Part shown: one piece after another, positions 1-64,000 of the stretch
Numbering within the stretch: position 1 is the stretch's first letter
How the letters are laid out: each line of letters begins with the position of its first letter
Assembly: GCA_963695095.1 (NCBI GenBank)
Contig: CAVOFT010000001.1
Span: 416,001-480,000, forward strand
Direction of reading: 5' to 3'
Origin: an uncultured bacterium
Lineage (GTDB): Bacteria > Krumholzibacteriota > Krumholzibacteriia > JACNKJ01
Length of the DNA: 64,000 nucleotides
Position numbers and translations under genes: made by a program
The notes under the pieces: model-generated
What the model saw: only the letters and a program-made list of their open reading frames with translations
Told to the model about the DNA's origin: nothing
The model's database searches: none

Positions 1-1905
1 GTGCCCGCGCTGCGGATCGAAGTCCAGCGGCGGCACGTGCCACCAGCCCTCGGCGGCCAGGTTGAGGTTGCGGCGGAAGGCCTGCCCGGCCAGCTCCGCC
101 AGGCTGATGGCGTCTGCATGCCGCTGCCCGCAGACCGGCGCCCGCGCCTCGCCGCCGGCGAAGATCACGTCCGCGGGCGCGCAGCCGAGCAGCTCGGCGG
201 CCAGGGGAGCGAGCCGCGCCTTGATCTGCGCGGCCGCATCGAGAATGGCGCGCCCGCTCATCACCACGTTGCGGCTGGCCACGGTGGGCCCGCTGTCGGG
301 TACCAGCGCCGTGTCCACGGGCACCAGGTTCACCTGGGCGGGATCGAGGCCCAGCGCCTCGGCGGCGAACTGCGTGACCACGGTCTCGGCCCCCTGGCCG
401 ATCTCCGTGAGACCCACGGCGAGGGAGGCCGAGCCGTCGGCATGGAGCTGCAGGTAGGCGCCGGCGCCGTCCATGTGCCAGCCCGCGTGGCCGAGGCAGT
501 TGCCGTAGATCATCGTCGCCAGGCCCGTGCCCACGCGCCAGCGCGCGGGGTCCTCGCGCAGCTCGGGCGCCAGCGCGAGGTCGGCCGCGTTCGGGGGGCC
601 GCCGGGCCCGAAGACCGCGCTGCCGAACTCGGCGGTCGCGGCGCTTGCGGCGCGCTCGAGGCACTCACGCGCACCGACGCTGGCCTCGAGGCGCTGGCCC
701 GTGGCCGTCTCGTCGCCGGGCGCGAGCAGGTTGCGACGGCGGATCTCGACGGGATCCAGGCCGAGCTGGGCGGCGAGGCGGTCCACCGCGCCCTCGTGCG
801 CCACGCAGGCCTGCGGGCTGCCGAAGCCGCGGAAGGCGCCGCTGGGCGCCGTGTTGCTGTACCAGGCCCGCGCCTCCACCCGAACGTTGGGGATCCGGTA
901 CGGTCCGGCGCCCTGCATCGCCGAGCGGTAGAGCACGGGCGGTGAGAGCGTGGCGTAGGCCCCGGCCAGGGCGTCCTGGAAGACCTCGATGGCCGTGAAG
1001 CGGCCATCGGCCGTGGCGCCCAGCCGCACGCGGATGCGGTAGGGATGGCGCTTGCTCGAGTAGGCAATGTCCTCGCGGCGCTCCAGGACGAGGCGCACCG
1101 GCCGCCCCGTGAGCAGCGCCAGCGCCGCCGCGCGGGCGCAGAGCTCGCTGGGCACGTCTTCCTTGCCGCCGAAGGCGCCGCCCGTGGGCGTCTGGATCAC
1201 GCGCACCTTGGCCAGGGGCAGGCCGCAGGCCCGCGCCACCGCCTTCTGCACGTAGAAGGGGCACTGCAGCGAGCCGTGCACGGTCAGGCCCCCGCGCTCC
1301 TCGGGCACGGCCACGCAGGCCAGGGGCTCCAGGTAGTAGTGCTCCTGGGCGCCCGTGGCGAACTCGCACTCGACGATGGCGGCGGCTTCTGAAAACCCGC
1401 TGGCCGTGTTCCCCTTGCCCACGCGGTGATGCACGGCGATGGGCCCGCTCTCGTGGATGGGCAGGCCGGGCGCGGCCTCCAGATCGGCGAAGTCGAGCAG
1501 GGCGGGGAGGGGCTCGGCCGCGACCCGCACGAGGCGGGCGGCGGCGGCGGCCTCGGCCTCGCTCTCGGCGGCCACCACGGCCAGGCACTCGCCGCGATAG
1601 CGGATGCGGTCGGTGGCCAGCAGCGGCTGGTCGTCGAGGATGACGCCGACGCGGTTGGCGCCGGGCAATTCGGCCGCCGTGAGCACGGCGCGCACGCCGG
1701 GCGCGCGGCGGGCGGCGTCCACATCCAGCCCCAGCAGCCGGGCGTGGGCCTGCTCGCCGAGCAGCATCTTCGCGTGGAGGAGGCCCGGCCAGCGCAGGTC
1801 GGACAGATAGCGCGTGCGGCCCGTCAGCTTGCCCGCGGCGTCGACGCGGGCGAGGCGGGCGCCGACGGGACCGGCGGGAAGGTCTCTCTGCAATGAGCTG
1901 CTCAC
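1..1905 (-). CDS. Xanthine dehydrogenase/CoxL-family molybdopterin-binding subunit (runs off left edge)
   Basis: Manually translated open frame from GTG at 1905 (not in the ORF track, no stop in window): VGARLARVDAAGKLTGRTRYLSD, QEHYYLEP, GGAFGGKED, SKRHP, AFRGFGSPQ, TEIGQG, DSGPTVASR. Confidence 0.93.
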   Translation of the reverse strand, partial: MSSSLQRDLPAGPVGARLARVDAAGKLTGRTRYLSDLRWPGLLHAKMLLGEQAHARLLGLDVDAARRAPGVRAVLTAAELPGANRVGVILDDQPLLATDRIRYRGECLAVVAAESEAEAAAAARLVRVAAEPLPALLDFADLEAAPGLPIHESGPIAVHHRVGKGNTASGFSEAAAIVECEFATGAQEHYYLEPLACVAVPEERGGLTVHGSLQCPFYVQKAVARACGLPLAKVRVIQTPTGGAFGGKEDVPSELCARAAALALLTGRPVRLVLERREDIAYSSKRHPYRIRVRLGATADGRFTAIEVFQDALAGAYATLSPPVLYRSAMQGAGPYRIPNVRVEARAWYSNTAPSGAFRGFGSPQACVAHEGAVDRLAAQLGLDPVEIRRRNLLAPGDETATGQRLEASVGARECLERAASAATAEFGSAVFGPGGPPNAADLALAPELREDPARWRVGTGLATMIYGNCLGHAGWHMDGAGAYLQLHADGSASLAVGLTEIGQGAETVVTQFAAEALGLDPAQVNLVPVDTALVPDSGPTVASRNVVMSGRAILDAAAQIKARLAPLAAELLGCAPADVIFAGGEARAPVCGQRHADAISLAELAGQAFRRNLNLAAEGWWHVPPLDFDPQRGH

Positions 1906-2176
1906 GAATCCTCGACCGGGCTGCGGAAAGGGGGCCGCACCACCTTAGCCCCTTCCTGCGCAGCGGGCAATGCCCGCGGCGCGGCCGGCCGGCCGCCCTC
2001 CCGTCCCCTGCAGCGCCGGAGTTCATGCCTAACCGACTGCAATGGCATGAATTGTCGCGCCGTCTCCCGGGAGCGTGGCCGGCCCGGCTTTTCTCCTTGT
2101 ATGGGAAGCCGGCCGGGCGCACTTTGGTGCTGGCCACTTCCCCCACGCTGGCCCGTCCAACCAAGGAGGGACACCC

Positions 2177-3070
2177 ATGCGCAAACCCGTTCTATTCGTC
2201 CTGGCGGCCCTGGCCCTGATCTTCCTCGTCGCCGCGGGGATGCTCTACCAGAAGCTGCAGCAGCGCAATGACGCCTACACGACGCTGCAGGCGGAGGAGC
2301 AGGTCGCTCGCGACCGCTATAGCGACGCCGTCAACGAGATCGCCGCCATCCAGGACAGCCTCAACGCCATCGTCCTGGGCGAGGACGGCGCGGCGGCGCT
2401 CAAGACCCAGCTCGACGCCGAGACGAGCCTGTCGCAGGACCGCGGCGATGCCGCCAAGATCCGCATCGCCGAGATCAAGGCCGGCATCGAGCGCGCCCGC
2501 CAGCGCATCCAGAACCTCGAGGCCGAACTCCGGGAGAGCGGCGTCAAGCTGGCCGGCCTGGAGAAGATGATCAAGAACCTGCGCAGCGTGGTGGCCGAGA
2601 AGGAAACGCTGATCGTGGCGCTCAACCGGCGCGTGGACGAACTGCAGACCGAGGTCAGCGGACTACACACCACGGTCGCCGCGCGCGAGGAGACGATCGT
2701 GGCTCGCGAGACGACGATCCAGTCGCAGGTGGAGCGGCTCGAGGAATCGCGGCGCGCGCTGGGCACGATCTACTACACCATCGGCTCCAAGAAGGAGCTG
2801 AAGGACTCCGGCACGATCGTGGCGACCGGCGGCGTGCTCGGCCTGGGCAAGACCCTGCGTCCCTCCGGCAGCATCGACCCGGCCCTCTTCACGCCGATGG
2901 ACACGGATCAGGAGACCTCGATTCTGATCCCCGCCGAGGAAGCGCGCGTGGTCAGCGACCAGCCCCTGTCCAGCTACACGCTGGAGCTGGTGGACGGGCA
3001 GCTCGAGCTGCGCATCCTCGATCCGCAGTCCTTCCGCACGGTCAAGCACGTCATCATCCTGACGGGCTAG
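2177..3070 (+). CDS. Membrane-anchored coiled-coil protein (resembles Bacteroidota Cbp1-like adhesin family)
   Basis: AAGGAGG RBS; N-terminal TM helix, long heptad region, C-terminal YYTIGSKKELK...GGVLGLGK globular domain; family name tentative. Confidence 0.6.
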   Translation: MRKPVLFVLAALALIFLVAAGMLYQKLQQRNDAYTTLQAEEQVARDRYSDAVNEIAAIQDSLNAIVLGEDGAAALKTQLDAETSLSQDRGDAAKIRIAEIKAGIERARQRIQNLEAELRESGVKLAGLEKMIKNLRSVVAEKETLIVALNRRVDELQTEVSGLHTTVAAREETIVARETTIQSQVERLEESRRALGTIYYTIGSKKELKDSGTIVATGGVLGLGKTLRPSGSIDPALFTPMDTDQETSILIPAEEARVVSDQPLSSYTLELVDGQLELRILDPQSFRTVKHVIILTG

Positions 3071-3171
3071 CCCGTCGCCAATCCAGGCGAAGCCCACCGC
3101 AGGCCGTAACCCGGCCTGCGGCGGGCCGTAAGTCCGGCGTTCCATTCCCTACCATTCTCGGAGGATCTGCC

Positions 3172-3930
3172 ATGCGACGCCGGCACCTTGTATCCCTGCT
3201 TGCGCTCACCGCCCTCGCCCTCGTCGCCACGGGCGGCTCGAAGGTCAAGGACTGGGGCGAAGACCACATGACCGTCGACGGCGTCAAGCTCCGCCACAGC
3301 CGCAGCGTGGAGCTGGAGGGCGAGGTCGGCGACCACTTCGAGCTGGAGATCGGCCTGGGCGACCTGGAAGTGCGCGGCGTGCCCGGCCAGACGGCCCGCC
3401 TGCGCCTGAAAATCCACGAGGTGGAACCGGGCGACATTGAGGTAAGATTGGAGCAGGGCCGCCTGCGCCTGGTGAGCGCCTCGGACAATCCCGGCGCCAT
3501 CGGGGACGCCTGGGTGGAGGTGCCCGCCGGCTGCGAGCTCGAATTGACGACGGGCTACGGCGACATCGACGTGTCGAAGATGAGCGGCGGCCGGCGCATC
3601 GTGGCGGAGACGGGCCTGGGCGAGGTCACCCTGGAGGACATCAGCGGGGTGACGGAGATCGAGGTCGCCACCGGCAAGGGCGATATCCGCCTCGGGCCGG
3701 TCACGGACGTGGAACGGGTTGACCTGGCCACGGGCATGGGCGATATCCAGGTCCGCGATGCCGAGGTGCAGGAAATCGAAGTGGGCACCGGCATGGGCGG
3801 CATCGATTTCCTGGACTGCAAGCTCGGCGACGTGAGCGGCAGCTCGGGCATGGGCAAGGTTCGCTTCAAGCGGACGCAGTACGAGCGCTCGGACGTGAGT
3901 TCCGGCTGGGGCGGGGTGCAGCGCGACTAG
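3172..3930 (+). CDS. Secreted DUF4097-like beta-strand repeat (putative adhesin) protein
   Basis: GGAGG RBS, signal peptide, repeated xTGxGDIx units. Confidence 0.75.
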   Translation: MRRRHLVSLLALTALALVATGGSKVKDWGEDHMTVDGVKLRHSRSVELEGEVGDHFELEIGLGDLEVRGVPGQTARLRLKIHEVEPGDIEVRLEQGRLRLVSASDNPGAIGDAWVEVPAGCELELTTGYGDIDVSKMSGGRRIVAETGLGEVTLEDISGVTEIEVATGKGDIRLGPVTDVERVDLATGMGDIQVRDAEVQEIEVGTGMGGIDFLDCKLGDVSGSSGMGKVRFKRTQYERSDVSSGWGGVQRD

Positions 3931-3981
3931 CTCGCGGCCCCGCGCGCCGGTCCGCCCCGGGCGCGGGGAGGCACGAGGGCG

Positions 3982-4218
3982 ATGACCAAGCGCAAGCGCA
4001 AGCGCCGGCTGAGACCCCGCACCGTCTGGCTGCTGGTGCTGGGCTACTTCATCGTGGGCACCGCGATCGCGATGCTCTTTCTGCAGCAACTCACCGCGAG
4101 CGCCGGGCCGGCCCCTCCCGGCCAGCCCAGCCTCAACAATGCCTGGGGGCTCTTTCCCCTGGTCGTGATGCTCTGGCCGATCTTCCTGGTCATCCTGATC
4201 GTGAAGGCCCTGCGCTGA
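3982..4218 (+). CDS. Small two-TM hypothetical membrane protein
   Basis: Basic N-terminus followed by two hydrophobic helices; GC3-rich codons. Confidence 0.65.
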   Translation: MTKRKRKRRLRPRTVWLLVLGYFIVGTAIAMLFLQQLTASAGPAPPGQPSLNNAWGLFPLVVMLWPIFLVILIVKALR

Positions 4219-4274
4219 GCGAGGCGGCTCTCCTCGCCCTGCTCGGCCGCCCGCCGGCCGCGCTGTCCGGCGCC

Positions 4275-5647
4275 TTGATCGCCGTGCTGGGCAGCGGCGG
4301 CAAGACCAGCCTGCTCGCCCTGCTCGCGCGCGAGCTCGCCCGGCGGCATGCCCGCGTGCTGGTGAGCACGAGTACGCGGGTCTATCCCTTTCCCGGCCTG
4401 CCCCTCGTCGAGGACCCGGCCGCGCTCCCCGCCGCCTTCGCCCGCGCGCGGGCCGTCTTCCTCGGCCGACAACTGGACGCCCCCGGGGGCGGCGCTGTCG
4501 CCGGGGCGACCGGCGCCGCGGCGGGCGGCGAGGCGGGCAAGCTGGCGGGCCCGCAGCCGCTGGATCCCGCGGCGCTGCGCGGCCTGGCCGACGTCGTGCT
4601 GCTCGAGGCCGACGGCGCCCGCGGGCGGCCGCTCAAGGTGCACTTGCCCCACGATCCCCTCGTGCCCGCAGAGGCGGAGCTGGCGCTGCTCGTCGTGGGC
4701 GCTTCGGCCCTCGCCAGGCCGGCCGGGGACGCCAGCGTGCATCGCCTCGAGCAAGCCCCCGCGCACTGGGGGCTGCGCGCGGGCGAGACGCCGACGCCGC
4801 AGCAGGTCGCGCGCCTGCTGCTCGCCGCGGACGGCTACCTGGGCAAGACGGGCAGCGTGCCCACGCGCATCCTCATCAATCAGGCGGAGGCCTGGCCCGC
4901 CGAGGCCGCGCGGCTGGCCGCCGCCCTGCGGGCGGTCTGGCCGGGGCCGATCCTGACCGGCAGCGCCCAGCGGGGCGATTTCGCGCTCGCCCCCGGGGGC
5001 GGATCGGCCCCGGAGAGCGGCGCGGCCGCCGCGGGTGAGCCGCCGCCGGCCCCGGTGGCCCTGATCCTCGCCGCGGCCGGCGGGGGGAGCGCTTCGGCGC
5101 GGACAAGCGGCGCTTCCCGCTCAAGGGGGCGCCGCTCTTCCACTGGAGCCTGGGCGCCTACGCGCGCCTGCCCTTCCTGCAGCGCATCGCCGTGCTGGGG
5201 CCTGACGACGCCGCGCTCGCCGCCGAGGCCCGCGCGCGCGGCTGGCAGGTGGCCGTCAATCCCGATCCCGCGGCGGGGCTGGCCGGCTCCTGGCGCGCGG
5301 GCCTGGCGGCGATCAAGCGCGATGCCGCGGGCGCGCTCCTGGCGCTTGGCGACATGCCGGCGATTCGCCGCGATACCCTGATCGCCATTCTCGCCGCCAT
5401 CGCGGCGGCGCCCGCGCGCGCCCTGCGCCCCGTGCACGCGGGCCGGCCGGGGCATCCCTACTACTTGCCCCGCGGCGCCTTCGCGGCGCTGGCGGCAGTG
5501 GACGGCGATCGCGGGGCCCGCGAGTTGCCGGCCCCTTTTCCCTTGGACTCGACCGATCCGGGCGTCATACTCGACCTCGATCACCCCTCCCTTGCACCCG
5601 GTCTCTGCGCCCTGCTTGCCGAGGAGCCTGCGTTCCATGCTGTTTAG
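4275..5647 (+). CDS. yqeC: YqeC (selenium-dependent hydroxylase accessory protein) fused to MocA-like NTP transferase; frameshift near 5085
   Basis: IAVLGSGGKTSLL, STST, LLEADGARGRPLK, LINQ; after a G-run frameshift ILAA..ERFGADK, NPD..GLAGS, LALGDMP, GHP, GDRGAR, DLD. Start may be the CTG at 4215. Confidence 0.8.
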
Positions 5648-6524
5648 GCGCTCCCCTGTCCTTGTCCGCGGCGCCGGCGAGCATGCCAGCGCCATCGCCT
5701 GGCACCTCTTCCGCGCCGGCTTCCCCGTGGTGATGACCGAGCTGCCCGAGCCGCTCGCCATCCGCCGCGAGGTGGCTTTCTCGCGGGCCCTGCGCAGCGG
5801 GGAGTGGACGGTGGAGGGTGTCACGGCGCGCCTCTGCGGCAAGCCCCTGCGCCTGGATACCCAGGGTGCGCCAGGCGATCGGCCGCACAGCGCGGTGACC
5901 GTCCGCACCCTGCGCGCGATCCGGGCGGCCTGGCGGGCCGGGGAGATCGCCCTCGTCATCGATGGCGGCCTGGAGCTGCTCGATCACCTGCCCGTCTTCG
6001 CCATTGTCGATGCGCGCATGCAGAAGACCGCCACGGAGCCGATCCGTGGCCGCGCGCCCTTCACGGTGGCCATCGGCCCGGGCATCGCGGCCGGCGAGCA
6101 CGTGGACGCGGTCATCGAGACCGAGCGCGGGCACGACCTGGGTCGCATCCTCCTGGCCGGCCAGGCGGCGCACGACACCTCGGTACCGGGCGAGATCGCG
6201 GGCGAGAGCGTGAACCGCGTCTACTTCGCGCCGGGGGACGGCCGCTTCTGGGCCCACGTCGAGATCGGCCAGCTCGTCCAGCGCGGGGATCTGCTCGGCC
6301 TGGTCGAGGGCGAGGGCGAGCCGCAGACGGTGGTCACGCGCATCGCCGGGCGCGTGCGCGGCCTGCTCGCCGACGGCGCGCAGATCACGGCCGGCACCAA
6401 GCTTGCGGATGTGGATCCGCGCGGCGAGAGAATCGATCCGGCCACGCTCTCGGACAAGGGCCGCACGCTCGCGGCCGGCGTGCTCACCGCCCTGCTCGAG
6501 GCGCTAGCGGCCAAGGCCCGCTAG
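5637..6524 (+). CDS. yqeB: YqeB/EF2563-family selenium-dependent molybdenum hydroxylase system protein
   Basis: VRGAGEHASAIA, IRREVAF, VDARMQK, IGPG, IETERGHDLG, DT.VPG.IAG, K.ADVDPRG, SDKGR. Confidence 0.9.
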   Translation: MLFRRSPVLVRGAGEHASAIAWHLFRAGFPVVMTELPEPLAIRREVAFSRALRSGEWTVEGVTARLCGKPLRLDTQGAPGDRPHSAVTVRTLRAIRAAWRAGEIALVIDGGLELLDHLPVFAIVDARMQKTATEPIRGRAPFTVAIGPGIAAGEHVDAVIETERGHDLGRILLAGQAAHDTSVPGEIAGESVNRVYFAPGDGRFWAHVEIGQLVQRGDLLGLVEGEGEPQTVVTRIAGRVRGLLADGAQITAGTKLADVDPRGERIDPATLSDKGRTLAAGVLTALLEALAAKAR

Positions 6525-6534
6525 GGTGCGGGCC

Positions 6535-7413
6535 ATGAACATCAGCAGCACTGAGGCCCTGCTCGAAGCGCTGCGGGGCGAGCTCGCCGCGGGCCGGCCG
6601 GCGGTCCTCGTCAGCGTGATGGCCTGGCGCGGCTCCGTGCCGCGGAAGGACAGCCCGCGCGCGCTCTTCCTCGCCGACGGTCGCCAGCTCGGCACCGTGG
6701 GCGGCGGCTGCGTGGACGGGGCGGCGCGCGCGCTCGCCCTGCGCGCCTTGACCCAGGGCGGTCGCGTTGCCGATTCAATTGAGCTCGATGGCGAGGACGC
6801 GGACGCAGCCGGCCTCGTCTGCGGCGGGGCGCTCGAGTTCGAGGCCGAGCGCTTCGATGCCGGCGCGGCGGCGCTGGCCCGCGTGGAGGCCCTGCTCGCC
6901 GATCCCGCCTCGCGCGCGCCGCGGCTCTACCTGCTCGGCGGCGGGCACGTGGGGCTGGCCATCGCCCGCTTCGCCGATGCCACGGGCTGGCGGGTGCGCG
7001 TGCACGACGATCGGCCCGAGTACGCGGACGCCGAGCGCTTTCCCTTCGCGGAAGCGCGGCTGACGGGGCCGCTCGCAGCGGTCGCAGCCTGGCCGCCGCC
7101 GGCGGCGAGCGACGCCGTGGTGATCGCGACGCGCGGTCATCACCTGGATCTGGCCGCCCTGCGCTGGGCCGTGCGGCAGGAGGCGGGCTACCTGGGCCTC
7201 CTGGGCAGCGCTCGCAAGCGCGCCCTGCTGGAGGCCACGCTGCGCCGGGAGGGTGCGCCGGCCGCTGCGCTGGCGCGGCTTTCCAGCCCGATCGGTCTGG
7301 CCATCGGCGCCTTGAGCGCCGAGGAAATCGCCCTGGCTGCTGTCGCCGAACTCGTGGCCTACCGCCGCGGCGCGCTGGCCGCCCCCACCATCGCCGCCGA
7401 GCGCGAGGAGTGA
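6535..7413 (+). CDS. xdhC: XdhC/CoxI-family Moco insertion accessory factor
   Basis: GSVPR, GTVGGGCV, GLVCGG, GGGHVG, TRGHHLD, YLGLLGS.RK, SPIGLAIGA..EEIA. Confidence 0.9.
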   Translation: MNISSTEALLEALRGELAAGRPAVLVSVMAWRGSVPRKDSPRALFLADGRQLGTVGGGCVDGAARALALRALTQGGRVADSIELDGEDADAAGLVCGGALEFEAERFDAGAAALARVEALLADPASRAPRLYLLGGGHVGLAIARFADATGWRVRVHDDRPEYADAERFPFAEARLTGPLAAVAAWPPPAASDAVVIATRGHHLDLAALRWAVRQEAGYLGLLGSARKRALLEATLRREGAPAAALARLSSPIGLAIGALSAEEIALAAVAELVAYRRGALAAPTIAAEREE

Positions 7414-7415
7414 GC

Positions 7416-8825
7416 ATGTTCGATCTGGTGATTCGCTCGGGTCGCATCGTGACGCCGGACGGCGTGGTGGTCGGCGACGTCGGCGTGGCGGGCGGCACAA
7501 TCGCCGCCATCGGGCAAGGCATCGACCCCGGCGAGAAGGAAGTGGACGCCACGGGCCGCGTCGTCTTCCCCGGCATCGTGGACGCACATGTGCACCTGGG
7601 ATTGCCGGTTCTCGACACGGTCACCGCCGACGATCTGGAGTCCGGCACGCGCGCCGCGGCCTTCGGCGGCGTGACCACGGTGATCGACTTCACCGCGCAG
7701 GAGCGCGGCGAGAGCCTGCTCGCGAGCGTCGAACGGCGGCGGGCGGGCATCGCGGGCCGCGCCTTCGTGGATGTCGGCCTGCACGCCAACTTCACCGACT
7801 TCAGCGAGGCCAATCTGGCCGAGATCCCGGCCCTGTTCGCGAGCGGTGTGCCGAGCGTCAAGATCTTCATGGCCTATGGCGAGCGCGGCATGCAGCTTGC
7901 CGATCCGGCCGTCATTCGCATCGCGGAGGCCGTGGGCAAGGCCGGCGGCCTGCTCATGGTGCATGCGGAGAACGGCGACGCGATCGACTTCCTCGTCGCG
8001 CGGGCGCGCGCCCGGGGCGAGACCGCGGCGCCCATGCACGAGAAGTGCCGCCCCGACCTGGTGGAGGCCGAGGCCATCCACCGCGTGGCCACGCTGGCGC
8101 GTCTGGCCGACTGCCCGCTCTACGTGGTGCACCTGAGCTCGGCGCTCGGGCTGGAAGCGATCCGCCGCGCGCGGGCCGAGGGCTGGAAGATCCACGCCGA
8201 GACCTGCCCGCAGTACTTGCTGCTGGACAACCGCCGCTACGTGGGCGAGGAGGGGCATCGCTACATTGCCAGCCCGCCGCTGCGCAGCCCCGCGGATCGG
8301 CAGGCGCTCACGGGCGCGGTCACCGGCGGCGAGATCGAGGTGGTGGCCACGGACCACTGCCCCTTCCGCCTCGCTGACAAGGATCGGGCGCCGGGCGATT
8401 TCAGCCGCACGCCGAACGGCCTGCCCGGCGTGGAGACGCTCTTCCCGCTGATGTTCAGCCACCTCGTCGCGCTCGGCGACGGCGGCCTCACGCCGCGCTC
8501 GAATGCCTCGCTGATCCTGCTTGCCCGCGTGCTGGCCGAGAACCCGGCGCGGCTCTTCGGTCTCGCGCCGGCCAAGGGCGCCCTGCGCGAGGGCGCCGAC
8601 GCCGACTTCTTCATCTTCGATCCCAATCCCATTCGGCATGTCCGCGCCGTGGACCTGCACGGCGCCGCCGACTGGAATCCCTTCGAGGGGATGGAGGTGC
8701 GCGGGGAGATTCGCGCGGTCTACCTGCGCGGGCAGCGCTTGCTGGAGAACGGACAGCTCTATGCCACGCCGGGCAGCGGGCGCTTCGTGGCTGGGCGGCC
8801 CGGCGCGGCAAGCAACGGCGCCTAG
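7416..8825 (+). CDS. hydA: Dihydropyrimidinase / D-hydantoinase
   Basis: PGIVDAHVH, AAAFGGVTT, KIFMAY, HAENG, ETCPQYL, SPPLR, ATDHCPF, PNGLPGVE. Confidence 0.9.
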   Translation: MFDLVIRSGRIVTPDGVVVGDVGVAGGTIAAIGQGIDPGEKEVDATGRVVFPGIVDAHVHLGLPVLDTVTADDLESGTRAAAFGGVTTVIDFTAQERGESLLASVERRRAGIAGRAFVDVGLHANFTDFSEANLAEIPALFASGVPSVKIFMAYGERGMQLADPAVIRIAEAVGKAGGLLMVHAENGDAIDFLVARARARGETAAPMHEKCRPDLVEAEAIHRVATLARLADCPLYVVHLSSALGLEAIRRARAEGWKIHAETCPQYLLLDNRRYVGEEGHRYIASPPLRSPADRQALTGAVTGGEIEVVATDHCPFRLADKDRAPGDFSRTPNGLPGVETLFPLMFSHLVALGDGGLTPRSNASLILLARVLAENPARLFGLAPAKGALREGADADFFIFDPNPIRHVRAVDLHGAADWNPFEGMEVRGEIRAVYLRGQRLLENGQLYATPGSGRFVAGRPGAASNGA

Positions 8826-10428
8826 CGCCGCCAGAAGCTGGGCCGCAGCACGACGAGCACGGTGAAGATCTCCAGGCGGCCGAGCAGCATGCAGAGGATG
8901 AGCACCCACTTGCCCGCCACCCGGTATCCAGGCGTAGTGCTGGGTGGCGCCGACGCCGGCCAGGCCGGGGCCGATGTTGCCGATGCAGGCGGCCACGCTG
9001 GTGACGGCCGTCACCAGGTCGGGGATGAAGAGGCTCATCAGCAGCGAGCAGACGACGAAGAGCCCCACGAAGAGCACGAAGAAGCCGACGATGTTGGCCA
9101 CCATCGGCTCCTGCAGCGGCGTTCGCCGCACCTTGAGCGGCGACACCAGCCGCGGACGCACCACCTTCTTCAGCTCGCGCCAGGACGCCTTCAGCGTCAC
9201 CAGCACGCGGATCATCTTCATGCCGCCGCCGGTGGAGCCCGCGCAGCCGCCCCAGAACATGAGCACCACGAGCATCAGGCCCAGCGCGCGCGGCCAGAGG
9301 TCGAAGTCCGCCGTGCAGAAGCCCGTCGTGGTGACGACGGACACCACCTGGAAGGCGCCGTAGCGCAAGGCGTCGCCGAGGCCGTCCACCTTGGCGCCCT
9401 CGGCCTCGAGGTGGGCGGCGAAGGCCGCGCTCTCGCGGGGCGCCACCTGGTAGCTGCGGGCCGCGCGCTCCGCGTCGGGCAGACCCGCGACGAAGAGCAT
9501 GGTCGTGGTGGCGAGCACGGCCAGCCCCACGGTGCCCAGGTAGAAGTGGAACTCGCGGTTCTCGCGCAGGGCGCGCCAGTCGCGGTGGAAGAGCACGCGG
9601 TAGTGAAGGACGAAGTTCGTCCCCGCCAGGAACATGAAGAGCGTGATCACCCAGTCGATGTAGGCGCTGTCGAAGGCGCCGATGGAGGCATTGCGCGTGG
9701 AGAAGCCGCCGGTCGCCATGGTGGCGAAGGCATGGCAGAGCGCGTCGAGCAGGTTCATGCCGCCGAGCATGAGCAGGCCGGCCTCCACGGCCCGTGAGCA
9801 GGGCGTAGACGCCCCAGAGGATGGCCGCCGTCTCGCGCAGGCGGGGGCGCAGGCGGTCGGCGCTGGGGCCGGGCACCTCGCCGCGGAACATCTGGTAGCC
9901 GCCCACGCCCATGGCCGGGAAGATCGCCAGCGCCAGCGTGATGATGCCCATGCCGCCCAGCCAGTGCGTGAGCGCGCGCCAGAAGAGCAGGCCGCGCGGC
10001 AGGGCCTCGATGTCGGTGAGGATGGTGGCGCCAGTGGTGGTGAAGCCGCTCATCACCTCGAAGTAGGCGTCCGTGAAAGCGGTCAGGAAGGCCATGGGTC
10101 CGAACTCGCGGCCTTGCTCGAGGAACCAGACCAGGAAGGGGATGGCGCCCACCAGGGCCAGGCTCACCCAGCCCAGCGTGACGATGGCGAAGCCCTCGCG
10201 CACGCCCTGCTCGTAGCGATGGCGGCGGTTCAGCCGCTCCAGCGCCGTGCCGAGGATGAGCGAGAAAACGATGGCGGCGGCGAAGGCCAGGCTCTCGGCG
10301 CTTTCGAGGGCCACGCCGCCGGGGAGCGCGAGGTCGTCCCAGATGGAGATGCCCAGGGGCACGAGCAGGATGGCGGCCAGGATCTGCAGGAGCCGGCCGA
10401 TGGCGTAAAGAACCGCGCCGCGCCTCAC
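8822..10428 (-). CDS. trkH: TrkH potassium uptake membrane protein; two frameshifts (~9790, ~8915)
   Basis: REGFAIV, FEVMSGFTTTGAT, WLGGMG, TMATGGFS, TTTGF, GGCAGSTGGG, GNIGPGL, MLLGRLE spread over three frames; GTGA-coupled to trkA. Confidence 0.9.
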
Positions 10429-11792
10429 CGGCGCTCCTTGAAGAGCCCCTGAATCGTGCCGACGTGCTTGGGTTTGACGATCACCACGGCCTCGTCGCCG
10501 GCCTGGATGACGGAGCCGCCCTGGGGAATGCTCGCCTTGCCGTCGCGATAGATGGCCCCGACGATGGCCTGTCGCTTGTAGGGCGCCCACACCTTGTAGA
10601 GCGGGCCGGCCGTGACCTTGCTGCCCGCGCCGGCGCGGATCTCCACCGACTCCAGGTCGAGGTTGCGCAGGTGGAGTTCCACCGACATGCGGCCGCGGGC
10701 GATGACGTCCATGATCTCCTGGGCGATGGCGCGCCGTGGGCTGATCACGTGGTTCACGCCGATCTCGCGGAAGAGGCGGTTGCTGGTGGGCTCGAGCGAG
10801 ATGGCGGCCACCTCCGCGCAGCCCTCCGAGCGGGCCAGCAGCGCGCCCATCACGTTGCGCGTGGTGTCGTTGCCGACGCCGGCGAAGAAGTCGGCGCGGC
10901 TGGCCGAGACCTCGCGCAGCACCTCGCGCTCGGTGGGGTCGCCGTGGATGACGTCGATGCCGTCCAGCCGCTTGGCGGCGCGCATGGCGTGATCGGGGTT
11001 CCAGTCTATCAGGGTGACCATCTCCACCCAGCTCGCCAGCTCCTCGCAGAGCTGGATGGCCGTGAGGCCGTCACCCGCGACGATGGCCCGCTTCACGCGC
11101 CGCTCCTCGAGACCGAGCAGCTCGAGGTAGCGATCCAGCGAATCGCGGGTGAAGGTGGTGGTGATGTCGTCGCCCTCGGCGATCACGTCGTCGCCGGCGG
11201 GGATCCAGGTCTTGCCCTCGGCCTCGCGGCGGAGGGAGACGGCGAGAAAGCGGTGGCTGCCGGTGAGGGCGGCGATCTCCATCAGCCGCTTGCCGATGAT
11301 CGGCATGCCCTCGCGCATGACGTGGCGGGCGAGGAGGATCTCGCCGTCGTGGTAGCTGAAGACCTCCACGGCGCCGGGGATGTGGGCGATCTGCGCGATC
11401 ACGCGCACCATGACGTGCTCGGGATCGATGACCCGCGTGACGCCCAGGGCCTCCAGATCGACGCGGCTGCCCTTGGCGCGGAACTCGCCGCTGCTGCGGA
11501 TGCGCGCCATGCGCGTGGGCACGCCGTACTGGGCGGCCAGGCTGCAGGCGAGGATGTTGGCCTCGTCCACGGAGCTGACGGCGAGCAGCATCTGGGCGTC
11601 GGCGATGCCGGCCTGCTCGAGCGAGCGCGGGCTGGCGCCGCTGCCCTCGACGACGAGGATGTCCAGCTTCTCGGCCAGCTCGGCGCAGCGCACGGCGTTC
11701 GGCTCCACCAGCGCCACGTCGTGCCCGGAGCGCTGCAGGTGCACCGCCAGCTCCGTGCCCACCGTGCCGCCGCCCACGATGACGATCTGCAC
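10425..11792 (-). CDS. trkA: TrkA potassium uptake regulatory subunit (two RCK modules)
   Basis: IVIVGGGTVG Rossmann start, DEANILAC, second NAD-binding module, adjacent to trkH. Confidence 0.92.
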   Translation of the reverse strand: MQIVIVGGGTVGTELAVHLQRSGHDVALVEPNAVRCAELAEKLDILVVEGSGASPRSLEQAGIADAQMLLAVSSVDEANILACSLAAQYGVPTRMARIRSSGEFRAKGSRVDLEALGVTRVIDPEHVMVRVIAQIAHIPGAVEVFSYHDGEILLARHVMREGMPIIGKRLMEIAALTGSHRFLAVSLRREAEGKTWIPAGDDVIAEGDDITTTFTRDSLDRYLELLGLEERRVKRAIVAGDGLTAIQLCEELASWVEMVTLIDWNPDHAMRAAKRLDGIDVIHGDPTEREVLREVSASRADFFAGVGNDTTRNVMGALLARSEGCAEVAAISLEPTSNRLFREIGVNHVISPRRAIAQEIMDVIARGRMSVELHLRNLDLESVEIRAGAGSKVTAGPLYKVWAPYKRQAIVGAIYRDGKASIPQGGSVIQAGDEAVVIVKPKHVGTIQGLFKERR

Positions 11793-11946
11793 CTGCCCTC
11801 CTTCGTCGATCCTGGCAGGGTAGCAAAATCGCGCAATCGTTGGGTAGGCTTGATTCCCCCTGCGAGATTCCCTGCTGACTGGCCGCGAAATCGGCTCCTC
11901 TCGGGGCCGATCAAGGGCCGCCCAACCCCGCCAGAGAGGAGTGTCC

Positions 11947-12152
11947 GTGCCCGCCGCACGCTATCTCGTCGATAAGGGCCTGCGGGTCTGGCTGAGCGGG
12001 CCGGGTACTTCGGCGCCATCGCCAAGCTGAGCGGCAAGGGCGCCCAGTTCAGGAGCCGGCCGATCGAGGACCCCGGAGGCCGGCAGGCGCTGCTCGCCGA
12101 TCCGTCGGGCAATCTCATCGAGCTCTTCGAACCCGCGCGCGAAATCGAATGA
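11947..12152 (+). pseudogene. VOC/glyoxalase-family remnant with internal deletions
   Basis: RBS GAGAGGA; PAARYLVD / LRVWLSGPGTSA in one frame and KGAQFRSRPIEDPGGRQALLADPSGNLIELFEP in another; middle of the fold missing. Confidence 0.7.
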
Positions 12153-12240
12153 GTGCGTAAGCCGCTGCGCGGTTTGCCGAGCGCCCGCTCCAAGCCCGCC
12201 CCCTGAAAAGCCGTCCGCAGGGAAACCCGGCTCTCCTGTC

Positions 12241-12269
12241 TTGATACCGAGTTAGCCCTCCCCTATACT
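12241..12269 (+). promoter_or_regulatory. Sigma70-type promoter TTGATA-N17-TATACT
   Basis: Near-consensus hexamers with 17-nt spacer upstream of the small ORF at 12334. Confidence 0.7.
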
Positions 12270-12333
12270 CGGCGGCGGCCCGGCGACGGGCCCCGATCCA
12301 GGTTGGCCGGGGATACCGGCGAGGGAGGCAGCG

Positions 12334-12510
12334 ATGTCGGCGCAGGAAATCGGGACGGTCAAGTCCGGGAAGGGAAAAACCTATCAAGTCAAGTGGGACA
12401 GCGCCTCCGGTGAGGTCTATGTGTCCTACGCGGGCTGGTCGGGTTGCGGGAAGGCGTCGTCGGCGGGCGATGCCATGCGGCGAGCCGAGGCCTACGTCTA
12501 CAACAAGTAA
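12334..12510 (+). CDS. 58-aa hypothetical protein (below ORF-track cutoff)
   Basis: GGGAGG RBS and upstream promoter; MSAQEIGTVKSGKGKTYQVKWDSASGEVYVSYAGWSGCGKASSAGDAMRRAEAYVYNK*. Confidence 0.75.
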   Translation: MSAQEIGTVKSGKGKTYQVKWDSASGEVYVSYAGWSGCGKASSAGDAMRRAEAYVYNK

Positions 12511-12566
12511 CCTGCCCTCACGATATCTCTGAGCAGGCTCATCCACAGACAGCGGGAGATGCGGTG

Positions 12567-12983
12567 ATGGCCAATGGCCTGGTGACGCCCGAGACCGTTT
12601 CCAAGGACATGCTGAAGGCGATGTTCGATGCGGCCTTCATGGAGGCTTCCTTCGACGAAGTTGGCGACCTCATGATCGTCGACGGAGGGGTCCAGTCCTT
12701 TGTCTTCATCAGCCCGGATTCCAGAGGCATCAAGGTGATGGCCTTGTTCGAGGCGACACCGACCGCGCAGCGAGTCGATCTGCTCGAGTTCGCGAACCAC
12801 ATCAACGAAGTGTACCCGATCGTTCGCACCACCCTCTCGCCCGATAGCCGCGCCATCAGCTTCGAGCACTTCATCTGCCTGCCCGGCGGAGTTCCACAAA
12901 TGACCATCGTGCAGGCGGCGAGACTTTTCGTCAGGGTCACGCGCGATGCCGTCAGCAAGCACGGCAAGGCGCTGATCGCCTAG
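12567..12983 (+). CDS. YbjN-like (T3SS-chaperone fold) domain protein
   Basis: ~138 aa; D.VGDL.I, LLEFANHINEVYPIVR, GG..QMTIVQAARLF pattern. Confidence 0.7.
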   Translation: MANGLVTPETVSKDMLKAMFDAAFMEASFDEVGDLMIVDGGVQSFVFISPDSRGIKVMALFEATPTAQRVDLLEFANHINEVYPIVRTTLSPDSRAISFEHFICLPGGVPQMTIVQAARLFVRVTRDAVSKHGKALIA

Positions 12984-13045
12984 AGCAGAGCTACGTTCAC
13001 CGGGTGTTCCGCAGTTGGGATTCTCACTGGCAGGGGAGGTCTGAG

Positions 13046-13378
13046 ATGGCGCATGGAGAGTTCCGTTTCAAGGGCAAGGGGCTGAGTTACTTCTGGCTGG
13101 GCCTCTGGACCAGCGTGCTGACCGCGGTGACCCTGGGTTTGTTCTGGCCCTGGGCGAGCACGGCGCAGACGCGCTGGATGGCTGAACACACCGCGATCGA
13201 CGGCAAGCAGCTCACCTTCAAGGGATCGGGCGCCGGCTTCTTCGGAACCTGGCTGCTCGTGGCCTTCCTGTCGATCATCACCTTGGGGCTCTACATGCCC
13301 TGGGGGTTTTGCCGCATCTTGCGCTGGCAGGTGAACAACCTCTACTTCGCCGACGCAGGCGACGTCGAGCATTCCTAG
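13046..13378 (+). CDS. Short DUF898-family membrane protein
   Basis: Repeated FxGxG..(VT/IT)LGL(F/Y).PW, IDGKQLTFKGSG. Confidence 0.8.
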   Translation: MAHGEFRFKGKGLSYFWLGLWTSVLTAVTLGLFWPWASTAQTRWMAEHTAIDGKQLTFKGSGAGFFGTWLLVAFLSIITLGLYMPWGFCRILRWQVNNLYFADAGDVEHS

Positions 13379-13479
13379 CCGCCGGGCGGGGGGCGATTCG
13401 CGCGAGGCGCCGCCCGCGTTCTCTTGAGCATCCCGCTGCAGAATCCGCTAGAGTGCTAGGCTCGCCTCGGAGGTCAGCC

Positions 13480-15633
13480 ATGCGCCTTAGCGCCATTCTG
13501 TTCACCATGCTAAGCCTCGTCGGCGCTGGGCGGGCCGTGGCCCTGCCACCTGCCTTCCCGGCCGGCGCCGAGGTCGACACGCTCTTCGGCGTCGTCGTGC
13601 CCGATCCCTATCGCCGCCTCGAGCACGGCGACGACCCGGCCGTCGCGAGCTGGATCGCGGCCCAGGAGGCGGAGACCCAGGCCGTGCTCGCGGCGATCCC
13701 GGGGTGCGATGCGCTGGCGGCGCGAATCGCCGAGCTGCGGGCCGGCGGCTCGGGCATCCTGCAGGCCATCGAGACGCCGGCGGGGCTCCTGCTCGTCCGG
13801 GAGCGCGCGCAGGGAATGCTGCTCACCGTTCGGGACCCGGACGGAAGCGGCTGGGCGCCCGCCGAGCGCGTCCTCTTCGCCGCCGCCGCCCATGCTCCCG
13901 GCGAGTCGCCGGCACTCCTCGCCAATGTGCCCGCGCCCGATGGCCGCCACGTCGCCATCGGCCGCACGCGCCAGGGCGATGCCGATCCCGAGATCCTCGT
14001 CGTCGAGACCGCCACGGGGCAGCTGCTTCCCGATCGCGTGGGGGACATCCTGCTCACGAGCGGCGGCAGCATCCGGCCGACCTGGCATCCCGACGGCTCC
14101 GGCTTCTTCTATCCGCGCGCCGAGCCGGGCGCGACGGCGGGCGAGCGCTTCTTCCGCGGCCGGATCTGCTTCCACCGGCTGGGCAGCGACCCCGCCCAGG
14201 ACGAGCCCGTCTTCGGCTTCGGGCTCTCCGCGGCCGTGCCGATGGCGCCGGCCGACACGCCGAGTCGCGCGATCACGGCGCCCGGTTCGCGCTGGCTCGT
14301 CGCCTACGTTTGGGAGGCGGCCTCCTTCGCCATCTCCATCTACGCGACGCCCCTGGACAGCCTTCGCGGCGCGGCCACGCCCTGGCGCGGCATCGGCGTG
14401 GCCGCCGACCAGCTGGACAGGCTGGTCCTCGTGGGCGATGTCGCCTACGCGCTCAGTGCCCGCGAGGCGCCGCGCGGCCGCCTCGTGCGCCGGCATCTCA
14501 GTGATCCGGCCGGCGCCTGGGAGACGGCCCTCCCCGAGCGCCCCGGCGTGCTCGTGGACCTGCGCGCGGCCGCGGACGCGCTCTACCTGAGCGAGCGCAT
14601 CGGCGGGGCCATGCGCCTGCATCGGCTGCCCTACGGCGCCGAGGCGGCGACCCCCATCGACCTGCCCCTCACCGGCACGCTCTCCCTGCACGCGCGGGCC
14701 GACGCGCCGGGTGTGCGGGTCACGATCGAGTCCTGGCTCGTGCCCCCGCAGAGCTTCCGCTACGAACCGGCGAGCGGCGTCCGGCGCTGCGCCGGCATCG
14801 AGCCGCCCGTCACCACGGACTTCGCGGGCGTCGTGGCCGAGCGCAGCGCGGCCCCCGCGCGGGATGGGGCCGCGATTCCCGTCTCGATCGTACGCTCGCG
14901 GACAATCGCGCTGGACGGCCGCGCGCCGCTCCTGCTCGAGGGGTACGGCACCAGCGGCGTGGCCGTCGATCCCGCCTTCCAGCCCGAGTTGCTCGCCTGG
15001 GTCGAGAGCGGCGGGATCTACGCCTTCGCGCACGTGCGCGGCGGCGGCGAGCTGGGCGATGCCTGGCACGAGGCCGCGCGGCGCGAGCGCCGGCCGGTCG
15101 CGACCGCCGACTTCATCGATGTCGCTGAGCACCTCATCGCCGAGGGCTACACCGGGCGCGGGCGCATCGCGCTGATGGGCATCAGCGGCGGCGGGCTGCT
15201 CGTCGGCAACGCCATCGTCGACCGGCCGGAGCTCTTCGGGGCGGCGATCCACGATGTCAGCCCCGCCGACCTGGTCGGCATGGCTCGCCAGCCGACCGGC
15301 GCCCGCAATCTGAGCGAGTACGGCTGGGACGAAACCGCCGCGGGCCTGCGCGCGGTGCTGGCTGCCTCGCCCTACCATCGCGTGCGCGACGGCCTCGCCT
15401 ACCCGGCGGTGCTCGTGCACAGCGGCGCGGAGGATTACAACTTCGGACCCGGTCAGGGCGCCAAGTTCGTGGCCCGACTCCAGGCCGCGAAACGCGGCCA
15501 GCTGCCCGTGCTCCTGGACCTCGAGCGCGAAGGCGGCCACGATGCCTATCTCTTCGGCCCGCCGGCGGGGCTCGCGCGCGCCTTCGCCTTTGCTTTCTGG
15601 CAGCTCGGGCACCCGGACTTCCAGCCGCGCTGA
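13480..15633 (+). CDS. Secreted prolyl oligopeptidase (S9A)
   Basis: Signal peptide, DTLFG..VPDPYR.LE, DG..IP, GYG, RGGGELG..WH, GISGGG nucleophile, GGH. Confidence 0.9.
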   Translation: MRLSAILFTMLSLVGAGRAVALPPAFPAGAEVDTLFGVVVPDPYRRLEHGDDPAVASWIAAQEAETQAVLAAIPGCDALAARIAELRAGGSGILQAIETPAGLLLVRERAQGMLLTVRDPDGSGWAPAERVLFAAAAHAPGESPALLANVPAPDGRHVAIGRTRQGDADPEILVVETATGQLLPDRVGDILLTSGGSIRPTWHPDGSGFFYPRAEPGATAGERFFRGRICFHRLGSDPAQDEPVFGFGLSAAVPMAPADTPSRAITAPGSRWLVAYVWEAASFAISIYATPLDSLRGAATPWRGIGVAADQLDRLVLVGDVAYALSAREAPRGRLVRRHLSDPAGAWETALPERPGVLVDLRAAADALYLSERIGGAMRLHRLPYGAEAATPIDLPLTGTLSLHARADAPGVRVTIESWLVPPQSFRYEPASGVRRCAGIEPPVTTDFAGVVAERSAAPARDGAAIPVSIVRSRTIALDGRAPLLLEGYGTSGVAVDPAFQPELLAWVESGGIYAFAHVRGGGELGDAWHEAARRERRPVATADFIDVAEHLIAEGYTGRGRIALMGISGGGLLVGNAIVDRPELFGAAIHDVSPADLVGMARQPTGARNLSEYGWDETAAGLRAVLAASPYHRVRDGLAYPAVLVHSGAEDYNFGPGQGAKFVARLQAAKRGQLPVLLDLEREGGHDAYLFGPPAGLARAFAFAFWQLGHPDFQPR

Positions 15634-15711
15634 GCCCGCTGCCGCCTCGGGCAGAGTTCCTTCTGCTGACGCACAAAGGCAGGGATGCCGAGCGAGGTGA
15701 GCGGCACTGGC

Positions 15712-15763
15712 CGAGGCGGAGTGTACACGTGTACAAAGCGAGGCGGAGTGTACACGTGTACAA
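15712..15763. repeat. Tandem 25-bp direct repeat (27-bp period), each copy containing palindrome TGTACACGTGTACA
   Basis: CGAGGCGGAGTGTACACGTGTACAA at 15712-15736 and 15739-15763. Confidence 0.95.
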
Positions 15764-15940
15764 GACGAGCCGCCCTACCAGGTGGTGATCTACCGCCGTG
15801 AAGAGCGTGCCGGCCTCCGTCTGCCCGACGGCCGCCGCTCGCCCCCTGAGGGCGTGCGGGGCTCGCCTTGCTGCCCCGCATTTTCCCCTGTATCCCGCCG
15901 CCAAATCGGCTACCCTGGGGGCCCAGCCAGGAGGTCGACG

Positions 15941-16462
15941 ATGCGCCGTGGCGCCCTACTGATCGCAGCACTCGCACTCATGCTCGGCGGCTGTCGCGAA
16001 AGCGCACAGGACCGCGAACAGCCGGCCGCCGCGCCCGAGCCCGAGCCTCCGGCCGCCGCGGCGCTCAGCGACGAGGCCACGCAGGCCCTCGCCAAGCTCA
16101 CCGCGGGCGAAGGTGCCGGCAAGCAGGTGATCAGCAGCGCCAGCGGCCTCCACGCCCTCGACCTCGCCGTGGGTGACGGCGTCATGCCCCTGCGCGGGCA
16201 GACCTGCGTCACCAACGCCACGCTCTGGCTGCTGGACGGCAGCAAGGTCTGGAGTTCGCTGGACGGCGGCGAGCCCTTCGAGTTCGTGCTCGGCGGCGGC
16301 CAGGTGATCAAGGGCTGGGACGAGGGCGTGGCCGGCATGAGCCCGGGCGGCAAGCGCCGCCTCGCCGTGCCGCCGGAGCTGGGTTACGGCGCCGCGGGTC
16401 GGCCGCCGGTGCCGCCGAACGCCTGGCTCATCTTCGAGATCGACCTGCTGGCGGTGAAGTAG
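15941..16462 (+). CDS. FKBP-type peptidyl-prolyl isomerase, lipoprotein
   Basis: Lipobox LGGC; PFEFVLG.GQVIKGWDEGV.GM.PGGKR.L.VPPELGYG, PPNA.LIFEIDLL. Confidence 0.92.
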   Translation: MRRGALLIAALALMLGGCRESAQDREQPAAAPEPEPPAAAALSDEATQALAKLTAGEGAGKQVISSASGLHALDLAVGDGVMPLRGQTCVTNATLWLLDGSKVWSSLDGGEPFEFVLGGGQVIKGWDEGVAGMSPGGKRRLAVPPELGYGAAGRPPVPPNAWLIFEIDLLAVK

Positions 16463-16465
16463 CGC

Positions 16466-17308
16466 ATGAGCGCCCTCCACACCGTGCGCGACGCGCGGGG
16501 CCAAGGCCTCCCGGCCGGCGGCTACGCGCGCGTCGTCTCGCTGGTGCCCAGCATCACGGAAACGCTCATCGAATTGGGCCTGGGCGAGCGCCTCGTCGGC
16601 CGCACGCGCTTCTGCGTGCACCCGGCCGCCGCGGTGGAGGCGCTGCCCACCGTGGGCGGCACGAAGACGCCGGATCTGGACGCCATCCGCGACTTGACGC
16701 CCGATCTCGTGCTCGCCTGCCGTGAAGAGAATCGCCGCGAGGACGTCGAGGCCCTCGAGGACGCCGGCATCGCCGTGCACCTCATCGACCCGCGCACGCT
16801 GGACGACGTGCGCGAGGCCCTCACCGGCCTGGCCGCGCTGCTCGAGGCGCGCCCGCAGGTGGAGGCCCTGCTGCTCGAGCTCGCCGCCGCCCGCGCCCGC
16901 GCCGCCGCCTTCGCTCGCACACTCGCGGAAGCGCGGGGCGGGGCGCCCAGCGCCCTCTGCTTCATCTGGCGCCAGCCCTGGATGCTGGCGGGACAGGACT
17001 GCTACATCAACGGCGTGATGAACGCGCTCGGCCTCGCCAACCGCGCGCCGGAGACGGGCCGCTACCCGGCCCTGGCCCCCGAGGCGCTGGCCGCCCTGCG
17101 CCCGGCCCTGCTGCTGTTGCCGGACGAGCCCTACGCCTTCAGCGCCCAGCACGCTTCCGAGCTGTTCGCCCTCGGCGTTGCGCGCGAGCCCGCCGACTGC
17201 CTTCTTGTCGAAGGCGAGCTGCTGAGCTGGTACGGCAGCCGCAGCCCGCGCGCCCTCGACACCCTCGGCCGGCAACTGGCCGCCCACTTCGGCCTCGCCG
17301 CGCCCTGA
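16466..17308 (+). CDS. Helical-backbone metal receptor (BtuF-like), no evident signal peptide
   Basis: [48 protein letters not shown]. Confidence 0.85.
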
Positions 17309-17331
17309 ACCCGCCGCCCCGGAGGCAGGCC

Positions 17332-17757
17332 ATGCCCGATCGCCCGCTCGTCAGCATCACCCGTGTCCTCACCTTCGCGGCCGCGCATCGGCTCTACAAC
17401 CCCGACTGGCCCGACGCGAAGAACTGGGAAGTCTTCGGCCACTGCAACAACTTCTACGGCCATGGCCACGACTACGACGTGCACGTGACCCTGCGCGGGC
17501 CGGCGGATCCCGAGACGGGCATGATCATCAACCTGAATCAGGTGGACCAGGTCGCGCGCCGCGAGATCATCGAGCCCTGCGACCACAAGCACCTCAACCA
17601 CGACGTGGACTTCCTGCGCGGGCTGAACCCGACCACCGAGAACCTCGCCGTGGCCTTCTGGCAGCGCCTGGCCCCGCACTTCGGCGGCCTGCTCTTCGAG
17701 GTGCGCGTGCAGGAGAACCCCCGCAACTGGTGCGTCTACCGCGGCGAGAAGGAGTAG
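17332..17757 (+). CDS. 6-pyruvoyl-tetrahydropterin synthase, PTPS-II-type CX5HGH motif
   Basis: [35 protein letters not shown]. Confidence 0.9.
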
Positions 17758-17759
17758 CC

Positions 17760-18320
17760 ATGCGTGAAGCCATCCGGGCCATTCTCGAGCACGTGGGCGA
17801 GGACCCCGATCGCGAGGGGCTCAAGGACACGCCCGAGCGCGTGCACCACGCCTACCACTACCTCACGCGCGGCTATCGCATGGATCCGGCCACGATCATC
17901 GGCCGCGCGGTCTTCAATGAGGCCTACAACGAGATGGTCGTGGTGCGGGACATCGACTTCTACAGCCTCTGCGAGCACCACCTGCTGCCCTTCTACGGCC
18001 GCGCGCACGTGGCCTACGTGCCCGATGGCAAGATCGTCGGGCTGTCCAAGATCCCGCGCCTGGTGGACGTCTTCAGCCGCCGCTTGCAGGTGCAGGAGCG
18101 CCTTACCCAGCAGATCGCCACCACGCTGGAGGAGCAGCTCGAGCCCCAGGGCGTGGCCGTGGTGCTCGAGGGCTTCCACATGTGCATGGCCATGCGCGGG
18201 GTCGAGAAGCAGAACGCCTGGATGACCACCAGCGCCATGCGCGGCATCTTCGAGTCGAGCACGCGCACGCGCGACGAGTTTCTAGTGCTGATCCGCGGCA
18301 TCAGTAACCGCGGGCGCTAA
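17760..18320 (+). CDS. folE: GTP cyclohydrolase I
   Basis: [52 protein letters not shown]. Confidence 0.97.
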
Positions 18321-18396
18321 AGCGCGGCCGCACGCGCTAACGCGCGGCCGCGCGCGCCAGCGCCGCGCGGGCAGGGCCGCGCCGGGAGGTCAAGCC

Positions 18397-20702
18397 GTGT
18401 CCAACGCCAGCCCCGCGGGCCAGCGCCTGCCCCAGCCCTACATCGCCGCCGCCACGCTGATGCCCGAGTTCACGCTGCGGGCGGTGATCGTCGGCACCAT
18501 CCTCGGCATGATCTTCGGCGCCTCGTCGCTCTACCTGGTGCTCAAGGTCGGCCTGACCGTGAGCGCCTCGATCCCGGTGGCGGTGATCTCGATCACGCTG
18601 TTCCGGCTGGCTTCCAAGCTGGGCGTGCCGCGACGCCACGATCCTCGAGAACAACATCGTGCAGACGGCCGGCTCGGCCGGCGAGTCGATCGCCTTCGGC
18701 GTCGGCGTGACGATGCCGGCGATCATGATCCTCGGCTTCGACCTCGAGCTGACGCGCGTGATGCTGGTCGCCGTGCTCGGCGGCCTGCTCGGCATCCTGA
18801 TGATGATTCCGCTGCGCCGCGCGCTGATCGTGCAGCAGCACGGCCTGCTCAAGTACCCCGAGGGCACGGCCTGCGCCGAGGTGCTGAAGGCGGGCGCCTC
18901 GGACGAGTCGCGCGCCGCTGGCCTCGGACGAGGCGAAGGAGGAGGAGCGCGCCGCCGCCGCGGCCGGCCTCAAGGCGGGCACCAGCGGGCGCACGATCTT
19001 CACCGGCTTCGGCATCGGCCTGCTCTACAAGACGGCGATGGTGGCGTTCAAGGCCTGGAAGGACGTGCCCGAGAAGCATCTTCGGCGCGCCCTTCAAGGC
19101 GGGCTCCATCTCGGCCGAGATCACCCCCGAGCTGCTCGGCGTGGGCTACATCATCGGGCCGAAGATCGCCGCGGTCATGTGCGGCGGCGGCGTGCTGGCC
19201 TACCTGCTGCTGATCCCGCTCATCAAGTTCTTCGGCGAGGCCATTCCCGGCGCGCTCTCGCCGGGCACGATCCCGATCAGCGAGATGGCGCCCGAACGCA
19301 GATCCGCGGCGCCTACGTGCTCTACATCGGCGCCGGCGCCGTGGCGGCGGGCGGCATCATCAGCCTCGTCCGCTCGCTGCCCGTCATCTGGCACGGCATC
19401 CGCGAGGGCCTGCGCGACGTGAGCCTGGGCGGCAAGGCGGGCGTCGACCCGCACCGCACCGAGCACGACCTGCCGATGACGCTTCGTCTTCGGCGGCATC
19501 CTGGCCATCATCGTGGCCATCGTGCTCGCGCCGCCCCTGCACATGAACCTGCTCGGCGCGCTGCTCATCGTGCTGTTCGGCTTCCTCTTCGTGACCGTGT
19601 CATCGCGGCTGACGGGCGAGATCGGCTCGTCCTCCAACCCGATCTCGGGCATGACCGTGGCCACGCTGCTGCTCACCTGCCTGATCTTCCTGGCCATCGG
19701 CTGGACGGGCGGCAACCACTACGTGACCGCGCTCTCGGTGGGCGCCATCGTCTGCATCGCCGCCTCGAACGGCGGCACGACCTCGCAGGACCTGAAGACC
19801 GGCTTCCTCGTCGGCGCCACGCCGCGGCTGCAGCAGATCGTCGATCCTGATCGGCGCGCTGGTCTCGGCGCTGATGCTCGGGCCCATCCTGCTCAAGCTG
19901 AACGACACGGCGACGGTCTACGTGCCGGCCGCCGAGGTGGCGCCGCGGGCTCGTCACCGATCCCGGGCCGCTCGACGCAGCGCGAGTCCCTGCGCGGGCC
20001 GCAGGCGCGCGCGGACGGGGCGAGCTATCGCGTCTGGCAGAAGCGCGACAACGAGGGCGGCCCCGCGGGCAAGTACCTGGTGGACGACGCGGGGCGCGCG
20101 GTCTACCTGGTGGACCCGGGCATCAACGGCGCCTACACGCAGCGGCCGGATGGGACCAGCGTGCGCAAGTTCGACGCGCCCAAGGCCACGCTGATGAGCT
20201 ACATCATCACGCGGCATCCTGGACCGGCAGCTGCCCTGGGCGCTGGTGCTCTTCGGCGTGATGATCGCGGTCATCCTGGAGATGGCGGGCATTCCGTCGC
20301 TGGCCTTCGCGGTGGGCGTCTACCTGCCGCTGTCGTCGTCGACGCCGATCTTCGTCGGCGGCATGATCCGCTGGCTGGTGGACCGGTTCCGGCGCCGCGA
20401 GCTGAAGCGCGCGGGCGCGGCGGCCAGCGCCGAGCAGCTTGCCGCCGAGAGCGACAAGAGCCCCGGCGTGCTGATGGCCTCGGGCTACATCGCGGGCGGG
20501 GCGATCGCGGGCATCGTGATCGCCTTCATGGCCGGCGTGCTGATGGGCCTGGACGAGAAGCTCACGCGCTGGGCGGCCGCGCACAACCCCTTCTACGGCG
20601 GCGCCTCGGCGGACCTGCTCGCGCTGATGCCCTTCGTGCTGCTGAGCGCTGCTGCTCTTCTTGGTAGGCCGCGAGAAGCTGCTGGCTGGGCGCGCGCGGT
20701 AG
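18397..20702 (+). CDS. OPT-family oligopeptide transporter with many frameshifts (about 9; assembly error or pseudogene)
   Basis: [89 protein letters not shown] spread across frames. Confidence 0.88.
20482..20690 (+). repeat. Copy 1 of duplicated OPT 3' end
   Basis: Aligns by eye with 22003-22195 (GYIAGGAIA...DEKL.RWA). Confidence 0.85.
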
Positions 20703-20722
20703 GATTGCCCCACGGGCTCTCT

Positions 20723-20760
20723 GGCGCGAATGCGCCGCCCGCTGAAACCAGTTGTTAGGT
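20723..20760 (-). mobile_element. Truncated integron attC site (R''-L'' half only)
   Basis: Minus strand, 5 nt after the DHFR-family stop: ACCTAAC-AACTGG-TTTCAGCGGGCGGCGCATTCGCGCC; matching L'/R' arm absent. Confidence 0.65.
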
Positions 20761-20765
20761 CGCCT

Positions 20766-21404
20766 TTAGACACGCACGTAGCGCAAGTGGGTTGCAGCTG
20801 GACTATCAAGCACCTTGTCGATTCGGAACCGCGGAGCCGGCTCGCACAGGTTCTCGAAGAGGCGTCTCCCGCCGCCGAACACCACTGGCGCCAGCGCGAT
20901 CTCCAGCTCATCGATCGTACCCAGGTTCAGGTACTGCTGGATCACGTCCGCGCCGCCTGAGATGCGAACATCGCGGCCGCCGGCAGACTCCCTGGCCTGC
21001 TCGAGGGCCCTCTCCGGCCCGTCGTTGACGAAGTAGAAGGTCGTCCCTCCCGGCCGGACCCAGGCTTCGCGCTTCTCGCGGGTGAGCACGTAGACCGGAG
21101 TGTGAAACGGGGCCTCCTCGGGCCATGAGGCCTCGCCTTGCTCGAACATGCGCTTGCCCATGATGTTGGCACCGATGCGCTCCGTGGTGCTGCGAAGCAG
21201 CTCATTGACAGGGCCGGTCTCTCCCCCTGGTCCGAGCTTGAGGTTCTCGCGGAAGTACTGCTGATTGAGGATCCAGGCCATCAGCGCACCCCACTTCGCG
21301 CCCCAGTCCTTGTACTCGGGCCTGTCCCAGTTCTCAATGGTCATCCCATCCGGCGCCATGTAGCCGTCAAGGCTGAGTCCGATGTTCACGAAGACCTTGG
21401 GCAT
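20766..21404 (-). CDS. Dihydrofolate reductase family (RibD C-terminal) protein
   Basis: SLDGYMA, IMGKRMF, FHTPVYVLT, DVRISGGA, IDELEI..APV.FGGG.RLF. Confidence 0.9.
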   Translation of the reverse strand: MPKVFVNIGLSLDGYMAPDGMTIENWDRPEYKDWGAKWGALMAWILNQQYFRENLKLGPGGETGPVNELLRSTTERIGANIMGKRMFEQGEASWPEEAPFHTPVYVLTREKREAWVRPGGTTFYFVNDGPERALEQARESAGGRDVRISGGADVIQQYLNLGTIDELEIALAPVVFGGGRRLFENLCEPAPRFRIDKVLDSPAATHLRYVRV

Positions 21405-21425
21405 AAGGCATCTCTCCTGATTCTG

Positions 21426-21914
21426 CTACTTACCCCGGCGCGCGGCCTCGACGGCGGCGATGTCGATCTTCCCCATCTCCATCATCGCATCGAAGGCGCG
21501 CTTGGCGGCGGCGGGATCGGGGTCCGTGATCGCATCGGTCAGGGCGATCGGCGTGATCTGCCACGACAGTCCCCACTTGTCCCGGCACCAGCCGCAGGCG
21601 CTCTCCTCGCCGCCGTTGTCGACGATCGCCTGCCAGTAGCGATCCGTTTCGGCCTGGTCGGCGGTCGCGATCTGGAAGGAGAAGGCTTCGCTGTGCTTGA
21701 TCCCGGGTCCGCCGTTGAGCCCGAGGCAGGGAATGCCGAGCACCGTGAACTCGACGGTCAGCACGTCGCCCTGCTTGCCGGACGGATAGTCCCCTGGCGC
21801 GCGATGCACCGCGGTGACGGCCGAATCGGGGAAGACCTTGGCGTAGAAGCGCGCCGCTCCCTCGGCATCGTTGTCGAACCAAAGGCAGATCGTGTTCTTG
21901 GCGACCTTGCGCAT
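21426..21914 (-). CDS. PhnB/YjdN-like VOC family protein
   Basis: CLWF, AARFY..VFPDS, LNGGP, EAFSF, QAETDRYW, CGWCRDKWGLSWQI, M.KIDIA; GGAGG RBS. Confidence 0.92.
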   Translation of the reverse strand: MRKVAKNTICLWFDNDAEGAARFYAKVFPDSAVTAVHRAPGDYPSGKQGDVLTVEFTVLGIPCLGLNGGPGIKHSEAFSFQIATADQAETDRYWQAIVDNGGEESACGWCRDKWGLSWQITPIALTDAITDPDPAAAKRAFDAMMEMGKIDIAAVEAARRGK

Positions 21915-22002
21915 GCTGCTCCTCCTTTGCGATGGGCGATCGGCCATACCTTGCGCCACGGATTATGGAGGAGGGATCGTTGCCATCGCAAGGGTGGGCG
22001 GT

Positions 22003-22195
22003 GGGCTACATCGCGGGCGGGGCGATTGCGGACACCGTGATCGGCTTCGTGGCCGGTGTGCTGATGGATCTGGACGAGAAGCTCATGCGCTGGGCGGAGG
22101 CGCAGCCTGATCTTCGCAGGCGCCTCGGTGGACCTGCTGGTGCTGCTTCCCCTCGTGCTGCTCTTCCTCGTCGGCAGGGAGAGCTGCTGGCAGGA
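22003..22195 (+). pseudogene. Degenerate second copy of the OPT gene 3' end
   Basis: Direct repeat of 20482-20690 with substitutions and small deletions. Confidence 0.85.
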
Positions 22196-22311
22196 TGGGG
22201 CGGGAGGGATCGTGGGTGAGCCGCCCCTGGGGGTGGTCTTCGTCGCGCCGTCAGTAGCGTGCTTAATTAGGTGGCGGGCGGGCAGGCTCTAGGTAGCGGA
22301 TCGCAAGTACC

Positions 22312-23448
22312 CTACCAGTCCATGTTCCTGTGGGAATCCTGTTCCCACGCGGTGCGATCGAGGTAGTCGTTGAAGCTAGCAGGATCGGCCACAGCACTCT
22401 CGTAAATTGAGATGGACTCTGGATTGAAGTAGACATCTAGTCCGGCCGAGACATAGCGGAAACCGAGCTCATGTGTTCCGCTCTCGAGGAAGGAGTCGGC
22501 CCTGTCAAGCTGCTTGCAGTTCTCTGAGAAGCTTGCATCCGAGAGTGGATGAATAGAGAGGCGGTTTTCTGTCGACCTGGATAGGCGGGCAGGAATGGCT
22601 CCTACGCCGGGGACTTGGACATGGACTAGATTCAGCGAGCGATCGAAGCCTCCGTGCGTCGCCGGGTTGCGGTGCTCCTGTTTGACCCGCAGGAGCTGCT
22701 CGTAGACGGTCTTCGCAAGTGGGTTCGTTTGAAGGTCGAACACGCGCTTGTACTTCGCGGCCCAGTCGGCTGTGATGATGGACTCTAAGTCGTCCCGTTG
22801 CGCATCGAACCCGGAGAAGGGAAGGAGGAGTACCAGCACGTGCTCGAGCCAGCTGAAGAAGGCATCCAGAGCAGCGGATCCGGCGAAAAATCCTTCACGC
22901 TCGGGCCTGAAGGGGTACGAAATAGTCACTTCGCCGCGAGCGGCACGCTGTTTCACGGGTGGTGGTGGATCCGAGGAGAAGCTCGCGATTGCGAGTTCTC
23001 TAAGGTAGTCGTAGCGGTCTCGGAAGAGGCGGAAATGGTTCGGGATTGTGATGCGGCCCTCCCGGATCAACAAGCGGATCTCGGGCTCCAGATCACGTTC
23101 AACCAGCGGAACCGCGCGCTGGAGCACGTCGGCGAAGGCCTGCAGGGGAGCACCGTCCTCCCCAGCACTGGCTCGCGCGCGAACGCGAAGCCCGAACTTC
23201 TCCGATGAGACCACGATCAGCGAGCCCTTGAAGGATATGGCTGTGACCCAAGCGGTCTTCTCAATGGGTCTTGTGTCGAACCTAGCCCCGATGTAGCGCT
23301 CTAGAACGACCTTGACTAGGTACGGAGCGGGCATGTTCTGCGGAGTATCAACGAGGCGAAGACCCTCACCGGAGAACGAGAGAGACTCGGCGACGACATC
23401 CTGCAGGATAAACCGCAAGGCGTTGGTGGCTTCTGACTGCTCGCTCAT
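22312..23448 (-). CDS. Cassette-borne hypothetical protein with HEPN-like RxxxxH motif (candidate defence RNase)
   Basis: Lower GC than flanks; ATG 15 nt after attC R'; AFFSWLEHVL helix and RNPATHG motif. Confidence 0.7.
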   Translation of the reverse strand: MSEQSEATNALRFILQDVVAESLSFSGEGLRLVDTPQNMPAPYLVKVVLERYIGARFDTRPIEKTAWVTAISFKGSLIVVSSEKFGLRVRARASAGEDGAPLQAFADVLQRAVPLVERDLEPEIRLLIREGRITIPNHFRLFRDRYDYLRELAIASFSSDPPPPVKQRAARGEVTISYPFRPEREGFFAGSAALDAFFSWLEHVLVLLLPFSGFDAQRDDLESIITADWAAKYKRVFDLQTNPLAKTVYEQLLRVKQEHRNPATHGGFDRSLNLVHVQVPGVGAIPARLSRSTENRLSIHPLSDASFSENCKQLDRADSFLESGTHELGFRYVSAGLDVYFNPESISIYESAVADPASFNDYLDRTAWEQDSHRNMDW

Positions 23449-23463
23449 GCTTCCGATCTCGCC

Positions 23464-23574
23464 GCCCAACGTCCAGGAAAACCAGCGAAGGCGGCCGGCG
23501 AAGCCGGATGTCACGGGCCTGGCTACGGCCAGGCCTGTGACACAGCCTTCGGCTGGTTCATGCTGCTGTTAGGC
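23464..23574 (-). mobile_element. Complete integron attC site (111 bp)
   Basis: Minus strand GCCTAAC (R'') AGCAGC ATGAACCAGCCGAAGGC (L'') ... GCCTTCGCTGGTTTTC (L') CTGGAC GTTGGGC (R'), with central hairpin TGTCACAGGCCTGGC/GCCAGGCCCGTGACA, between two co-oriented ORFs. Confidence 0.85.
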
Positions 23575-23590
23575 TGTTCCGATATCTCAC

Positions 23591-23956
23591 CTAACGCTTC
23601 ACAAGACTGGGAAGCAAGAGCAACGACCCACAGAACGGGCACTTCACTTTCCGGCCGGCCTGCTGCAACTGCCACGCCAAGACCTGGCTGCAATTCTCGT
23701 TCGGGCACGTAACCACACGCTGCGCCTGAGTTCTGCTGCGTGAGCCAGGGGCAGCGACCGTGGGAGTCGATACCTGCCGCCCAGCGATGTCTTGGAGAAG
23801 GCGAGTTTGCTTCTGTTGCTCTTCGAGTGCGTGCCTTGCGGCGTCAGCCGCGTCTTTCGCAGCATCTGCCGCTTCTATCGCATCATGCTCTGTGCAACAG
23901 TCTGGGCATTCCATCCAGCTGTCTTGAATTGGGTATCCATGGTGACGCCGGGACAT
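23591..23956 (-). CDS. Cassette-borne small protein with Cys motifs (N-terminal HH..CPDC, coiled coil, C-terminal zinc ribbon)
   Basis: GGAGGAGG RBS; CPNENC...KVKCPFCG; bounded by GTTAGGC (24000-24006) and attC. Confidence 0.75.
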   Translation of the reverse strand: MSRRHHGYPIQDSWMECPDCCTEHDAIEAADAAKDAADAARHALEEQQKQTRLLQDIAGRQVSTPTVAAPGSRSRTQAQRVVTCPNENCSQVLAWQLQQAGRKVKCPFCGSLLLLPSLVKR

Positions 23957-24564
23957 CGGTCTAGACCTCCTCCCACTCGCAACGACGAGCTCACTTGGAG
24001 CCTAACGCGAAATGGCGACGTAGGGATAGTTAGCTTCCTGGGTGTAAACGGCCAGATAGCACCGATCATCTTCCGCAACCGCGCCAAGCAATTGTCGGCA
24101 GTGGCGCTACATTGATGCGTCAATTCAGTTGCGGACTGTACGGCGGGACGATCCGCATAGCAAGATACTGACAGCGAATCGCAGCGGACTGAGCCGGATC
24201 CGCCGCCCGGTGCCTTGTTTGGGCACTGTTGCTTCCACGCGACAAATCCTCATCGACGGGACTCCCGACGCCATGCCCCGCGATTCAGCGCATGCGCGCC
24301 GAGCATGATCGTGGTGACGTCTTGCTCCCCAGGAGTCCCTGGGCACTTCGGTTGCTTCGGCCCGACTCCAACCCGACTCCAAGAGGAGGCACAGCGGAGG
24401 ACTCGCATTCGACAAAGGCGCAAGGCGGGTCTGACCGGTCAGCCAGATGGGAGATACAGCTCTCAGGCGAGCCCAATCCGCCCCCGGGGGCGGGTCGGCG
24501 CGCCAGCGCGGCGCCGCATCCCTTTCCGCTGGCCTTCCCCCCGGCGAGGCGCTTTAATCGCCCC

Positions 24565-25272
24565 ATGCCCGCCCCGAATCCCCAACCTTCGGCCCTCATC
24601 ACCGGCGGCAGCGCCGGCATCGGCCTCGCCCTGGCCGCCGGCCTGATCGAGGACGGCTACCGCGTCGCCATCAGCGGCCGGGACGCCGCCCGCCTGGAAG
24701 CCGCTGCCAAACGAACCCACGCGACCCTCGCCCTGCCCGCCGACCTCCGCGACCCCGCCGCCGTCGACGCCGCCATCGCCCGCATCGAAACGGACTTCGG
24801 CCGCCTCGATGTCCTCGTCAACAACGCCGGCCAGGGGCGCTTCCTCTCCCTGGCCGAGACCAGCGAGGCCGACTGGGAGGCCATGATCGGCACCAACCTG
24901 ACCGGCGCCTGGCGCATCACCCGCCGCTGCCTGCCCCTGCTGCTCGCCAGCCGCGGCGCCCTCGTCAACATCATCTCGGTGGCCGGGCGCCAGGGCTTCG
25001 CCAGCAACAGCGCCTACTGCGCCAGCAAGTTCGGCCTGCGCGGCCTGGCCGAGGCCCTGCGCGAGGAGCTGCGCGGCCAGGGCCTGCGCGTCATCAACAT
25101 CTACCCCGGCGCCACGGACACGCCCTTCTGGGACACGGTTTCAGGAACCTGGGACCGCAGCCGCATGCTTCGCCCCGAGGACGTGGCCCGCGCCGCCCGG
25201 GACGCCCTCAGAATGCCCGCGGGGGCCCTGGTCGAGGACCTGGTCATCGGCCCGGCCGGCGGGGCGCTCTAG
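24565..25272 (+). CDS. SDR oxidoreductase, probable bacterial sepiapterin reductase
   Basis: TGGSAGIG, NNAGQGRF, SVA, YCASKFGLRGL, PGATDTPFW, M.RPEDVA, VEDLVIGPAGG; resembles the Chlorobium-type enzyme as recalled. Confidence 0.8.
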   Translation: MPAPNPQPSALITGGSAGIGLALAAGLIEDGYRVAISGRDAARLEAAAKRTHATLALPADLRDPAAVDAAIARIETDFGRLDVLVNNAGQGRFLSLAETSEADWEAMIGTNLTGAWRITRRCLPLLLASRGALVNIISVAGRQGFASNSAYCASKFGLRGLAEALREELRGQGLRVINIYPGATDTPFWDTVSGTWDRSRMLRPEDVARAARDALRMPAGALVEDLVIGPAGGAL

Positions 25273-25469
25273 AAAGCGCGCCGGGCGGCGGACGGGCCCG
25301 GCGAATCCGCCCTCGGGGCTGGCGGCCCCATGGGCGGCTTGGTAGATTTAGCGGACGCGGTACGCCGTTGGCGGTCCGGACCGGGAGAGCCCTGGCGCCG
25401 GAGCGGGCGACTCGCCGCATGAGCCGCCGGCGGCTGGGCAGTCGGCACGAGGGGCGTGATCTCTAGGCC

Positions 25470-27212
25470 ATGGCTTCCAAGGACATCATCATCGGTATCG
25501 TGGGCAGTGGCGGCGACGGCGTCATCACGGCGGGCGAGTTCATCGTGTCCGCCGTCTCCAGCGAGGGGCTCTTCTCCTTCCTGCTCAAGAGCTACGGCGC
25601 CCAGATCCGCGGCGGCGAGTCCTCCTGCCGCGTGCGCATCTCGTCGAACCCGGTGGTGTCCCAGGGCGACGAGCTGGACGCGCTTGTCGTGCTGAGCTGG
25701 GCCGACTACCTCAAGTTCGAGCACGAGATCGACCTGCACGCCAAGACCGTGATCGTGCACGACGAGGATGACCCCATCCCCGATGATCACGTGGCCCGCT
25801 GGGCGGATCACCCCGTCTACCGCATCCCCTTCAAGCGCCTGGCGAAGGAGGAGATGCAGACCGTCCTCACCAAGAACATCATCATGCTCGGCGCCATGAT
25901 CGAGCTGTTCGGTCTGCCCGAGCGGGGCATCGCGCACGCCATCGACAGGAAGTTCGGCAAGAAGTCCGCGGGCGTGGTGACCAAGAACCTGGAAGCCCTG
26001 GCCTGCGGCAAGCGCTGGGTGGCCGAGAACATCAAGAAGGCCGACGAGTACTTCCTCGAGTACACGCCCAGCGAGCCCAAGCTCGTCATGGAGGGCAACG
26101 CGGCCGTGGCCCTGGGCGCCGTCGTCGCCGGCTGCCGCTTCTACGCCGGCTACCCGATCACGCCGGCCAGCGAGGTCATGCACTGGATGGCCCATCACCT
26201 GCCCGCCGTGGGCGGCACCGTGGTGCAGGCCGAGGACGAGATCTCGGCCGCCGGCATGGTGATCGGCGCCTCCTTCGGCGGCATCAAGGCGATGTGCGCC
26301 ACCAGCGGCCCCGGCTTCACGCTGAAGAGCGAGATGCTCGGCCTGGCCTCGATGGCCGAAGTGCCCATGGTCATCGTCGACGTGCAGCGCGGCGGGCCGA
26401 GCACGGGCATCCCCACCAAGAGCGAGCAGACGGACCTGATGCAGGCCGTCTACGGCAGCCACGGCGACTCGCCCCGCGTGGTGATCGCGCCCACCGACGT
26501 GGAGGATTGCTTCGACACGGCGGTCTACGCCTTCGACATCGCCGAGGAGTTCCAGATCCCCGTGGTGCTGCTCTCGGACCAGTTCATCGGCCAGCGCAAG
26601 GAGACCGTGCGCCCCTTCCCGGTGGATCGCCGCGAGGTCTACGGGCGGGTGAAGCCCAATGCCGAGGAGCTGGCGACCTACAAGCGCTACCGCCTCGACA
26701 CGGAAACCGGTGTCTCGCCGATGGCCGTGCCGGGCATGCCGGGCGGGCAGTACCCGGCCTCGGGCATCGAGCACAACGAGCTGGGCGATCCGACGAGCCG
26801 GATCAACCTGCACGACGCGATGACCGAGAAACGCTATCGCAAGTACAAGTACATCGTCGAGAAGTACAGCTTCGTGCGCCGCTACGGCGACGACGACGCG
26901 AGCGTGGGCATCCTGGCCTGGGGTTCCACCAAGGGCGTCGTCAAGGAGGCGGTGGCACTGCTGCAGGCGGAGGGCTACAAGGTGGGGGCGATGATCCCCC
27001 AGCTCCTGCATCCCTTCCCGATGGCGGCCTTCGATCAGTTCCTGGCGGGGAAGAAGCGGCTGGTGGTGGCGGAGCTGAGCTATCGCGGGCAATTCCTGCA
27101 GTTCATCCGCTCGCGCTGCACGATCACGGCGCCTGTTCACCACGTCGCCCGGCCGGGCGGCAAGCCCTTCACCGTCCGCGAGATCACCGAAGCCCTGCGG
27201 GAGGTCCTCTGA
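25470..27212 (+). CDS. korA: 2-oxoacid:ferredoxin oxidoreductase subunit alpha (gamma-alpha fusion)
   Basis: GSGGDGV, YGAQIRGG, GYPITPASE, QAEDEISA, ATSGPG, QRGGPSTGIPTK.EQ.D. Confidence 0.95.
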   Translation: MASKDIIIGIVGSGGDGVITAGEFIVSAVSSEGLFSFLLKSYGAQIRGGESSCRVRISSNPVVSQGDELDALVVLSWADYLKFEHEIDLHAKTVIVHDEDDPIPDDHVARWADHPVYRIPFKRLAKEEMQTVLTKNIIMLGAMIELFGLPERGIAHAIDRKFGKKSAGVVTKNLEALACGKRWVAENIKKADEYFLEYTPSEPKLVMEGNAAVALGAVVAGCRFYAGYPITPASEVMHWMAHHLPAVGGTVVQAEDEISAAGMVIGASFGGIKAMCATSGPGFTLKSEMLGLASMAEVPMVIVDVQRGGPSTGIPTKSEQTDLMQAVYGSHGDSPRVVIAPTDVEDCFDTAVYAFDIAEEFQIPVVLLSDQFIGQRKETVRPFPVDRREVYGRVKPNAEELATYKRYRLDTETGVSPMAVPGMPGGQYPASGIEHNELGDPTSRINLHDAMTEKRYRKYKYIVEKYSFVRRYGDDDASVGILAWGSTKGVVKEAVALLQAEGYKVGAMIPQLLHPFPMAAFDQFLAGKKRLVVAELSYRGQFLQFIRSRCTITAPVHHVARPGGKPFTVREITEALREVL

Positions 27213-28119
27213 TGGCCATCGACGCGAACCAGCAACCCACGCCGGCGGATGCCGTCGACAAGAAGCGCGTGCCCACCGACTACAAGCGCGACTTGAAGCC
27301 GGTCTGGTGCACGGGCTGCGGGGACTTCGGCGTGCTGCAGAGCATCTACCGCGCGCTGGCGAGCTGGCGATCGCGCCCGAGAACGTGGGCATCATCTCCG
27401 GCATCGGCTGCTCCTCGCGCCTGCCGGGCTACGTGAACACCTACGGCTTCAATGCGCTGCACGGGCGGGCGCTGCCCATCGCCCAGGGCCTCAAGCTGGC
27501 GCGGCCGGAGATCACGGTGCTCGCGGTGGGCGGCGACGGCGACGGCATCTCGATCGGCATGGGCCACTTCCCGCACGCCGCGCGCCGCAACGTGAACATG
27601 ACCTACATCATGATGGACAACTTCATCTACGGCCTCACCAAGGGGCAGGTCTCCCCGACCACCCCCAAGGGCGACACCACGGTGAGCACGCCCTTCGCCT
27701 CTATCGATTCCCCGCTCGACCCGGTGAAGTTGGCCCTGTCCTTCAACGTGTCCTTCATCGCGCGCGCCTTCGCCGGCGACCTCAAGCACATGACGGACAT
27801 GGTGAAGCTGGCCATCGAGCACAAGGGCTTCTCCTTCGTGCACGCGCTCAGCCCCTGCCCCACCTTCCGCGGCATGGACGAGTTCAAGCGCGTGCGCGCG
27901 GCCGTGAACTACGTCGAGCCCAAGGCCGAGGAGCTGGCCAGCAAGGCGGCCGCCTTTGCCCGCGAGGAGGAGTTCGCCGGCAAGATCAACCTGGGCGTCC
28001 TTTACCGCGCGACGCGGACCACCTATGAGGACGAAACCCAGCTCGTGCGGGAGCGCTCGCTGAAGTCCCGCGGCCGTGCCCCGGAAATGCAGGAGTTGCT
28101 CGGGGAGTTCATGCCCTAG
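27212..28119 (+). CDS. korB: 2-oxoacid:ferredoxin oxidoreductase subunit beta; one frameshift near 27360
   Basis: PVWCTGCGDFG, then after the shift SGIGCSSR, LHGR, GGDGD, YGLTKGQ.SPT, SPCPTF. Confidence 0.93.
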
Positions 28120-28145
28120 CCCCCGAGGCAGATCGCCGACCACCG

Positions 28146-28180
28146 GCGCCGGGCTCTCCGCGAGCCCGGCGCTTTCTTTT
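28146..28180 (+). terminator. Rho-independent terminator after korB
   Basis: GCGCCGGGCTC-tccgc-GAGCCCGGCGC followed by TTTCTTTT. Confidence 0.85.
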
Positions 28181-28370
28181 GAGTTCAAATTCAGGCCAAT
28201 GGCTCCGGATATTGCACTATCTGCTCCATGGGGTGGAGATGAGTTGCATGACCTCGAAATATCATGGACATGTCAAAATCTGGTAGCCAAAGGGGACTTC
28301 CCTGTCTAGGATATCCCCAAGTCAACTGCATTTACCGTGCGGGCCCTGCCCTTGCTCTTGGAGGTCTAAG

Positions 28371-29840
28371 ATGTTCAGAATCATCAGGTTAAGCGTTGTG
28401 TCGCTGGCCCTGCTGGCCGGGGCGCTGCTCTTCCTGACGGGTTGTGAAGGGGAGATGGGGCCGGCGGGCCAGAACGGCACCGACGGGGAGAACGGCCTGC
28501 TCTTCGACTGGACCTACGTGGGCGGGAACGGTCTGGCCTGCACGCATTGCCACTCCGATCTCAAGGAGGCCGTGCTGACGACGGCCCACACCCGCGCCTT
28601 CGACGACCTCGAGGTCGCCGACCAGAGCAACCCCTACTGCGTGAAGTGCCACACGACGGGCTGGGACAGCCCGGTCACCTACGGCCAGACCCAGATCACC
28701 GACTATGGCCCCGACATCTACGGCTACGACGACTACTTCGGCGTCGGCGGGGCGGCGGCCGCCAGCCGGCGCGCCATGCTCGAAGGCGTGCAGTGCGAGG
28801 CCTGCCACGGCCCCGGCGGTCCCAATCCGCTGGAGTTCACGCCGCGCATCTCCTTCGCCACCATCCTGGACGGCGACACCAGTGTCTCGCTCTGCGCGCC
28901 CTGCCACTCCGGGCAGCTCGGCGAGTACGCCACCTCGGGCCACGGCACCGTGGGCGGGCTGGATCAGGCGGACTTCCACGCCGAGTTCAGCCGCAGCTCC
29001 TGCCGGCCCTGCCACACATCCGAGGGCTTCATCTTCGCCAACGATCCGGCCTACGCCGACTACGAACTGCCGCAGGGCTACCTGCAGAACTTCATCGGCT
29101 GCGTGACCTGCCACGATCCCCACGCGGGCGAGGACGCGGGGGGCAATCCGCACCAGCTGCGCACGCTGACGGCGGTGGAGATCGTCAATCAGGCCGGCTA
29201 CGGGCCGGACGACGACATCCCCGCCATGTCCGGCTACGGCAATGCCCAGCTCTGCGCGCAGTGCCATCACGCCCGGCGCAGCGGTAGCCAGGTGGCAGAG
29301 CAGATCTCCCTGGGCAGCGAGCACTTCGGCCCGCACGGCAGCCCGCAGATGGACATGTTCATCGGCGCCGGCAGCCACGAGATCACCGGCTACAGCTACG
29401 AGCGCGATCATGCCCACAACGCCGGCATCGCCGACGCCTGCGTGAAGTGCCACATGGTGCGCGTGGCGGAGATCCACGGCACGAGCCAGGAGCACTCCTT
29501 CCACACCTTCCAGCCCACCGTGGACAACTGCCTGCCCTGCCACACCATCGCGGACTTCGACTACCACGGCATCCAGACCTACGTGCAGCAGCTGATGGAC
29601 GACCTGGCCACCCGCTTCGGCTTCGCCGATGCGGCGGCCATGCTGGACGAGGACACGGGCTGGGACTCGGTGAACACGGGCCCGAGCTGGGAGCCCTGGC
29701 AGCGGGAGGCGGCCTACGCGCTCTTCTTCGTGGCCAACGACGGCAGCCACGGCGTGCACAACCCGGCCTACGCCCTCGACCTGCTCCAGAACGCGATGGA
29801 CCACTACGACGCCAGCGACAAGCGGCTCACCGCCAGGTAG
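28371..29840 (+). CDS. Nonaheme cytochrome c lipoprotein
   Basis: Lipobox LTGC, collagen-like GxxGxxG linker, 9 CXXCH motifs, C-terminal DGSHGVHN helical tail. Confidence 0.9.
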   Translation: MFRIIRLSVVSLALLAGALLFLTGCEGEMGPAGQNGTDGENGLLFDWTYVGGNGLACTHCHSDLKEAVLTTAHTRAFDDLEVADQSNPYCVKCHTTGWDSPVTYGQTQITDYGPDIYGYDDYFGVGGAAAASRRAMLEGVQCEACHGPGGPNPLEFTPRISFATILDGDTSVSLCAPCHSGQLGEYATSGHGTVGGLDQADFHAEFSRSSCRPCHTSEGFIFANDPAYADYELPQGYLQNFIGCVTCHDPHAGEDAGGNPHQLRTLTAVEIVNQAGYGPDDDIPAMSGYGNAQLCAQCHHARRSGSQVAEQISLGSEHFGPHGSPQMDMFIGAGSHEITGYSYERDHAHNAGIADACVKCHMVRVAEIHGTSQEHSFHTFQPTVDNCLPCHTIADFDYHGIQTYVQQLMDDLATRFGFADAAAMLDEDTGWDSVNTGPSWEPWQREAAYALFFVANDGSHGVHNPAYALDLLQNAMDHYDASDKRLTAR

Positions 29841-29863
29841 TCGCTCGACACGGCGCTGCTCCG

Positions 29864-29895
29864 AAGCCCGCGGCCACCCGGCCGCGGGCTTTCTC
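29864..29895 (+). terminator. Hairpin terminator between convergent genes
   Basis: AAGCCCGCGGCC-accc-GGCCGCGGGCTT-TCTC. Confidence 0.75.
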
Positions 29896-29924
29896 ATGCC
29901 CGTCGTCGCGCGCTGCCGCTCGGC

Positions 29925-30395
29925 TCAGTCGCTGAAGGAGATCTCGTCGGGCAGTTCGTTGACGTCGTCCGCGCGATGGGGGAAGTGCGCGGCCAGGCGC
30001 TCGCCGACGCGGGCGATGCCGGCGGCGAGGCCCTCGCCGAAGCGATCCTCGGCGAAGTGGCCGGCCATCTGCGCCGCCACCTCCTGCCAGAAGCTCTCGC
30101 CGACCCGGGTGTGCAGGGCCTCGTCGCCGAGCACGGCGAAGCGCCGCGTGCGCGTGGCCAGGTAGAAGAGCACGCCGTTGCGCGCCTCGGTGGCGTGCAT
30201 GCCCATCGCCGCGAAGAGGGCGCGGGCGCGAACGTAGGGGTCGCCCGCCACCGGCGGCTTCTGCGGCAGGTCGCGCTCCATGTGGAGGCGGATCTCGCCG
30301 CTCGTGCGCAGCTCGGCGGCGCGGATCGCGGCGAGCACGGCCGCGCGCTCGTCGGTGCGCAAGAAGCCGCGGGGACGATCACTGCGCTTGGCCAT
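29925..30395 (-). CDS. TPM domain protein (DUF477-like)
   Basis: AIRAAELRTSGEIR, T..RNGVLFYLA, GDE..H, FW, HFP, NELPDEI. Confidence 0.9.
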   Translation of the reverse strand: MAKRSDRPRGFLRTDERAAVLAAIRAAELRTSGEIRLHMERDLPQKPPVAGDPYVRARALFAAMGMHATEARNGVLFYLATRTRRFAVLGDEALHTRVGESFWQEVAAQMAGHFAEDRFGEGLAAGIARVGERLAAHFPHRADDVNELPDEISFSD

Positions 30396-30397
30396 GC

Positions 30398-31171
30398 CTA
30401 CCACCCTCCGCTGGCGCCGCCGCCGCCGGAAAAGCCGCCCCCGCCCGAGAAGCCGCCACCGCCGCCGCCGCCGAAACCACCGCCACCGAAGAAGCCGCCC
30501 CCGCCGCGACGGCCGCGGCCGCCCAGGGCGGAGCCGATGATCAGAGGTCCGAGCAGCGAGCGCCGGCCGGCGCCGCTGAGCAACACGACGGCGATGATGA
30601 TCAAGGGCAGCAGGGGGACGCCACCGCCGCCCCGCTCCCGCCGCGCTCCCGCGATGCGGCCCTGGGCCAGCGGGTCCTCCGGCGCCACCCGCTGGGCCAC
30701 GCGCTGCACGACGAACTCGAAGCGTGCGCCCGCGGGTTCCCGGGGAAGCTGCTGCATCTCGCGCAGGATGCGCGAGGCGATCACATCCGGCAGCTGCTCC
30801 TCGAGCCCGTAGCCCACCTCGAGGCGGCTCGCCCGCTGCTGGGGAAAGACGGCGAAGAGCACGCCGCGGAAGTCGCCCTTGGTGCCCAGGCCCCAGTGCT
30901 CGTAGAGCGCCGCCGTGTAGTCCTCCAGGCCGCCCTCGTACTCGGGCAGCACGGCCACCACGAACTGGATGCCCGTGCGCTGCTCGAAGCCGTAGAGCGC
31001 GTCGGCGAGACGATCCACCTCGCCCGGCTCCAGCAGCCCGACGCGATCCTCGCAGTGCCGGGCTGGGGGCGCGGGCATCGCGGCCGCGGCCGGCTGACCG
31101 GCGGCGAGCGCGGCCAGCAGCGCCAGCGAGGCGATCGCGCGCTGGAGACCCGAGAGCGGCGGCATGCTCAC
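30398..31171 (-). CDS. TPM domain protein, YgcG family
   Basis: D.VGLL, WGLG, RLEVGYGLE..LPD, TM helix, Gly-rich GGFSGGGASGGW tail; start may be 31165. Confidence 0.9.
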   Translation of the reverse strand: MSMPPLSGLQRAIASLALLAALAAGQPAAAAMPAPPARHCEDRVGLLEPGEVDRLADALYGFEQRTGIQFVVAVLPEYEGGLEDYTAALYEHWGLGTKGDFRGVLFAVFPQQRASRLEVGYGLEEQLPDVIASRILREMQQLPREPAGARFEFVVQRVAQRVAPEDPLAQGRIAGARRERGGGGVPLLPLIIIAVVLLSGAGRRSLLGPLIIGSALGGRGRRGGGGFFGGGGFGGGGGGGFSGGGGFSGGGGASGGW

Positions 31172-31172
31172 C

Positions 31173-31778
31173 CTAGTTGCCGAAGTCCACCTTGGGCGCC
31201 TGAGCGGCCCCCTCGGCAGCCTCGAAGTAGGACTTGGCGTCGAACTTGAACAGGCCGGCGACGATGTTGCCCGGGAAGCGGCGGATCGCCGTGTTGTAAT
31301 CGCGGGCCAGATCGTTGAAGCGGCGCCGCTCGACGGCGATGCGGTTCTCCGTCCCCTCGAGCTGGGCCTGCAGGTCGAGGAAGTTCTGGTTGGCCTTGAG
31401 GTCCGGATAGCGCTCGACCACGACCATCAGCCGGGCAAGAGCCGAACTCAGCTCGCCCTGGGCCTGCTGGAACTGCTCCATCAGCTTGGGGTCGTTCAGG
31501 GCCTCCGGCGTGAGCTGGGCCTGAACCTGGGTGGCCTTGGCCCGCGCCTCGATGACGGCCGTGAAGGTCTCCTGCTCGTGGGCGGCGTAACCCTTGACCG
31601 TCTCCACCAGATTGGGGATGAGGTCGGCCCGGCGCTGGTAGACGTTCTCGACGTTGCCCCACTGGCCTTCGACGCCCTCCTGCAGGCCGACGAAGCTGTT
31701 ATACTTGCCGCTGAGGGTGCCGACGACGATGAGCAGCAGCACCACGATCACGACGAGCGCGAGCAAACCCTTCTTCAT
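31173..31778 (-). CDS. lemA: LemA family protein
   Basis: YQRRADLIPNLVETVKGYAAHE, ERYPDLKANQNF, LEGTENRIAVER. Confidence 0.96.
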   Translation of the reverse strand: MKKGLLALVVIVVLLLIVVGTLSGKYNSFVGLQEGVEGQWGNVENVYQRRADLIPNLVETVKGYAAHEQETFTAVIEARAKATQVQAQLTPEALNDPKLMEQFQQAQGELSSALARLMVVVERYPDLKANQNFLDLQAQLEGTENRIAVERRRFNDLARDYNTAIRRFPGNIVAGLFKFDAKSYFEAAEGAAQAPKVDFGN

Positions 31779-32024
31779 GAATCCTCTCCTGGGCCGGGGT
31801 GAGCGTTGGCGACGGGCGCAGCTACCCGCGCCGCGGCCAGTGTATTCGATGCTCCCGCGGATGGCAAACCCAGCCCGGCGGCGGGGCGGCCGAAGTCCCC
31901 CGTGCTCGCCGCGGAATTTTGGTGACAGGAACCCTGGCGCCTTGCCATGCTGCGCCGTTCACCCCGTGCCGCTCAGCGACGCGCGGGGCGATGCTGCTTG
32001 CCCGTGTCCACTCAGGGAGGCCCC

Positions 32025-32807
32025 GTGACAGCCCGAACCACGCCGATGCGGGTCTTCGTGGCCAGCGATGTGGGTCAGGTGAGGACCGAGAATCAGGATG
32101 CCTACTTCGCGGGGCCCATTCCCGAGGGCCGCGAGAAGAGCCACGGCCAGCTCCTGATCGTCGCCGACGGCATGGGCGGCCATGCCTCGGGCGAGGTCGC
32201 CAGCAAGCTGGCCGTGGAGACCATCCTCAAGGTCTTCTACGGCGAGCCGCTGGGCCCGGGCGCCGACCCCTCGCCGCTGCTCCGGCGCGCTTTCCAGGCG
32301 GCGAATCTGGCCATCCTCGAGGCCGGGCGGCGCGAGCAGCGCCACTTCGGCATGGGCACCACCTGCACCGCGCTGCTCCTGCGCGGCAGCCTGGCCTGGA
32401 CCTGCCACGTGGGCGACACGCGCGTCTACCGGTATCGCGACGCTGCGCTGGAGCAGCTCACGGAGGACCACACCCTGTTGCAGCAGATGATCGACGGCGG
32501 CCAGCTCCAGCCCGACGAGATCCTGCGCCGCTCGATCAAGCACATCCTCGTGCGGGCCATGGGCAGCGAGGAGCGCGTGCGCGTGGACGCCGACAAGGAG
32601 CCCTTCCCGGTGGCCGCGGGCGACGCCTTCCTGATGAGCAGCGATGGCCTGCACGATCTGCTCGGGCCGGAGGAGATCAGCGAACTGCTGGCGGAGCCGG
32701 ACGGCCAGGTCGCGGTGGAGGCCCTGACCGCGGCGGCCTGCATCGCCGGCGCGCCGGACAACGTGACCGTACTGCTCGCCCAGTGGGACGACAGCGAAGA
32801 GGAATGA
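32025..32807 (+). CDS. PP2C-type Ser/Thr phosphatase (Stp1/PrpC-like)
   Basis: SDVGQVRTENQD, VADGMGGH, GMGTT, HVGDTR, T.DH, SDGL, DNVT. Confidence 0.93.
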   Translation: MTARTTPMRVFVASDVGQVRTENQDAYFAGPIPEGREKSHGQLLIVADGMGGHASGEVASKLAVETILKVFYGEPLGPGADPSPLLRRAFQAANLAILEAGRREQRHFGMGTTCTALLLRGSLAWTCHVGDTRVYRYRDAALEQLTEDHTLLQQMIDGGQLQPDEILRRSIKHILVRAMGSEERVRVDADKEPFPVAAGDAFLMSSDGLHDLLGPEEISELLAEPDGQVAVEALTAAACIAGAPDNVTVLLAQWDDSEEE

Positions 32808-32811
32808 GCGA

Positions 32812-33474
32812 ATGAGCCAGGACATCCCGAGCGCCGGCGGCGACAAGCCGCGCGCCCCGCATCCCGTCTACCATTGCAGCGTCTGCACCAAGCCCCTGGC
32901 CTGGGACGGCGGGCGCATTCGACTCGTCTGCCGCGAGCCGGATTGCCGCGGCGACCGGCCGCGGCCGGCGCCCATCCGCCTGCGCGAGGGCGACGAGCAC
33001 GACCGCGTCGCCCTGCTGGCCGTCAGTCGGGACTTCTTCGGCAGCTCGCACCTGCACGCCTTCGGCGGCGTCTTTCCCCTGGCGAAGTGCGCCTTCCTGG
33101 TGGTGGAGTTCGACAACGAGCGCGCCGGCTTCCTTTCCTATGCCCTGCACTTCCCGGCCGAGGACGAGGCGGCAGTGATCCTGATGGCCGTGCTGCCCGG
33201 CTTCCAGGGCCGCGGCGTGGGCCGCGCCCTGCAGGGCGCGATGGACGCCGTCTGCCGCCCGCTCGGCATCCGGCGCATCCACATCGCCACCAGCAACGAC
33301 AACATCCCAGGGCTCTACTTCTACCAGCGGCTGGGTTACCGCCTGCGCAGCCTGCACGTGGGTGCCGCGGCCGCCGCGCTCGCCGAGCAAGGCGAGGCCG
33401 GGCAGGCCGGCTTCGGCGGCATTCCCATCCTCGACGAGCTGCACCTGACGAAGGAGCTGGGGCGCACGCCCTAG
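32812..33474 (+). CDS. GNAT acetyltransferase with N-terminal Cys motif
   Basis: FQGRGVGRAL, TSNDN..L.FYQRLGY, GFGGIPILDEL; N-terminal CSVC...CREPDC. Confidence 0.85.
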   Translation: MSQDIPSAGGDKPRAPHPVYHCSVCTKPLAWDGGRIRLVCREPDCRGDRPRPAPIRLREGDEHDRVALLAVSRDFFGSSHLHAFGGVFPLAKCAFLVVEFDNERAGFLSYALHFPAEDEAAVILMAVLPGFQGRGVGRALQGAMDAVCRPLGIRRIHIATSNDNIPGLYFYQRLGYRLRSLHVGAAAAALAEQGEAGQAGFGGIPILDELHLTKELGRTP

Positions 33475-33509
33475 GCGCGGCTGCGCCCGCGCGCGGCGGC
33501 AGCGCAGGT

Positions 33510-35825
33510 CTAGGACTGGAAGAGCACCTGCAGCTTGAGGAAGAGCTGTCGCTCCGCCTGCTCGTAATCCGAGGGCTCGCCGTAGTCGACGAAGCGGTGC
33601 GTGGAGCCCAGGTACAGCACGGTGAAGGGATTCACCTTGTAGCTGAGCAGGGGCTCGATGTCGTAGACCCCGTCGAAGTCGTCGTACTGCACGATCGTGC
33701 GCAAGAAAAGCTCGCGCGTGAGCTGCAGGTTCAGGCGCACGCGCGCGACGTAGCCGCGGAAGACCTCCTCGCCCGTGTCCGGATGCTCCATGCGCACCCA
33801 CTCCAGGCTGGGCGTGAGCACGGTGCGCTGGCCCAGGCGCAGCGTCGCCCAGCCCTCCAGCGCCACCTGGCGGCCGAGGAAGGGATCGGCGGTGCGGCGA
33901 ATCGTGTGCGCCCACTGCGCCTCCGCCCCGAACTGCGCCGCATTGGCCGGATTGCAGGAGAACTCCACGCTGGTGCGGCGGATGCCGTCGAACTGGACCC
34001 CTCGGTAATTCTCGGCGCTCCAGAGCTGCTCGACGTGCAGCTGCGTCTGCTTGATCAGGCTGAGGTCGAGCATGGGGATGAACCACTCGTCCTTCTGCTT
34101 GGAGCGGAAGTTCCAGACGCCGCCGGTCGCGAACTGCGGGAAGACGTTCTCCACCCAGCGACTCGCCGGCCGGAAGTTCCAGCCCGTCCAGGCGCTCATC
34201 TCGCGCCGGTTGCTGCTGCCGATGAAGCCGTTCTCGGCGCGGAAGGCGGGGCTGGTCTGGCGGATGTCGGCGTCGAAGTGCCAGTGGCGACCGTCGCGCT
34301 CGATGCTCGTGTAGATGGCATGGCCCGAGAAGCGCTCGCCGTCGAAGGCGGCGCTGTAGCGGCCGCCGTCGAAGCGCAGGTTCTGCTCCGCGAAGCCGGC
34401 CGTGAGCTGGCTGTCCACGGGCTCCTCCGTGTGGCTGGCCAGGACCTGGCACTCCCAGGCCCAGTTGTCGGCGAAGCGCAGCGACCAGTCGAGTCCGCCC
34501 ACGGTCCCCGAGCCGCTGTCGGTGGGCACGCGCAGGCCGTGCTTGTCGAAGTCGGCCCCGTGCCGGCGGTCCGTGAGCATCGCGCCGATGAAGGAGCCGC
34601 TGGCGAAGCTGCGGCGCAGGCGCAGGATGTTCGACAGGCTCTCGTCCCCGAGGAGAATGCGGCTCGATTCCTCGAAGGGGAGGATGAAGGGGCTGCGCTC
34701 GTCCTGCGCGGAGAGCAGGAGCAGCTCATAGGGCCCCCGCCGCGCCGTCACCTTGGCCGCCACGTAGGGGTCGTTGATCGAGCGGGTGTAGATGGCGTTG
34801 ATCCAGGAGTCGAACAGGTTGCTGCCGCGCTGGAAGAAGGGCCGCCGCTCCTCGTAGAAGAGGGCGAAGGGCGTGTTGACGTCGATCTGCGCCGCGTCGG
34901 ACTCCACCTGGCTGAAGTCCGGGTTCAGCGCCCCCTCGATGGCGAAGTTGGGGCCGAAGGCATAGGCGATGCCGAGACCGAAGTCGGCGCGGAAGTCGCC
35001 GGCCTGCCAGGGCGAATCCGGATCCTCCGCATCGGCCAGCCCCGAGGCCTGATGGGCGACCATGTCGGGCAGCAGGGAGAGGCCGCCGCCCGGCTCCACG
35101 GCGCGGATGCCGCTCAGGGTGCCGAACTGGCAGAACCAGCAGGCCTCGCCGCGGTCGAAGGCGGCCCAGGTGCTGCGCTCGCGGAAGTCACGCTTGCGAT
35201 CGCGCCAGAAGGTGGCCCGCCAGACCTGCTCCTCGCCCTCCGGGAAAAGCAGGCTGCTGAAGGGAATGGCCACTTCCACCTGGAAGCCGTCGGCCGTGAG
35301 CCGTCCCTCGGATGACCAGACCAGGTCGAAGCCCATGTCCTCGCCGCCGTTGGCCGTCATGCGCAGGTCGCCCTGGATGCCCAGCGGGTTGACGAAGAAC
35401 TCGTAGGCCCAGGCCTGGTCGCCGTAGGTGTCCAGGATCAGCCCCACGTAGTCGTCCTGCCAGATGGCGTCGCGATCGCGCAGGCCGGCGCGCACCAGGC
35501 TGGAGTCGTCCTCGGCGATGAAGGCGAGATAGAGATTGTGCGCGTCATAGGTGACGAGCACCCGGGTCTGCACCGGCGGCTCCGTGTGATCTCCCGGGCT
35601 GTTTTCGCAGAAGTTCTCCGCCACGGCGGCGCCGGCCCAGCCCGGATCGTCCAGCAGGCCGTCGATATGGATGGCGCCGGCGGCCGGGCGCAGCTCCAGC
35701 GTGGGGCGCCAGTTGGGGCTGAACTCCTCATCGGCGGCGCTCGGGAGGCTGAGGGCGACGAGCAGGGCGAGGGCGAGCGGGCAGAAGGCGGCGCGGGGGC
35801 GGATCCGGGGCGATCGTCCGAACAT
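33510..35825 (-). CDS. CBM9-like + DUF5916 exported (probable outer-membrane) protein
   Basis: IDGLLDDPGW, YD..NLY, VNPLGIQ.D, E.AIPFSSL.F, LNPDFSQVESD, FY.ERRPFF, YTR.I; AGGAG RBS. Confidence 0.85.
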   Translation of the reverse strand: MFGRSPRIRPRAAFCPLALALLVALSLPSAADEEFSPNWRPTLELRPAAGAIHIDGLLDDPGWAGAAVAENFCENSPGDHTEPPVQTRVLVTYDAHNLYLAFIAEDDSSLVRAGLRDRDAIWQDDYVGLILDTYGDQAWAYEFFVNPLGIQGDLRMTANGGEDMGFDLVWSSEGRLTADGFQVEVAIPFSSLLFPEGEEQVWRATFWRDRKRDFRERSTWAAFDRGEACWFCQFGTLSGIRAVEPGGGLSLLPDMVAHQASGLADAEDPDSPWQAGDFRADFGLGIAYAFGPNFAIEGALNPDFSQVESDAAQIDVNTPFALFYEERRPFFQRGSNLFDSWINAIYTRSINDPYVAAKVTARRGPYELLLLSAQDERSPFILPFEESSRILLGDESLSNILRLRRSFASGSFIGAMLTDRRHGADFDKHGLRVPTDSGSGTVGGLDWSLRFADNWAWECQVLASHTEEPVDSQLTAGFAEQNLRFDGGRYSAAFDGERFSGHAIYTSIERDGRHWHFDADIRQTSPAFRAENGFIGSSNRREMSAWTGWNFRPASRWVENVFPQFATGGVWNFRSKQKDEWFIPMLDLSLIKQTQLHVEQLWSAENYRGVQFDGIRRTSVEFSCNPANAAQFGAEAQWAHTIRRTADPFLGRQVALEGWATLRLGQRTVLTPSLEWVRMEHPDTGEEVFRGYVARVRLNLQLTRELFLRTIVQYDDFDGVYDIEPLLSYKVNPFTVLYLGSTHRFVDYGEPSDYEQAERQLFLKLQVLFQS

Positions 35826-36147
35826 CTTGCTCCTGTGAGATCGGCGGAGGCGAGTGGGGCAGCCCGGCCGGGTCGGTGGTCTTGGCATCCCGCCTTCCCG
35901 GCCGGGCTTTGCATGCGGCACCGGGTCCGCATACGAGGGCAATCTACGCCCCCTGGCAAGGGCTGTTTCTCGCGCCGGCGGCCTTTTTACGGCGGGATAC
36001 TGTTTTTACAGCCGGCGAAACCCGAGGCCCACCCCAGTGCGTAGGGGGGGCTTTGATTTCGGTTTGCATTCCGCGGCGCCGCGCTAGAATGGCCGGCGGG
36101 CCGCGCTGAGCGACCTGTAGCCGTCGTCGCACTCTCAGGAGGCAAGC

Positions 36148-38733
36148 ATGCTCATCTGTTCGCCGCGCAGCATCGGTCTGCGCCGCTGTATCACGCTCCT
36201 CGGATCCCTCTGGCTCGCGCTTGCGGGCCCGGCGCTCGCAGACACCCCGGATCATCCCCTCCTGCTGGAGCAGGTCGGCCTGGCCGAGCGCCTCGGCGCG
36301 CTGCCGGGCGTCGCGAACAGCGCCGCGGCAGGCTTCCTCAATCCGGCGGCCTGGTCGCTGCAGCGCAGCGGCGGACTCTACTTCTCCTGGACCGCGCCGC
36401 AGGGCGATCCCTACCCCGGCCTGGACTACAGCAACTTCACCGGCATGGCCAACTTCGGCGGCCTCGGCTTCGGCCTGCGCTATCGCAGCCTGGATGAGGC
36501 CTCCCATTACGCCTACACGCTGGGCCTGTCCGGCGGCGACCGCAGCCAGGCCACGGGCTTCTCCTACACCTGGACGCGCGGCGCGGAGAGCAGCTTCGGC
36601 GAGCAGAGCCTGCTCACGGCGGGCAGCATCCACCGCTGGCAGCACGTCTCCTTCGGCATGGCCGGATCCTACGACTTCGCCGCCGAGCACAGCCTCTACC
36701 AGGCGGACCTGGGACTGCGGCCCCTCGGCCCGCGCCTGACCCTCTTCGGCGGCGCTGCCTATGTCATTCCCCGCGAGGAGGACAAGGCCTTCGACGAGCT
36801 GGCCTTCAGCTTCGGCATCGAAGCGCGGCTGCTGCCGGGCCTCGAGATCGGCGCCCTGGCCCGCGACACCGGCGAGCTCAGCCTGCGCCTGGATCTCGCC
36901 ATCGGCGGCGGCAAGCCCGGCGGCGAGCCGATGCGCAGCGCCTTCGGCGCCCGCCTGCACCTTGACGACGAGCAGGAGCACGCGGCCACCACCTACAGCC
37001 TGGAGACCATGGCCGGTCCGCACCTGGGCCTGCTCGTCAGCAAGCCGAAGCACTACCCGGAGCTGGACCTCGGCGGCGAGCTGCCCTATCGCAGCTACCG
37101 CTTCTTCGACGAGCGCCGCCGCTTCTTCGACCTGCTCGGCGAGCTGGCCCGGCTGGCCGGCGACCCCAGCGTGGCCGGGGTGGTGCTGAACCTCTCGAAC
37201 CTGCAGGCGACCCCGGCCAATCTCTGGGAGCTGCGGGCCCAGCTCGCCGGTCTGCGGGCGGAGGGCAAGAAGGTGGTCGTCTACTTCGATCGGGCCGGCA
37301 TCCCGCTCTACATGCTGGCCACCGTGGCCGACGAGCTGTGGATGGACCCCCACGGCGACCTCGACATCAAGGGGCTGGCCTTCGGCCGCAGCTACTACCG
37401 GGCCATGCTCGACAAGATGGGCGTGGGCATCGACGAGTGGCGCTACTTCACCTACAAGTCGGCCATGGAGGGCTTCTCGCGCACCTCGATGTCGGACGCC
37501 GACCGCGAGCAGTTCACGGCCTTCATGGAGGACTGGTACGAGGCCGCCGTCGGCCTCATCCTCGAGGCGCGCGGCCTGGACCGGAGCGCCTGGGAACGGC
37601 TCATGAACGAGAAGGCCGAGCTGATCCCCGCCGAGGCCCTGGCCGCCGGTCTGGTGGACAAGCTGGGCGACTACCACGAGGCCAAGGAGGGCGCCCAGGA
37701 TGCGAAACGCCGCGCGAGCGGTGACGCGGCCGCCGCCGAGCTGACGGCGCTCCTGGGCGATCGCATCTGGGGCCCGGAGGCCTGGGGCGAGCCCCGGCGC
37801 ATCGCGCTGCTCTACGCCATCGGCGAGTGCTCGATGGACACGGGCATCCAGGGGCGCCGCCTGTCCAAGACCATCCGCGAGATGCGCGAAGACCGGCGCG
37901 TGGCGGCCGTCGTCATGCGCGCCGACTCGCCGGGCGGCGACTCGCTGCCCAGCGATCTCGTCTCCCGCGAGCTGAAGGCAACCGAGGAGGAGAAGCCGGT
38001 CTTCGTCTCCCAGGGCCAGGTGGCCGGCTCGGGCGGCTACTGGATCAGCATGCACAGCACGGCGATCTACGCCTCGCCCTTCACGCTGACGGGCTCGATC
38101 GGCGTGATCTCGGCGCACCTGTGGGACAACGGGCTGGGCGAAAAGATCGGCATGGACTACGACCACGTGCAGATCGGCGAGCACGCGGACTACCAGAGCG
38201 GGCCCGCGCTGCCGCTGATCGGCATCAACATCCCGCACCGGCCGGTCACCGCGGAGGAGCGGGCGCGTGGCGAGGCCCTGATGAAGACCCTCTACCGCAA
38301 CTTCACCGAGCAGGTGGCGGCCGGCCGCGGCATGACGCCCGAGGCGGTGGACGCCGTGGGCCAGGGCCGCATCTGGAGCGGCGAGGACGGCCTGGCCAAG
38401 GGCCTCGTGGATCGCGTCGACGGCCTCTGGGGCAGCCTGGTCGCGGCCAAGCGGGCGGCGGGCATCCCCGAGGCGAGCCCCGTCACCTTCGTCGAGGCGC
38501 CCTCGCTGGGGGCCTTCAACTTCGGCTTCCTGCAGCCGAGCATCCCCGGCTTCGGACTGCTTGCGCGTTTGACCGCGGGCGAGAGCGCGCCGGAGTCCCT
38601 GCTCAGCGGCGAGCCCTGGTCGCGCCTGCCCGCGAGCGAGCGCGGCTACCTCGAGCAGATCGTCGCCGCCGAGGGCGCCCCCCTCGTGACGATGCCGCCG
38701 CTCGCGATCGAGGGCCTGCGCCTGACGCCCTGA
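36148..38733 (+). CDS. sppA: Long SppA (S49 peptidase) with N-terminal beta-rich domain
   Basis: Signal peptide, NPA motif and beta-strand region, YKSAME, DSPGG, GSGGYW, TGSIGV, GRIWSG..GLVD. Confidence 0.88.
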   Translation: MLICSPRSIGLRRCITLLGSLWLALAGPALADTPDHPLLLEQVGLAERLGALPGVANSAAAGFLNPAAWSLQRSGGLYFSWTAPQGDPYPGLDYSNFTGMANFGGLGFGLRYRSLDEASHYAYTLGLSGGDRSQATGFSYTWTRGAESSFGEQSLLTAGSIHRWQHVSFGMAGSYDFAAEHSLYQADLGLRPLGPRLTLFGGAAYVIPREEDKAFDELAFSFGIEARLLPGLEIGALARDTGELSLRLDLAIGGGKPGGEPMRSAFGARLHLDDEQEHAATTYSLETMAGPHLGLLVSKPKHYPELDLGGELPYRSYRFFDERRRFFDLLGELARLAGDPSVAGVVLNLSNLQATPANLWELRAQLAGLRAEGKKVVVYFDRAGIPLYMLATVADELWMDPHGDLDIKGLAFGRSYYRAMLDKMGVGIDEWRYFTYKSAMEGFSRTSMSDADREQFTAFMEDWYEAAVGLILEARGLDRSAWERLMNEKAELIPAEALAAGLVDKLGDYHEAKEGAQDAKRRASGDAAAAELTALLGDRIWGPEAWGEPRRIALLYAIGECSMDTGIQGRRLSKTIREMREDRRVAAVVMRADSPGGDSLPSDLVSRELKATEEEKPVFVSQGQVAGSGGYWISMHSTAIYASPFTLTGSIGVISAHLWDNGLGEKIGMDYDHVQIGEHADYQSGPALPLIGINIPHRPVTAEERARGEALMKTLYRNFTEQVAAGRGMTPEAVDAVGQGRIWSGEDGLAKGLVDRVDGLWGSLVAAKRAAGIPEASPVTFVEAPSLGAFNFGFLQPSIPGFGLLARLTAGESAPESLLSGEPWSRLPASERGYLEQIVAAEGAPLVTMPPLAIEGLRLTP

Positions 38734-38762
38734 GGCGCGGCAGCAGCGATGCACCTGAAGAG

Positions 38763-38792
38763 CCGGACCGCGCCCGCGCGGTCCGGTTTTTT
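38763..38792 (+). terminator. Rho-independent terminator
   Basis: CCGGACCGCG-cccg-CGCGGTCCGG-TTTTTT. Confidence 0.85.
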
Positions 38793-38940
38793 CTGGCATT
38801 CGACGCGAGGTCGGCTATACTCATCGCGAGAGCAATCCTTGTGAGGGCGCCCCGCGGCGCCGGCGCCGTGGCGCTCCAGCCTGCTGGAAGGGAGCGACAC
38901 GGCGCTTCTGCGTGCGGCGCGTGAGGTGAGGAGCTAGGTC

Positions 38941-39735
38941 ATGCGCATCCCCTACTACGTCGTCGACGCCTTCGCCACCGCCCCCTTCACCGGCAATCCC
39001 GCCGGCGTCTGTCCCCTGGCGACCTGGCTGCCCGACGCCCTGATGCAAGCCATCGCCGCCGAGAACCGCCTCAGCGAGACGGCCTTCTTCGTGCGCGGCG
39101 GCGACCACTTCGCCCTGCGCTGGTTCACGCCCGCCGCCGAGGTGAACCTCTGCGGCCACGCCACGCTGGCCGCGGCCCACGTGATCTTCACCCATCTCGG
39201 CGAGGAGTCGCCGCGCCTGGAGTTCCGCAGCCACAGCGGGCCGCTCTTCGCCGAGCGGCAGGGCAAGCTGATCGCCCTGGACTTTCCGGCCCTGCCGCCG
39301 CGACCCGTTGCGGTGGAGCCGGCGCTCGTCGCCGCGCTCGGCCTCGCGCCCGAGGCGGTCCTGCGCGACGAGGACCTGCTCGCCATCCTGCCCGATGCGG
39401 AGAGCCTGCGCCGTCTCGCCCCGGATCTGGCGGCCGTGGCCGCGCTGGATTGCCGCGGGCTCATCGTCAGCGCGCCGGGCGAGGACTGCGACTTCGTCTC
39501 GCGCTTCTTCGCCCCGGGCGTGGGGGTGCCAGAGGATCCGGTGACGGGCTCGGCCCACAGCGTGCTCACGCCCTACTGGGCCGCGCGCCTGGGCAAGGCG
39601 CGCCTGCACGCGCGCCAGCTCTCGGCCCGCGGCGGCGAGCTCTTCTGCGCTCTGCACGGCGATCGCGTGGAGATCGCGGGCGCGGCCCACGACTACCTGC
39701 AGGGTCAGATCAGCCTGCCCACGGCGCTGCTCTGA
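38941..39735 (+). CDS. PhzF-family isomerase
   Basis: VDAF...F.GNPAGV, SETAF, LRWFTP..EVNLCGHATL, EDPVTGSAH. Confidence 0.95.
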   Translation: MRIPYYVVDAFATAPFTGNPAGVCPLATWLPDALMQAIAAENRLSETAFFVRGGDHFALRWFTPAAEVNLCGHATLAAAHVIFTHLGEESPRLEFRSHSGPLFAERQGKLIALDFPALPPRPVAVEPALVAALGLAPEAVLRDEDLLAILPDAESLRRLAPDLAAVAALDCRGLIVSAPGEDCDFVSRFFAPGVGVPEDPVTGSAHSVLTPYWAARLGKARLHARQLSARGGELFCALHGDRVEIAGAAHDYLQGQISLPTALL

Positions 39736-39821
39736 TCCAGGGCGCCGACCCGCGCGGCTTGATCCCCCGTCCGCCTTCCCGCACAATGGGCGCGGCCCTC
39801 GCCCTGGACAGGGAGCTCGCC

Positions 39822-40235
39822 ATGACCGCCGCGCTCTTCATCCTCTATGTCGCCGACCAGGCCGCCGCGCGGCGCTTCTATGCCCAGGTGCTGGCGCGCG
39901 CGCCGCAGCTCGACGTGCCGGGCATGACGGAGTTCGCCCTGGCCGCGGGCAGCGCGCTCGGCCTCATGCCCGCGGCGGGAATCCGCCGCCTCCTGGGATC
40001 CGCGCTGCCCGATCCCGCCGCTGCGGCCGGCACGCCGCGGGCGGAGCTCTACCTGCGCGTGGCCGACGCCGCCGCCCATCACGCGCGCGCGCTGGCGGCG
40101 GGGGCCGTCGAGCTGAGCGCGCCGGCCCCGCGCGACTGGGGCGAGCAGGTCGCCTACAGCCTCGACCCCGACGGCCACGTGCTGGCCTTCGCGGAGGTCC
40201 ATTCGTTCCCACCGCCCCAGGAGCCGCCCGCATGA
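39822..40235 (+). CDS. VOC/glyoxalase family protein
   Basis: ILYVADQ...FY, DVPGMTEF, RAELYL, RDWG..VAY.LDPDGHVLAF. Confidence 0.88.
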   Translation: MTAALFILYVADQAAARRFYAQVLARAPQLDVPGMTEFALAAGSALGLMPAAGIRRLLGSALPDPAAAAGTPRAELYLRVADAAAHHARALAAGAVELSAPAPRDWGEQVAYSLDPDGHVLAFAEVHSFPPPQEPPA

Positions 40236-40870
40236 GCCGAGAGAAGCCCGCGCCCACGGAGCACCCGGTACTCGAGGCCATTCGCCAGCGCTGGAGCCCG
40301 CGAGCCTTCACGGCCGAGGCCCTGCCTGCCGCCGAGCTGGCCAGTCTCTTCGAGGCGGCGCGCTGGGCGCCCTCATCCTTCAACGAGCAGCCCTGGCGCT
40401 GGCTTCTGGCCGGGCGCGAGGATGCGAATGCCTTCGCTCTCATGCTGAGCTGCCTGGGCGAGTGGAACCAGCGCTGGGCGCGCCGCGCCGGTGCCCTGGC
40501 CCTGGCCGTCACCCGCGAGCGCTTCACGCACAACGACAAGCCGAACCATCACGCCTGGTACGACCTCGGCCAGGCCTGCGCCCTCATGGCCGTGCAGGCG
40601 GCGGTGCTCGGACTCCAGATCCACCAGATGGGGGGCATCGATCCCGAACGCGCGCGGCAGGTCTACGGCGTGCCGGAGGGCTTTCAGGTGGTGACGGGCA
40701 TCGCGATCGGGCGCCAGGGCGATCCGAGCACCCTCGATGACGAGGGCATGCTGAAATCCGAGCTCGAGGCGCGCAAGCGGCGCCCGCTGGCCGAGAGCGT
40801 CTTCGCCGGCCGCTGGGGCGAGCCCCATCCGGCGCTGGCGCCGGGTAACCGCCAGGGAGGCGACCCGTAG
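40232..40870 (+). CDS. Nitroreductase family protein
   Basis: RWSPRAF, EAARWAPSSFNEQPWR, DLG.A, HQMGG. Confidence 0.93.
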   Translation: MSREKPAPTEHPVLEAIRQRWSPRAFTAEALPAAELASLFEAARWAPSSFNEQPWRWLLAGREDANAFALMLSCLGEWNQRWARRAGALALAVTRERFTHNDKPNHHAWYDLGQACALMAVQAAVLGLQIHQMGGIDPERARQVYGVPEGFQVVTGIAIGRQGDPSTLDDEGMLKSELEARKRRPLAESVFAGRWGEPHPALAPGNRQGGDP

Positions 40871-40915
40871 CAGGTCGGTTCCAATGCCATCCAGTTCCCA
40901 TCCGGAGGAAGCGCC

Positions 40916-42655
40916 ATGAAGACGCTCGTCTACTCCTGCCTCGGCACGCTGCTGGCCCTGGCCCTCGTCATCCTGGTCGTGGCCGGGGTCTTCGCCCTCA
41001 AGAGCGCGCGGGGTCCCGACGTGGACAAGGGCGACTGGCTGGTCGTGGACCTCTACGGGGCGCTGCCCGAGTACGACCCGCCGGCCGGGCCGCTGGGCCA
41101 GCTCATGGATGGCGACACGCGCACGCTCACGCGCACGCTGGAAGTGCTCGAGAAGGCCCGCTCGGACAAGCGCATCGCCGGCTTGCTCCTGAAGGTAGGC
41201 CCCAACGGCGCCGGCTGGGCCAGCATCGAGGAACTGCGCGGGGGCATCGCGGCGCTGCGGGCGGCGGGCAAGCCCGCCTTCGCCTGGTCGGACGACCTGA
41301 ATCTCAAGGGCCTCTTCCTCGCCAGCGCCTGCGACTCGATCTTCATGGCGCCGCACGCGGACATGAGCCTGACCGGCGTGCGCTACCAGTCCACCCACGT
41401 GAAGCGCGCCCTGGACAAGCTCGGCATCAAGCCCCAGCTCCACCAGATCAAGGACTACAAGGCTGCCGCCGAACTGCTCCTGCGCGAGGACTCCAGCGAG
41501 GCCGCCAAGGAGAACGACCTCTGGATCCTCGACGAGTTCTGGCGACTGGCGACCGCGGCCTTCGCCGCCGAGCGTGGGCTCACGGAAGCCCAGATCACGG
41601 CGATGATGGAGAAGGCGGTGTTCTCGACTGCCGAGGCCAAGGCGGGGCGACTCATCGACGAGACGGCCTACTTCGACGAGCTGAAGGCCCGGCTGGCCGC
41701 CCGCGACGGCCAGAAGCAGGACGACGAGGGCGAGTTGCCCACCATCGCCGACGGCGCCTACGCCAAGCTGAAGCGCAGCAAGCTGGACCTGGAGGGCAAG
41801 AAGACGATCGCGGTGGTGCACGCGCAGGGCTCGATCGGCGGGCGCAAGAACCGCGTGGATCCCCTGCTCGGCGCAATGATGGGCCACGAGTCGGTGGTGG
41901 CCGACCTGCGCGCCGCCCGCGAGGACGAGGACGTGGTGGCCATCATCTTCCGCGTGGACAGCGGGGGCGGCGAGTCCCTCGCCAGCGGCTTCATCCGCCA
42001 CGAGGTGGCCAGCTGCGCCGCCGCGAAGCCCACGATCTGCTCGATGGTGGACGTGGCCGCCTCCGGCGGCTACATGATCGCCTACCATGCGGACAAGATG
42101 GTGGCCGACGCCTTCACGGTGACCGGCTCCATCGGCTCGATCAGCGGCAAGATGAACACGAAGGGCTTCTTCGAGAAGCTGGGCATCACGCACGATGCCG
42201 TGGAGAAGGGGCCCAACGCCGACTTCTGGTCGGACCAGAAGGACTTCAGTCCCGAGCAGTGGGCGCGCTTCACCGAGGACCACTGGCGCGGTTTCAACGA
42301 GTGGCTGGCCGACGTGGCCGAGAAGCGCGGCATGAGCTTCGCGGAGGCCGAGAAGCTGGCGCACGGGCGTGTCTGGACCGGCACGCAGGCCCTCGAGAAC
42401 GGCCTCATCGACGCCGTGGGCGGCTTCGATGCCGCGTTGGCGCTGGCCAAGGAACTGGCGGAGATCCCGGCCGACGACAAGGTGCGGCTCAAGCACTATC
42501 CCGACGAGCCCGGCCTGCTCGACTTCCTGGGCGGCGGCAACGCGAGCGGCGCCCTGAGCTGGCTCGCCTACCGCTACCTGCGCGAGGACCTGGCCGAGAC
42601 CTGGCGCCTCGTCGAGCAGGGCGTGCTGGGCGGGGCGGTGGCGGTGCCGCGTTGA
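40916..42655 (+). CDS. sppA: Signal peptide peptidase SppA, 67K type
   Basis: N-terminal TM, YK.A.E, RVDSGGG, VAASGGY, TGSIG, GRVWTG.QAL..GLID. Confidence 0.92.
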   Translation: MKTLVYSCLGTLLALALVILVVAGVFALKSARGPDVDKGDWLVVDLYGALPEYDPPAGPLGQLMDGDTRTLTRTLEVLEKARSDKRIAGLLLKVGPNGAGWASIEELRGGIAALRAAGKPAFAWSDDLNLKGLFLASACDSIFMAPHADMSLTGVRYQSTHVKRALDKLGIKPQLHQIKDYKAAAELLLREDSSEAAKENDLWILDEFWRLATAAFAAERGLTEAQITAMMEKAVFSTAEAKAGRLIDETAYFDELKARLAARDGQKQDDEGELPTIADGAYAKLKRSKLDLEGKKTIAVVHAQGSIGGRKNRVDPLLGAMMGHESVVADLRAAREDEDVVAIIFRVDSGGGESLASGFIRHEVASCAAAKPTICSMVDVAASGGYMIAYHADKMVADAFTVTGSIGSISGKMNTKGFFEKLGITHDAVEKGPNADFWSDQKDFSPEQWARFTEDHWRGFNEWLADVAEKRGMSFAEAEKLAHGRVWTGTQALENGLIDAVGGFDAALALAKELAEIPADDKVRLKHYPDEPGLLDFLGGGNASGALSWLAYRYLREDLAETWRLVEQGVLGGAVAVPR

Positions 42656-43242
42656 GCCCGCGGGCGAAGGCGACGCGCCCGACCGTACCGCGCATCCTGC
42701 CGCTCACCAAGGAGCGCTGGGCCGATTTCGAGGCCCTCTTCGGCCCGCGCGGTGCCTGCGGCGGCTGCTGGTGCATGTGGTGGCGGCTGAAGCGCGCGGA
42801 CTGGGAGCGCGGTCAGGGCGCGGGCAACAAGCAGGCGATGAAGAAGCTGGTGGCCGGCGGTGCGGTGCCCGGGCTCATCGCCTACCTGGGTGAGGAGCCG
42901 GTGGGCTGGGTGTCCATCGGCCCGCGCGAGGACTACCCCGTGCTCGGCCGCTCGCCCGTGCTCAAGCCGGTGGACGACACACCGGTCTGGTCGGTGGTCT
43001 GCTTCTTCATTCGCCGCGAGCACCGGCGCCAGGGTCTGAGCCGCGCGCTCATTGCCGCGGCCAAGAAGCACGCCAAGGCGGGCGGCGCCCGCTGGCTCGA
43101 GGCCTATCCCACGGAGCCGAAGAAGAGCGAGGTGCCGGACATCTACGCCTTCACCGGCGTGCCGGCGATGTTCACCGCCGCCGGCTTCAAGGAGATCGCG
43201 CGGCGCTCGCCGACGCGGCCGATCCTGCGCTGCAAGCTGTAG
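42652..43242 (+). CDS. GNAT family acetyltransferase (intact copy)
   Basis: TTG overlapping sppA stop; LFG.RGACGGCWCMWWR, PVGW, W.VVCFFI, R.QG, EAYP. Confidence 0.9.
   Translation: MSPRAKATRPTVPRILPLTKERWADFEALFGPRGACGGCWCMWWRLKRADWERGQGAGNKQAMKKLVAGGAVPGLIAYLGEEPVGWVSIGPREDYPVLGRSPVLKPVDDTPVWSVVCFFIRREHRRQGLSRALIAAAKKHAKAGGARWLEAYPTEPKKSEVPDIYAFTGVPAMFTAAGFKEIARRSPTRPILRCKL
42780..43242 (+). repeat. Left copy of ~460-bp direct repeat flanking the ISCR island
   Basis: About 30 mismatches (manual count) versus 46536-46998. Confidence 0.95.
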
Positions 43243-45268
43243 GCGACAAGCCGAGTTCTCTCCCGCGCAGGATTGAGGGGCCGGCCCGAAGGCCGACCCC
43301 TCGCGCGTATCCGCATCACAGTGCCTCTGTGGGGTGTGCTGCACCTCAAGCAAGGGCTGGGCCTTCCCGAGCCCAGGCGCAAACGGGGTCAACACTGTGG
43401 CTTGTGGAGAGAGCTTGAGCGCCGGCCGCTCGCGAGGCGACGGCCGGCCGGACGCTGCGGCGGTGCAAGGTTGCTGTCAAGGCTACTTGTTGGCACGACT
43501 CTCGATACACCAGCCTTGGACTGATCCGCCCGCCGCCGCCACTCCCCCCCGGGGAACTCTTGCCCGCCCACTCTACAGGCCGGGCCAGCGCTCCGAAGCC
43601 TGGGCTCTACCGCCCTCGGCGCACGGAGCAAAGCCTTCTGCACCGCTTGGTGCGGGAGCACCTGGAGACCTTCCTCGACTTGGCTCGGCGGGACGACGCC
43701 GAGTTCGATCCGGTTCCCGCCTTCGTCGAGCGCAGCTTCCGCAAGTACCTGGAGTGCGGCGTCCTGGCCCACGGCTTTGCCCGCGTTCGCTGCGGACGCT
43801 GCGGTTACGACTTTCTCGTAGCCTTCTCCTGCCGCACGCGGGGCCTGTGCCCGAGCTGCGACACGCGCCGGATGGTGGAGACGGCGGCGGCCCTGACCGA
43901 TCAGGTTCTGCCGCGCGTGCCCATTCGCCAGTGGGTGCTCTCCCTGCCCAAGCGGGTGCGCTGGTACCTTCGCCACCGGCCTGAGACCCTGAGTCCGGTG
44001 CTCGGCATCTTTCTGCGGGCGGTCGAGACGGCTGTTCGCCAGGCCAGCCCAGAGGCGCCGGCCGGTGCCCGCTTCGGGGCGGTGGCCTTCGTCCATCACT
44101 TCGGCGCCGCGCTGAACGGGCACACCCACTTCCACTGCCTGATCACCGATGGCCTCTTCGCCGCGACACCCACAGGCGAGGCGGTCTTCTACGCGGCTGG
44201 GCCAACGGATGCTGCCCGCGTGCAAGCGCAGGTGCGCCGCCGCGTGCTGGCCTGGTTGGTCCGCCATGGCTACATGGAGCCGGAAGCCGCGGCCACCATG
44301 CTCGCCTGGCGGCACAGCGGCGGTTTCTCGGTGGACGCTTCGGTGCGTCTCGCTGCCTGGGACCGCCAGGGCCTGGAGCGCCTGGCCCGCTACTGCGCGC
44401 GACCGAGCTTCAGCAGCGCGCGCCTGGATCGGCTGAGTGCCGATACGGTGGCGTATCGGCTGAAGAAGCCTCTCGCCGATGGGCGCACCTGCCTCTACCT
44501 CGCGCCGCTGGAGCTGCTGGCGCGCCTGGCGGCGCTGATCCCGCCGCCCGGCAGCATCGCACGCGCTATCACGGCGTGCTCGCTCCGCACGCGCGCCTGC
44601 GCTCGGCGGTGGTCGCGACGGCGGGCCCGAGCGAAGCGCTGGCCTGCCGGCTGCGGCAGGCAGCGGCGCGCATGGAGCTGGCTAGCGACGGCGAGTTGCC
44701 GGCGCCGGAGCCGCCGCCATCCATGCGCACGGTGCGCTACGCCTGGGCGATGCTGCTGGCGCGCATCTACGAGGTGCTGCCTCTGGTCTGCCCGCGCTGC
44801 GGTGGCGCCATGCGAATCGTCGCGTTCGTGACGGAGCAGGCCTCGGTGCGGCGCATCCTCGAGCACGTGGGGGAAGCCGCGAGGCCCTCACCGCTGTCGC
44901 CCTCGCGGGCGCCGCCGTGGGCGGAGTTCGCATGGGAGGGGGGTGGCGATGGCGACCTCGACCAGCGGACGGCCTTTGCCGACGAGCCCTGGTAGCCGGT
45001 CTGCGCTGTGCGCGCGGGGACGGAGTCCGCACGCGGCGTGTGCTCGCGAGCGCCTCGGCGTCGGTGGAATGATAGCTCCCTCGCGGACACGCCCTCACCC
45101 TGGCCCCACCCGCGGCGCCTGACGCCGCCGGGTGACAGCACCACGCTCATGTTGGCGCTTGCGTTGACAGGCGCTAGGGCCAGGCGCATACTCGAAGCTG
45201 CCCGAGAGAACACGACGGGGGGTATGGCCAAGCGCGCGGCACCGGGAGTGGCCTTGAAATGCCTGTCC
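43243..45268 (+). mobile_element. IS91/ISCR-like element; oriIS-like end at 45251-45268; left end undefined
   Basis: Transposase followed ~255 bp later by GCCTTGAAATGCCTGTCC, similar to the ISCR oriIS pattern TTGAA.TTCCTAT.C; composition changes right after it. Confidence 0.75.
43560..44995 (+). CDS. IS91/ISCR-family rolling-circle (HUH) transposase; frameshift near 44550
   Basis: YL.CG..HGFARVRC..C, AFSC..RG.CPSC, RQWVLS.P, H.FG..LN.HTHFH, HSGGFSVD, RLARYCARP; after the shift RYHGVLAP, WA.LL.RIY...PL.CP.CG..M. Confidence 0.92.
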
Positions 45269-45302
45269 GCGGACGCTGGCGCCCCATTTTGCGCTGTGGG
45301 GC

Positions 45303-45725
45303 TTGTTCCTTGCCGCAACCGGTGCCGGGCCCGCCCAGAACTTCTCGATCGACTGGCACACCATCGACGGGGGCGGGGGCACCGGCACGGGCGGAGCGTA
45401 TTCGGTCAGAGGCACCATCGGCCAGCCCGATGCCGGCGTGATGAGCGGCGGCAACTACACACTGACCGGCGGCTTCTGGGGGATGATCGCGGCGGTGCAA
45501 ACGCCCGGCGCGCCGTTACTCTCGGTGTTCCACTCGGCCACCAACACGGTGGCCGTGACGTGGCCCTCACCTTCGACGGGTTGGACGTTGCAGCTGGACA
45601 CCAACAGCGTCAGTTCGGCAAACTGGTCCAACGTGACCAGCGGGATTAACGACGACGGCACGGCCAAGACGCTGATCGTCAGTCCGCCCGCCGGCAAACG
45701 GTTCTATCGGTTGTTTAACCCGTGA
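45303..45725 (+). CDS. Secreted small protein of Verrucomicrobia/PVC-like type, 5' end truncated at oriIS
   Basis: AQNFSIDWHTIDGGGG.GTGG.YS..GTIGQPDAG..SGGNY.L.GGFW, C-terminal W..GW.LQ...W...RFYRL; no RBS or full signal peptide. Confidence 0.7.
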   Translation: MFLAATGAGPAQNFSIDWHTIDGGGGTGTGGAYSVRGTIGQPDAGVMSGGNYTLTGGFWGMIAAVQTPGAPLLSVFHSATNTVAVTWPSPSTGWTLQLDTNSVSSANWSNVTSGINDDGTAKTLIVSPPAGKRFYRLFNP

Positions 45726-45769
45726 ATCACGCGTTCGCCGCCACACTGGCTGCCGGAGCACCAGCGAAT

Positions 45770-46132
45770 ATGCGCCTATCCACGATCATTCTTCTCACCG
45801 CCTTCGGTTTGCTGATCGTCAGCGCCATTATGGGGAACTACCTGGAATCCTCCGGGATCATGACCCGGGAGAAGTTGGGTGCCCGAGGCGTGGCGGCAGT
45901 CATGGTGTTCTACTTTGGGTTGTTCTGCGCGATCGCCTTCTCCGCCGTGCCGCTCCTTCTGCGTTTTTTCCTCGCGGGTCAGGTTATAGCCGGCAATGCC
46001 GAGCAACCCAGCATCAGTTGGCTCCAAGCCCATGAGCAAACGATCGTTTACGCGGTCTGGGGCGTCTTTGCCGCCGGACTGGTCATCGCGTTTGTCCTCG
46101 CCAGGGACAAGATATCTACCCTGCTCAGGTAA
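45770..46132 (+). CDS. Hypothetical three-TM membrane protein (ISCR cargo)
   Basis: Three hydrophobic helices; lower-GC codon usage. Confidence 0.7.
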   Translation: MRLSTIILLTAFGLLIVSAIMGNYLESSGIMTREKLGARGVAAVMVFYFGLFCAIAFSAVPLLLRFFLAGQVIAGNAEQPSISWLQAHEQTIVYAVWGVFAAGLVIAFVLARDKISTLLR

Positions 46133-46136
46133 TCCC

Positions 46137-46436
46137 ATGGAATGTCAGCAGTGCCATCGGGTCTTTCGGGATGAAGAACGCGTGGCCTCGATCTCGGGTA
46201 GCATCATGGGCGATGAACACACCGACGTTTATTCCCTCTGCCCCGCGTGCGGCCATTACACGGTTGCGCAATGGTGGGACAACTTCACGGGAGAGGAAAC
46301 CGTGAACGTCTCCGGGCCACTGACGCGAGTGGAGGGCGACCGGCGGATCGCGGTGATCCGAAGATGTTTGCAGCCGTGGGACAAGAAATGCCGCTGCGAA
46401 GCCCACCGTGAGTATTTCAATGACACGCTGGACTGA
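46137..46436 (+). CDS. Small Cys-rich putative metal-binding protein (ISCR cargo)
   Basis: CQQC...CPAC...C.QPWDKKCRCEAH; ATG 4 nt after previous stop. Confidence 0.7.
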   Translation: MECQQCHRVFRDEERVASISGSIMGDEHTDVYSLCPACGHYTVAQWWDNFTGEETVNVSGPLTRVEGDRRIAVIRRCLQPWDKKCRCEAHREYFNDTLD

Positions 46437-46535
46437 CCGTATGCATTCCCAAACCACTCGGCCAACATGATGCGCATATTGCTGCCGCTGTTCGTCCTCT
46501 TCTTCCTTCTGCTCCTCGGGGTGGCGGTTTGCCAA

Positions 46536-46998
46536 GTGCCGGCTGAGGCGCGCCGACTGGGAGCGCGGCCAGGGCGCGGGCAACAAGTAGGCGATGAAGA
46601 AGCTGGTGGCGGGCGGCGCGGTGCCCGGCCTCATCGCCTACGTCGGCGATGAGCCGGTGGGCTGGGTGTTGGTGGGACCGCGCGAGGACTACTCCGTGCT
46701 CGGGCGCTCGCCCGTGCTCAAGCCGGTGGACGACACGCCGGTCTGGTCGCTGGTCTGCTTCTTCATTCGCCGCGAGCACCGGCGCCAGGGTCTGAGCCGC
46801 GCGCTCATTGCCGCGGCCAAGAAGCACGCCAAGGCGGGCGGCACCCGCTGGCTCGAGGCCTATCCCACGGAGCCGAAGAAGGCCGAGGTGCCGGACATCT
46901 ACGCCTTCACGGGCGTGCCGGCGATGTTCAACGCCGCGGGCTTCAAAGAGATCGCCCGCCGCTCGCCGACGCGGCCGATCCTGCGCTGCAAGCTGTAG
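46536..46998 (+). pseudogene. 5'-truncated second copy of the GNAT gene with CAG>TAG nonsense change
   Basis: Direct repeat of 42780-43242; fused to a broken cargo ORF (MMRILLPLF..., from 46467). Confidence 0.9.
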
Positions 46999-47097
46999 TC
47001 ATCCTGCCCGATGGGCGCACGCGCCTCCACCATTGCGGCCGGGCCTCCCCCGTGGAAGAATGCCCCGACGGCTGCCCGCCGTCCGGGGAGGCCTTCG

Positions 47098-47787
47098 GTG
47101 ACCAAGGATCTCTACGATCGCATCTGGGATGGCAAGTCGGCACCCGCGGCGGCGGTCCCCGAGCCGGGCTCGCGCGCGGACGTCGCGGGCGGCCGGCTGG
47201 GCAAGGGCGAGTTCGCCATCGAGATCGGCTGCGGTGAGGGCTCCTTCGGCGCGGTGATTGCCGGCGCCTATCGGCGCTACGCCGGCTTCGACATCTCGGA
47301 GCGCGCGGTGGGCAGGGCCCGCGCCCGCGGCCTTGATGCGCGAGCGCACGACATCGGCCAGGGTCCGCTGCCCGTGGCGACCGGCAGCGCCGATCTCGTG
47401 GTGGCCCTCGACGTGCTCGAGCACGTCTTCGATCCACCCAGCTTTCTCGCCGAGTGCGCCCGCGTGCTCGGTCCCGGCGGTCGCCTGCTGCTCAGCACGC
47501 CCAACATCCGCAGCCTGCCCCGTCTGGCCACCCTGGCGCTCCGCGGCCGCTTTCCGCGCACTTCCAGCGATCCGGGCTACGATGGCGGCCACCTGCACTA
47601 CTTCACGAGCCGCGACCTCGCCGGCCTGGCCGCGGCCGCCGGGTTGCAGCCCCTGCGCCGCCTCGGCGTCTGGCCGCGCGGCGGCCATCATGCCCGCCTC
47701 AAGCGGATTCTCGCCGCCGTCCTGCCGGCGGCCTGGGTCCGTGAATGGCTCGCTCCTGGAATCTTCATCGAAGCGCGGAAGCCCTAG
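47098..47787 (+). CDS. Class I SAM-dependent methyltransferase
   Basis: EIGCGEG, GFDIS, DVLEHV.DP, RVL.PGG.L..STPN, HLHYFT; GGGGAGG RBS. Confidence 0.9.
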   Translation: MTKDLYDRIWDGKSAPAAAVPEPGSRADVAGGRLGKGEFAIEIGCGEGSFGAVIAGAYRRYAGFDISERAVGRARARGLDARAHDIGQGPLPVATGSADLVVALDVLEHVFDPPSFLAECARVLGPGGRLLLSTPNIRSLPRLATLALRGRFPRTSSDPGYDGGHLHYFTSRDLAGLAAAAGLQPLRRLGVWPRGGHHARLKRILAAVLPAAWVREWLAPGIFIEARKP

Positions 47788-48227
47788 GACCGCCGCCGGC
47801 CGCCGCGACCCGAGTGCCGGGCTCGCCGCGTCCTCAGGCAGGGATTCGACTCGGTTGGTGGCACCGGTTCGAATCGACCGGCCCTGGAAGTGGCTTTGAA
47901 CTGCCGATCCGTCATCGACGATGGTGTCGCATGGGTCCCGATCACGGGCCAGCACGGGGGGCGCTCGGAGGTCATCCCGCCTCTCCTCGGTTCGGCAAGC
48001 AAATGGGGGCCTGCCGACTGGCAGGCCCCCGCGCGTATCCCCATCGAAGAGCCTCTAGGGGGGCATACCTGATCTACCGCAATGGGCGTGCCGTCTCGGG
48101 GAATGTTGTAATTTACATGGATTCAGCCAATTGAGATGGGTGCGGCAAGCCTGTGGCGCCGGTTCTCCGGACACAGCGGCGGCCGGCGCTCGCCTTGCTG
48201 GTTCCGCCTACGCCCCGGAAGCGGCGC

Positions 48228-48256
48228 TTGACAGCTATACGAATGGCTAGTAGTCT
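48228..48256 (+). promoter_or_regulatory. Sigma70 promoter TTGACA-N17-TAGTCT with 16-bp palindromic operator candidate in the spacer
   Basis: Perfect -35; spacer contains CTATACGAATGGCTAG (48235-48250). Confidence 0.8.
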
Positions 48257-48310
48257 CCGGCCCCGGCGGCGGTCCTCCCCCGAACGCCAAATCGTGCCGG
48301 AGGTCCTGCC

Positions 48311-51175
48311 ATGGCCCGCCGCTCGAGCCGTCCCATCGGCTTCCAGTTTCCCGGCGATCCCCCCGCAGCGCCCGCCACGAGCCGGCGGCCGCTCGAGCTG
48401 CTTGCCGCGGCGCCCGCTTCGGGGCGGCACCTCGCGAAAGAAGGCGATGCCTGTCCCACCTGCGGACGCGAGCTGACACCTGCCGAGCGCCTCGGTCCCT
48501 GGCGACGCACGCACGCCTTCGCGGGCGAGGAGGCGCGGCCCGCGCCCATGGGTCCGCACGCGCCCATGCCCGAGGCCGACCACGCGAGCAGCCGTGCGCT
48601 GCGCCGCGCCGGGCAGCGGAGCGCCGCGGTGGCGTCCGCCCCCGCGGCGGCCCCCGAGCCGGCGCCGCGCCCGACCCGCCCCCGGGGGCGGGTGGCCGCG
48701 GAGTCGCCCCCGGGGGCGACTTCCCGGGCGGCCGGCCGCGCGGCGGCCGCAGCGCCCACCCTCGAACTCGACTCCTGGCAGGGAGCGTCTCACCCCGCCG
48801 GTGCCCGGGCGCGCTCACCCCGCCCGGCGCCGGCGGGGGACTTGGCGGCCATCGTTGCGGCGCTGGCCGCCGAGCCGGGGCGCGAGCGCTGCCTCGTCCA
48901 TACCGAGCGGCTGCCGGCGCGCGAGGCGCGCTTCGCCGACCCCGCGGCGCCACTGCCCGAGAGCCTGCGCGCCGCGCTCGCCGCCGACGGCATCGGCCGG
49001 CTCTGGCTGCACCAGGCCCGCGCCCTGGACGCCGCCCGCCGGGGCGACAACGTGGTGGTGGTCACCGGCACGGCCAGCGGCAAGACGCTCTGCTACAACC
49101 TGCCCGTCTTCGAGGCGCTGCTCGCCGACCCGCAGGCCACGGCGCTCTACCTGTTCCCGACCAAGGCCCTCGCGCAGGACCAGCTCAAGACCGCGCAACG
49201 ATTGGCCGAGAGCCTGCCCGAGTTGGGGCGTCTTCGCCTCGGTACCTACGACGGCGACACCAGCACGCACACGCGGCGGCGCCTGCGCGCCGAGGGGCGA
49301 CTGGTCCTTTCAAACCCCGACATGTTCCACGGTGGCATCCTGCCCGGCCACACGCGCTGGGCTCGCTTCTTCATGAACCTGCGCTTCGTCGTGCTCGACG
49401 AGATACACAGCTACCGGGGGATTTTTGGCTCCAACGTGGCGGCGCTGATGCGGCGGCTCAGGCGCATCTGCCGGCACTATGGATCGAACCCCATCTTCAT
49501 TGCCTCGAGCGCGACCATCGGCAATCCGCGCGAGCTGGCCGAAGAGCTGCTCGGCGCGCCGGCCACCCTGGTCGCCGAGGACGGCAGCCCGCGCGGGCCC
49601 AAGCAGTTCATCTTCTGGAATCCCCCGCTGCTCGAAGCGGCGGCGCCGGGCGGCGGCGAGCGGCGCAGCGCCAACGGCGAAGCGCGAGAGCTGCTCGTGC
49701 GCCTCGTCAAGCGCGGCCATCAGGTGATCTGCTTCAGCCGCACGCGGGTTTCGAGTGAACTCATCTACCGCTACTGCCGCGACGCCCTGCTGCGCGAGGC
49801 CCCGCACCTGGCCGCGCGCATCCGCGCCTACCGCGGCGGCTACCTGCCCGAGGAGCGCCGCGAGATCGAGCGGCAGCTCTTCAGCGGCGAGCTGATGGCC
49901 GTCTCGAGCACGAACGCGCTGGAGCTGGGCATCGACATCGGCAGTCTCGATGCGGCGATTCTGGTGGGCCTGCCGCCCACCGTGGCCAGCACCTGGCAAC
50001 AAGCGGGTCGTGCGGGGAGGGGGGAAAATGAGAGCTGCGCCATCCTGGTCGGCCACAACGACCCCATTGACCAGTACCTGATGCGCCACCCGGAGTTCTT
50101 CTTCCGGCAGAACCCGGAGCAGGCCGTGGCCGACCACGGCAACCCCTTCATCCTGCTGCCGCACCTGCGCTGCGCGGCCTACGAGCTGCCGCTGACCCCC
50201 GCGGACGAGGATCTCTTCGGCCCGCTGGCGCCGGGCGTGATCGAGATCCTCGAGCAGCGGGGCGAGCTGCGCCGCGCGGGCGAGCAGGTCTTCCACGCGG
50301 GGACGAGCTATCCGGCCGCCGAGGTGAACCTGCGCCAGAGCGTGCTCGACACGGTGAGCATCGTGCAGGTGCCCGGCGACAGGGTGATCGGCAACGTCGA
50401 CCTGCTCGGCGCCTGCCAGCTCGTCTACCCGGAAGCCATCTACCTGCACGACGGCGAGACGCACTTCGTGCGCGAGCTGGACCTGGACCAGAAGGTGGCC
50501 TACGTCGAGGCGCGGGCGGTGGACTACTACACGCAGCCCATCAGCGAGCAGCGCGTGAAGCTGGACGCGGGGCTGGACCGGGTGGCCCTCAGGCCCGCGG
50601 GCGCACAAGTGGACACGTGTACACTCGGCTTCGGCGACGTCACCGTGAGCAAGACCACCTTCGCCTTCAAGAAGATCAAGTTCGGCAGCATGGACTCGAT
50701 CGGCTGGGGCAAGCTGGACCTGCCCTGGCATCACCTGCGCACGCGGGCCTTCTGGATCGCGCCCACCGAGGACACGGTGCTCGCGCTCACGGCGCAGAAC
50801 CACAAGCTGGCCGAGGCGCTGGCCGGCCTCAAGAATCTGGTGCAGGCGGCGCTGCCCTTCTTCGCCATGTGCGATCGCGCGGACCTGGGCGGCGTGGTGG
50901 ACGCGAGCAACCTGGGCACGACGGCGCTCTTCGTCTACGATCGCTTTCACGGCGGCCTCGGTTACAGCCGCGTCGGCTTCGACGAACTCGAGCGCCTGCT
51001 CACCGCCTGCCTGGATATCCTCGCCGGCTGTCCCTGCGCCGACGGCTGCCCGGCCTGCGTGGGGCTGCCGGCAGTGACGCCTGGCCGCCACGAGGACCCG
51101 GACCTGAGCCCGGACTTCGCGATTCCCGGCAAGCAGGCCGCGCAGGCCCTGCTCGAGCTGCTGCTGGGGCGGTGA
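48311..51175 (+). CDS. MrfA/YprA-like SF2 helicase with DUF1998 zinc domain
   Basis: HQ, TGTASGKTL, PTKALAQDQ, YDGDT, LDEIH.YRG.FGS, SATI.NP, YRGGY, ALELGIDIG, QQAGRAGR, YD..GG.G, CPC..GCP.C. Confidence 0.93.
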   Translation: MARRSSRPIGFQFPGDPPAAPATSRRPLELLAAAPASGRHLAKEGDACPTCGRELTPAERLGPWRRTHAFAGEEARPAPMGPHAPMPEADHASSRALRRAGQRSAAVASAPAAAPEPAPRPTRPRGRVAAESPPGATSRAAGRAAAAAPTLELDSWQGASHPAGARARSPRPAPAGDLAAIVAALAAEPGRERCLVHTERLPAREARFADPAAPLPESLRAALAADGIGRLWLHQARALDAARRGDNVVVVTGTASGKTLCYNLPVFEALLADPQATALYLFPTKALAQDQLKTAQRLAESLPELGRLRLGTYDGDTSTHTRRRLRAEGRLVLSNPDMFHGGILPGHTRWARFFMNLRFVVLDEIHSYRGIFGSNVAALMRRLRRICRHYGSNPIFIASSATIGNPRELAEELLGAPATLVAEDGSPRGPKQFIFWNPPLLEAAAPGGGERRSANGEARELLVRLVKRGHQVICFSRTRVSSELIYRYCRDALLREAPHLAARIRAYRGGYLPEERREIERQLFSGELMAVSSTNALELGIDIGSLDAAILVGLPPTVASTWQQAGRAGRGENESCAILVGHNDPIDQYLMRHPEFFFRQNPEQAVADHGNPFILLPHLRCAAYELPLTPADEDLFGPLAPGVIEILEQRGELRRAGEQVFHAGTSYPAAEVNLRQSVLDTVSIVQVPGDRVIGNVDLLGACQLVYPEAIYLHDGETHFVRELDLDQKVAYVEARAVDYYTQPISEQRVKLDAGLDRVALRPAGAQVDTCTLGFGDVTVSKTTFAFKKIKFGSMDSIGWGKLDLPWHHLRTRAFWIAPTEDTVLALTAQNHKLAEALAGLKNLVQAALPFFAMCDRADLGGVVDASNLGTTALFVYDRFHGGLGYSRVGFDELERLLTACLDILAGCPCADGCPACVGLPAVTPGRHEDPDLSPDFAIPGKQAAQALLELLLGR
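50610..50627. repeat. One-mismatch copy of the palindrome (TGGACACGTGTACA-CTCG) inside the helicase CDS
   Basis: 15-nt exact match ACACGTGTACACTCG with 51180-51194. Confidence 0.8.
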
Positions 51176-51193
51176 TTGTACACGTGTACACTC
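51176..51193. repeat. Palindrome TGTACACGTGTACA copy directly after the helicase stop
   Basis: TTGTACACGTGTACACTC is the reverse complement of GAGTGTACACGTGTACAA at 15719-15736. Confidence 0.92.
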
Positions 51194-51313
51194 GCGGGCA
51201 AGCAGAAGCCCGACGCGGCTGCGCGCCGGGCTCCTTGTTCCCTCTTGCGCAAGCGAGCTTGCCTCCTGGCCGCGCGCGTTGTTTCGCGCGCGGGAGGGGG
51301 CAAGTGAGCGCAT

Positions 51314-52792
51314 CTAGTCCAGAAGTACGAGCTTGCCCGACGCGCTCCCGCGCCCATCCCGCCACTGCAGGAAGTAGACGCCCGCCGCGGCTTGCTCGCC
51401 CTTGCCCGTGCGGCCGTCCCAGTGGGCGATAACTTCATTGCCCGCCACGCGCGCCTCGAGCAGGCGCACGGTACGGCCCTGGGCGTCGAAGACGAGCAGG
51501 TGGCCGCCCTCGGCGCCCGCTGCGCGGCTCGCGCGGATCGTGGCCTGCACGCCGCGGGCCAGCGGACTGGGGTAGACCTCCAGGCACTCGCCGCCCATGA
51601 GTTCGGCCTCGACCACATCCGTGGGCACGAAGCCGTGAGGGCCGGCGCCCATGGGCGTCATGCCGTGGCAGACCGTGCAGTCGCTGAGAATGCCCGCGTG
51701 GCCCTGCAGGGCGATGGCGTTCGCGTTGTCGCGCGGCTCGCGGCTCGGCCACTCCGCGTGCGTGCTGTTGTGGCAGGCCTCGCACATCACGCCGCCGTGG
51801 CCCGTGGCCTCGCGGTAGAGCACGCCCACCGGCTCGCCGTACTGGGCGGTGTGGCAGGACCGGCAGGCCGGCTCGTCCAGCCAGGGAATGCGGCCGCTCT
51901 CGATGGAGCTGCTCACCTGCTGCATGTTGCCGTGACAGTCCTGGCAGATCATGCCGTGGTCATTGGCCATGGTCCCGCGCAGGCAGTGCGTGTTCGGCCC
52001 CGGATGGCACTTCTCGCAGCCGGCCATCCCGGGCAGGGTCTGATCGACGAAGCTGTGCTTCTCGTGAATGCGCAGCGAGAACCAGTCGGCGACACCGGGG
52101 TCGGGGCCCGTCAGCGGCGTGGAACCGTGACACGAGGCGCAGAGGATCGGCGCGTCCGCCAGGGAGAAGCCGCCCTCCCCGGGCCCGGGATGCTCGTTGA
52201 GGATATTGCTCACCGAGCTGTGGCAGCCGCTGCTGACGCAGTTGACCTCGATGGAGACGGGGATCACCGGCTGGCTGCGGTGCAGCTCAACACCCTGCGG
52301 ATCGCGCAGGATCACCAGGGCCTGCTGATAGGCATCCTCGACGGCGGGGTTGGCGTCGGTGAAGGGCGTGACGGGAATGCCGTCGGCGATCCAGTAGGGG
52401 CTGCCGGCGGCGAACTCGCCGGTGAGTCCGTGGCCCGTCAGGCCGATGTTGTCCGGCAGGGTGACGCCGAAGAGGTGATTCGCATAGGTCCAGAAGTCGG
52501 TCTTGCCCACGGAGTAGGTGTTGCCCGGGATCGAGTACTCGAGACTGACACCGCCGGTCAGCAGCTCGGGCGGCGTGTTGTTGTTGCCGCGCCGGATGAC
52601 CTGGGCGAGCAGGTTGTTGTAGGGCGGTAGGATCGAGAGCTGGTTGTGATACTGGTTCATGCAGTGCATGCCCAGGTCGTTCCAGCTGAGGACGATGGTG
52701 TCGCCCAGGGGCTCCTGGGCGGCTGCCGGCCCGAGCAGGACCGCGGCGGCGAAGACTGCGAGCGGGGCGAGGAGCAGGTGGCGTCTGCGCAT
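51314..52792 (-). CDS. Secreted multiheme cytochrome c (WNDLGMHC family) with C-terminal FlgD-Ig/T9SS-like domain
   Basis: Signal peptide; WNDLGMHC; 6 CXXCH plus one CX4CH (CVSSGCH); YPSP...VFD.QGR.VR.L...WDGR...G...AAGVYF...KLVLL. Confidence 0.88.
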   Translation of the reverse strand: MRRRHLLLAPLAVFAAAVLLGPAAAQEPLGDTIVLSWNDLGMHCMNQYHNQLSILPPYNNLLAQVIRRGNNNTPPELLTGGVSLEYSIPGNTYSVGKTDFWTYANHLFGVTLPDNIGLTGHGLTGEFAAGSPYWIADGIPVTPFTDANPAVEDAYQQALVILRDPQGVELHRSQPVIPVSIEVNCVSSGCHSSVSNILNEHPGPGEGGFSLADAPILCASCHGSTPLTGPDPGVADWFSLRIHEKHSFVDQTLPGMAGCEKCHPGPNTHCLRGTMANDHGMICQDCHGNMQQVSSSIESGRIPWLDEPACRSCHTAQYGEPVGVLYREATGHGGVMCEACHNSTHAEWPSREPRDNANAIALQGHAGILSDCTVCHGMTPMGAGPHGFVPTDVVEAELMGGECLEVYPSPLARGVQATIRASRAAGAEGGHLLVFDAQGRTVRLLEARVAGNEVIAHWDGRTGKGEQAAAGVYFLQWRDGRGSASGKLVLLD

Positions 52793-52963
52793 GGTGACCT
52801 CCCGAGGGGTGGCATGACCTTTCGATGACATGCGCAGTATGCGGAGGAAATCAGACTCACTTCAAAGCTTTTCATATATCGGAATCCGATAACCTCTTGG
52901 TCGTCTCTCTGATTCTCGTCGGGCAGCTCGCGTACTATGCTGCCCGGTGCCAGGAGGTGAGCC

Positions 52964-53599
52964 ATGCCCATCGTCACGCTGTCGCGGGAGTACGGGGCCG
53001 GCGGCCTTGCCATCGGCCGCCGCGTTGCCGAGCTGCTCGGCGCCGAGTTCCTGGACTCGGCCCTGATCGAGGAAGTGGCGCGCCGGCTCGGCCTGCCCGC
53101 CGAGGCAGTGAAGCGCTGGGACGAGCGGCGCGAGGGCGTCATCCTGCGCCTGCTGCGCGCGCTCGAGACCGCGCACCCGGAGTACGCCGTCGGCGGCGAA
53201 CTCACGCTCGAGGCCCGGCAGGAGTCGCCCAACCCCGAACGCATCAGCAGGCTCTTCCAGGAGGTCATCCTGGAGGCGGCTCGCTCGGAGAGCGCCGTCA
53301 TCGTGGGCCGGGGGGCGGCCCTGGTGCTCGCCGACTGGCCGGGCGCCCTCCACGTCCGGCTGGTGGCGCCGCGGACTGCCCGCCTCGCCCGCATCATGGC
53401 GCGCAGTGAACTGGCCCCGGCCGAGGCCGAGCGCCGCCTCGATGCCTACGACAAGGAACGCGCGGATTATCTCCACCACGAGTTCGGGGTGGACTGGAGC
53501 GACCCGCTGCACTTCGCCCTCGTGGTGAACACGGCGGTGCTCGGCGACGAGCGCAGCGCCCGCCTCATCGCGCAGGCGGCGACGGGTGGGCCGGCGTGA
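52964..53599 (+). CDS. Cytidylate kinase-like family protein
   Basis: VTLSREYGAGG..IG, VIVGRG, HVRL.AP...R, D.ER..Y, DP..F.L.VNT. Confidence 0.9.
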   Translation: MPIVTLSREYGAGGLAIGRRVAELLGAEFLDSALIEEVARRLGLPAEAVKRWDERREGVILRLLRALETAHPEYAVGGELTLEARQESPNPERISRLFQEVILEAARSESAVIVGRGAALVLADWPGALHVRLVAPRTARLARIMARSELAPAEAERRLDAYDKERADYLHHEFGVDWSDPLHFALVVNTAVLGDERSARLIAQAATGGPA

Positions 53600-54882
53600 G
53601 CGCAGCGGATCCCAACGCGAGGCCGGCTGCCGACCCCCTGCCGCGCCGCGCCCCGCCCCGTCGCCTCGAGGAGGGCTTCGCCGCCTTCCGCGTGCGCAAC
53701 TTCCGCCTCTTCTGGTCCGGGCAGCTCGCCAGCCTCACCGGCACCTGGATGCAAACGGTCGCCCAGTCCTGGCTCGTCCTCGAGCTCACGGACTCGCCGC
53801 TGGCGGTGGGCCTCGTCTGGACCTTCCAGTTCACGCCGGTCACGGTGCTGGGCATGCTCGGCGGCGTCGTCGCCGACCGGCGCAACAAGCGCCGGCTGCT
53901 GCTGCTCACCCAGTCGGCGGCAGCCCTGCAGGCGCTGATCCTGGGCCTGCTCACCCTCAGCGGGCAGATCCAGTACTACCATGTGCTCGCGCTCGCCACC
54001 CTGCTCGGCTTCATCAATGCCTTCGACATCCCCACGCGGCAGTCCTTCGTGGTCGAGCTGGTGGGCCGCGACACCCTGATGAACGCGATCGCCCTCAACA
54101 GCTCGGCCTTCAACACCGCGCGCATCATCGGCCCGGCCATCGGCGGCGTCCTCATCGCGCGCTTCGGCGTGGGCACCGTCTTCCTGATCAACGCGGCCAG
54201 CTACCTGGCCGTGCTCGCGGGGCTCCTGCTCCTGCGCGAGGCGGAGTTCACCGCCCAGCCAGCGCGCGGGCACGAAGGCGTCTGGGCGAGCCTCAAGACG
54301 GGCCTGCGCTACGTGCGCGGCTCGGCGCCCGTGACCCTGGCCATCTTCCTCGTCGGCGCCGTGGCCACCTTCGGCATGAACTTCAGCGTGCTGCTGCCGG
54401 TGATGGCCCGCGACGTCTTCGCGATCGGCTCCCAGGGTTTCGGCGCCCTCATGGCCGCGCTCGGACTGGGCTCGGTCGGCGCCGGGCTCTTCCTCGCCTT
54501 CCGCAGCCGGGTCGACACCCTGCGCACCATGTTCGCCGGCGCCATCGGGCTGGCCGTCATGGACATCGCCTTCGCGCTCTCGCCGCGCGTCGGCTGGCTG
54601 CCGCTTTCCTTCGCGCTGCTATTCGGCGCCGGCTTCGCCGCCATCTCCCTGTCCGCGACCGCGAACACCGCCATCCAGCAGCGCGTCCCGGATGAGCTGC
54701 GCGGCCGGGTGATGAGCGTCTACATCACGGTCTTCGCGGGCTCGGTGCCCCTGGGCGGGCTCTTCGCCGGCGCGCTGGCCCGCTGGCTGGGAGCGCCCTT
54801 CGCTCTCGCCGCGGGCGGGGTCCTCTCGGGGCTGGCGGTGCTCTTTGCGCTTCTGCGCCTGCGCCCGGCCGCGCGGGCCTGA
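53596..54882 (+). CDS. MFS transporter (DUF894/H+ antiporter-like)
   Basis: RNFRLFW.GQ..S..GTWMQ.VAQ.WLV, GGVVADR, P.RQSF, NAIALNS, LRGRVMS. Confidence 0.92.
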   Translation: MSAADPNARPAADPLPRRAPPRRLEEGFAAFRVRNFRLFWSGQLASLTGTWMQTVAQSWLVLELTDSPLAVGLVWTFQFTPVTVLGMLGGVVADRRNKRRLLLLTQSAAALQALILGLLTLSGQIQYYHVLALATLLGFINAFDIPTRQSFVVELVGRDTLMNAIALNSSAFNTARIIGPAIGGVLIARFGVGTVFLINAASYLAVLAGLLLLREAEFTAQPARGHEGVWASLKTGLRYVRGSAPVTLAIFLVGAVATFGMNFSVLLPVMARDVFAIGSQGFGALMAALGLGSVGAGLFLAFRSRVDTLRTMFAGAIGLAVMDIAFALSPRVGWLPLSFALLFGAGFAAISLSATANTAIQQRVPDELRGRVMSVYITVFAGSVPLGGLFAGALARWLGAPFALAAGGVLSGLAVLFALLRLRPAARA

Positions 54883-54905
54883 CCCGACCGGGGCGCCCCG
54901 CCGAC

Positions 54906-54934
54906 TTGTATCCTATACAAATGTAGAGTATTCT
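54906..54934 (+). promoter_or_regulatory. Sigma70 promoter TTGTAT-N17-TATTCT with 16-bp palindromic operator candidate in the spacer
   Basis: Spacer contains CTATACAAATGTAGAG (54913-54928). Confidence 0.8.
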
Positions 54935-54965
54935 TCCCGGCACCCTTCACCGCCGGATCGGCTCC

Positions 54966-55964
54966 ATGACCCAGCGTGACGACGAGACCCTGCGCGAGGT
55001 GCTCGAGGCGCTCACCCGTCTGCGCCTGAGCCACGACCGCCTGCGGGCGGGCCGCGACGGCGAGGCGGAGCGCCGCCCTCTCGCTGCTCCCGCCGAGGCG
55101 GGGGCCGCAGCGGACGCCCTCGGCGTCGACTTCGGCGACCTGCCCTGGATCGACGAGGCCGGCGCCGAGCCCACGCTCGAGGCCCTGGTGGGGGCCGCCA
55201 TCGGCCGCCACGCCGACGCCCAGGGCAGCGTCGGCGAGTACCTGCGCCGCGAGATCGACGTCGAGACGCGCCTGCCCCACCTCGGCGGGCTCGGCGAGGC
55301 CCTGCGCGAGGCGCTGCCCGAGGCCGCGGGCCTGGCCGGCCTCGCGCAGGACGCCGACCTGCTCGCCGAGGCTCGCGCCGAGGACCTGCTCTTCCTCGAC
55401 CTGGAGACCACGGGCCTGCACCGGGGCATCATCGTCCTGCTCGGCTTCATGCGCCTGGGTCCGGGAGAGAAGCCGCTCACCTGCACGCAGCTCTTTCCCC
55501 GCGGCTACGCGGAGGAGGCGCCGCTGCTGGGCGAGTTCATCGCGCAGCTGCGCCAGCACCCGCTGCTCGTCACGTTCAATGGGCGCAGCTTCGATGCGCC
55601 CTTCCTCGAAAGCCGGCTGCGCTTCCACGGCTGGTTCGAGCCGCTCAGCTACGCCCACGTGGACCTGCTCCACCTCGCGCGCCGGCTCTGGCGCGGGCGC
55701 CTGCCCGACTATCGCCTGCAGACCCTGGAGCGCCGCCTCTGCGGTCGGCGGCGTCTGGCCGATCTGCCCGGCAGCGAAGTGCCGCGCGTCTGGGAGGATT
55801 TCGAGAAGAGCGGCGAACTGCGCCACCTGCCCGGCATCTGGGAGCACAACCTGCGGGACATCGCCACCTTGGCCGAAATCCTGGTGCGCGCCACGCGCGA
55901 GCAGCCGCTCGCGCTGGGCGAGGGTCTCGATGACGAGATCCCGCCCGACACGGCGGCACTCTGA
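54966..55964 (+). CDS. MrfB/YprB-like RNase H-fold (DnaQ-like) exonuclease
   Basis: FLDLETTGL, VTFNGRSFD.PFL, H.DLLH.ARRLW, L..LE, D.PG..VP, HN..DI. Confidence 0.88.
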   Translation: MTQRDDETLREVLEALTRLRLSHDRLRAGRDGEAERRPLAAPAEAGAAADALGVDFGDLPWIDEAGAEPTLEALVGAAIGRHADAQGSVGEYLRREIDVETRLPHLGGLGEALREALPEAAGLAGLAQDADLLAEARAEDLLFLDLETTGLHRGIIVLLGFMRLGPGEKPLTCTQLFPRGYAEEAPLLGEFIAQLRQHPLLVTFNGRSFDAPFLESRLRFHGWFEPLSYAHVDLLHLARRLWRGRLPDYRLQTLERRLCGRRRLADLPGSEVPRVWEDFEKSGELRHLPGIWEHNLRDIATLAEILVRATREQPLALGEGLDDEIPPDTAAL

Positions 55965-56044
55965 TGCGAAGGCGCTTGGCAAAGCCGCGCTGCTGGTGCA
56001 GTCTGGCCGAGAAGACAGTTTCGACCGCAGCGCGGAGGTGGACC

Positions 56045-57304
56045 GTGAAGCAGAGCCTTGCCCTCGTCGTTCTGATCGCCGGCCTGCTGGCGCCGCGTCC
56101 GGCGGCTGCGGTCGACGCGGGCGCCACCTACCGTTTTCTCGAGGAGCTCTACAATCACTTCGACAAGCCCCTGCAGCCCTACCTGATCAGCGAGCTGGAG
56201 CAGTACCTCGCCGTCTATCCCGCCAGCGAGCGGGCGGACCGGGCGCTCTACCTGCTCGGCCGCACCTATGACGCCGCGGGCGACGGCCACCAGGCGCTGG
56301 CCGTCTACGCCAAGCTGCTCTACTTCTACCCGGGCAGCGACGAGCGAGGCGCCGCCTTCGAGGCCCTGCGCTCGCTCCTGGGCAGCCTCAAAGCCTACCA
56401 GGAACAGCGCCCGCGGCTGGAACGCATGCTCGGCGAGGCCGGCCATGCCGGCAGCCGCGCGGACCGCCACTACGCCTATCTCGATTTCCTGAGCAAGCTG
56501 GCTGCGGCGCACCTGCACGATCGCCTGCTGGAGGAGTGCACGGAGTTCAAGCGCGCCTACCCGCTGGACGCCCGCCAGCCCCACCTCGACCTGTGGATCG
56601 CCGTCTCCTGGGCCAACAAGGGCGCCAGCCTCGAGTCCGCGCAGGCCTTTCGCAAGTTCGAGGCGCTCTACCCGAACGATCCCTCGCTCGCCTATGCGCG
56701 CTACACGCGAGCCGAGCTGCTGAGCCGCGAGCTGGGCGGCTACCAGCAGGCCATCACGCTCCTCAAGGCCCTGGCCGCCAGCTTCCCCGAGAGCAGATAT
56801 GCACCGCGCGCCCTCTTCCTGCTCGCCGAGACCCAGGCGCGCCTGAAGGACTATCGGCAGGCCGTGGCCGATTACCGGCGCGTCCTCGACGAGTACCCCA
56901 CCGACGAGCAGGGGCCGGCGGCGCTGCTCGCCGCGGCCGAGATCGAAGAGCGGCAGCTCAAGGACATCCCCGCGGCCGTGGCCACCTTGAAGGAACTGCC
57001 CATCCGCTACCCCGCGGCCGATGGCTGCGATGCCCTGGAGCGCGCCGGCGATCTGCAGGCGCAGCGGCTGGGGGACTACCGCGGCGCTGCGGCCACCTAC
57101 GCAAGCGCGGCGGAGTTCTACCCCCAGTCCGATTGCGCGGCCGAGCTGCTGCTCGAGGCGGGCAAGCTGCACGAGGACAAGACCGGCGATCTCGGCGCCG
57201 CCCTCGGCTACTACCGCCAGGCCCTGGAGAGATACCCCGGCCACCGCAAGGCGGGCGAGCTGTCGCGCCGCGCGCAGCGACTGCGCGAGCGCCTCGGCGG
57301 TTGA
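56045..57304 (+). CDS. Exported tetratricopeptide repeat protein
   Basis: GGAGGT RBS and GTG, signal peptide, repeated YP.S..A..AL units. Confidence 0.85.
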   Translation: MKQSLALVVLIAGLLAPRPAAAVDAGATYRFLEELYNHFDKPLQPYLISELEQYLAVYPASERADRALYLLGRTYDAAGDGHQALAVYAKLLYFYPGSDERGAAFEALRSLLGSLKAYQEQRPRLERMLGEAGHAGSRADRHYAYLDFLSKLAAAHLHDRLLEECTEFKRAYPLDARQPHLDLWIAVSWANKGASLESAQAFRKFEALYPNDPSLAYARYTRAELLSRELGGYQQAITLLKALAASFPESRYAPRALFLLAETQARLKDYRQAVADYRRVLDEYPTDEQGPAALLAAAEIEERQLKDIPAAVATLKELPIRYPAADGCDALERAGDLQAQRLGDYRGAAATYASAAEFYPQSDCAAELLLEAGKLHEDKTGDLGAALGYYRQALERYPGHRKAGELSRRAQRLRERLGG

Positions 57305-57407
57305 AGCGCCGCCCGCCTGTCCGCGCGCATCCGGCTTGGGCTTGAGGCTGCGCTCGGCCCTGTGCTTTACTGGCCAGCCAACCTTGCACCACTGAGGATT
57401 GCCAGCG

Positions 57408-58289
57408 ATGGATGATAGCCTGCCTGCCCAGCCGCCCCCGGGAGACGTCTTCGCCATCCTGGCCTGGTATCAGGCCTGCCTCTACGACGAGGCCGGCCGT
57501 GCCGTGGAGATCTACGGCGCCGAGGCCGGCGGTGAGCTGGCGAAGTACTACGGCGAGGATCGCGAGCGCTATCTCGCCCGCCGCGAGCACGAGGTCAATC
57601 GCTACGTGCGCACGCGCGAGCGCTTCATCATGGAGCGGGTGCTGGCCAAGGCCGCGCCGCGCATCCTGGACTGCGGTTGCGGTCTCGGCAGCGAGTCCAT
57701 CCTCTTCGCCAGCCAGGGCGCCAGCGTGACGGGCGTGGACCTGAAGCCAGCGCGGCTAGCCCTGGCCGAGGCCCGCCGCGCGCGCTACGCGCGCGTGCTC
57801 GGCCGTCCCCTGACCATCGAGTTCCTGCTGGAGAACCTCTTCGACCTCGACTACCGCGAGGAGTTCGATCTCATCTGGGTCAAGGAGGCCATCAGCCACA
57901 TCCATCCGCTGCCGGACTTCTTCGCCTTCGCCCTGCGCGCGCTGCGGCCCGGCGGGCAGCTTGTCATCACCGATCCCAATGCGGGCAACGCGCGCAAGCG
58001 GCGCTGGGTGGAGGCGCGGCGCCACGGGCCGGTGATCACCACCTTCCCGCACCCGCGCACGGGCGTGCCCATTCCCTATGCCGACGAGCGCATCCTCACC
58101 ATCGCCGAGATCCAGCGCGACCTCAGAGCCCATGGCTATCGCATCGACGAGCTGGAGTGCTACCTGCCCGGGCAGTCCTCGACGCCGTTCTGGTTCTGGA
58201 AGGCCGTGATGCGCCCGCTGAACCACTGCCAGCTGCTCACGCGCTGGCTGGGCGACGAGTACATCGTCGCCGCGGTCAGGCCGGCCTGA
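57408..58289 (+). CDS. Class I SAM-dependent methyltransferase
   Basis: ILDCGCGLG, TGVDL, FDLI....ISH, LRPGG.L. Confidence 0.88.
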   Translation: MDDSLPAQPPPGDVFAILAWYQACLYDEAGRAVEIYGAEAGGELAKYYGEDRERYLARREHEVNRYVRTRERFIMERVLAKAAPRILDCGCGLGSESILFASQGASVTGVDLKPARLALAEARRARYARVLGRPLTIEFLLENLFDLDYREEFDLIWVKEAISHIHPLPDFFAFALRALRPGGQLVITDPNAGNARKRRWVEARRHGPVITTFPHPRTGVPIPYADERILTIAEIQRDLRAHGYRIDELECYLPGQSSTPFWFWKAVMRPLNHCQLLTRWLGDEYIVAAVRPA

Positions 58290-58290
58290 G

Positions 58291-59385
58291 CTAGCGCGGG
58301 TGGTCGTAGTGCGCCGCCTCGGGGATGCGGCGCAGGTACTCGGTGTCGGCAATCCCGTTGAACCAGAGGCCGGCCGCGCGACTGGCCGCGTAGCTCCCCA
58401 CGAACAGGAGCAGGACCGCGGCGGCGAAGCGCAGGGGCCCGAGCCGCCGGCCGGTGCCGGCCAGGGCCAGCGCGTTCGTCTGCGGGCAGGAGGCCACGCA
58501 GTCCAGGCAACCCGTGCACTCGGGGCTGAGGATGCGCGACTTGCTCGAGATCGGCAGGCGCGCCATGCAGACGCGGTCGCAGAGACCGCAGTCCGTGCAG
58601 CTCGGCGCGTGGCGCGCGATGCGCAGCGGCGAGGCCCAGGAGAAGAGTCCGAGCAGGGCGCCGTAGGGGCAGAGGTAGCGGCACCAGGCGCCATTGACGA
58701 CGATGGAGGCGAGCGCCAGCACCAGGAGCACGGCCGCCGCCAGGCCGCCGAGGCGCGTGAAGAACCAGAGCATCTTCACGTCGGCTACCTGGTTGTAATC
58801 GCTGGCGAGGAAGGCGCTCAGCGCCTCGGCGCTCATGCCGAAGATCGCCCACAGAAAGAACCCGAGCAGCAGGTACTTCACCCCGCGCAGGGGGATATCC
58901 ACAGCGCGCGGCAGGCGCGGATTGCGGCCCTTGAGGAGGGGCAGCCGGCGGCCCAGGCGCGCAAGGCTCTCCGAGAGGAAGCCCACGGGGCAGACCCAGC
59001 TGCAGAACGCCTTGCGCAGGAGGATCGCCATGGCCAGGGCGATCAGGAAGAGCACCGTCGCGGCGGGATGCACGGCATTGAGCCGGCCCTGGTGGATCCA
59101 GTCGAGCAGGCCCATCAGCCCGCTGATGGGCAGGAAGCCCTCGACACCGGGCGGCCGCAGGGGGAGCGTATAGCGCGACGCGAGCTCGGCGGCGCCGAGT
59201 CCACGCTCGAGGTCGGCGCGGTAGGCGGGTGCAAGCTGCTCGGCCCGCCGCACGAACTGGGCGAACTGCAGGCCGAGGGCGAGCACGAGCAGGGCGAAGC
59301 CGGCCTGCACGGCGATCCGGACGCGATAGCTCTTGAGCCCGCGGCGACCCAGGCTCCCGGCGAGGTAGGCGAGGATGCGCTGCAT
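58291..59385 (-). CDS. Membrane 4Fe-4S binding protein (NapH/MauN/YccM family)
   Basis: VEGFLPI, KAFCSWVCPVG, WCRYLCPYG, CTDCGLCDRVC, ECTGCLDCVASCP. Confidence 0.9.
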   Translation of the reverse strand: MQRILAYLAGSLGRRGLKSYRVRIAVQAGFALLVLALGLQFAQFVRRAEQLAPAYRADLERGLGAAELASRYTLPLRPPGVEGFLPISGLMGLLDWIHQGRLNAVHPAATVLFLIALAMAILLRKAFCSWVCPVGFLSESLARLGRRLPLLKGRNPRLPRAVDIPLRGVKYLLLGFFLWAIFGMSAEALSAFLASDYNQVADVKMLWFFTRLGGLAAAVLLVLALASIVVNGAWCRYLCPYGALLGLFSWASPLRIARHAPSCTDCGLCDRVCMARLPISSKSRILSPECTGCLDCVASCPQTNALALAGTGRRLGPLRFAAAVLLLFVGSYAASRAAGLWFNGIADTEYLRRIPEAAHYDHPR

Positions 59386-59457
59386 GCTTGCCAAGGTAGG
59401 CAGGGGCCGGGGGCCCTGCTATGATGCGCATCAAATTTTCGCCCCAAGGACGGTCCC

Positions 59458-60570
59458 GTGCGCTCCCGCCGCCTGCTGCTCTGGCTCTACCTGGTCTTCC
59501 TCGTCACCATCCTGGCCCAGGCGGGCTGGTGGCTGGTCTACCTGCGGCGGGAGGGCGAGCACTACCTCAACTACCAGATCCAGCGCCTGCAGACGGATCA
59601 GCTCCACGCGGCCTACCTGCTGCGCAGCGTGCCCGAGTTCCAGGCCGACCCCGAGGGCGCGCTGGCGCCGCATTTCCCCGATCTCGTCTTCAAGCGCACG
59701 GCCAGCGGCTTTGACATCCAGATCGACCCGCAGGTCGAGACGGACATCCGCAACGAGGCCGGGCGCCGCCGCCGCATGTTCCTCTGGGAGGGTGGTTTCT
59801 TCCTCACCTTGCTCCTGGCGGGCGCCAGCATGGTCTACATCGCCTACCGCCGGGAGCAGGCCTTCCGCCGCAGCCGCGAGCTCTTCCTGGCCGGCGTCAC
59901 CCATGAGTTCAAGACGCCGCTGGCGAGCCTGAGTCTCTACGGCGAAACGCTCGAGCGCCCTGAGCTGGACGAAGAGCAGCGCCTCAGGATCCTGCTGCAC
60001 ATGGGCGACGACCTCAGGCGCCTGCGTCTGATGGTCGAGCAGGTGCTGGCCGTCAGCCGCGCGGAGTCGCCGCCGGCGCTGCGTCCCGTCGATCTCGATC
60101 CGGCCGAGCTCGCCCGGCAGGCCCTTGCCGACCTGGCGCCGCTCATCGCGCGCGAAGGCGCCCAGGTGACGAGCACGCTGCCCGCCGGCCAGCGCGTGCG
60201 CGCCGACGAGCCGGCGCTGGCCACCGCTCTGCGCAACCTGCTCCTCAACGCCATCCACTACTCAGCGCCGCCCGCCCGGGTGACGCTCAGTCTCAATCGC
60301 GAGGGGCGCGAGGGCCGCTGGCTGCGCCTGGCGGTGCGCGACGAGGGTCCGGGTATTCCCCGGCGGGAGCAGAAGCGGATCTTCCAGAGCTTCTACCGCG
60401 TGGGTGAGGCGGGGCGCCGGCCCGCGGGCATCCACGGCAGTGGCCTGGGTCTCTACCTGGTCAAGCGGAACATGGAGGCCATGGGCGGTCGCGTCGAGCT
60501 GGTGAGCAACCCCGGCGAGGGCGCCACCTTCTCGCTGCTCTTGCCGGCCGCGCGCGAGGAAGGGGACTGA
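59458..60570 (+). CDS. Sensor histidine kinase
   Basis: Two TMs, THEFKTPL, NLL.NA.HYS, D.GPGI, G.GLGL. Confidence 0.95.
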   Translation: MRSRRLLLWLYLVFLVTILAQAGWWLVYLRREGEHYLNYQIQRLQTDQLHAAYLLRSVPEFQADPEGALAPHFPDLVFKRTASGFDIQIDPQVETDIRNEAGRRRRMFLWEGGFFLTLLLAGASMVYIAYRREQAFRRSRELFLAGVTHEFKTPLASLSLYGETLERPELDEEQRLRILLHMGDDLRRLRLMVEQVLAVSRAESPPALRPVDLDPAELARQALADLAPLIAREGAQVTSTLPAGQRVRADEPALATALRNLLLNAIHYSAPPARVTLSLNREGREGRWLRLAVRDEGPGIPRREQKRIFQSFYRVGEAGRRPAGIHGSGLGLYLVKRNMEAMGGRVELVSNPGEGATFSLLLPAAREEGD

Positions 60571-60572
60571 GC

Positions 60573-61280
60573 ATGCCGACCAAGAAGCGCATCCTCGTCG
60601 TCGAGGACGAAGAGCATCTCGCCGAGGGCCTGCGCATCAACCTGGAGCTGGAAGGCTACGAGCCGGTGCTGGCCGCGAGCGCCGAGGAGGCCTGGCGCAT
60701 CTGGCAGCGCAGCCGCGCCGATCTCATCCTGCTGGATGTCATGCTGCCCGGCATGGACGGCTTCGAGTTCTGCAGCTTGCTGCGCGACAAGGGCGAGCGC
60801 GTGCCCGTCCTCTTCCTCACCGCCCGCGACCGCGACGAGGACCGGGTGCGCGGCCTCGAAGAGGGCGGCGACGACTACCTGACCAAGCCCTTCAACCTCC
60901 GCGAGCTGCTCGCCCGCGTGAAGGGCCTGTTCCGTCGCGAGGAGTGGGTGCGCAGCAAGCCGCCGCTCACGGTGCTGCGTTTCGGCGCGCGCGAAGTGGA
61001 CCTGCTCTCCTATGCGCTGCGCGGGCCGGAGGGCGAGACGCGCCTGAAGGAGAAGGAGGCGATGATCCTGCGCCTGCTCGCCGAGCGCGCGGGCGAGGCC
61101 ATCGACCGGGAAACCATCATCGACCGCGTCTGGGGTTACGACGCCTACCCCAGCACGCGCACCGTGGACAACTTCATCCTCGGCCTGCGCAAGCTGCTCG
61201 AACCCGATCCGGCCAAGCCGCGCTACCTGCTGACCGTGCACGGCAAGGGCTACAAGCTGCTGCTCGAGGAAGGGGAGTAG
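60573..61280 (+). CDS. OmpR-family response regulator
   Basis: VEDE, LDVMLP, FLTA, DYLTKPF, RTVDNFI..LR, TVHG.GY. Confidence 0.95.
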   Translation: MPTKKRILVVEDEEHLAEGLRINLELEGYEPVLAASAEEAWRIWQRSRADLILLDVMLPGMDGFEFCSLLRDKGERVPVLFLTARDRDEDRVRGLEEGGDDYLTKPFNLRELLARVKGLFRREEWVRSKPPLTVLRFGAREVDLLSYALRGPEGETRLKEKEAMILRLLAERAGEAIDRETIIDRVWGYDAYPSTRTVDNFILGLRKLLEPDPAKPRYLLTVHGKGYKLLLEEGE

Positions 61281-61283
61281 CCG

Positions 61284-62735
61284 GTGGCGGCGCCCGTGAT
61301 CCTCTGCTTCCGGCGCGACCTGCGCCTGGCCGATCAGCCGGCGCTGGCGGCGGCGCTCGAGGCGGCGGGGGAAGCCGGCGCTGGGCTGCTGCCGGTCCAC
61401 GTGCACGAGACGGAGGGCGACTGGCCGCCCGGCGCGGCCAGCCGCTGGTGGCTGCACCACTCGCTGGCCGCGCTGGACGCCGACCTGCGCGCCCGGGGCT
61501 CAGGGCTGATCCTGCGCCGCGGGCCCCTCTCGACGGCGCTGACGGCGCTGCAAGCCGAGACAGGCGCGCGGGCGGTCTTCGCCATGCGGCGCGCAGAGCC
61601 GGCAGCCCGCGCAGCAGAGGCAGAGGCGCGCCGTGCGCTGGCCGGCGCCGGCGCCGATCTGCATCTCTTTGCGGGAGACGGCCTCCACGCGCCCGATCGC
61701 CTGCGCAACGTCCAGGGCGCTCCCTACCGCGTCTTCACTCCCTTCTGGAAGGCGCTGGCGGCGTTGCCCGCGCCATCCGGGCTCGCGTCCGCGCCCGGGC
61801 GACTGCCGGCGCCGAGCGTCTGGCCCGCCTCACTCGCGCTCGCGGAGCTTGATCTGCTGCCGCGCCGCGACTGGGCGGTGGGCCTGCAGGCGGCCTGGAC
61901 GCCGGGCGAAGCCGGCGCTCAGACTGCGCTCGCTCGCTTCCTTGCCGAAGCGGCAGCGGACTACCCGGTTGCCCGCGACTTGCCGGGGCGCGCAGGCGTC
62001 TCCCGCCTCTCGCCGCACCTGCACTTCGGCGAGATCGCGCCGGCGCGCCTCTGGGCCGCCGCGCGGGCGGCGCCCACCGCCGCGGGCGAGGCCTGGCGGC
62101 GCCAGCTCGCCTGGCGCGACTTCGCGCGGCAGCTGCTCTGGCACTTTCCAGGTACGGCGCGCGACCCGCTCGACGCCCGCTTCGAACGCTTCCCCTGGCG
62201 CGAGGACGCGGCCGCGCTTGCCGCCTGGCAACGCGGCGAGACGGGTTATCCCCTGGTCGACGCCGGCATGCGCGAGCTGTGGTCCACGGGCTGGATGCAC
62301 GGTCGCGTGCGCATGGTGACGGCCTCCTTCCTTGCCAAGCACCTGCTCATCGACTGGCGCGATGGCGCGCGCTGGTTCTGGGACACCCTCGTGGACGCCG
62401 ATCTCGCCAACAACGGCTTCGGCTGGCAGTGGACGGCGGGCTGCGGCGCCGATGCCGCGCCCTACTTTCGCGTCTTCAACCCGACGGCCCAGGCGCAGCG
62501 CTTCGATGCGGGCGGCGAGTACCTGCGCCGCTGGCTGCCCGAGCTGGCGGCGCTCCCGGACCGCTGGCTGCCGCAGCCCTGGGCGGCGCCTGCCGAGGCC
62601 CTGGCCACGGCGGGCATCCGACTGGGCCGCGATTACCCGCAACCGATCGTCGAGCACGGCGCCGCGCGCGCTCGCGCGCTGGCCGCCTGGCAATCCATCG
62701 CGGGCAGGACCCGCGCCGAGGGGATTGGAACATGA
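61284..62735 (+). CDS. phrB: Class I CPD photolyase
   Basis: FRRDLRL.D.PAL, Y.VFTPF, WTPGE, SRLSPHLHFGEI, WRDF, TGYPLVDAGMRELW.TGWMH.RVRM, WQW.AG.G.DAAPYFR.FNP. Confidence 0.95.
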   Translation: MAAPVILCFRRDLRLADQPALAAALEAAGEAGAGLLPVHVHETEGDWPPGAASRWWLHHSLAALDADLRARGSGLILRRGPLSTALTALQAETGARAVFAMRRAEPAARAAEAEARRALAGAGADLHLFAGDGLHAPDRLRNVQGAPYRVFTPFWKALAALPAPSGLASAPGRLPAPSVWPASLALAELDLLPRRDWAVGLQAAWTPGEAGAQTALARFLAEAAADYPVARDLPGRAGVSRLSPHLHFGEIAPARLWAAARAAPTAAGEAWRRQLAWRDFARQLLWHFPGTARDPLDARFERFPWREDAAALAAWQRGETGYPLVDAGMRELWSTGWMHGRVRMVTASFLAKHLLIDWRDGARWFWDTLVDADLANNGFGWQWTAGCGADAAPYFRVFNPTAQAQRFDAGGEYLRRWLPELAALPDRWLPQPWAAPAEALATAGIRLGRDYPQPIVEHGAARARALAAWQSIAGRTRAEGIGT

Positions 62736-63697
62736 GCGAAGACACTCGCTTCTCCGTGGGCGTGAGCGCCTGTCTGCTCGGCGAGCCGGTGCGCTACGAC
62801 GGTGGCCACAAGCGCAGCCGCTGGCTCACGGACATCCTCGACCCCTACGTGCGCTGGGTGAGCGTCTGCCCCGAGCTCGAGATCGGCCTCGGCGTGCCGC
62901 GGCCCACGCTGCGCCTCGAACGCGGCGATGACGGCCCCCGCCTCGTCGAGATCAAGACCGAGCGGGATCTCACGCGGCTGATGGGCGACTACTCCCGCTC
63001 GCGCATCGAGGAGCTGGCCGGGCTCGGCCTGCGCGGCTACGTGCTCAAGAAGGACTCGCCGAGCTGCGGCATGGAGCGCGTGAAGGTCTATGACGCGAAC
63101 AGTGTGCCGGCCAAGAACGGCGTCGGCATCTACGCCGCCGCGCTGGCCGCGGCGCTGCCCAACCTGCCGCTGGAGGAAGAAGGGCGCCTGGAGGACCCGC
63201 GCCTGCGCGAGAACTTCGTCACGCGGCTCTTCGCCTACGACCGCTGGCTGGCACTGCGCGCGGCGGGCTGCGCGCCGGCCGACTTGGTGCGCTTTCACAC
63301 CGCCCACAAGATGCAGCTTCTCGCCCACTCGCCGCGGGGGGCGCAGCAACTCGGCCGGCTGGTGGCGCGCGCGGGGGCAACGGCGGCCGCCAACTGGCCG
63401 GCCCTGCTCGACGAGTACGAGGCCGGCTTCATGGCGGCGCTCAAGCGGGTGGCCTCACCCGGGCGGCACGTGAACACGCTGCAGCATCTGGCGGGATTTC
63501 TTAAGGAGCAGCTGACGGCGGTGGAGACGCGGGAGCTGGCCGGGATCATCGAGGAGTACCGGACGGGCACGCTGCCGCTGATCGCCGCCCTGACCCTGCT
63601 CGCCCATCACCTCAAGACCTTGTCGCATCCCTGGGTGGAGGCGCAGAGCTACCTGGCGCCCTATCCCCGCGAGCTGGGGCTGCGCAGCGCGATCTGA
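62732..63697 (+). CDS. ybgA: DUF523 (TudS-like) + DUF1722 protein
   Basis: GVSACLLG..VRYDGGH, CPE, G.PRP, K..SPSCG, EEEGRL, RENF, FH..HK, H.N.L.H..GF, Q.YL.PYP. Confidence 0.9.
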   Translation: MSEDTRFSVGVSACLLGEPVRYDGGHKRSRWLTDILDPYVRWVSVCPELEIGLGVPRPTLRLERGDDGPRLVEIKTERDLTRLMGDYSRSRIEELAGLGLRGYVLKKDSPSCGMERVKVYDANSVPAKNGVGIYAAALAAALPNLPLEEEGRLEDPRLRENFVTRLFAYDRWLALRAAGCAPADLVRFHTAHKMQLLAHSPRGAQQLGRLVARAGATAAANWPALLDEYEAGFMAALKRVASPGRHVNTLQHLAGFLKEQLTAVETRELAGIIEEYRTGTLPLIAALTLLAHHLKTLSHPWVEAQSYLAPYPRELGLRSAI

Positions 63698-63812
63698 GCG
63701 GCACTTGTCCTTGCCCGCGGCGGCGTTCATGATACGCTGACTGCCGCCGCCATATCGGACGGCGGGCTCGGCTTTGATCCGTCTTCCCCGCTCGGATCCC
63801 AGGACCAACTTC

Positions 63813-64000
63813 ATGCCACTCGCCGTCGGAACCCGCCTCGGCACCTACGAAATCCTCGCTCCGCTGGGCGCGGGGGGCATGGGCCAGGTTTATCGCGCCC
63901 GGGACATCCGCCTCGGCCGGCAGGTGGCCGTGAAGCTGCTGCCGGATGCCCTGGCCGCCTCGGCGCCGCGCCTTGACCAGCTCGAGCGCGAGGCGCGCAC
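63813..64000 (+). CDS. Hanks-type Ser/Thr protein kinase (5' part, runs off right edge)
   Basis: MPLAVGTRLGTYEILAPLGAGGMGQVYRARDIRLGRQVAVKLL...EREAR. Confidence 0.92.
   Translation, partial: MPLAVGTRLGTYEILAPLGAGGMGQVYRARDIRLGRQVAVKLLPDALAASAPRLDQLEREAR

What the first reader, a model, noticed from the sequence alone, without database searches (positions are those of the whole stretch)
20723..24006. Degraded integron cassette array without an integrase (CALIN)
Seen: four minus-strand, lower-GC genes punctuated by a complete 111-bp attC (23464-23574), a truncated attC half (20723-20760), a degenerate R'' (ACCTAAT, 22266-22272) and a leading GTTAGGC core (24000-24006). The first cassette's leading GTTAGGCT is exactly complementary to the AGCCTAAC of its own attC, as expected for a true cassette. 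No tyrosine recombinase is present in the window. Inference: this lineage uses or has used integron cassettes.
Basis: partly seen in the sequence, partly recalled or inferred. Interest (0 to 1): 0.72.

Follow-up and report, generated by a model that had tools for sequence, protein, structure and literature searches.

The report
Decayed integron with integrase stub
This is the broken-down remnant of a bacterial gene-capture system (an integron): a 106-base scrap of its enzyme gene, one whole and one half recombination site, and captured genes that include a likely anti-phage ribonuclease, all likely frozen in the chromosome; it is a known kind of relic.

Summary
The cassette signal is real, but the label needs changing. 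The 111-bp attC (23464-23574) is the only clear window hit of an attC model built from other loci (32.6 bits, E 9e-6). The half site at 20760 is the best attC left arm in the genome. The R'' at 22272 is not above chance.

Across the class, intI is common (91 of 208 genomes). In 17 of 17 loci with attC hits the array follows intI's 3' end on the same strand, exactly as here. So this is a decayed inverted-integrase chromosomal integron with one surviving attC, not a four-cassette CALIN.

The array is also interrupted by a decayed copy of the neighbouring transporter gene's 3' end. The RibD_C gene is a widespread cassette that has lost most of both sites and sits behind a VOC gene. The 378-aa gene is a likely HEPN ribonuclease. 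Earlier scan notes report similar intI-remnant integrons in other genomes. Known kind; modest interest.

The parts
24249..24354 (-). 3' remnant of an integron integrase gene (about the last 35 codons; two small deletions against the profile, catalytic Tyr codon not kept; the rest of the gene is absent)
   Evidence: nhmmer with a profile of 47 class intI 3' ends, whole genome, no filters: 29.8 bits, E 6.5e-7; covers the IntI tail, which the two Xer genes do not; best hit in the reversed genome 14.7 bits; pairwise scores 64-109 to intI ends, 53 and 59 to the xer ends
24000..24006 (-). Leading core GTTAGGC; likely R box of attI and start of cassette 1
   Evidence: Sequence; about 245 nt after the intI end, against 181-377 nt in 8 of 17 relatives with a clear core; does not score as an attC right arm (0.8 bits)
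23591..23956 (-). Cassette 1 gene, 121 aa: N-terminal HHG..CxxC..EH motif, coiled stretch, C-terminal zinc ribbon
   Evidence: Ribosome-binding-like AGGAGG before the ATG; weak zinc-ribbon Pfam hits; one full-length relative at 49% and several N-terminal relatives; none in 207 other genomes of the phylum
23589..23595 (-). Second core-like GTTAGGT overlapping the stop of the 121-aa gene, 21 nt before R''; unexplained
   Evidence: GTTAGGY occurs only 35 times in the genome; right-arm score 8.3 bits, rank 363
23464..23574 (-). Complete 111-bp attC of cassette 1
   Evidence: similar sites at 74-83% identity in five other class genomes
22312..23448 (-). Cassette 2 gene, 378 aa, likely stand-alone HEPN ribonuclease (R260-x4-H265)
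   Evidence: R260, N261 and H265 invariant in 11 of 11 aligned proteins; HEPN domains dominate the top fold matches, Z 6-8; one relative named Apea-like HEPN; homologue followed by an attC hit in 4 of 80 loci
22266..22272 (-). Possible eroded R'' of cassette 2; not distinguishable from chance
   Evidence: 0.1 bits, 12,925 positions as good; only its position, 40 nt after the stop, speaks for it
22003..22207 (+). Broken second copy of the 3' end of the OPT transporter gene (first copy 20482-20703)
   Evidence: 84% over 162 nt by blastn, with small deletions; differences at codon positions 1/2/3 = 4/12/8 over 51 codons, and 4/1/5 over the last 16
21962..21991 (-). Sigma-70-like promoter of the VOC gene, inside an inverted repeat
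   Evidence: Only promoter-like match in 20400-24700 (shuffles: mean 0.5, so weak); a contig of another organism matches 21820-21998 (X1 record 7)
21426..21914 (-). VOC / PhnB-like gene (PF06983); no att site here
   Evidence: Pfam E 3.5e-48; an 81% homologue in L248 is followed by an attC-like sequence by eye
21405..21425 (-). Remainder of the RibD_C cassette leader, joined directly to the VOC stop; the core site is gone
   Evidence: 19 of 21 nt match leaders in L174, L178, L180 and L214; 44 of 78 homologues carry GTTRRRY 20-40 nt before the start
20766..21404 (-). RibD_C (dihydrofolate-reductase-family) gene, a widespread integron cassette
   Evidence: Pfam PF01872; 83-91% identical proteins in many phyla; complete attC right after the stop in 31 of 80 loci, 3 of them in the training set
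20723..20760 (-). Left half of the RibD_C cassette's attC (R'', spacer, L'', apical hairpin); right arm missing
18397..20702 (+). OPT oligopeptide-transporter gene (several frameshifts, likely assembly errors); left border
   Evidence: Pfam PF03169; 87% match in same-genus G001; single extra bases against related contigs
24565..25272 (+). Short-chain dehydrogenase; right border (adjacent to folE in relative G007)

Best explanation
The locus holds a scrap of an integron integrase gene followed on the same strand by a core site, two foreign genes and one whole attC, and is likely the decayed remnant of a chromosomal integron of the inverted-integrase type whose cassettes can no longer move. Shown: the intI 3' remnant, the complete attC, the half attC, the lack of an intact intI in this assembly, and the same intI-then-array layout in relatives. 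Inferred: IntI once inserted circular cassettes at attI (crossover at G24006), first the HEPN cassette and then the zinc-ribbon cassette. A deletion later removed most of intI, and further deletions removed the distal attC arms. The RibD_C cassette lost its core site and the right arm of its attC and became the second gene behind the VOC gene and its promoter (domestication). The VOC-RibD_C block is set apart by a second copy of the OPT 3' end, so host recombination, not IntI, placed it: either a tandem duplication plus deletion, or additive recombination anchored in OPT. The 378-aa protein is predicted to cut RNA, most likely as an abortive-infection defence toxin (about 55% for that role).
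For: intI remnant: 29.8 bits, E 6.5e-7 genome-wide, IntI-specific tail, closer to all 47 intI ends than to either xer end. Layout: of 34 class intI loci searched, 17 had attC hits at E<=0.01, and in all 17 they lie on the intI strand beyond its 3' end (one mirror hit on a palindrome aside; 3 of the 17 supplied training sites). Spacing from intI end to first core matches relatives. No intact intI by TIGR02249, PF00589, PF13495 or tblastn with 13 IntI proteins. attC. RibD_C is a cassette elsewhere. HEPN homologue L091 sits in a four-attC array. The segment is an insertion: folE and the SDR gene are about 100 nt apart in G007, and G001 has different cargo after OPT.
Against: The attI is inferred from position only; the 245-nt spacer showed no significant match to relatives' spacers. 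Only 4 of 80 HEPN homologue loci show an attC after the stop (one was a training site, three have E 0.01-0.04), all at 28-40% identity, and the gene's own R'' is not recognisable, so its cassette status rests mainly on the GTTGGGC core 22 nt before its start. No context was obtained for relatives of the zinc-ribbon gene. The assembly is 93.5% complete, so an intact intI elsewhere is not excluded. None of the intI loci examined was flanked by folE, queD, OPT or SDR, so the site is not shown to be an ancestral integron site. No promoter-like match was found upstream of cassette 1. HEPN fold Z-scores of 6-8 are within the range that helical bundles give by chance, and Foldseek gave nothing at E<=0.001.
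Confidence: 0.85

Rival explanations
1. No integron ever stood here: single cassettes were dropped into the chromosome at attG-type secondary sites by an integrase passing through (SALIN origin).
For: One complete attC only; 10.1101/2022.09.11.507474 (passages) shows insertion at GWT sites and proposes this origin for SALINs and small CALINs. A second, isolated attC-like remnant follows an ABM gene at C1:3594525.
Against: An intI 3' remnant lies at the distance and on the strand where class relatives have intI.
Confidence: 0.06
2. One reading: one contiguous array of four cassettes (CALIN) whose attC sites simply eroded in place.
For: All four genes are co-oriented. RibD_C is a true cassette elsewhere, and a VOC homologue is followed by an attC-like site in L248.
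Against: A 205-nt host-gene copy sits between genes 2 and 3. The 22272 site is at chance level. VOC has no att site and is host-like in GC3. Only one attC passes the model. It could still be true that VOC and RibD_C were distal cassettes of this array before a duplication and deletion.
Confidence: 0.07
3. Sub-question, option A: the VOC-RibD_C block arrived later from a sister lineage by recombination anchored in the OPT 3' end, pushing the old OPT end and the integron remnant downstream.
For: The RibD_C half site is far better preserved than the OPT copy and the 22272 site. The last 16 codons differ mostly at third and first positions (5 synonymous, 3 not), and the broken copy shares two codons with G001. 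The GNAT pair in the same window shows allele-like differences, 6/3/16. HK and MFS genes elsewhere in the genome have similar displaced 3' pieces. The mechanism is described in PMC5361080 (passages).
Against: Over the first 51 codons the differences are 16 non-synonymous to 3 synonymous, as in neutral decay, unlike G000 against G001 (8 to 19). The G001 tail comparisons in that script were out of frame and are not used.
Confidence: 0.45
4. Sub-question, option B: a tandem duplication of OPT-end + RibD_C + VOC within the chromosome, followed by a deletion that removed the second gene pair and the HEPN cassette's attC.
For: Needs no donor; neutral-type differences in the broken copy; G001 has a short VOC-like 3' remnant downstream of its OPT gene by eye.
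Against: Does not explain the synonymous-rich tail or the recurring pattern at other gene ends.
Confidence: 0.45

Closest known systems
Inverted-integrase (reverse) chromosomal integrons, as in Treponema, including the integrase-less remnant of T. phagedenis (PMC3607928, passages)
   Same: [quoted passage not shown]
   Different: Different phylum. A 106-nt piece of intI survives here, only one attC is whole, and a host-gene duplication splits the gene row.
CALIN (10.1101/030866, passages)
   Same: attC-associated genes with no working integrase nearby; the paper proposes such loci as steps toward fixed genes.
   Different: CALIN needs at least two attC; one passes here. The paper found intI pseudogenes near only 15 of 279 CALINs, so this locus belongs to that minority.
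SALIN and attG insertions (10.1101/2022.09.11.507474, passages)
   Same: A single detectable attC; the paper notes that attC hairpins are easily deleted, which domesticates the gene.
   Different: The intI stub and attI-like spacing point to a lost resident integron, not a secondary-site insertion.
HEPN ribonucleases of anti-phage and toxin systems (AbiA HEPN domain, HEPN-MNT toxins, RnlA); a HEPN AbiU2 defence cassette is reported in 10.64898/2026.03.17.712381 (passages)
   Same: Rx4H motif (motif definition recalled, not from a call), helical bundle, carried in integron cassettes.
   Different: No Pfam, NCBIfam or PADLOC family; Atlas clusters for a homologue are unnamed and RnlA matches have TM <= 0.30; no partner gene.
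Homology-facilitated illegitimate recombination leaving displaced 3' ends (PMC5361080, passages)
   Same: New DNA lies between an intact gene end and an orphaned copy of that end.
   Different: The anchors here are housekeeping-type genes and the cargo is a former cassette; the mechanism is not shown.

Membership tests
attC site (23464-23574) | R'' RYYYAAC and R' GTTRRRY that pair in a hairpin | tested here: met
   one mismatch at position 4 of the R box
attC site (23464-23574) | L box, unpaired central spacer, two to three extrahelical bases, variable terminal structure (PMC11641012, passages) | tested here: met
   Model alignment over all 77 positions with one broken pair. By eye, bottom-strand extrahelical C at 23559 and G at 23551/2, and one A-A mismatch in the L box
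attC site (23464-23574) | Recombined by IntI on the bottom strand | not testable with these tools
   Needs a recombination assay
Complete integron | Intact intI next to at least one attC | tested here: not met
   Only a 106-nt frameshifted 3' remnant; no intact intI in the assembly
Inverted-integrase integron (remnant) | intI on the cassette strand with its 3' end toward attI | tested here: met
   Stub on the minus strand ending about 245 nt before the core; same in 17 of 17 informative class loci
Inverted-integrase integron (remnant) | attI site with L and R boxes | tested here: inconclusive
   R-box core present at the expected distance; no significant similarity to relatives' spacers
Inverted-integrase integron (remnant) | IntI-specific insertion domain | tested here: inconclusive
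   That part of the gene is absent from the window; the stub matches the IntI C-terminal tail
CALIN | At least two attC sites within 4 kb on one strand | tested here: not met
   One hit with my model R1; IntegronFinder's own model was not available
CALIN / SALIN | No integron integrase nearby | tested here: met
   No intact gene; the remnant is too short for protein profiles
Integron cassette (RibD_C gene) | Single gene between a GTTRRRY core and an attC | tested here: not met
   Here the core and the right arm are deleted; met in homologues (31 of 80 with attC, 44 of 78 with core), so it is a former cassette
Integron cassette (378-aa gene) | Leading core complementary to its own R'' | tested here: inconclusive
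   Core GTTGGGC present; the own R'' is not recognisable; 4 of 80 homologue loci attC-linked
HEPN ribonuclease | Conserved Rx4-6H motif in a helical bundle | tested here: met
   the fold scores alone are middling
HEPN ribonuclease | RNase activity or phage defence | not testable with these tools
   No PADLOC match

The most novel reading that the evidence does not exclude
After losing its integrase, this genome kept acquiring former cassette genes by a second, integrase-free route: DNA from relatives recombines into the 3' end of a resident gene and leaves the old end orphaned downstream. The OPT locus would be one of at least four such events in the genome (OPT, GNAT, a histidine kinase, an MFS gene). 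It sits in a class where nearly half the genomes carry inverted-integrase integrons that I did not find described.
Probability: 0.25. Interest if true: 0.55.

Novelty: new member of a known kind. Interest (0 to 1): 0.33.

Why it matters
It gives a clear worked case of how an integrase-less attC locus arises: by loss of a resident integrase, which published surveys could recognise in only about 5% of CALINs. The stub is invisible to protein profiles and shows up only with a lineage-specific DNA profile, so that share may be an underestimate. It also shows the last step of cassette domestication in one gene, and points to a class-wide set of inverted integrons and an unnamed HEPN family worth testing for phage defence. 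None of this is a new mechanism.

Tried and rejected
Rfam gave nothing relevant. The whole-genome search with model R1 missed even the known site, so its blank for G000 is uninformative; I used a position-weight scan instead. tblastn with IntI proteins and filtered nhmmer missed the stub; only unfiltered DNA profiles found it. No intI stub or matching spacer was found in G001, G002, G006, G007 or G008 by DNA search (hits were a dispersed short repeat), nor in eight G001 contigs by profile. The HEPN gene was not found with this query in 207 other class genomes. The zinc-ribbon gene gave no hits in the word-indexed search, the phylum or viral contigs. The Atlas does not hold the window's 378-aa protein; a homologue was used. 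Foldseek gave no match at E<=0.001. No sequencing run held the locus (best share 0.08) and no RNA holder was listed; the four runs laid were other organisms, so cassette loss or expression could not be tested. Plasmid search with the RibD_C gene gave only 60-80% matches; the annotated rows shown are named dihydrofolate reductase family protein. Of 154 local direct repeats I inspected 8 high-identity sets; most of the rest looked like paralogous domains and were not examined. The set at C1:3490790-3502506 looks like IS91-type transposase ends (recalled motif) and was dropped. Literature: 'Krumholzibacteri' with 'integron' gave 2 listings, both on dehalogenation, not read; 'inverted integrase' gave 3. 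Supplements were not opened; those of the IntegronFinder papers may list loci from this phylum.
Full report
Setting. The window is G000:C1:416001-480000 of a 3.64-Mb, 70% GC, two-contig assembly, 93.5% complete. Earlier AI notes call it Krumholzibacteriota-like; I did not test that name. The finding lies between an OPT transporter gene and a short-chain dehydrogenase. In family member G007, folE and that dehydrogenase are about 100 nt apart, so OPT and everything up to about 24560 is an insertion relative to G007. Same-genus G001 shares folE-OPT (87%) but carries a PIN/AbrB-like gene pair after OPT (named by eye).

The attC. The site at 23464-23574 has R'' GCCTAAC and R' GTTGGGC on the minus strand. 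It had the lowest folding energy per base of 30 candidates in the genome and folds with z -7.7. I built a covariance model from 46 attC taken from RibD_C and HEPN homologue loci and from intI neighbourhoods, leaving out sites found by similarity to this one. It gives one clear window hit, here, at 32.6 bits and E 8.7e-6, with the other strand at 8.9 bits. That is at the low end of class sites (24-55 bits), and one L-box pair is broken, so decay may have begun. Similar sites occur at 74-83% identity in five class genomes.

The partial sites. A weight matrix for the left arm ranks 20760 first of 7.2 million positions (26.8 bits; training median 23.5), whereas 22272 scores 0.1 bits and is at chance level. 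The 8-nt match between the leading core and R'' is real but weak, since half the training sites begin GCCTAAC. A second core, GTTAGGT, overlaps the stop of the 121-aa gene 21 nt before R''. It could mark a separate gene-less 125-bp cassette; I could not decide this.

The integrase. Protein searches find only two XerC/D-like recombinases in the genome. A DNA comparison of the region upstream of 24006 matched the 3' end of a relative's intI. A profile of 47 class intI 3' ends, run unfiltered on the whole genome, finds 24354-24249 at 29.8 bits, E 6.5e-7. The only other significant hits are the two xer genes, which stop before the IntI tail that the stub covers. The reversed genome gives at most 14.7 bits, and the stub scores 64-109 against intI ends and 53-59 against xer ends. 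It has two small deletions, lacks the catalytic tyrosine codon, and nothing of the 5' part remains.

Orientation. The stub is on the cassette strand and points toward the core, opposite to the textbook layout. This is the norm in the class. intI passes the family cut-off in 91 of 208 genomes (3 of 11 others in the family, 0 of 2 in the genus). Of 34 intI loci searched, 17 had attC hits, always on the intI strand beyond its 3' end; many of the others break at a contig end just after intI. In 8 of the 17 a clear first core lies 181-377 nt after intI, and in 6 of these it is the exact complement of the first R''; several others have toxin-antitoxin-like genes there instead. The window's distance is about 245 nt. 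This matches the Treponema arrangement (PMC3607928, passages). The spacer itself is not conserved, so attI is placed by position only.

The genes. RibD_C has 83-91% identical relatives across many phyla. A complete attC follows the stop in 31 of 80 loci (my count; 3 were training sites) and a core precedes the start in 44 of 78. In the window the last 21 nt of the typical leader survive, 19 of 21 identical to four homologues, but the core is replaced by the VOC stop codon and the attC ends after its apical hairpin. VOC is host-like and has the only promoter-like match in the region, a weak signal. The 378-aa protein has an invariant R-N-x3-H in 11 sequences, a confident model (pLDDT 83.5) and HEPN domains as most top fold matches at Z 6-8, which the tool warns is middling. 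No library names it. An attC follows the homologue in 4 of 80 loci at 28-40% identity, among them the best hit, which lies in a four-site array; a stricter pattern scan found 1 of 61. The 121-aa gene is real (one 49% full-length relative), but I have no context for its relatives.

The interruption. A broken copy of the last 220 nt of OPT lies at 22003-22207, between the HEPN and VOC genes. The row is therefore two blocks, each starting at an OPT end. Most differences in the copy are non-synonymous, as in decay, but the last 16 codons differ mostly silently, so I cannot choose between duplication-plus-deletion and recombination with a sister allele. I confirmed it and found allele-like differences, and saw similar displaced 3' pieces at a histidine kinase and an MFS gene. 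I did not check empty sites in relatives for these.

Comparison and verdict. It is not a complete integron (no intact intI) and not a CALIN by definition (one attC; 10.1101/030866, passages). IntegronFinder would likely call it a SALIN, but the stub argues against the attG origin proposed for SALINs (10.1101/2022.09.11.507474, passages). It is a decayed inverted-integrase integron with an adjacent domesticated cassette gene. Earlier scan notes describe intI-remnant integrons in other genomes (not checked). My searches did not show a description of integrons in this class, but the library lacks most subscription journals. Interest 0.33; new member of a known kind.

Noticed in passing
G000:C1:3594525-3594619 (L274:4026-4120, +): A second attC-like remnant right after an ABM monooxygenase gene: second-best left arm in the genome (22.9 bits), weak full-model hit (16.6 bits, E 0.043). 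Likely another domesticated cassette.
   Followed up: partly
window 42780-43242 and 46536-46998: GNAT gene end duplicated (93.5%, 463 nt) around foreign DNA; differences mostly silent. Already noted by the scan.
   Followed up: partly
G000:C1:575679/588156, 3511519/3514259, 331907/332879, 3212271/3215553: Further gene islets bounded by 80-90-nt diverged direct repeats of a gene's 3' part (histidine kinase, MFS) or of intergenic DNA; the first encloses about 12 kb of large surface-protein-like genes.
   Followed up: partly
class-wide, e.g. L283, L285, L282, L280: Long inverted-integrase arrays with 95-115-nt attC; several have toxin-antitoxin-like genes directly after intI without a clear core.
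   Followed up: partly
G001:C118 (L317), C271, C295, C226: Same-genus genome with at least 9 attC sites and no intI found in a 430-contig assembly.
   Followed up: partly
window 23594-23956 and P0013-P0042: An unnamed N-terminal module (HHG-x-I-x-x-S-W-x-E-C-x-x-C-x-x-E-H) found on proteins of 53-499 aa, some with TPR-like or membrane parts by eye.
   Followed up: partly
L171-L250: Many RibD_C homologues end in attC sites cut at different points, suggesting this one cassette has been domesticated many times.
   Followed up: no
window 21926-21995: Inverted repeat enclosing the VOC promoter and reaching the ribosome-binding site; possibly regulatory.
   Followed up: no
window 24478-24517 and 15702-15836: Short dispersed repeats present in many copies in this genome or in genus relatives.
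   Followed up: no
window 18397-20702: OPT gene with several single-base frameshifts that related contigs lack; likely assembly errors.
   Followed up: partly
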